Sequence record: DRR723986_7384
Reading direction: 5' to 3' (one strand)
DNA: 20,000 bases
This document shows, piece after piece, positions 1-20,000 of this stretch. The notes below the pieces were generated by a model. It did not search any database. It was not told where the DNA came from and saw nothing but the letters and a program-made list of their open reading frames with translations. The position numbers were made by a program, and so were the translations under genes. The stretch's first letter is position 1. The number at the start of each line of letters is the position of its first letter.

Positions 1-80
1 GAGGCATAGTTTCTTGATCTGTATGGATTGGAATGGCAGGGAGTTAGCACGCAGAATCCGTGCGCATTCTAGAGATTTCC

Positions 81-108
81 TTGACAGGCCACTAGTTGTT
101 TGTACTCT
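81..108 (+). promoter_or_regulatory. Putative sigma70-type promoter for the riboswitch-led operon
   Basis: Perfect TTGACA at 81-86, a 16-nt spacer, then TACTCT at 103-108. It sits immediately upstream of the riboswitch P1 5' strand (~112-128), where a transcription start is expected. Confidence 0.6.
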
Positions 109-111
109 AGT

Positions 112-367
112 GGGCAGATCGTGGTGGTGAGTGCCTGATGCTTCAGGGCTCACGAACAGGGAACTCCGGTGAAATTCCGGGACGGACCGGCCGCTGTGAT
201 TTGCCGCACGTTGCTCTTTGTTTAATTGAGCATCGTTGTTCACGCTCCTTCTGGATGAAGTGTCATTGCCCCAAACACTTGGGGTGAGAAGACGTCGAGT
301 GTGAATAGGCAAAGAGTCAGAAGACCTACCACGCGTTTAGAGCATCTGCCCTCCTGGATTTTGGGGC
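112..367 (+). ncRNA. Cobalamin (B12) riboswitch, long class I/AdoCbl-like architecture
   Basis: Hallmark motifs are in order: AACAGGGAACTCCGGTGAAATTCCGGGACGGACCGGCCGCTGTGA (155-199), GTCATTG-hairpin(GCCCCAA/TTGGGGT)-GAGAAGAC (262-293), and B12 box GAGTCAGAAGACCTACC (314-330). Visible pairings: CGTGGT(120-125)/ACCACG(328-333), GTGAG(127-131)/CTCAC(149-153), TTTGCC(200-205)/GGCAAA(308-313), TTCACGCTC(239-247)/GAGTGTGAA(297-305). A possible P13 hairpin GCCC/GGGC lies at 348-367. Confidence 0.93.
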
Positions 368-443
368 TTGCGCTTGAGGGGTAATTCAATGTCGAATTGC
401 CTTCACCTCTAAAGCACTTTGGCACATCCTGGAACACGGCGTC

Positions 444-1232
444 ATGCGCTCACGGTCCGCATTTACCCTTGTGGAATTGCTCGTTGTCATTGCGATCATT
501 GGCATTCTTGTCGGCTTGTTACTGCCAGCGGTGCAGGCGGCTCGAGAAGCTGCTCGCAAGGTATCTTGCAAAAACAATCTTCGGCAAATGGGAATCGCCC
601 TCCACAACTATGAATCTGCCCACCGTTGCATGCCGACGGGATGCATTCAGTGGCGGCCCTTTGGCGGAAGCCCTTCACGCAAGCAATTTGCGTGGTCAGC
701 CCTTATCCTGCCGTTTCTCGAGCAAGGAAACCTACACGCCCAAATTAATTTCGGCGTTCCCTTTGATGCACCGGAGAACGCTGAGTCCGCAGCAAGACGG
801 TTGCAAGTCTACGAATGCCCAACTGCCGAAGACCGCGAGATGATTCGTGGAAGAACCGATTATGGAGGGCTGTTCGGCGAACGGATGCAGGACAACAAGC
901 CCGACGACGGAACCTTCCTCTACGAGACCAAGATCGAGTTCCGTGACATTCGCGACGGCCTCTCTCAGACTGCGTGCATTTCCGAGGACGTCGGTGGACC
1001 GAGCAGTGAGTGGATTAACGGTGCCAACGTCTTCGTTCAATCTGGCTCAATCAACGATCCAAACGTTTGGATTGGCGACAACGAAATTCGCTCCAAACAC
1101 ACTGGAGGCGCGATGATTCTGTTCGCGGACAGCCACGTGCACTTCATCTCCCAACACGTTGATCAACAGGTCTTAGGGGCCATCATTACTCGCGCCAGCG
1201 GTGAAGTTGTTAATGAGTCCGACTACAGATAA
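444..1232 (+). CDS. DUF1559 family prepilin-type N-terminal cleavage/methylation domain protein (262 aa)
   Basis: N-terminus [51 protein letters not shown]; internal [15 protein letters not shown] and [10 protein letters not shown]-terminal [14 protein letters not shown], an H-X9-DG-type motif here reading DS. Confidence 0.95.
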
Positions 1233-1284
1233 CAAAACCCTACACGCGAACAACACAAGACATCACACCAAGAAGACTACCAAC

Positions 1285-2178
1285 ATGAGAACCTCAATGC
1301 CTCGAACCACCTTCAGTCAAAGCTTGTGCAGCGGTTTAAGAGCCTGTTGCGCGATCGTCTTTTCCGCGTACCTTCTACCAGTCTGCAGCCAGGCGGCGGT
1401 AATTGACTTCGAAGATCTCACGGTCTTCAGCGGCACCAGCGGAACAAGCGACAATCAACCTGGCGGACAGTTTTACAACGGGGACACCGGTGCAACGAAC
1501 ACCGATGGTTTCTCCAGCGGTGGGATGTTCTTCAGCAATTCGTTTACTCAAACTGATACGTTTTCGTTTTGGAGTGGTTTTGCTTACTCCAACGTCGTCA
1601 ACAGCGTGACCTCTGGCTTCGGAAATCAATACGCTTCCGTGGCTGGTGGAGGAGCTGACGGGTCTGGCGGTGCATCAGCGGGCACAAACTACGGCTTGCT
1701 TTTTGGCGGTGGATTCCTGAATGTGCCTGTAAACCAAGAGCTCGCGTCGATGGAGATCACAAACACCACCTATGCTCACAATTCAATGCGCGATGGCGAC
1801 GGATTCGCGAAGCAGTTTGGTGGTCCAACCGGCTCCGACCCAGACTTCTTCCGACTCAACATCGTTGGCTTCAACGCTGAAGCCGGCGGTGGCGACATGG
1901 TCGGAAGCCTGCAAGTCTCACTGGCGGATTACACCTTCACGGACGACTCTCAAGACTTCATTCTCGATTCATGGACGAACGTCGACCTAACCAGCCTTGC
2001 CGGCGCACGCAGCCTGACGTTCTCGTTTGAGTCGAGCGATGTTGGCAACTTTGGAATCAACACGCCAAGATACTTTGCCGTCGACAACATCGCATTGACG
2101 GCCGTGCCAGAGCCCACGTCAATCTTTATGTTGGCATTCGCGTGTGCGACAACAGCCACGCGGCGAAGGAAAAGCTAG
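1285..2178 (+). CDS. DUF4465 (BtuJ-like) domain protein with signal peptide and C-terminal PEP-CTERM sorting signal
   Basis: The likely start is ATG 1285 (or 1297), because the 1201 start overlaps the upstream gene. The signal peptide ends at ...VCSQA|AVIDFEDL. DUF4465-type motifs: WSGFAYSN, NQYAS, ITNTTYA..SM.DGD.FAK.FGG, LADY, W..VDL.SL, SSD.G.FG.NTP.YFA.DN. The tail is VPEPTSIFMLAFACATTATRRRKS. Confidence 0.88.
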   Translation: MRTSMPRTTFSQSLCSGLRACCAIVFSAYLLPVCSQAAVIDFEDLTVFSGTSGTSDNQPGGQFYNGDTGATNTDGFSSGGMFFSNSFTQTDTFSFWSGFAYSNVVNSVTSGFGNQYASVAGGGADGSGGASAGTNYGLLFGGGFLNVPVNQELASMEITNTTYAHNSMRDGDGFAKQFGGPTGSDPDFFRLNIVGFNAEAGGGDMVGSLQVSLADYTFTDDSQDFILDSWTNVDLTSLAGARSLTFSFESSDVGNFGINTPRYFAVDNIALTAVPEPTSIFMLAFACATTATRRRKS

Positions 2179-2192
2179 TTCTGAAAAGCAGA

Positions 2193-3566
2193 CTACGCGG
2201 CGGAGCGATCCGCTGCTTTCGTAGCCGATAAACTGCCGCAGATGTTCAGCACCTGCTCAGCCGACTGCTTCCAGCTCGTCAACCTGCGCTGGGCAATCCT
2301 GGTCGGAGCCCCGGAGGATTTGGCGTCCTCCCACTGAACAAGTTGTTCAACCAGACTTTGCGGACCATCAAGAGCAAAGTAGGTGCAGTCCTGTTGCCCG
2401 ACTTCGCGATGGATTTTTGTGTCGCTGGCAAAGGTCTTCTGACCAAACCACAGCGATTCCACAATGGGCAATCCAAAGCCTTCAACGATTGATGGGAAGA
2501 TTACACCGCCAGCGTTGCGGTAGCAGTACTGCAGCTCTGCGTCGTCAAGATCGTTGAACAGAAACAGCTTCCGCCCGAATTCTTCATGCGCCCGGATTCG
2601 CTGGACGGTTGCGTCAGCTTTAGCGCCTAACCTACCGACCAACACAAGCTTTGCACCGGAGCCTTGCGTCCAGTGCTTTTCCATGGCGTCGAGCAGATAC
2701 TCGTGATTCTTTCGTGGATCAAACGAGGAAACGGTCAGGTACGGCGCGTCTCCCGTGAACACTTCCTGAACGTGCGAGCGGACTTCGCCATCGCAGTTGC
2801 TGAGTTCGCAACCAAGCTCAAATGGCTCGACGGCGGAACATAGCGTGGGATCGTTCTGCCCACGCAGAAACTCCACCAGATCATCTCGGACGGTCTTGGA
2901 GATCGTGAGCAGCAGGTCGGTACTACGAGCGCACTCGACTAGATATTTCTTAAAAGCGGTTGAGCGTTCTTTGCCGACGAACTGTGGGTGTGTCAGCGGG
3001 ATTAGATCGTAGATCACGCATGCAACGGTTGCTCCAGCGGCACGAGCGTCTTGAGCGGCTGGCCACACGGTGTCCTGAAGCTTGCTCACCCAGTAAGCGT
3101 CAGGCAGCAAGAACAGATCCCCAGGACCTGGCTGTACCGATTGACCGCTGGTCGCAATCTTTCTCTGCAGTCGACTTGCTTTGAAACTGTAGGGCAGCTT
3201 AAAAATGCCGAGATGCCCAGGTTCAGGCAACAGCCATTTCTGAAGTGCTTTGGAGCGGACCACCGAACACGCACTTGAAGCGAACGCCCGATACGCAAGA
3301 GATTGCTCTCGCAACACATCGTGCCGCAGGCTACCAAACCTTGCCAGGCTCTGACACTGCGCTGCAGTCAGTGAGACGAACTTCCCGTCGCTACTGATGA
3401 CTTGAGAATACTCAAACCGCTGACCTTCGGCGCTGAGCTGTTCAGTTTGCGCGGACAGATTGCGAACGACACGTTCGATTCCGGAATTTCGGCCAGAACC
3501 AAGCGTGTACGAAGCATCAACGAAGATGCGGTTGGTATTTTGGGCGTGAATTTTGGACCTGAGCAT
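2193..3566 (-). CDS. Glycosyltransferase family 4 (GT-B) protein, probably LPS/EPS biosynthesis
   Basis: SGIERVV N-terminal motif, IYDLIPLTHP, SSFDPRKNH, and FPSIVEGFGLPIVE (E-X7-E motif) followed by SD..IHREV. Confidence 0.92.
   Translation of the reverse strand: MLRSKIHAQNTNRIFVDASYTLGSGRNSGIERVVRNLSAQTEQLSAEGQRFEYSQVISSDGKFVSLTAAQCQSLARFGSLRHDVLREQSLAYRAFASSACSVVRSKALQKWLLPEPGHLGIFKLPYSFKASRLQRKIATSGQSVQPGPGDLFLLPDAYWVSKLQDTVWPAAQDARAAGATVACVIYDLIPLTHPQFVGKERSTAFKKYLVECARSTDLLLTISKTVRDDLVEFLRGQNDPTLCSAVEPFELGCELSNCDGEVRSHVQEVFTGDAPYLTVSSFDPRKNHEYLLDAMEKHWTQGSGAKLVLVGRLGAKADATVQRIRAHEEFGRKLFLFNDLDDAELQYCYRNAGGVIFPSIVEGFGLPIVESLWFGQKTFASDTKIHREVGQQDCTYFALDGPQSLVEQLVQWEDAKSSGAPTRIAQRRLTSWKQSAEQVLNICGSLSATKAADRSAA
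2197..2220 (+). terminator. Possible intrinsic terminator of the B12 operon, overlapping the 3' end of the convergent GT4 gene
   Basis: Stem GCGGCGGA / TCCGCTGC with a GCGA tetraloop, 18 nt after the stop at 2178. Only a short TTT tract follows. Confidence 0.35.
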
Positions 3567-3784
3567 CTGCTCTGTATGTTGATTCTTAAGAAGGGTTCGC
3601 CGGGCATATTGTCGACGCCGGATTGAACTTGTCTGCTGTCATCCGTACGCGGAGAGTGCCCGAACTAGGATCGTTGGATAGCAGATTCATCGATTCAATC
3701 AAAGGGCAGCCTGCACCAAAATCGAAGCGTCAACACAAATCCGCTATGCCTGCATTCGACCGCCGCGGATCCCATGTCCGGCAT

Positions 3785-3813
3785 TGGCCACTTCACCTCG
3801 TCTCCGATATAAC
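3785..3813 (+). promoter_or_regulatory. Possible sigma70-like promoter for the GT9 gene
   Basis: TGGCCA (3785-3790), a 17-nt spacer, then TATAAC (3808-3813), in the divergent intergenic region ~100 nt before ATG 3916. The match is weak. Confidence 0.25.
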
Positions 3814-3915
3814 CTATCTAGGCTAGCTTGCGTGTTTTTGCATTCAGCTCCCGCGTGAGCCCTTGGACTGTGCAGACGTCTCCCAGTATTCGAAGCGTGC
3901 AAAGGCAACTGCTCT

Positions 3916-4977
3916 ATGGATCGTATCGGCGTACTCTTACCCACTTGGATCGGTGATACGTGCATGGCAACGCCGATGATCCGCGCGCTCAGGAAGACTT
4001 TCCCAGACAGCCATTTGACGATTATTGGGCGGCCCATCCTTATCGAACTGCTTGCTGGAGCGACAGGGCCCAATGGCGGCAACCTGTTCGACGCCGCAAT
4101 TTCGTACAACAAGCGAGCTTCGTTTTCAAAGTTCAGCCTAGCGTTGCAGATGCGAAAACGACGTTTTGATTGCCTGCTGCTCGCCCCCAATGCTTTCTGG
4201 GCCGCCGCGGCAGCCAAGATCTCACTAGCACGCCGCACAGTGGGTTACGGTCGAGACGGTCGCTCATGGCTACTGACTGATCCCGTTCCAGTTGGCCAGA
4301 GTAAGTCACAACCTCAGATCCAGGCATACCTTGGCCTGTCGCACTGGCTCGGTTGCGATCAACATGACAAGGAAATGCTTCTGGGTATTACGCCGGATGA
4401 ATTCGATTTAGCTGCACGGCTCTGGGAAAAGCTGGCATGGCGTGACGACTGCCCAACACTCGTGATCAACAACAACACAGCACTGGATCGGAGAAGAGTC
4501 TGGCCAGCAGACCGAGTCGAGGCATTGGCCAGGCATGCGGAAGAAAAGGGCTGGCAGGTGCTACTGCATTGCGGTCCAGGCGAACGAAACGCGGCCGACG
4601 CAATTGCGGGCAGAATAGGAAATGAGCGTGTCGCAAGCATGGGTGCAGCGGGAGAGCTGCCGATCGGATTGACCAAGGCAGTGTTGGATCGTGCTAACCT
4701 GGTCCTCACCTCCGACAGTGGGCCTCGACATATCGCCGCCGCGCTGGGACGTCCAGTAGTTAGCCTGTTCGGACCGACAGAACCGGTCGCCACACAGACC
4801 TTCAATGCTCCCGAGACCCTGCTCCGACCCGAGGATGGGTCGGACAGTATGCAAGATATTTCGCTAGAGCGCGTCCTGGAAACGTTTGATCAGATCGCTC
4901 CTGGAATTTCGACGGACCCAACCGTCAAGCCTGATGGGCATCCCCAGCCTGACGGCCCAGAATTGAGAGCTTCTTAG
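3916..4977 (+). CDS. Glycosyltransferase family 9 (ADP-heptose:LPS heptosyltransferase, WaaF-like)
   Basis: PTWIGDTCMATPMIRALR N-terminus, R.WP motif, and LTSDSGPRHIAAALGRPVVSLFGPT, all typical of GT9. Confidence 0.92.
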   Translation: MDRIGVLLPTWIGDTCMATPMIRALRKTFPDSHLTIIGRPILIELLAGATGPNGGNLFDAAISYNKRASFSKFSLALQMRKRRFDCLLLAPNAFWAAAAAKISLARRTVGYGRDGRSWLLTDPVPVGQSKSQPQIQAYLGLSHWLGCDQHDKEMLLGITPDEFDLAARLWEKLAWRDDCPTLVINNNTALDRRRVWPADRVEALARHAEEKGWQVLLHCGPGERNAADAIAGRIGNERVASMGAAGELPIGLTKAVLDRANLVLTSDSGPRHIAAALGRPVVSLFGPTEPVATQTFNAPETLLRPEDGSDSMQDISLERVLETFDQIAPGISTDPTVKPDGHPQPDGPELRAS

Positions 4978-4985
4978 GCCTGCCT

Positions 4986-6278
4986 CTAGGCGAGAATTTC
5001 CTTGATGGGCGTACCATCGTTGCAAATCCGGAAAGGTCTGCCATTGGGCGCATAAAACTCTTCGTCGAGTGGAAGCCCCATTGCGGTCGCAATCGTCGCG
5101 TTTAGATCTTGCGGGTACACCGGATCGTCTTCTACACCATGCCCCTTGGCGTCACTGCTACCGTAGACGCTTCCGCCCTTGATGCCCGCGCCACACATCA
5201 TGGCAGAGAACACGCCTGGGTGATGGTCACGCCCCGCGTTTTCGTTGATCTTTGGGGTTCGTCCAAATTCAGTTGTCAGCACAACCAAGACCTCATCTAA
5301 CAATCCCTTGCTGTGCAGGTCTTTGATCAAAGCTCCAACGGCGTTGTCTACATTGGATACCATGCCCGGCAAGCGTCCGTAGAGATTGTCATGGTGATCC
5401 CACCCGCCATACTCAACCTCAACGAATCGCACACCCTTTTGCACCAAACGCCGCGCGAGCAGGCACCCCTGACCAATACGGTTCTCTCCGTAAAACTCTC
5501 TAACCGCGGGCTTTTCCTGCTTGATGTCAAACACTTTCAGCTCCGACGAACTCATCAGGCGGACAGCCTCCTTGTAGGTCTCGTCATACGCATCGATCAA
5601 ACTGGATTCGGTACTCGTTCGAAACTTTGCATCGAACTGCCGCGTGAGTGCCATTCGTTTGCGAAACTGATCTTCGGCAAGGTAGCTGGGGCCGGTTGTA
5701 TTCTGCAAACCGCTGGCAGGGTTGCTGACCGGTACGGGAGAAATCGATGCTGGCAGGAATCCCGCTCCAGGATGCTGTGCCCCACCTCCGACGGTAACGT
5801 TACCCGGCAAATTCCGATTGGCCTTGCCCAACACATGATTACTCCAAGCACCCATGCCGGGGTGGCGGATCGAGTTGAGCGGTTTATAACTCGTCCGCAT
5901 CATGTATTCACCTTGCTCATGCGCACCGGTCTCGGTGGTCATGGAGCGGATTAGAGCAAGGCCGTTCATCAAATAAGCCAGCTTGGGCATCTTGTCGTTG
6001 ATCGCTACGCCGGACAGACGAGTCTTGCCGGGCTGAGTTTCCCCCTGCGATTCGGTTCCCGGCTTGGGGTCGAAAGTGTCCAGGTGGCTCATCGCGCCAG
6101 TCATGTACAGGTAAATGACGCTCTTAGCTTTACCCGGTGAAACGCCGTTGGCCGCCATCGCAACGGGCTCGAGGGCGCGTCCTGTGAGTGTCCCCGCGCA
6201 TCCAACTCCGAGAAGAGTCTTGGCCGCATGCGCCATGAAGTTTCGGCGTGTCGGTTCTTGATGGTGCATCAGATGCAT
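4986..6278 (-). CDS. DUF1501 domain protein with twin-arginine (Tat) signal
   Basis: TRRNFM Tat motif, AKSVIYLYMTGAMSHLDTFDPKP, GQGCLLARRLVQKGVRFVEV, GGWDHH, TEFGRTPKIN, GRDHHP. The start could also be Met4 (6269). Confidence 0.93.
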   Translation of the reverse strand: MHLMHHQEPTRRNFMAHAAKTLLGVGCAGTLTGRALEPVAMAANGVSPGKAKSVIYLYMTGAMSHLDTFDPKPGTESQGETQPGKTRLSGVAINDKMPKLAYLMNGLALIRSMTTETGAHEQGEYMMRTSYKPLNSIRHPGMGAWSNHVLGKANRNLPGNVTVGGGAQHPGAGFLPASISPVPVSNPASGLQNTTGPSYLAEDQFRKRMALTRQFDAKFRTSTESSLIDAYDETYKEAVRLMSSSELKVFDIKQEKPAVREFYGENRIGQGCLLARRLVQKGVRFVEVEYGGWDHHDNLYGRLPGMVSNVDNAVGALIKDLHSKGLLDEVLVVLTTEFGRTPKINENAGRDHHPGVFSAMMCGAGIKGGSVYGSSDAKGHGVEDDPVYPQDLNATIATAMGLPLDEEFYAPNGRPFRICNDGTPIKEILA

Positions 6279-6336
6279 CCTCGTTGTTCTTGTTTAGCGG
6301 ACGGTCGTTTTCAAGCGGACAGAACGACGGTTTCAG

Positions 6337-8301
6337 TTACTGAATGAATAAGAATTCTCGGGTATTGATCAACGCCCAGACCACGTTGCCATAGCCCATT
6401 GCGGTGTCGCCACGCCCCAATTCCTTCAGCCCGATTTCACGATCACGATTCGTGGGCTGACGATTTAGAATGGACAAGAACATGACGTCCAGCGCGCCTC
6501 GTGACGTTCTGGCTCGCAGCAAGTTGTCGTAAATCACCGACCCCTTCTCGAGCATCATGTGTGTAAACGGCCCATTGAACATCGTCAAGATTTGTGGAAC
6601 CGTTGGGTCTGTGCTATCACCTTCGATCGTCTCGCGGTCGCCTTGTCCAAACTGGCGGAGAAAGTGATCGGGAGGAAGCGGCGACGGGAGCTCTGATGCA
6701 CGAATCAGTGCTTGGCGACGATACCCGACTGCTTTGTTCAGTAGTTTATTTCTAGCACCGGGGCTCACCTTTTCGTCAAACGTCTCCTTCTTCGCCTCAA
6801 GCTCGGAAGCAGAAACCTTGGCAAGATCAACATCGACGACTGAAGCCATCTCGTCGGTACTCGGCAACTCGGCTGCCATCGGGTTGTAGATCGCAATCGT
6901 CAGCACAGAATCCCAGACTTGTTCCGCAGTCATCCGGCGAAGCCGTGGGCCTGGGTAGTAATAAAACTCGGACTCAGATGGATCGAAATCACTCGACTTC
7001 CGATGATACGTTTTGGTGAAGTAAAGTGTCCTCAGGAATTCTCGCTGGTTGAACTTCAGCCGAATCATTTCCTTGGTCAGGAAGTCGAGAAGTTCGGGAT
7101 TCTGGCATGGGGAATCGTCCTTGATATCGTCAATTGGCTCAATCAGACCAACACCGAACACCTTCTTAAACAACCGATTGGCAATAGTCTTCGCGAACAA
7201 CGGATTGTTCGGAGCGGTCAGCCAGGCGGCATAGGCCTCGCGAGGCGATTTGTCTGCGGCTGCCTTAGGGATTTCACTCCACAGCACTTTAGCCTTCACT
7301 TTTTCGTTTGGCTTTCCATCACTGTACTGGTAATCATGCGGCAGCTTGAGAACACGCTTGGCATTGAACGAAACGTTATGCAAATTAGCTTGTGCAAGCA
7401 GATTCGCCGAACCGGGGAGCCGAGACTCGCCGGACATGTCCTTGAATTCCTTCTTAAGCCGTTCGATGGGGTTGCCGTCTTTAAAAGCCGGCGTTCCACC
7501 TCCGTCACGTGTTCGCGTTCCATGAGTGAATGCCGCCAACTGGTAGAACTCTTTCTGAGTCCACTTGTCAAAGGGATGATCGTGACACTGAGCACATCCA
7601 ATCTGGGTGCCTAGGAATACTCGCACGGTGTTATCGACGTGCACTAGAGGCATTCCATTGTCACGCATCGTGTAGCCAACCGCGGGCGACTCCCAGACTT
7701 TCCCTTCCGCGGTAAGCATCTCGTAAACCCATTTATCGTAGGGCCGATTCACGCGGATCTGATCCTTGACCCAATCCTTATACGGATAGGCAAGAATGTT
7801 GTTGGACGGACGATCCTTGATGCGAAGAATCGACGCCCAGTAGTTGTACATATGGCTAACGTGACCATAGCTACTAAGAAGAGTGTCGATCAGCCGCTCG
7901 CGTTTGTCGGACGCTTTGTCGGCTTTGAAAGCAAGCGTTTGCTGGAGCGTCGGAATGGTTCCTGCGATATCCAGGTAAGCTCGACGCACAAAAGTAAAGT
8001 CGTCGGCCATCGCGTTCGGCGCACCGCCTTGCTCGGAGAGCTTTGCTTCGATCAGAGCATCGATACGCTGCGCGGCCGATTTGCGATCAGCCGTACTACC
8101 AGACTCAACAGGAGTCACACGCGGCTTCCCTTGCGGAGCCGTCTTTACAGCTTCAGGCAAACCGTAGCCCTTGAACTTCTGACTTGGCAGCTTCTTTTTC
8201 TTCCCTTTCTGAGCCAATACGGGAGCCGCGGGAACAGCAAATAGAGCGATCAAGATGATTCGCAGGATCCTGGAGCCTTGTAAAATCTCAAGGAAGTTCA
8301 T
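6337..8301 (-). CDS. DUF1549/DUF1553 (PSCyt2/PSD1) Planctomycete-type protein with a CxxCH motif
   Basis: Signal peptide, FVRRAYLDIAGTIPT, NRPYDKWV, VFLGTQIGCAQCHDHPFDKWTQKEFYQLAAF, FAKTIANR..K.VFGVGLIEPIDD, RRMTAEQVWDS, WALINTREFLF. It lies in its usual position upstream of a DUF1501 gene. Confidence 0.93.
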   Translation of the reverse strand: MNFLEILQGSRILRIILIALFAVPAAPVLAQKGKKKKLPSQKFKGYGLPEAVKTAPQGKPRVTPVESGSTADRKSAAQRIDALIEAKLSEQGGAPNAMADDFTFVRRAYLDIAGTIPTLQQTLAFKADKASDKRERLIDTLLSSYGHVSHMYNYWASILRIKDRPSNNILAYPYKDWVKDQIRVNRPYDKWVYEMLTAEGKVWESPAVGYTMRDNGMPLVHVDNTVRVFLGTQIGCAQCHDHPFDKWTQKEFYQLAAFTHGTRTRDGGGTPAFKDGNPIERLKKEFKDMSGESRLPGSANLLAQANLHNVSFNAKRVLKLPHDYQYSDGKPNEKVKAKVLWSEIPKAAADKSPREAYAAWLTAPNNPLFAKTIANRLFKKVFGVGLIEPIDDIKDDSPCQNPELLDFLTKEMIRLKFNQREFLRTLYFTKTYHRKSSDFDPSESEFYYYPGPRLRRMTAEQVWDSVLTIAIYNPMAAELPSTDEMASVVDVDLAKVSASELEAKKETFDEKVSPGARNKLLNKAVGYRRQALIRASELPSPLPPDHFLRQFGQGDRETIEGDSTDPTVPQILTMFNGPFTHMMLEKGSVIYDNLLRARTSRGALDVMFLSILNRQPTNRDREIGLKELGRGDTAMGYGNVVWALINTREFLFIQ

Positions 8302-8668
8302 GCATTAGTCCTCGCCGGAAAAGCCATCGAACGCGTTTCACCCACCGAACTGGAGTTCAGCAAGCACGCAGTCGCTTCTCGCCCTTGGCCCTGCCAAGTA
8401 ACGAGCAGACACAACTCAGCCAGTGAATTTGAAGAAAAGAGATAAGCGAAAGTTTGGAAAAGACGGTCGAAAGCATCAACCGCGGCGACGTCGCGTGCCA
8501 AGGCCGCGCGTATCCCGCCTATCATAAAGCGTAACCGCCAAGTGCAATGTACTCAACGTTCATACGCTCTTTACGCGCATTCTGACGCCAATGACATGCA
8601 ACTTAAGGTCAAAATCCCAACCATTGTGGTTTCCCCATGCCCAATTCCTAACACGCTGAGAGCTCAAC

Positions 8669-9382
8669 ATGAAGCCCGTCGTGCAGATTTCACTTGACGT
8701 AACAACGCTCAAAGAGGCGATCGAGACTGCAGAGCTCGCACTACGAGCTGGAGTCGATTGGCTCGAAGCCGGAACGCCGCTCATTTTGGCAGAAGGGCTG
8801 CACTGCGTCCGCGAGCTTCGAGCGCGATTCCCGGACACACCAATCGTGGCCGATCTGAAAACCATGGACGGCGGATACTTAGAAGCCGAAATGATGGCCA
8901 AGGCTGGTGCCAATTATGTCGTCGTGATGGCACGTGCTCACGCCGAGACCATCAAAGTCGTCTGTAAAGCCGGCCGGGACTATGGCATTGGAGTCATGGG
9001 CGACAACTTGGGCTGCCCGAACATGGTCGACGGCGCCAAGCTACTGGAGGAGCACGGCTGTGACTTCATCATTCACCACATCGGCTACGACGAACGACGA
9101 GGAATCGCTGCATTGGGGAAAGTCGCCCCGAGTCCGCTCGACCAACTGAAACAAGTCGTCGATTCGGTGAGCATACCAGTACAAGCCGTTGGCGGGTTGA
9201 GTATCGAACAAGCGATTGAATCACCCAAGTTCGGAGCACCCTCCGTAGTCATTGGAGCTCCCCTGGCGATCAATCCAGATCGCTTCGAAGCAGCAGGCGG
9301 AGACCTTGAACAAGTGCTTCGAACGATTTGCGACGAAGTTCATGCCCATGGGGACGTCCCCGTTGCCCCTGCGACGAGCTAG
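8669..9382 (+). CDS. OMP decarboxylase/HUMPS superfamily enzyme (3-hexulose-6-phosphate synthase/KGPDC-like)
   Basis: VQISLD, DWLEAGTPLI..EG, IVADLKTMDGG.LEA, AGA..VVVM, VQAVGG and VVIGA motifs of the HPS/KGPDC TIM barrel. Confidence 0.85.
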   Translation: MKPVVQISLDVTTLKEAIETAELALRAGVDWLEAGTPLILAEGLHCVRELRARFPDTPIVADLKTMDGGYLEAEMMAKAGANYVVVMARAHAETIKVVCKAGRDYGIGVMGDNLGCPNMVDGAKLLEEHGCDFIIHHIGYDERRGIAALGKVAPSPLDQLKQVVDSVSIPVQAVGGLSIEQAIESPKFGAPSVVIGAPLAINPDRFEAAGGDLEQVLRTICDEVHAHGDVPVAPATS

Positions 9383-9414
9383 CATGAGTCGCGCACGGCT
9401 TCTCGGGTTTCCGG

Positions 9415-10062
9415 CTATACGGGCAGTGCTGGTTCAGTACGGATTTCCCCACCCCTTAGATGAAAACACTTGTCAGCCAACAGTTTCGCTTCAGCGGCCG
9501 AGTGTGTCACGTGCAAAACCGTTCTATCATCTCGTTTCAGATTCCGTAGCAGTTCTGATATCTCTTCACGAGTCGCCTCATCAAGAGCGCTTAGCGGCTC
9601 ATCCAACAGCAATACACTCGGTTCAAAAGCAAGCGCCCGCCCAAGTGCAACCCTTTGCTTCTCACCACCACTTAACGCCGACGGCCCACGCTTGAGCAAA
9701 TGCTCAAGGCCAAGCTGATCGGCAAGCTGTGCAACACGATCGTCAATTTCGGAGCGCCGCAGTTTGCGCAGTCGCAGCGCGAAAGCAAGGTGTTCACGAA
9801 CACTCAATCCCGGGAAAAGAGCCAGGTCTTGCGGAACGTAGCCGATACCACGCCCTGAAACAGGCGTCCCTGTAACGTCTTCCTGATCGAGTACAACGCG
9901 ACCACTATTTGGTCGCCTCAACCCACAAATCGTCTCCAGGATCGTCGTCTTTCCGCTACCCGTCTTGCCCATCAGCACGGCATAGGAGCCTGACGGCACC
10001 TCGAACGAAACGTTCAGTTTCGTACTTCCAGCCTGAATCGACAACGCCTCTAACTGGATCAT
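9415..10062 (-). CDS. modC: ABC transporter ATP-binding subunit, molybdate/sulfate (ModC-like) family
   Basis: Walker A GKTGSGKT, Q-loop YVPQD, signature LSGGEKQRVALGRAL, Walker B LLLDEP, H-loop HVTH. Its start overlaps the permease stop (ATGA). The substrate assignment is inferred. Confidence 0.75.
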   Translation of the reverse strand: MIQLEALSIQAGSTKLNVSFEVPSGSYAVLMGKTGSGKTTILETICGLRRPNSGRVVLDQEDVTGTPVSGRGIGYVPQDLALFPGLSVREHLAFALRLRKLRRSEIDDRVAQLADQLGLEHLLKRGPSALSGGEKQRVALGRALAFEPSVLLLDEPLSALDEATREEISELLRNLKRDDRTVLHVTHSAAEAKLLADKCFHLRGGEIRTEPALPV

Positions 10063-10883
10063 GCCTGCCCCCTTACCCAGTGACCGACAAGCCGAAGAAA
10101 GAGCAAGACCACTGCTGCCAGAACAACCATTAACATCGCAACCGCCACCGCAGCTTGCAGGTTTCCAACGCTCAGTTCAAGGTACACACTCGTAGATAGA
10201 ACCTCAGTTCTCATTCGTGTCGAACCTGCAAAGACTAAGATCGGCCCAAATTCTCCCAAAGACCTAGCCCACGCAAGTGCACCTGCGGCGACAACCGCCC
10301 GCCAAGCCTGAGGTAGTGCGACTCTTGCGAAAGCTTGCCCACGGGAGCATCCCAGCGTTCTCGCGATCGCTTCCGGCCGAGCGTCAATCTGCTCAAACGC
10401 AACCCGCATTGTCCGAACAGCAAAAGCACAGGCTACGCTGAATTGTGCGAGCACCACCGCAGGCCAGTGATAAGTAATACGGATGCTGAGCACGCCACTG
10501 ATCCACTGTTCCACTCGCCACTCGCCAACACGAATGTGAAACAGAATCAACAGACTCAGCCCAATCACCAGGGGCGGCAGGACAATTGGAATGTCGACCA
10601 GGAAATCAACGACGCGAAATCCAGGAAAGCGAAACCGTGCCAGAAGGTAGCCTAGCGGGACCGCGACCCACAGAGACAAAATGGCCGACACTGTGCAAGA
10701 CAGAAGGGTGAGGCGAATGGATGCACGAATCTCAGGCCTTGAGATCGCGTCACGCAGCGCGTCAATACTCAGCAGCGAGACATCTGCAACCAGCAGCAGC
10801 AGCACCAAGCCGACAAAGCAGGACGAAAGTCCGCCTGCGATCAGGAAGAATATCGCATCCCCGGGTGCTTTGTGCTTCGGCAT
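10059..10883 (-). CDS. modB: ABC transporter permease, molybdate (ModB/NifC-like) family
   Basis: Multiple TM helices, DIPIVLPPLVIG.SLL, EAA-like loop (EAIARTLG.S..QAF.RVALP), and WARSLGEFG....FAG. The substrate assignment is inferred. Confidence 0.78.
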   Translation of the reverse strand: MPKHKAPGDAIFFLIAGGLSSCFVGLVLLLLVADVSLLSIDALRDAISRPEIRASIRLTLLSCTVSAILSLWVAVPLGYLLARFRFPGFRVVDFLVDIPIVLPPLVIGLSLLILFHIRVGEWRVEQWISGVLSIRITYHWPAVVLAQFSVACAFAVRTMRVAFEQIDARPEAIARTLGCSRGQAFARVALPQAWRAVVAAGALAWARSLGEFGPILVFAGSTRMRTEVLSTSVYLELSVGNLQAAVAVAMLMVVLAAVVLLFLRLVGHWVRGQA

Positions 10884-10978
10884 TAATGGTCTGTACGTTC
10901 AACGAGTCACCAAGCAGTTCAGCAAAAGGGCAATCCCACGATCATGGATCAAACCTTCTGCTACACACAACAGTCTGC

Positions 10979-10987
10979 ATTGTAGCA
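10979..10987 (-). promoter_or_regulatory. Possible extended -10 element (TGCTACAAT) upstream of the ModB-like gene
   Basis: The minus strand reads TGnTACAAT about 95 nt upstream of ATG 10883. It overlaps one arm of an 8-bp inverted repeat. Confidence 0.3.
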
Positions 10988-11160
10988 GGGCGTGCGATGT
11001 TGCCGGGGCGCTACAGCTCCCACGATAGAAAAGCACCGCCGCATGCACACCCCACAAGGCACAACAAACAACTGCACTCAACCCATGCTTTCCGCAGAAG
11101 ACTGATTGTGGGGCGCTGCGTCCCGGCCAGCAATCGCTCTTCTCCGCGCCTACCGAGCCA

Positions 11161-12744
11161 CTAGGCCTTGGAGTCTTCGTAAGTGCGACTGCCGTCACCA
11201 GCTTCACCACGGGCGCCGAGGGCGATGCTGTAAAGCTGCTGACCATGCTCGGTTGGATAGTCTCCAGTGATGCAGGCCTGGCAGAGTTGGTTGTCGCTCA
11301 AGCCTATCGCTCGCGAAATTGAATCGATCGGGAGATACCGCAATGAATCGCAGCCAAGCGTTGAGGCCATCCGGCGTTGGCTCTCGTCGGTCAGCTTGCC
11401 GTCATCCAAGAACTTTGGCGCGAACAATTCGTCGATCGTCGACATGTCAATTCCGTAAAAACACGGAGCGACAATTGGTGGGCAAGCGACGCGAACATGG
11501 ATTTCTTTGGCGCCACCAAGTTCCCGGATTCGGCCTAACAGCACCTTCATGGTTGTGCTTCGGACAATTGAATCCTCGACCAAGAACACTCGCTTGCCTT
11601 CGAGTACTTCACGCAGCGGAGTGTATTTGCTGGACGCTTTCGCTTTCCTTGCTCGCCCGCCTTCGATAAAGGTTCGACCGCTATAACGATTACGGATTAG
11701 TCCCTCACGACTTGGAATCCCCAATTCGTACGCCATCGCGTCAGCAGCCGCCTTGCTTGTATCCGGAACTGGCACAACGATCGTATCGTTATCCAGCGGA
11801 ACGCTGCCGTCGGCGATCTCCATACGAGCGAGCTCTTCACCCAGTCGCGTTCGCGACAGGTACACGCTCTTTTCATCGAGAGTACTGGCTACATTGGCAA
11901 AGTAAACCCACTCAAAGAAGCAGTGGGCTGTTCGATTGAGCTTTGCAAACTCCTTCACCTTCACGCCGTCGGGACGGACAACAATCAAGTGCCCAGGCAG
12001 CAATGAACGAATACTCTCGGGCTGAAAACCGAGATTAAGAAGCGCGACGGACTCACTCGCGGCTGCAAACATCTGGCCCTCGAGGGCGTAGCACATCGGC
12101 TTGATACCCAACGGATCTCTGGCAAGCAGCAGCTCACCTCGGGCGTTCAAGAACGCGAGGCTGTAAGCCCCGTCGAACTGGCTGGCCACCTTCGTGAAGA
12201 CTTCGGCGATGTCTCGGCCCTTGCCCGTCGAGAGTTCACGACCGAGTTCATGCATGATTATTTCGGTGTCGGTGTCTCGTGCTAAGTGGTGCTCCCCTTC
12301 GCGGAGCAGCTTCGATCGCAAGCTCGAGTAGTTGGCTAGCTGGCCGTTGAAGCAGAAGCTAAACCATTTGTGTTTGTGGATGTGCTCGCGCTCAAACGGC
12401 TGGGCGTAGTTTCGATCGTCCTTGCCACAAGTCGCGTATCGAACATGCCCAATCGCAGCTCGACCGGCATAGTCGTTCATGAGTGCTGCGTATTTTCCGC
12501 GATGCGACATCCGGAAGACTTCCGCAACCGTCCCGATATCCTTCATGGTATCGAGCAGGTTCGATCGCTCTGACGAAAAAGTCGTCATGCCAGCGGAGAG
12601 CTGGCCGCGATTCTGAATGTCCTGCAGCATCCGCGGCAGCAGCCGAGAAACTTCCGTTGGTCCTTCATCAGTGCAAAGCGGACTTGCGTCACCATTTAAG
12701 TGGTAGATCGCCGCCACACCACATTCGTGATGCAATTCACTCAT
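11161..12744 (-). CDS. purF: Amidophosphoribosyltransferase (Fe-S, propeptide type)
   Basis: The true start is likely MSELHHE|CG at 12744, giving a short propeptide before the catalytic Cys. Motifs: [39 protein letters not shown] motif [30 protein letters not shown]. Confidence 0.97.
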
Positions 12745-13148
12745 AAGATAGGAGTTCCCTTGATCAGCTTCGCCATTTCGGCATCGAAGCAGGGCTTTGA
12801 GATGTGCGAGAGTTCCTCTGCCAGAGTCCTTCACCGACTCTTCACAAACAGTGTAGCTAGCCAACATGTTTGAGCAAACGACCAATCGTGATGATTCTCA
12901 CGAACAGACGTAATTCTCTCGCAGGTTGCCGGTTTCATCCGTCTTTCGAGCCACCCGGTCGATTGGCACCACTTTTTCGAGCTGCCGTTTCCGGCTCAAT
13001 GGCTGCTCGACCAGGCAGCTAGGGTCGCCCAGGCGGCGTTCGTTCGTACAATCGTGCATCACTTCGGTAGAGGCTCCTGTGGTAATTGCGGTGCCCGCAC
13101 GCTGCAGGCACCTGGCGTGGATTTCTCGGATTGAAAGTAAATTGCCCG

Positions 13149-14285
13149 ATGTCGCAAGAATCTCGTAAAAGCTTGCTGGGCGTGGACACTGTCGTGGTCA
13201 AGATCGGCTCACGTGTCCTGACAGGTCCCGACGGAACCCTCGATGTCGAACAAGTCGGCAGTTTCTCGCGGCAGATTGCCCGCTTGGCCAAGACCGGCAA
13301 ACAGGTCGTTTTAGTAAGTAGTGGTGCAGTAGCTGCAGGCATGGGACAACTGGGCCTGGCCGCCCGCCCGAAATCACTCGCTCAGTTGCAAGCGGTTGCT
13401 GCAGTGGGCCAGGCGCTGCTCATTCAGTTCTATGAAAGCTTCCTTTCCTCCCACGGATTTCACGCCGCTCAAATTCTACTGACGGCAGACGACCTGGATG
13501 ACCGCCGCCGGTATTTGAACGTCCGCAACACGCTTCGCGAATCACTGCGACTTGGCGTGGTGCCAATTATCAACGAAAACGATTCAGTGGCTGTTGACGA
13601 ATTGCAAACGACTTTCGGTGACAACGACCGACTGGCCGCAAGCGTTGCAGGTGTGATCGGAAAGGGCGCGCTGTTGATACTAAGTGACGTGGAAGGAGTC
13701 TACGATCGCGATCCACGCCAACCAGATGCGACGATCATTTCACAGATTGCACACGTCGACTCAACCACATTAGAGCTGGCCTCCGGTGGAACATCCAGTG
13801 TCGGCAAGGGCGGGATGGAAAGCAAACTGCGAGCGGCCAGCATTGCATCGCGTAGCGGAATACCAGCCGTCATCGCCGGCGGTCGTGTTGACGATGCGAT
13901 TGTTCGCATCATGACCAATGGTGAACCCTTAGGAACCTACTTCCCGCCTGACAAGCAAAGCCTCGCGCCACGAAAACGATGGATTGAAGCTTCCCAGGCC
14001 TTTGGCACTATCCAAGTCGACGCCGGTGCCGCCCGGGCGCTTGGCAACGAAGGCTCCAGCTTGCTGGCCATCGGAATCACCGGTGTAACTGGCAGCTTCG
14101 CATGTGGAGATGTAGTCGCAATCACGGGACCAGGTGGAGTCGAAGTTGGACGCGGTCTGACGAATTTCAGCTCCGACGAAGTAGGCAGAATCTGCGGATT
14201 ACAATCTTCCGAGATTGAACAAGAACTGGGCCACAGCACATACGACGAAGTCATTCATCGGGACAACATGTCCGTTTCTCAGTGA
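13149..14285 (+). CDS. proB: Glutamate 5-kinase with C-terminal PUA domain
   Basis: VVVKIGSRVL, LVSSGAVAAG, AAVGQ, PIINENDSV, FGDNDRLAA, LSDVEG, GGMESKL, and PUA region VDAGA..AL...SLLAIG...GRGL. The start is set at ATG 13149. Confidence 0.97.
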   Translation: MSQESRKSLLGVDTVVVKIGSRVLTGPDGTLDVEQVGSFSRQIARLAKTGKQVVLVSSGAVAAGMGQLGLAARPKSLAQLQAVAAVGQALLIQFYESFLSSHGFHAAQILLTADDLDDRRRYLNVRNTLRESLRLGVVPIINENDSVAVDELQTTFGDNDRLAASVAGVIGKGALLILSDVEGVYDRDPRQPDATIISQIAHVDSTTLELASGGTSSVGKGGMESKLRAASIASRSGIPAVIAGGRVDDAIVRIMTNGEPLGTYFPPDKQSLAPRKRWIEASQAFGTIQVDAGAARALGNEGSSLLAIGITGVTGSFACGDVVAITGPGGVEVGRGLTNFSSDEVGRICGLQSSEIEQELGHSTYDEVIHRDNMSVSQ

Positions 14286-14308
14286 CATTCCTGCAAAGCA
14301 GCGACCAC

Positions 14309-14353
14309 ATATTACGAGACCGTATACTACGAGACCGTATGCTACGAAACCGT
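14309..14353. repeat. Three imperfect 15-bp tandem repeats
   Basis: ATATTACGAGACCGT (14309-14323), ATACTACGAGACCGT (14324-14338), ATGCTACGAAACCGT (14339-14353). Confidence 0.9.
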
Positions 14354-15445
14354 GACAACGGGCTCGCCCAGCACTTCCAATTTCGGTTCTACTCCCAGTC
14401 CCGGAGCAGTTGATGCTGCCATCCGGCCGTTGTCGCGTTTGGGAGCGCCATCAGCAATGTCGACCGTTCCGTAGCTATTGAAGTCCGTCGACGTGAACTG
14501 CAGTTCGGCTGGACATCCGGCAGCCAAGTGGGCAATGGCTGCGGTAATAATATCGCCACCCCAGCTATCTTCGATGGTCATCGCCATCCCGAGAGTCGCA
14601 CACAAGTCTCGCGCCTGCGACGCCTTGGTTAAACCTCCGAACTTACTGATCTTGATATTGATTACGTCCGCTGCCAAATCGCTGGCCGCCCTCATGATCA
14701 TACTTGCCGAGTCGATCACTTCGTCCATAACAAACGGAAGCGTTGTCTGTCGGCGGACACTCAAACATTCCTCGTAGCTGCGGCATGGTTGTTCAATGTA
14801 TAGGTCGAGATCCTGAACGGCATTGACGACCCGAACTGCCTCATGCATGCTCCAGCCCGTGTTCGCATCAGCAACCAATTTATCGTCAGCATCAAGCACT
14901 TCGCGAACCGCTCGAATTCGCCGAATATCTTCATTCGGATCACCGCCAACCTTGAGCTGAAAACGGCGATAACCTTCCGCTCGGTAATCAGCAACGTTTT
15001 GGGCCATCTCCGCAGCAGGCCTTTGCGATATGGCGCGGTACAGCGTTACAGAATCCTGGAATCGTCCGCCCAGTAACTCGGCGACGGGCAGGCCCGCGTG
15101 CTTGCCAATAATGTCCCAGCAGGCCATGTCGATGGCGCTTTTAACGTATGCATGCCCCTTGAGTTCGAGGTCCATCAGGGCGTTCAAGGGGACTGGCCGT
15201 GTGGGGTCCTGCCCGAGCAAACTTGGGCCAAGCTCCTCTATTCCCATCCGCACACCACGGGCATAAGCGGGCAGGTAGGCTGGACCAAGCGGGCAGACTT
15301 CTCCCCAACCTTCAATTCCCGAGTCAGTCGCAACACACACGACGGTCGAGTCGAAAACCGAGACACTCTTGCCTTCAGACCAACTGTATTTCCCTTCGAC
15401 CAACGGCAAGTCGACCTGATAGGCTTTGATTGAATTGATTTTCAT
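14342..15445 (-). CDS. Enolase superfamily (MLE subgroup) enzyme, cis-3-hydroxy-L-proline dehydratase-like
   Basis: The start [15 protein letters not shown] is at 15445, with an ATGA overlap onto the sulfatase stop. Motifs: CPLG.AYLPAY, QLKVGG (Q-x-K), DAN, EQP, DE metal ligands, KISK.GG, EDSWGGD, TDFNSY. From memory it closely resembles the characterised Labrenzia aggregata c3LHyp dehydratase; this was not confirmed by alignment. Confidence 0.8.
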
Positions 15446-16953
15446 TCTTTGCGATTCTCTTTGCGAGTGAATACGTCGGCGAATTGCCGATAGTTGTGGT
15501 AGGGGGCGGCGTGATCCCGCCAATGCTCTACAGCCGCATCGTAGTGCTCTCTCAACTGCACCAGCCGATCTGACGCCATGGAGTCACCAGCAAGGTTGGT
15601 TAACTCAAGTGGATCCTCAGCAATGTTGTACAGTTCTTCCGCGGGTTTCATGCCGTCGCCGGAGTAAGGCCAGTAGATGAATTTCCACTGCCCCAGCATC
15701 ACACTCAAGCTGTGAACAGAACGCGGCCCCCAGACGTTCAATAGTGTAATATTGTCACGAACCGAATCGGAGGCATCTCTCAAGAGGGGCACCAAGCTGA
15801 CTCCGTCAATTGCGGTGTCGGGATTCAAACCGGCGAGGCGCAAGATTGTGGGCGCAAGGTCAATACTACCGGTCAGGGCTTGGGTGCGTAGACCGCGCGT
15901 GCTATCGAGTCGCGGGTCGTGAATAATCAGCGGCACTCGCGACGCCTCTTCATAGGGCAAAACTTTGCTGCCATAACCGTGACTACCACACATGAACCCG
16001 TTGTCCGATGTGTAGATAACGACCGTGTTATCCGAACAGCCATGCTTCTCGAGGCTTTGGCGGATCCGGCCAACTGCAACGTCAATGCCGTGTATCTGCT
16101 GGTGATACTTTGCCATGACGGCATCGTAATCGTCGCTGTAGCCCCATTCTTCGAACCTAACAAATTGCCTCCCACCACGACTCTGCTGCGCAAAGTGCTC
16201 ACCATATCTCCGTCCATAGTTTGCGGGCTTTGTAAACGTCGCCCCCGCATAAACGGCATCGAATCGCGGGTCAGGCTGAACGGGGCGGTGGGGTGCCTTG
16301 AAACTAATTGAAAGGCAAAACGGTTGCTTCTTGCGGGCACTCTCGGCAATAAAGTCCTCGGCGAAAGCTGCGTAGGCAAGCGTTGAGTGCGGGTACTCTT
16401 CAGCGTATTCTGCAATTGAGGCGTTCCGCTTTGTTTCGTAGTGCGTTTGCCCTGGCCCCGCCCCCCAAGCGTCAAAGTCGCCCTTGGGCAGTTCGCTCTT
16501 GGCTCGTTTGCCAGTCTCTTGGGCAACTTCAAAACCAATCTTGCCGGCCATAGCTGTGCGGTAGCCCGCTTGTCTCAGCAGCATCGGATAGCTCTTCAAC
16601 CAATGCTGCTGCATCAGCGGTCCGTGCTCGAAGTTGCACCCATGACGGTACTCGTAGAGTCCTGTCATGATGCTGGCACGACTGGCCATGCAAATCGCTG
16701 TCGGCACGTAGTGAGCATCGAAGGTGAGACCATCGCTGGCTAGGCGGTCAATGTTTGGCGTTTGAACATCGCCATTTCCATAACACCCTAGTGAGTATGT
16801 GCATTGATCGTCGGCAAGCAACAGCACAATATTGGGCTTCTCTTGCGGCGCATCCGCGGCAGTGGATTTCGTTTGGCCTTGGCCGACCGCGGCTGCCTGT
16901 AGCGGGAAAACAACTGCAAGCACGACAATTGGCAATTGAACAATCGACTTCAT
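15442..16953 (-). CDS. Secreted formylglycine-dependent (S1) sulfatase
   Basis: Start MKSIVQL at 16953 after a GGAGAG SD-like sequence, then a signal peptide. Motifs: [31 protein letters not shown] (C-x-A-x-R), [37 protein letters not shown]. Confidence 0.93.
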
Positions 16954-16978
16954 GGGCTCTCTCCGATGGTGACTTTTC

Positions 16979-18262
16979 TCAGCGGCCCAATAGCCCGCGA
17001 ATGTACGACTTAAAATCAATCATCTGCGTCGGAGGTTCCGGTCCAACGACGCACGGCCCCTGATCTGGTTCTGGCGTTAATCCGTGGCTACCGCGCACCA
17101 ACGTGGCGTCCAGCGGAATCACATCCATCTTATAGCGAAAACCCATGAGCTTTTGCCCCAGGCGGAAGGCGGCTCGCAGGTTACCGGTGCTAAACAACTC
17201 GCAAGGGTCGTACCCAGGCTTACGATGAATATCGACGGTCGGAGCAAAATCGGGCGCTCGCGCGTCGTCTAACCAGTAGTAGTAGGTGAACCATGCGTTA
17301 GGTTCAGCCAACGCGATCAACTCACCACTCCGCGGGTGATCTAAACGGAGCTCGCCTGGCTGCACCACGCTGGCAATGCCTGGCGCCGCCTCTAGCTCTC
17401 GCCTGACGTCCTCGATAATGGCTGGGGCATTCACGTACACATGAGCAACCTGATGGTCCGAAACTGCAAACGCCTGGGAATTCATCGGCATCAGCGTTTC
17501 TCCAAACGGACCGTCGCGAACCGTTAGCCAGCCAGCCTCTCGAAGCACTCGATTGATATGCACGGGCCTGTCAACCGGAACCAGTCCGTACTCAGAAACG
17601 ACAACTGGCGTCGCATCAATCTCACGGGCTGCTGCGACGACAGTCGCCACGCACGCATCAACTTCGCGAACCCGCTCGGGGTCATGTTCTGGCAATCGCT
17701 GAAAATCGTAGTCCAGGTGTGGCAGGTAGCAGAGCGTGAGCTGTGGCCTTTGCTGACGCATCGTCAACGCTGTGGCTCGCGCGATCCAGTCGCTCGCGGG
17801 CAAGCCTGCCTTCGGCCCCCAGAAACTGAAAAACGGAAACTCGCCCAACGATCCTGTCAGCGAGCATTCTGTTTCGTCTAAAATGCCAAACGCCTTGGAT
17901 CCGTCGCAACCATAGTGAGGCTTTGGTGTCGCAAATCGCCGCACCGGTGCCCCCTGATTGAACCACCAAAACATCTTGGCGGTATCGACGCCCTCATAGA
18001 ATTTTTCACCTTGCATCAGCCGATTCGACTGCTGCCAAAAACGCACTTCACCAGTGTCACGATAGTACCACCCGTTACCGACAATCCCGTGGTCGCGCGG
18101 CTCTAATCCAGTCAGCAATGTGGCTTGCGAAGTGCAAGTAACGGCGGGAATGGGAGCCTGCCACGGATGGCACGTCCCAAGGGATTGAATCGTCGGGGCA
18201 TACTGCAACAGTTCGGACGTTAAGCCAACGACGTTGATTACGCAAACTCGATTGCTACTCAT
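16979..18262 (-). CDS. Alkaline phosphatase superfamily type I phosphodiesterase/nucleotide pyrophosphatase, EboF-like
   Basis: Start MSSNRVCVINVVGL at 18262. Motifs: PAVTCTSQAT.LTG..P..HGIVGNGWY, FWGP, YLPHLDY, SEYG, DHQVAHVY, VDIHRKPGYDP.ELF, GSHG. Confidence 0.88.
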   Translation of the reverse strand: MSSNRVCVINVVGLTSELLQYAPTIQSLGTCHPWQAPIPAVTCTSQATLLTGLEPRDHGIVGNGWYYRDTGEVRFWQQSNRLMQGEKFYEGVDTAKMFWWFNQGAPVRRFATPKPHYGCDGSKAFGILDETECSLTGSLGEFPFFSFWGPKAGLPASDWIARATALTMRQQRPQLTLCYLPHLDYDFQRLPEHDPERVREVDACVATVVAAAREIDATPVVVSEYGLVPVDRPVHINRVLREAGWLTVRDGPFGETLMPMNSQAFAVSDHQVAHVYVNAPAIIEDVRRELEAAPGIASVVQPGELRLDHPRSGELIALAEPNAWFTYYYWLDDARAPDFAPTVDIHRKPGYDPCELFSTGNLRAAFRLGQKLMGFRYKMDVIPLDATLVRGSHGLTPEPDQGPCVVGPEPPTQMIDFKSYIRGLLGR

Positions 18263-18371
18263 GGTCCCCGGGGATGTTGGATCAAAGTGGTTGATGGTGG
18301 CTTTGGACGGAATGCTGGCTATGATGTTAGACGTTTCTGCCAGCAAGATCCCCGACTAGAGAAACCGCCGC

Positions 18372-19214
18372 GTGAAAATTGTTGAAACTGTTGACTCCGC
18401 CTACGCCCACATCGACAACATGCGTCGCGAGGGGAATCGAATTGGCCTAGTGCCCACGATGGGTGCTTTGCACGACGGACATCTGTCGATCGTTCAACGA
18501 TCAAAACAAGAGTGCGAATTTACGGCGGTTTCCATTTTTGTGAACCCGACACAGTTTGGACCACACGAGGACTTTGCAAAGTACCCACGACCGCTCGAAG
18601 ATGACTTGGCAAAGCTGCGAGAACTGGGAGTGGACCTAGTCTTTACGCCTGCCCGCGAACAACTTTACCCAGACGGTTTTTCGTGCCACGTTGGAGTACC
18701 TCGCGTGGCAGAGCCTCTAGAGGGTGTGTGTCGTCCCGGCCATTTTCAGGGCGTTACAACGATCGTCCTGAAACTCTTCCAGATTCTGCCTGCTACGGTC
18801 GCCTACTTTGGACAGAAGGATTATCAACAGCTTGCTGTGATCCGACAAATGGTCGACGACCTGAACGTCCCAATCCGCGTCGAAGGCTGCGCGACGATTC
18901 GTGAATCTGACGGCTTGGCGATGAGCAGCCGTAATCGCTACCTGTCCCCGGAACAACGGGATACATCGTTAGGGCTTTGGAGATCGCTTCAACAAGCCCG
19001 CGAAATGCTGGCAAGCGGTGAGACCTCCGTCAAAGCCCTGGAAGCTTCGATGCATGAGGAACTATATCGAAGTGGTGTCGACAGCATTGACTACGCCCGC
19101 GTCGTTGATGCGGTGGATCTTTCTACGATTGAGCAAATTGAATCATCGGCAGTAGCACTTATTGCCGCCCGCGTCGGTACCACGCGACTGATCGACAACC
19201 TAGTCCTGCAATAG
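18372..19214 (+). CDS. panC: Pantoate--beta-alanine ligase
   Basis: VPTMGALHDGH, SIFVNPTQF, RPGHFQGV, FGQKDYQQ, RESDGLAMSSRNRYL, TRLIDN; GTG start. Confidence 0.97.
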   Translation: MKIVETVDSAYAHIDNMRREGNRIGLVPTMGALHDGHLSIVQRSKQECEFTAVSIFVNPTQFGPHEDFAKYPRPLEDDLAKLRELGVDLVFTPAREQLYPDGFSCHVGVPRVAEPLEGVCRPGHFQGVTTIVLKLFQILPATVAYFGQKDYQQLAVIRQMVDDLNVPIRVEGCATIRESDGLAMSSRNRYLSPEQRDTSLGLWRSLQQAREMLASGETSVKALEASMHEELYRSGVDSIDYARVVDAVDLSTIEQIESSAVALIAARVGTTRLIDNLVLQ

Positions 19215-19244
19215 CCCACCGGCTGAGAATATTGGACAACCGAC

Positions 19245-20000
19245 TTGGAAAACCTAATTATCTTCCCGGTGATCTTCAGCCTAATGGCTGGTGCGATGCT
19301 ATACGGCTACTTCATCATTGCCAATGAGGAAGCCAGTGTCTTCAAGGAACTGATCGGCTTCGCCGGAGTAATATTGGCGGCTTTCGCGTTTGCCATTTTT
19401 GTGGTCTCGATCCAAAGAATCCACCTTGACTCCAAACTTCTATTCATCTCGACGTTCGTCATGGCATGGTCGACATTGTCGGTTGCGGTGCCGCGACTTG
19501 TCATTCGATACATCAAAGGCAACCAGCTATCGCTCGGGTTCTTTTTCCGAATCAGCGGCTATTTTGCTGTGCTCGCAGCATGCTATCGAGCGGTACCGGA
19601 CGAGGCGATTCGGTGGTCCGTTCAGTCGACACCGATGCTGGCCCTTTTCTATGTCGTTGTCGCTACCTCAGGCGTTCATTGGTTCGCACAACTTCAGATA
19701 GTCCTTCCGTGCATCCTGACCGCCACGGTTGCTTTCACATGCCTGACTTTTGGGGACACTCCCGGTGGATATTTCGCAAGATTCAATCGGGATCCCTTCG
19801 AATTCTTCGCACTGCCAAGCTTGGGCATGGCAGTACTTAGCCTGATTTGCTGCTATGTCATGCGGCAGAAAAAACGTCAAGATGCATTGGCACCCAGCGA
19901 CCTGGACTCCAGTGCACCCAGCAGCAACGAATTGCAAGACCGCGATCCACGCAGTGACGACGCACAACTCGACGAACTCCACAGTGACGAACTCCACAGT
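19245..20000 (+). CDS. Hypothetical multi-pass membrane protein, 3' end truncated by the window edge (not in the ORF track)
   Basis: Manual translation from TTG 19245 gives 252 codons with no stop: MENLIIFPVIFSLMAGAMLYGYFII...ELIGFAGVILAAFAFAIFVVSIQ...LLFISTFVMAWSTLSVAV...PSLGMAVLSLICCYVMRQKKRQ...DELHSDELHS. It has about 6-7 hydrophobic segments and starts 30 nt after the panC stop. ATG 19284 is an alternative start. Confidence 0.75.
   Translation, partial: MENLIIFPVIFSLMAGAMLYGYFIIANEEASVFKELIGFAGVILAAFAFAIFVVSIQRIHLDSKLLFISTFVMAWSTLSVAVPRLVIRYIKGNQLSLGFFFRISGYFAVLAACYRAVPDEAIRWSVQSTPMLALFYVVVATSGVHWFAQLQIVLPCILTATVAFTCLTFGDTPGGYFARFNRDPFEFFALPSLGMAVLSLICCYVMRQKKRQDALAPSDLDSSAPSSNELQDRDPRSDDAQLDELHSDELHS
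19941..20000 (+). repeat. 15-bp coding tandem repeat (DELHS units), continuing past the window edge
   Basis: GACGAACTCCACAGT occurs at 19971-19985 and 19986-20000, preceded by the degenerate units GACGACGCACAACTC and CGCGATCCACGCAGT. Confidence 0.75.

What the first reader, a model, noticed from the sequence alone, without database searches (positions are those of the whole stretch)
81..2178. Candidate Planctomycete cobamide-capture module: B12 riboswitch, DUF1559 pilin-like protein, and DUF4465 (BtuJ-like) PEP-CTERM surface protein
Seen in sequence: a promoter, a complete cobalamin riboswitch and exactly two co-oriented genes, closed by a convergent gene. There is no btuB, btuFCD, ECF or cob/cbi gene in the unit. 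Established: cobalamin riboswitches mostly repress B12 uptake/synthesis genes or B12-independent isozymes; DUF4465 proteins of Bacteroides (BtuJ) have been reported as surface B12-binding proteins; PEP-CTERM is an exosortase-dependent surface sorting signal; DUF1559 proteins carry a type IV prepilin cleavage/methylation motif, are hugely expanded in Planctomycetes and have no assigned function. Inference: the two proteins form a B12-repressed scavenging system. An exosortase-anchored B12 binder would capture cobamide, and a pilin/pseudopilin-like subunit would take part in binding or import in place of, or alongside, a TonB receptor. This would give a ligand-level function to a DUF1559 paralogue.
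Basis: partly seen in the sequence, partly recalled or inferred. Interest (0 to 1): 0.85.

Follow-up and report, generated by a model that had tools for sequence, protein, structure and literature searches.

The report
B12-controlled pilin-like cobamide capture operon
A vitamin-B12-sensing RNA switch controls two genes, a pilin-like protein of a huge family of unknown function and a surface-anchored B12-binding protein, and this pairing recurs so often in Pirellulales planctomycetes that the pilin-like family gets its first link to a ligand.

Summary
A full-length Cobalamin riboswitch (105-347, 62.4 bits) precedes two co-oriented genes: a 262-aa prepilin-type DUF1559 protein and a 297-aa DUF4465 (BtuJ-like) protein with signal peptide and PEP-CTERM tail. 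A convergent glycosyltransferase closes the unit.

The DUF4465 half is a new member of a known kind. It matches solved B12-bound DUF4465 structures in sequence and predicted fold and keeps the B12-contacting tyrosines.

The DUF1559 half is new. In 100 sampled Pirellulales B12-riboswitch regions, one DUF1559 clade is the first gene in 47, followed directly by DUF4465 in 23. On a tree, 53 of 58 riboswitch-linked DUF1559 proteins form one clade (support 99) that excludes all 29 paralogues of the nearest genome. Conversely, 26 of the 29 best clade hits in 401 genomes have the riboswitch upstream.

The clade was found in 97 of 151 order genomes and is less often accompanied by any TonB-dependent receptor (odds ratio 0.27, uncorrected). 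Proxy genomes show no CbiC or MetE but hold MetH-sized B12-binding frames.

Best reading: a B12-repressed cobamide-acquisition module. Whether the pilin-like protein relays B12 inward or exports its partner is unresolved. I found no publication linking DUF1559 to B12.

The parts
81..108 (+). Promoter-like element: TTGACA (81-86), 16-nt spacer, weak -10 TACTCT (103-108)
   Evidence: Read. The -35 hexamer is invariant in window, L001 and the diverged L153. The consensus scan did not report it, so it is only suggestive.
105..347 (+). Cobalamin riboswitch aptamer (RF00174), full length, with a long insertion in the peripheral P6 region
   Evidence: 62.4 bits, E 1.5e-13, model 1-189 of 189.
348..443 (+). 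Leader between aptamer and start codon (expression platform, not resolved)
   Evidence: No terminator-like site here. The fold of 318-470 is no more stable than shuffles, z 0.60. Control at translation initiation or through Rho is inferred, not shown.
444..1232 (+). DUF1559 prepilin-type (pseudopilin-like) protein, 262 aa, member of the B12-riboswitch-linked clade
   Evidence: PF07963, PF07596, TIGR04294. (clade, support 99). (AF2 pLDDT 95.3). (best structural matches are type IV pilins and pseudopilins, Z 5.3 or lower).
1285..2178 (+). DUF4465 (BtuJ-like) cobamide-binding protein precursor, 297 aa: signal peptide (about residues 1-37), DUF4465 domain, PEP-CTERM tail
   Evidence: (9hmu_A E 1.1e-18, 9i2l_B E 6.2e-9). 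(model pLDDT 87.5; 9hmu_A E 2.8e-17, TM by target 0.76; BtuJ1 9fct/9qpm TM 0.74-0.76).
1558..2091 (+). DUF4465 domain (residues 92-269), including the conserved NTxYA helix motif (N160, Y163) and the NTPxY loop (N259, T260, P261, Y263)
   Evidence: domain limits. (invariant or near-invariant columns in 45 sequences). (alignment to B12-bound 9HMU and BtuJ2). PMC13398666 names these two tyrosines as B12 contacts.
2104..2175 (+). PEP-CTERM sorting signal (residues 274-297: VPEP, hydrophobic stretch, basic tail)
   Evidence: TIGR02595, 24.8 bits, cut-off 16. The same tail is present in most relatives.

Best explanation
This is a B12-repressed, two-gene cobamide-acquisition operon of a Pirellulaceae bacterium.

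Shown: a complete Cobalamin riboswitch sits directly before a DUF1559 gene and a DUF4465 gene. This trio is a conserved unit in Pirellulales. The DUF1559 gene belongs to one dedicated clade that is almost always riboswitch-linked.

Inferred:
1. When cobamide is scarce the riboswitch lets both genes be expressed.
2. The DUF4465 protein is exported by its signal peptide, fixed at the cell surface through its PEP-CTERM tail by an exosortase, and captures cobamide in its loop pocket as BtuJ1, BtuJ2 and D5EK51 do.
3. The DUF1559 protein is cut by a prepilin peptidase. It stays with its N-terminal helix in the inner membrane, or is built into a short pseudopilus under a secretin.
4. In that position it acts as the B12-specific inward relay: it takes cobamide, or the loaded binder, across the outer membrane and periplasm towards a BtuF-type ABC importer. 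This is the job that BtuB and TonB do elsewhere.

Steps 1 and 2 are likely. Steps 3 and 4 are the weakest.
For: Anatomy:
- The riboswitch, both genes and their domains are confirmed.

DUF4465 is a B12 binder by homology:
- Sequence matches to B12-bound 9HMU and to BtuJ2.
- The predicted fold matches all solved DUF4465 structures.
- The two B12-contacting tyrosine motifs are conserved (PMC13398666 Results).
- That paper reports B12 binding for six further DUF4465 proteins, including one from the planctomycete Mucisphaera calidilacus.

Synteny:
- 15 of 17 planctomycete loci found with the DUF4465 protein show riboswitch, then DUF1559, then DUF4465. One more is cut at the contig end. One has the riboswitch directly before DUF4465.
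- Of 100 sampled riboswitch regions from a 151-genome Pirellulales sample, the clade DUF1559 is the first gene in 47 and is directly followed by DUF4465 in 23. Of 28 DUF4465 genes seen there, 24 share the unit with the clade DUF1559: these 23 plus L073, where the order is reversed.

Dedicated clade:
- 53 of 58 riboswitch-linked DUF1559 proteins form one clade (SH-aLRT 99) without any of 29 paralogues of genome G001.
- 26 of the 29 best hits in 401 genomes have the riboswitch within 1.5 kb upstream, and 22 of 29 have DUF4465 in the locus.
- 96 of 97 clade-positive genomes have a riboswitch hit.

Ligand rather than partner:
- The same clade also precedes other, unrelated PEP-CTERM proteins.
- Clade-specific residues (D139, G141, G142, N192, N195, F197) are kept in 87-96% of the 53 members, whatever the partner.

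Need for uptake:
- In G001 (90% and 74% identical proteins) this is the only Cobalamin riboswitch found.
- In five genomes carrying the trio, CbiC was found in 0 of 5 and MetE in 0 of 5. B12-binding domains in frames of 1176-1264 aa were found in 4 of 5, and BtuF-type binding proteins in 3 of 5.

In place of TonB:
- A TonB-dependent receptor was found in 1 of those 5 genomes.
- Across 151 genomes, 47 of 97 clade-positive and 42 of 54 clade-negative genomes have a receptor (odds ratio 0.27, Fisher p 5e-4).
- Of 6 genomes with a riboswitch-linked receptor among the sampled regions, 5 lack the clade, and the sixth copy holds an in-frame TAG.

Machinery:
- Exosortase, prepilin peptidase and secretin were each found in 5 of 5 trio genomes.
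Against: - No expression or binding data exist for this locus. No RNA run holds it.
- The expression platform is not resolved: no terminator, and no fold beyond chance.
- Nothing shows that DUF1559 touches B12 or the DUF4465 protein.
- The DUF1559 model gives only weak pilin-like matches (Z 5.3 or lower) and no recognisable ligand-binding fold.
- Half of the clade-positive genomes (47 of 97) still have TonB-dependent receptors, G001 included.
- The receptor test used any PF00593 hit rather than BtuB. It was not corrected for relatedness and rests on draft genomes.
- Paralogue controls for the tree come from one genome plus two neighbours.
- Four riboswitch-linked DUF4465 genes in the sample, and the Phycisphaeraceae locus L003, lack a DUF1559 neighbour, so the binder can work without it.
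- DUF1559 paralogues in G001 are often followed by small lipoproteins. This fits a general 'pilin-like protein plus secreted partner' design whose job could be export.
- No whole genome is held for the window, so genome-level statements rest on G001 and other relatives.
Confidence: 0.45

Rival explanations
1. Export or display helper. The unit is still a B12-repressed scavenging operon, but the DUF1559 protein handles no B12. It is a cargo-specific pseudopilin of a type II secretion-like machine that pushes the neighbouring PEP-CTERM protein through a secretin to the surface. Each DUF1559 paralogue would serve its own neighbouring secreted protein.
For: - The best structural matches are pilins and the T2SS pseudopilins EpsG and PulG, and NCBIfam gives a weak GspG match.
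- The partner downstream is always a secreted protein with signal peptide and PEP-CTERM or dockerin-like tail.
- About 10 of 29 other DUF1559 paralogues in G001 are followed by a small lipoprotein gene.
- PMC8567305 (passage read) notes that such genes are often flanked by genes with signal peptides.
- DUF1559 subclades track the partner type on the tree.
- Secretins were found in 5 of 5 trio genomes.
Against: - One clade serves several unrelated partner families yet keeps its clade-specific residues. That is easier to explain by a shared ligand than by shared cargo.
- PEP-CTERM proteins are thought to be handled by exosortase, with no known need for a pseudopilin (recalled).
- Four DUF4465 genes in the sample and L003 lack the DUF1559 neighbour.
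- The negative association with TonB-dependent receptors is not predicted by a pure export role.
Confidence: 0.3
2. Membrane-tethered periplasmic B12 chaperone. The DUF1559 protein is not assembled into any fibre. It stays anchored in the inner membrane by its N-terminal helix and itself binds cobamide in the enlarged planctomycete periplasm, handing it to BtuF and the ABC importer, as tethered solute-binding proteins do.
For: - Pfam calls the family SBP_bac_10, and NCBI/UniRef use the generic name 'PulG-like putative transporter'. These are names only.
- Proteins with N_methyl plus SBP_bac_10 fractionate with membranes in Tuwongella (PMC8567305, passage).
- One sampled locus has riboswitch, a DUF1559 of another type, DUF7676, BtuF and FecCD in a row (L030).
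- Clade-specific residues are conserved regardless of partner.
Against: - No solute-binding fold appears among the best structural matches (weak evidence).
- No pocket analysis was possible.
- It does not explain how cobamide crosses the outer membrane in genomes where no TonB-dependent receptor was found.
Confidence: 0.15
3. Not an uptake system. The pair forms a B12-regulated surface structure for another purpose: an extracellular cobamide reservoir or competitive sequestration, or adhesion to B12-producing partners such as algae-associated bacteria. It would not feed import directly.
For: - BtuJ1 is proposed as an extracellular reservoir (bioRxiv 10.1101/2025.07.01.662609, abstract and passages).
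- Pilin-like proteins and PEP-CTERM proteins are typical of adhesion and matrix (recalled).
- No transporter gene lies in the unit.
Against: - Proxy genomes look B12-dependent, with no synthesis marker and no MetE found, and in G001 this is the only riboswitch-controlled unit found.
- The negative association with TonB-dependent receptors points to a transport role.
Confidence: 0.08
4. Chance neighbourhood. DUF1559 genes are so numerous (about 38 in G001) that one simply happens to lie between the riboswitch and the DUF4465 gene.
For: The family is large: 43 Pfam matches in G001.
Against: - The clade is the first gene in 47 of 100 sampled riboswitch regions.
- It is a single dedicated clade.
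- 26 of the 29 best clade members have the riboswitch upstream.
Confidence: 0.02

Closest known systems
BtuJ1 / BtuJ2 of Bacteroides thetaiotaomicron (DUF4465 surface B12 binders in riboswitch-controlled btu loci; PDB 9FCT, 9QPM, 9I2L)
   Same: Same Pfam domain and predicted augmented beta-jellyroll fold. Conserved B12-contacting tyrosines. Also placed behind a Cobalamin riboswitch, and also extracytoplasmic.
   Different: - About 20% identity.
- Anchored by PEP-CTERM (exosortase) or, in relatives, dockerin-like tails instead of a lipid anchor.
- No BtuB, BtuG, BtuH or BtuFCD in the unit.
- The partner is a prepilin-type DUF1559 protein, which the text of the DUF4465 papers I searched does not mention.
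D5EK51 of Coraliomargarita akajimensis (PDB 9HMU) and 'Pan' of Mucisphaera calidilacus, DUF4465 proteins shown to bind B12 (PMC13398666)
   Same: 9HMU is the closest solved relative (30% identity, E 1.1e-18 by sequence, 2.8e-17 by fold). Both come from the PVC group, and 'Pan' shows that a planctomycete DUF4465 binds B12.
   Different: That paper reports gene neighbours as ABC transporters, TonB-dependent barrels and plugs, and beta-propellers. It names no pilin-like neighbour and no PEP-CTERM. Its supplements could not be seen.
Type II secretion pseudopilins (GspG/PulG/EpsG) and type IV pilins, including DNA-uptake pilins such as ComP
   Same: Prepilin leader with Glu at +5, a long N-terminal helix and a small sheet. 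All of the 22 best structural matches are pilins or pseudopilins. A retracting pilus bringing DNA in through a secretin is the nearest working analogy for pilin-assisted import (recalled knowledge).
   Different: - Twice the size of GspG, with only weak structural scores (Z 5.3 or lower).
- Carries the planctomycete-type DUF1559 body and H-X9-DG motif.
- Not encoded in a pilus or secretion gene cluster in the window.
- No known pilin is under a vitamin riboswitch, as far as my searches show.
BtuB-TonB with BtuFCD (classical B12 uptake of Gram-negative bacteria)
   Same: Same regulatory logic (Cobalamin riboswitch before an uptake component) and the same presumed purpose. In the same order, 6 of 100 sampled riboswitch regions do precede a TonB-dependent receptor.
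   Different: No receptor, TonB, BtuF or ABC gene lies in this unit. The clade tends to occur where no receptor was found.
PEP-CTERM / exosortase protein sorting
   Same: C-terminal VPEP motif, hydrophobic helix and basic tail above the TIGR02595 cut-off. Exosortase homologues were found in 5 of 5 genomes with the trio.
   Different: PEP-CTERM proteins are usually linked to exopolysaccharide loci (PMC12530212, passage citing Haft 2006). Here the cargo is a vitamin binder under a riboswitch.

Membership tests
Cobalamin riboswitch (Rfam RF00174) | Covariance-model score above the curated gathering score over the whole model | tested here: met
   62.4 bits against 31.5, model 1-189 of 189, E 1.5e-13.
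Cobalamin riboswitch (Rfam RF00174) | Ligand-dependent control of the downstream genes | not testable with these tools
   No terminator or clear sequestering helix was found. No RNA run is listed.
DUF4465 / BtuJ-like B12-binding proteins | PF14717 domain above cut-off | tested here: met
   155.6 bits against 25, E 2.2e-45.
DUF4465 / BtuJ-like B12-binding proteins | Conserved B12-contacting tyrosines (HI-loop NTPxY; helix of the DE loop) | tested here: met
   N259, T260, P261, Y263 and N160, Y163 are invariant or at least 90% conserved in 45 sequences. They align to the same motifs of 9HMU and BtuJ2. The motifs are as described in PMC13398666 Results.
DUF4465 / BtuJ-like B12-binding proteins | Augmented beta-jellyroll fold | tested here: met
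   AF2 model pLDDT 87.5. Foldseek ranks 1-9 are all DUF4465 structures, TM by target 0.53-0.81.
DUF4465 / BtuJ-like B12-binding proteins | Binds cobalamin | not testable with these tools
   Needs purified protein.
DUF4465 / BtuJ-like B12-binding proteins | Typical (not universal) lipoprotein anchor and co-location with BtuB/BtuG/ABC genes | tested here: not met
   There is no canonical lipobox, and the cysteine before the cleavage site is not conserved in relatives. The tail is PEP-CTERM instead. No transporter gene is in the window. PMC13398666 states that over 70% are lipoproteins, so this feature is not defining.
DUF1559 prepilin-type proteins (PF07596 with PF07963) | N-terminal cleavage/methylation motif with Glu at +5, DUF1559 body, H-X9-DG motif | tested here: met
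   PF07963 E 3.7e-7, PF07596 E 1.8e-51, TIGR04294 30.8 bits against 19. E11, H219 and D229 are conserved.
Type IV pilin / pseudopilin fold | Long N-terminal helix packed on an antiparallel sheet | tested here: inconclusive
   Confident model (pLDDT 95.3). The 22 best VIA rows are all pilins or pseudopilins, but Z is only 5.3-2.5. Foldseek matches only the helix.
Type IV pilin / pseudopilin fold | Processed by a prepilin peptidase and assembled by a T2SS/T4P machine | not testable with these tools
   Peptidase A24 and secretin were found in 5 of 5 related genomes, but not in the window's own genome, which is not held.
Periplasmic solute-binding proteins (implied by the Pfam name SBP_bac_10) | Two-lobed periplasmic binding-protein fold | tested here: inconclusive
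   No such protein is among the 50 rows listed or the rows. By the tool's own caveat, a family that is not listed is not excluded.
PEP-CTERM / exosortase cargo | C-terminal PEP-CTERM domain above cut-off, and an exosortase in the genome | tested here: met
   TIGR02595 24.8 bits against 16. PF09721 was found in 5 of 5 related genomes carrying the trio. The window's own genome is not available.
BtuB/TonB-dependent B12 uptake locus | TonB-dependent receptor gene behind the riboswitch | tested here: not met
   None in the unit or the window.

The most novel reading that the evidence does not exclude
Pirellulales import cobamides by a pilin-based route instead of a TonB-dependent gate. A dedicated DUF1559 pseudopilin, made only when B12 is scarce, takes the vitamin from exosortase-anchored surface binders and carries it through a secretin-type pore into the large periplasm. 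By extension, the dozens of DUF1559 paralogues per planctomycete genome, each with its own secreted partner, would be ligand-specific heads of one general pilus-driven uptake machine.
Probability: 0.25. Interest if true: 0.92.

Novelty: new variant of a known kind. Interest (0 to 1): 0.78.

Why it matters
DUF1559 is one of the largest protein families of unknown function in Planctomycetes: 43 Pfam matches in the nearest genome, and 91 proteins with both domains in Tuwongella according to PMC8567305. I found no assigned ligand or phenotype for it. A clade that is tied to the Cobalamin riboswitch, and to proven B12-binding partners, gives the family a concrete and testable ligand.

It also raises the question of how bacteria with few or no TonB-dependent receptors take up a 1.3-kDa vitamin they cannot make. 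That matters for B12 exchange in algal, sediment and wastewater communities where Pirellulales are common.

The DUF4465 half extends the BtuJ family to a new anchoring mode, PEP-CTERM or dockerin-like tails.

Tried and rejected
- Complex prediction of the DUF4465 domain (38-273) with the DUF1559 soluble part (31-262) returned 'no answer', score 0.00, and my alignments were not used. It carries no weight either way.
- No RNA holder is listed for window 81-2178.
- The search of the window's own genome was impossible because none is held. G001, which holds L001, was used as proxy.
- A single-protein search over the phylum sample scored only 17 candidates per genome and was too lossy for this family. 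I replaced it with profile A1.
- My first tally by greedy longest-ORF calling gave DUF1559 first in 39 of 100 regions. That was an undercount, because upstream-extended ORFs masked their neighbours. The profile-based tally replaces it.
- Single-linkage clustering wrongly labelled the second genes of L059, L065, L074, L102 and L116 as DUF4465. The A2 profile does not match them.
- The sigma-70 scan found no promoter, and the only terminator-like site (inside gene 2) is below the number expected by chance.
- The leader fold is not better than shuffles. I saw a 6-nt complement between the L5 region and codons 4-5 of gene 1 by eye and did not pursue it.
- Foldseek found no solved structure for the DUF1559 globular part. 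The PDB profile search matched only the pilin helix.
- Literature searches found nothing linking DUF1559 or pilins to B12: 'DUF1559' gave 4 papers, Planctomycetes + cobalamin riboswitch + pilin gave 0, PulG-like/HX9DG/SBP_bac_10/PF07596 gave 8, planctomycet + riboswitch + cobalamin + BtuB gave 3, and PEP-CTERM + cobalamin riboswitch gave 2, unrelated.
- Supplements of PMC13398666 (its genome-neighbourhood tables) could not be read and might list PF07596 as a neighbour.


Full report
**1. What is in the window**

Rfam finds one family in the 20 kb: a full-length Cobalamin riboswitch at 105-347 on the + strand (62.4 bits, gathering score 31.5, E 1.5e-13). It scores modestly because of a long insertion in a peripheral helix.

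Ninety-six bases later, at 444-1232, starts a 262-aa ORF. It carries a prepilin cleavage/methylation motif (PF07963), the DUF1559 body (PF07596, E 1.8e-51) and the H-X9-DG motif (TIGR04294).

After a 52-nt gap comes a 297-aa ORF at 1285-2178. It has an N-terminal signal peptide, a DUF4465 domain (PF14717, E 2.2e-45) and a PEP-CTERM tail (TIGR02595, above cut-off).

A convergent GT4 glycosyltransferase ends 14 nt downstream. The rest of the window holds a heptosyltransferase, the planctomycete DUF1501 and PSCyt2/PSD1 pair, PyrF, an ABC transporter, PurF, ProB, a sulfatase, PanC and others. None of the ORFs scanned is a B12 gene.

The consensus scan reports no promoter. Even so, a perfect TTGACA at 81-86 with a weak -10 is conserved in the two relatives I aligned, one of which has diverged flanks.

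**2. The DUF4465 half is a recognisable B12 binder**

- By sequence the protein matches the B12-bound DUF4465 structure 9HMU (E 1.1e-18), 4JQR, BtuJ2 (9I2L) and 4E9K.
- An AlphaFold model built on 45 relatives (pLDDT 87.5) has all solved DUF4465 structures as its nine best Foldseek matches, with TM-scores by target of 0.53-0.81.
- The NTPxY loop and the tyrosine-bearing helix are invariant or nearly so in my alignment. PMC13398666 (Results and Discussion read) describes both as the conserved B12 contacts.
- That paper shows B12 binding for six further DUF4465 proteins beyond BtuJ1 and BtuJ2, one of them from the planctomycete Mucisphaera calidilacus.
- The BtuJ1 preprint (10.1101/2025.07.01.662609, passages read) notes the family in Planctomycetota.

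What differs here is the anchor. There is no lipobox. Instead there is a PEP-CTERM tail, and in relatives either that or a dockerin-like repeat.

**3. The trio recurs**

A scan of one genome per species with the DUF4465 protein gave 20 loci.
- Of the 17 from planctomycete-labelled records, 15 show riboswitch, DUF1559, DUF4465 in that order.
- One more (L013) is cut at the contig end just inside the DUF1559 gene.
- One (L003, Phycisphaeraceae) has the riboswitch directly before DUF4465.
- The three gammaproteobacterial loci have neither riboswitch nor DUF1559.

The nearest locus, L001, comes from an uncultured Pirellulaceae genome (G001). Its proteins are 90% and 74% identical to the window's, so the window comes from a Pirellulaceae (order Pirellulales).

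**4. Survey starting from riboswitches**

In a 151-genome sample of G001's order, 137 genomes have a Cobalamin riboswitch hit. From the 150 listed hits I took 100 by a fixed rule (skipping every third). For each I fetched the riboswitch plus 3.3 kb downstream. I then searched all six frames with profiles built from my alignments A1 (DUF1559 clade) and A2 (DUF4465).

- A full-length clade DUF1559 is the first gene in 47 of 100 regions.
- In 23 of these it is directly followed by DUF4465.
- DUF4465 occurs in 28 regions. In 24 of them it shares the unit with the clade DUF1559: these 23 plus L073, where the order is reversed.
- The other four (L056, L060, L072 and the first unit of L078) have DUF4465 without it.
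- Nine further regions carry a different kind of DUF1559.
- The remaining riboswitches precede ordinary targets: class Ia ribonucleotide reductase (10), MetE (4), TonB-dependent receptors (6), cob genes, BtuF and TonB-like proteins.
- Five regions were cut short by contig ends.

An earlier ORF-based tally (39 of 100) was an undercount and is superseded.

Where DUF4465 is absent, the gene after DUF1559 is another secreted protein with a PEP-CTERM tail. Several such families have no Pfam match.

**5. A dedicated clade**

On a maximum-likelihood tree of 89 DUF1559 proteins, 53 of 58 riboswitch-linked ones form one clade (SH-aLRT 99). It excludes all 29 paralogues taken from G001 and two non-riboswitch neighbours. 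The five exceptions fall in two other places. The paralogue controls come essentially from one genome, which is a limit.

The converse test starts from sequence alone. Of the 29 best hits to the window's protein in 401 genomes of the order (G001 itself set aside):
- 26 have a Cobalamin riboswitch within 1.5 kb upstream on the same strand;
- 22 have DUF4465 in the locus.

Members of the clade are shorter than the paralogues (median 266 against 339 aa). They share residues that the paralogues lack: D139, G141, G142, N192, N195 and F197.

With profile A1 the clade, taken as a best hit of at least 280 bits across a clear gap in the scores, was found in 97 of 151 genomes of the order. In a phylum-wide sample of 151 genomes it was found in G001 and, more weakly, in one other (G071, 259 bits). 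There it again lies 157 nt downstream of a riboswitch. DUF4465 was found in 2 of those 151. The module is therefore mainly a Pirellulales feature.

**6. Physiological setting, from relatives only**

In G001 this is the only Cobalamin riboswitch found. Across five genomes that carry the trio:

| Marker | Genomes with a hit |
|---|---|
| CbiC (corrin synthesis marker) | 0 of 5 |
| MetE | 0 of 5 |
| B12-binding domain in a MetH-sized frame (1176-1264 aa) | 4 of 5 |
| BtuF-type binding protein | 3 of 5 |
| TonB-dependent receptor | 1 of 5 |
| Exosortase | 5 of 5 |
| Prepilin peptidase | 5 of 5 |
| Secretin | 5 of 5 |

The frames with B12-binding domains were not otherwise checked as MetH. These are draft genomes, so the misses are 'not found', not 'absent'.

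Across the 151-genome sample, a TonB-dependent receptor was found in 47 of 97 clade-positive and 42 of 54 clade-negative genomes (odds ratio 0.27, Fisher p 5e-4). Six genomes have a riboswitch-linked receptor among the sampled regions. Five of them lack the clade, and the sixth copy has an in-frame stop. This test uses any receptor, not BtuB, and is not corrected for shared ancestry.

**7. What the DUF1559 protein looks like**

The AlphaFold model is confident (pLDDT 95.3, pTM 0.88): a 52-residue N-terminal helix followed by a mixed alpha/beta body. Foldseek matches only the helix. An all-against-representatives structural search puts 22 pilins and pseudopilins on top (PilA4 Z 5.3, EpsG 4.9, ComP 4.6, PulG 3.5). 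The scores are weak, and no solute-binding fold appears among the listed rows. A PDB profile search likewise matches only pilin N-termini. It is best described as an enlarged pilin-like protein with no solved relative for its body.

**8. How it most likely works**

The riboswitch logic and the B12-binding role of DUF4465 follow from well-studied families, so I hold them likely. The role of DUF1559 is inference.

Three facts argue that it is tied to the ligand and not merely to a neighbour:
- one clade serves several unrelated PEP-CTERM partners;
- its clade-specific residues persist across them;
- it tends to occur where TonB-dependent receptors were not found.

My best reading (0.45) is an inward relay. 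Surface binders catch cobamide, and the pilin-like protein passes it across the outer membrane and periplasm to an ABC importer. It would do this either membrane-anchored or assembled as a short pseudopilus under a secretin. Pilus-assisted DNA uptake is the nearest working analogy (recalled).

The main rival (0.30) is that DUF1559 proteins are cargo-specific export helpers. This fits the general pattern of DUF1559 genes followed by genes for secreted proteins (PMC8567305, passage read). A tethered periplasmic chaperone (0.15) and a non-uptake surface function (0.08) remain possible. Chance adjacency is excluded by the counts above.

**9. Novelty**

My searches of the held library found no paper connecting DUF1559, SBP_bac_10 or pilins with B12 or its riboswitch. 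NCBI and UniRef give some members the generic name 'DUF1559 family PulG-like putative transporter', a name without stated evidence.

I rate the whole as a new variant of a known kind, a riboswitch-controlled cobamide-scavenging locus. It has one ordinary part (DUF4465) and one new part (a dedicated pilin-like clade). It gives a large family of unknown function a directly testable ligand.

Noticed in passing
L002:1487-2452; L155:1498-2508 (-); proteins P0035 (Rosistilla oblonga), P0096 (Pirellula sp. SH-Sr6A): In some of the closest relatives, the B12-clade DUF1559 carries a cysteine-rich DUF1289 domain (PF06945, E about 1e-14) fused in front of the prepilin leader. That amounts to an unusually long, folded leader that the prepilin peptidase would cut off on the cytoplasmic side. 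The window's gene lacks it.
   Followed up: partly
L182 (G001:C51:28100-42210), upstream of the operon in the nearest genome; beyond the window's 5' end: A divergent zinc alcohol dehydrogenase lies upstream. Then, 1.9-7 kb upstream on the operon's strand, comes a Tad-like pilus set: TadZ/CpaE-like ATPase, secretin, RcpC/CpaB and an A24 prepilin peptidase. I did not check whether this neighbourhood is conserved.
   Followed up: partly
L040, L041, L063, L068, L076, L091 (family c6); L084, L085 (c19 then c10); L095, L108 (c10); 16 members of family c2, e.g. L048:2431-3258: Several families of secreted PEP-CTERM proteins with no Pfam match follow the riboswitch-linked DUF1559, or follow DUF4465. 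They are candidates for further cobamide binders of unknown fold.
   Followed up: partly
e.g. L048:1263-2378, L035, L056, L112, L103: Many Pirellulales DUF4465 proteins end in a dockerin-like calcium-binding repeat (PF00404, E 6.4e-6 in L048) instead of PEP-CTERM. This is a second way of fixing the binder.
   Followed up: no
L040, L062, L090, L098, L103, L112, L120 and others: A class I SAM methyltransferase (Methyltransf_11, about 280 aa) often follows the module, sometimes followed by shikimate dehydrogenase. It is unclear whether it belongs to the riboswitch unit.
   Followed up: no
L030 (G237:C46): This locus has riboswitch, a DUF1559 of a different type, DUF7676, BtuF-like binding protein and FecCD permease in one direction. 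It links a pilin-like gene directly with an ABC B12 importer.
   Followed up: no
L122, L126, L128, L133, L135, L136, L137, L143 (G001 paralogue loci): About 10 of 29 other DUF1559 paralogues in G001 are followed by a small lipoprotein gene (150-230 aa). Its Pfam matches to CarboxypepD_reg, DUF4198 or DUF6795 are all below the curated cut-offs. This hints at a general 'DUF1559 plus small secreted partner' design.
   Followed up: partly
G263:C233, G162:C1, G301:C24, G208:C1, G225:C1, G266:C1, G174:C223, G215:C156 (rows): Eight clade DUF1559 hits next to riboswitch positions hold one in-frame TGA or TAG. They could be pseudogenes, sequencing errors or read-through. I did not examine them.
   Followed up: no
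G233:C8 (L078 and L050); L173; L175: Two Cobalamin riboswitches lie 1.6-2.3 kb apart on one strand, each before its own DUF4465 or DUF1559 unit. These are tandem B12-controlled capture units.
   Followed up: no
window 4986-8301 (-): A DUF1501 gene lies next to a PSCyt2/PSD1 (DUF1549/DUF1553) gene. This is a common planctomycete pair of unknown function and is unrelated to the finding.
   Followed up: no
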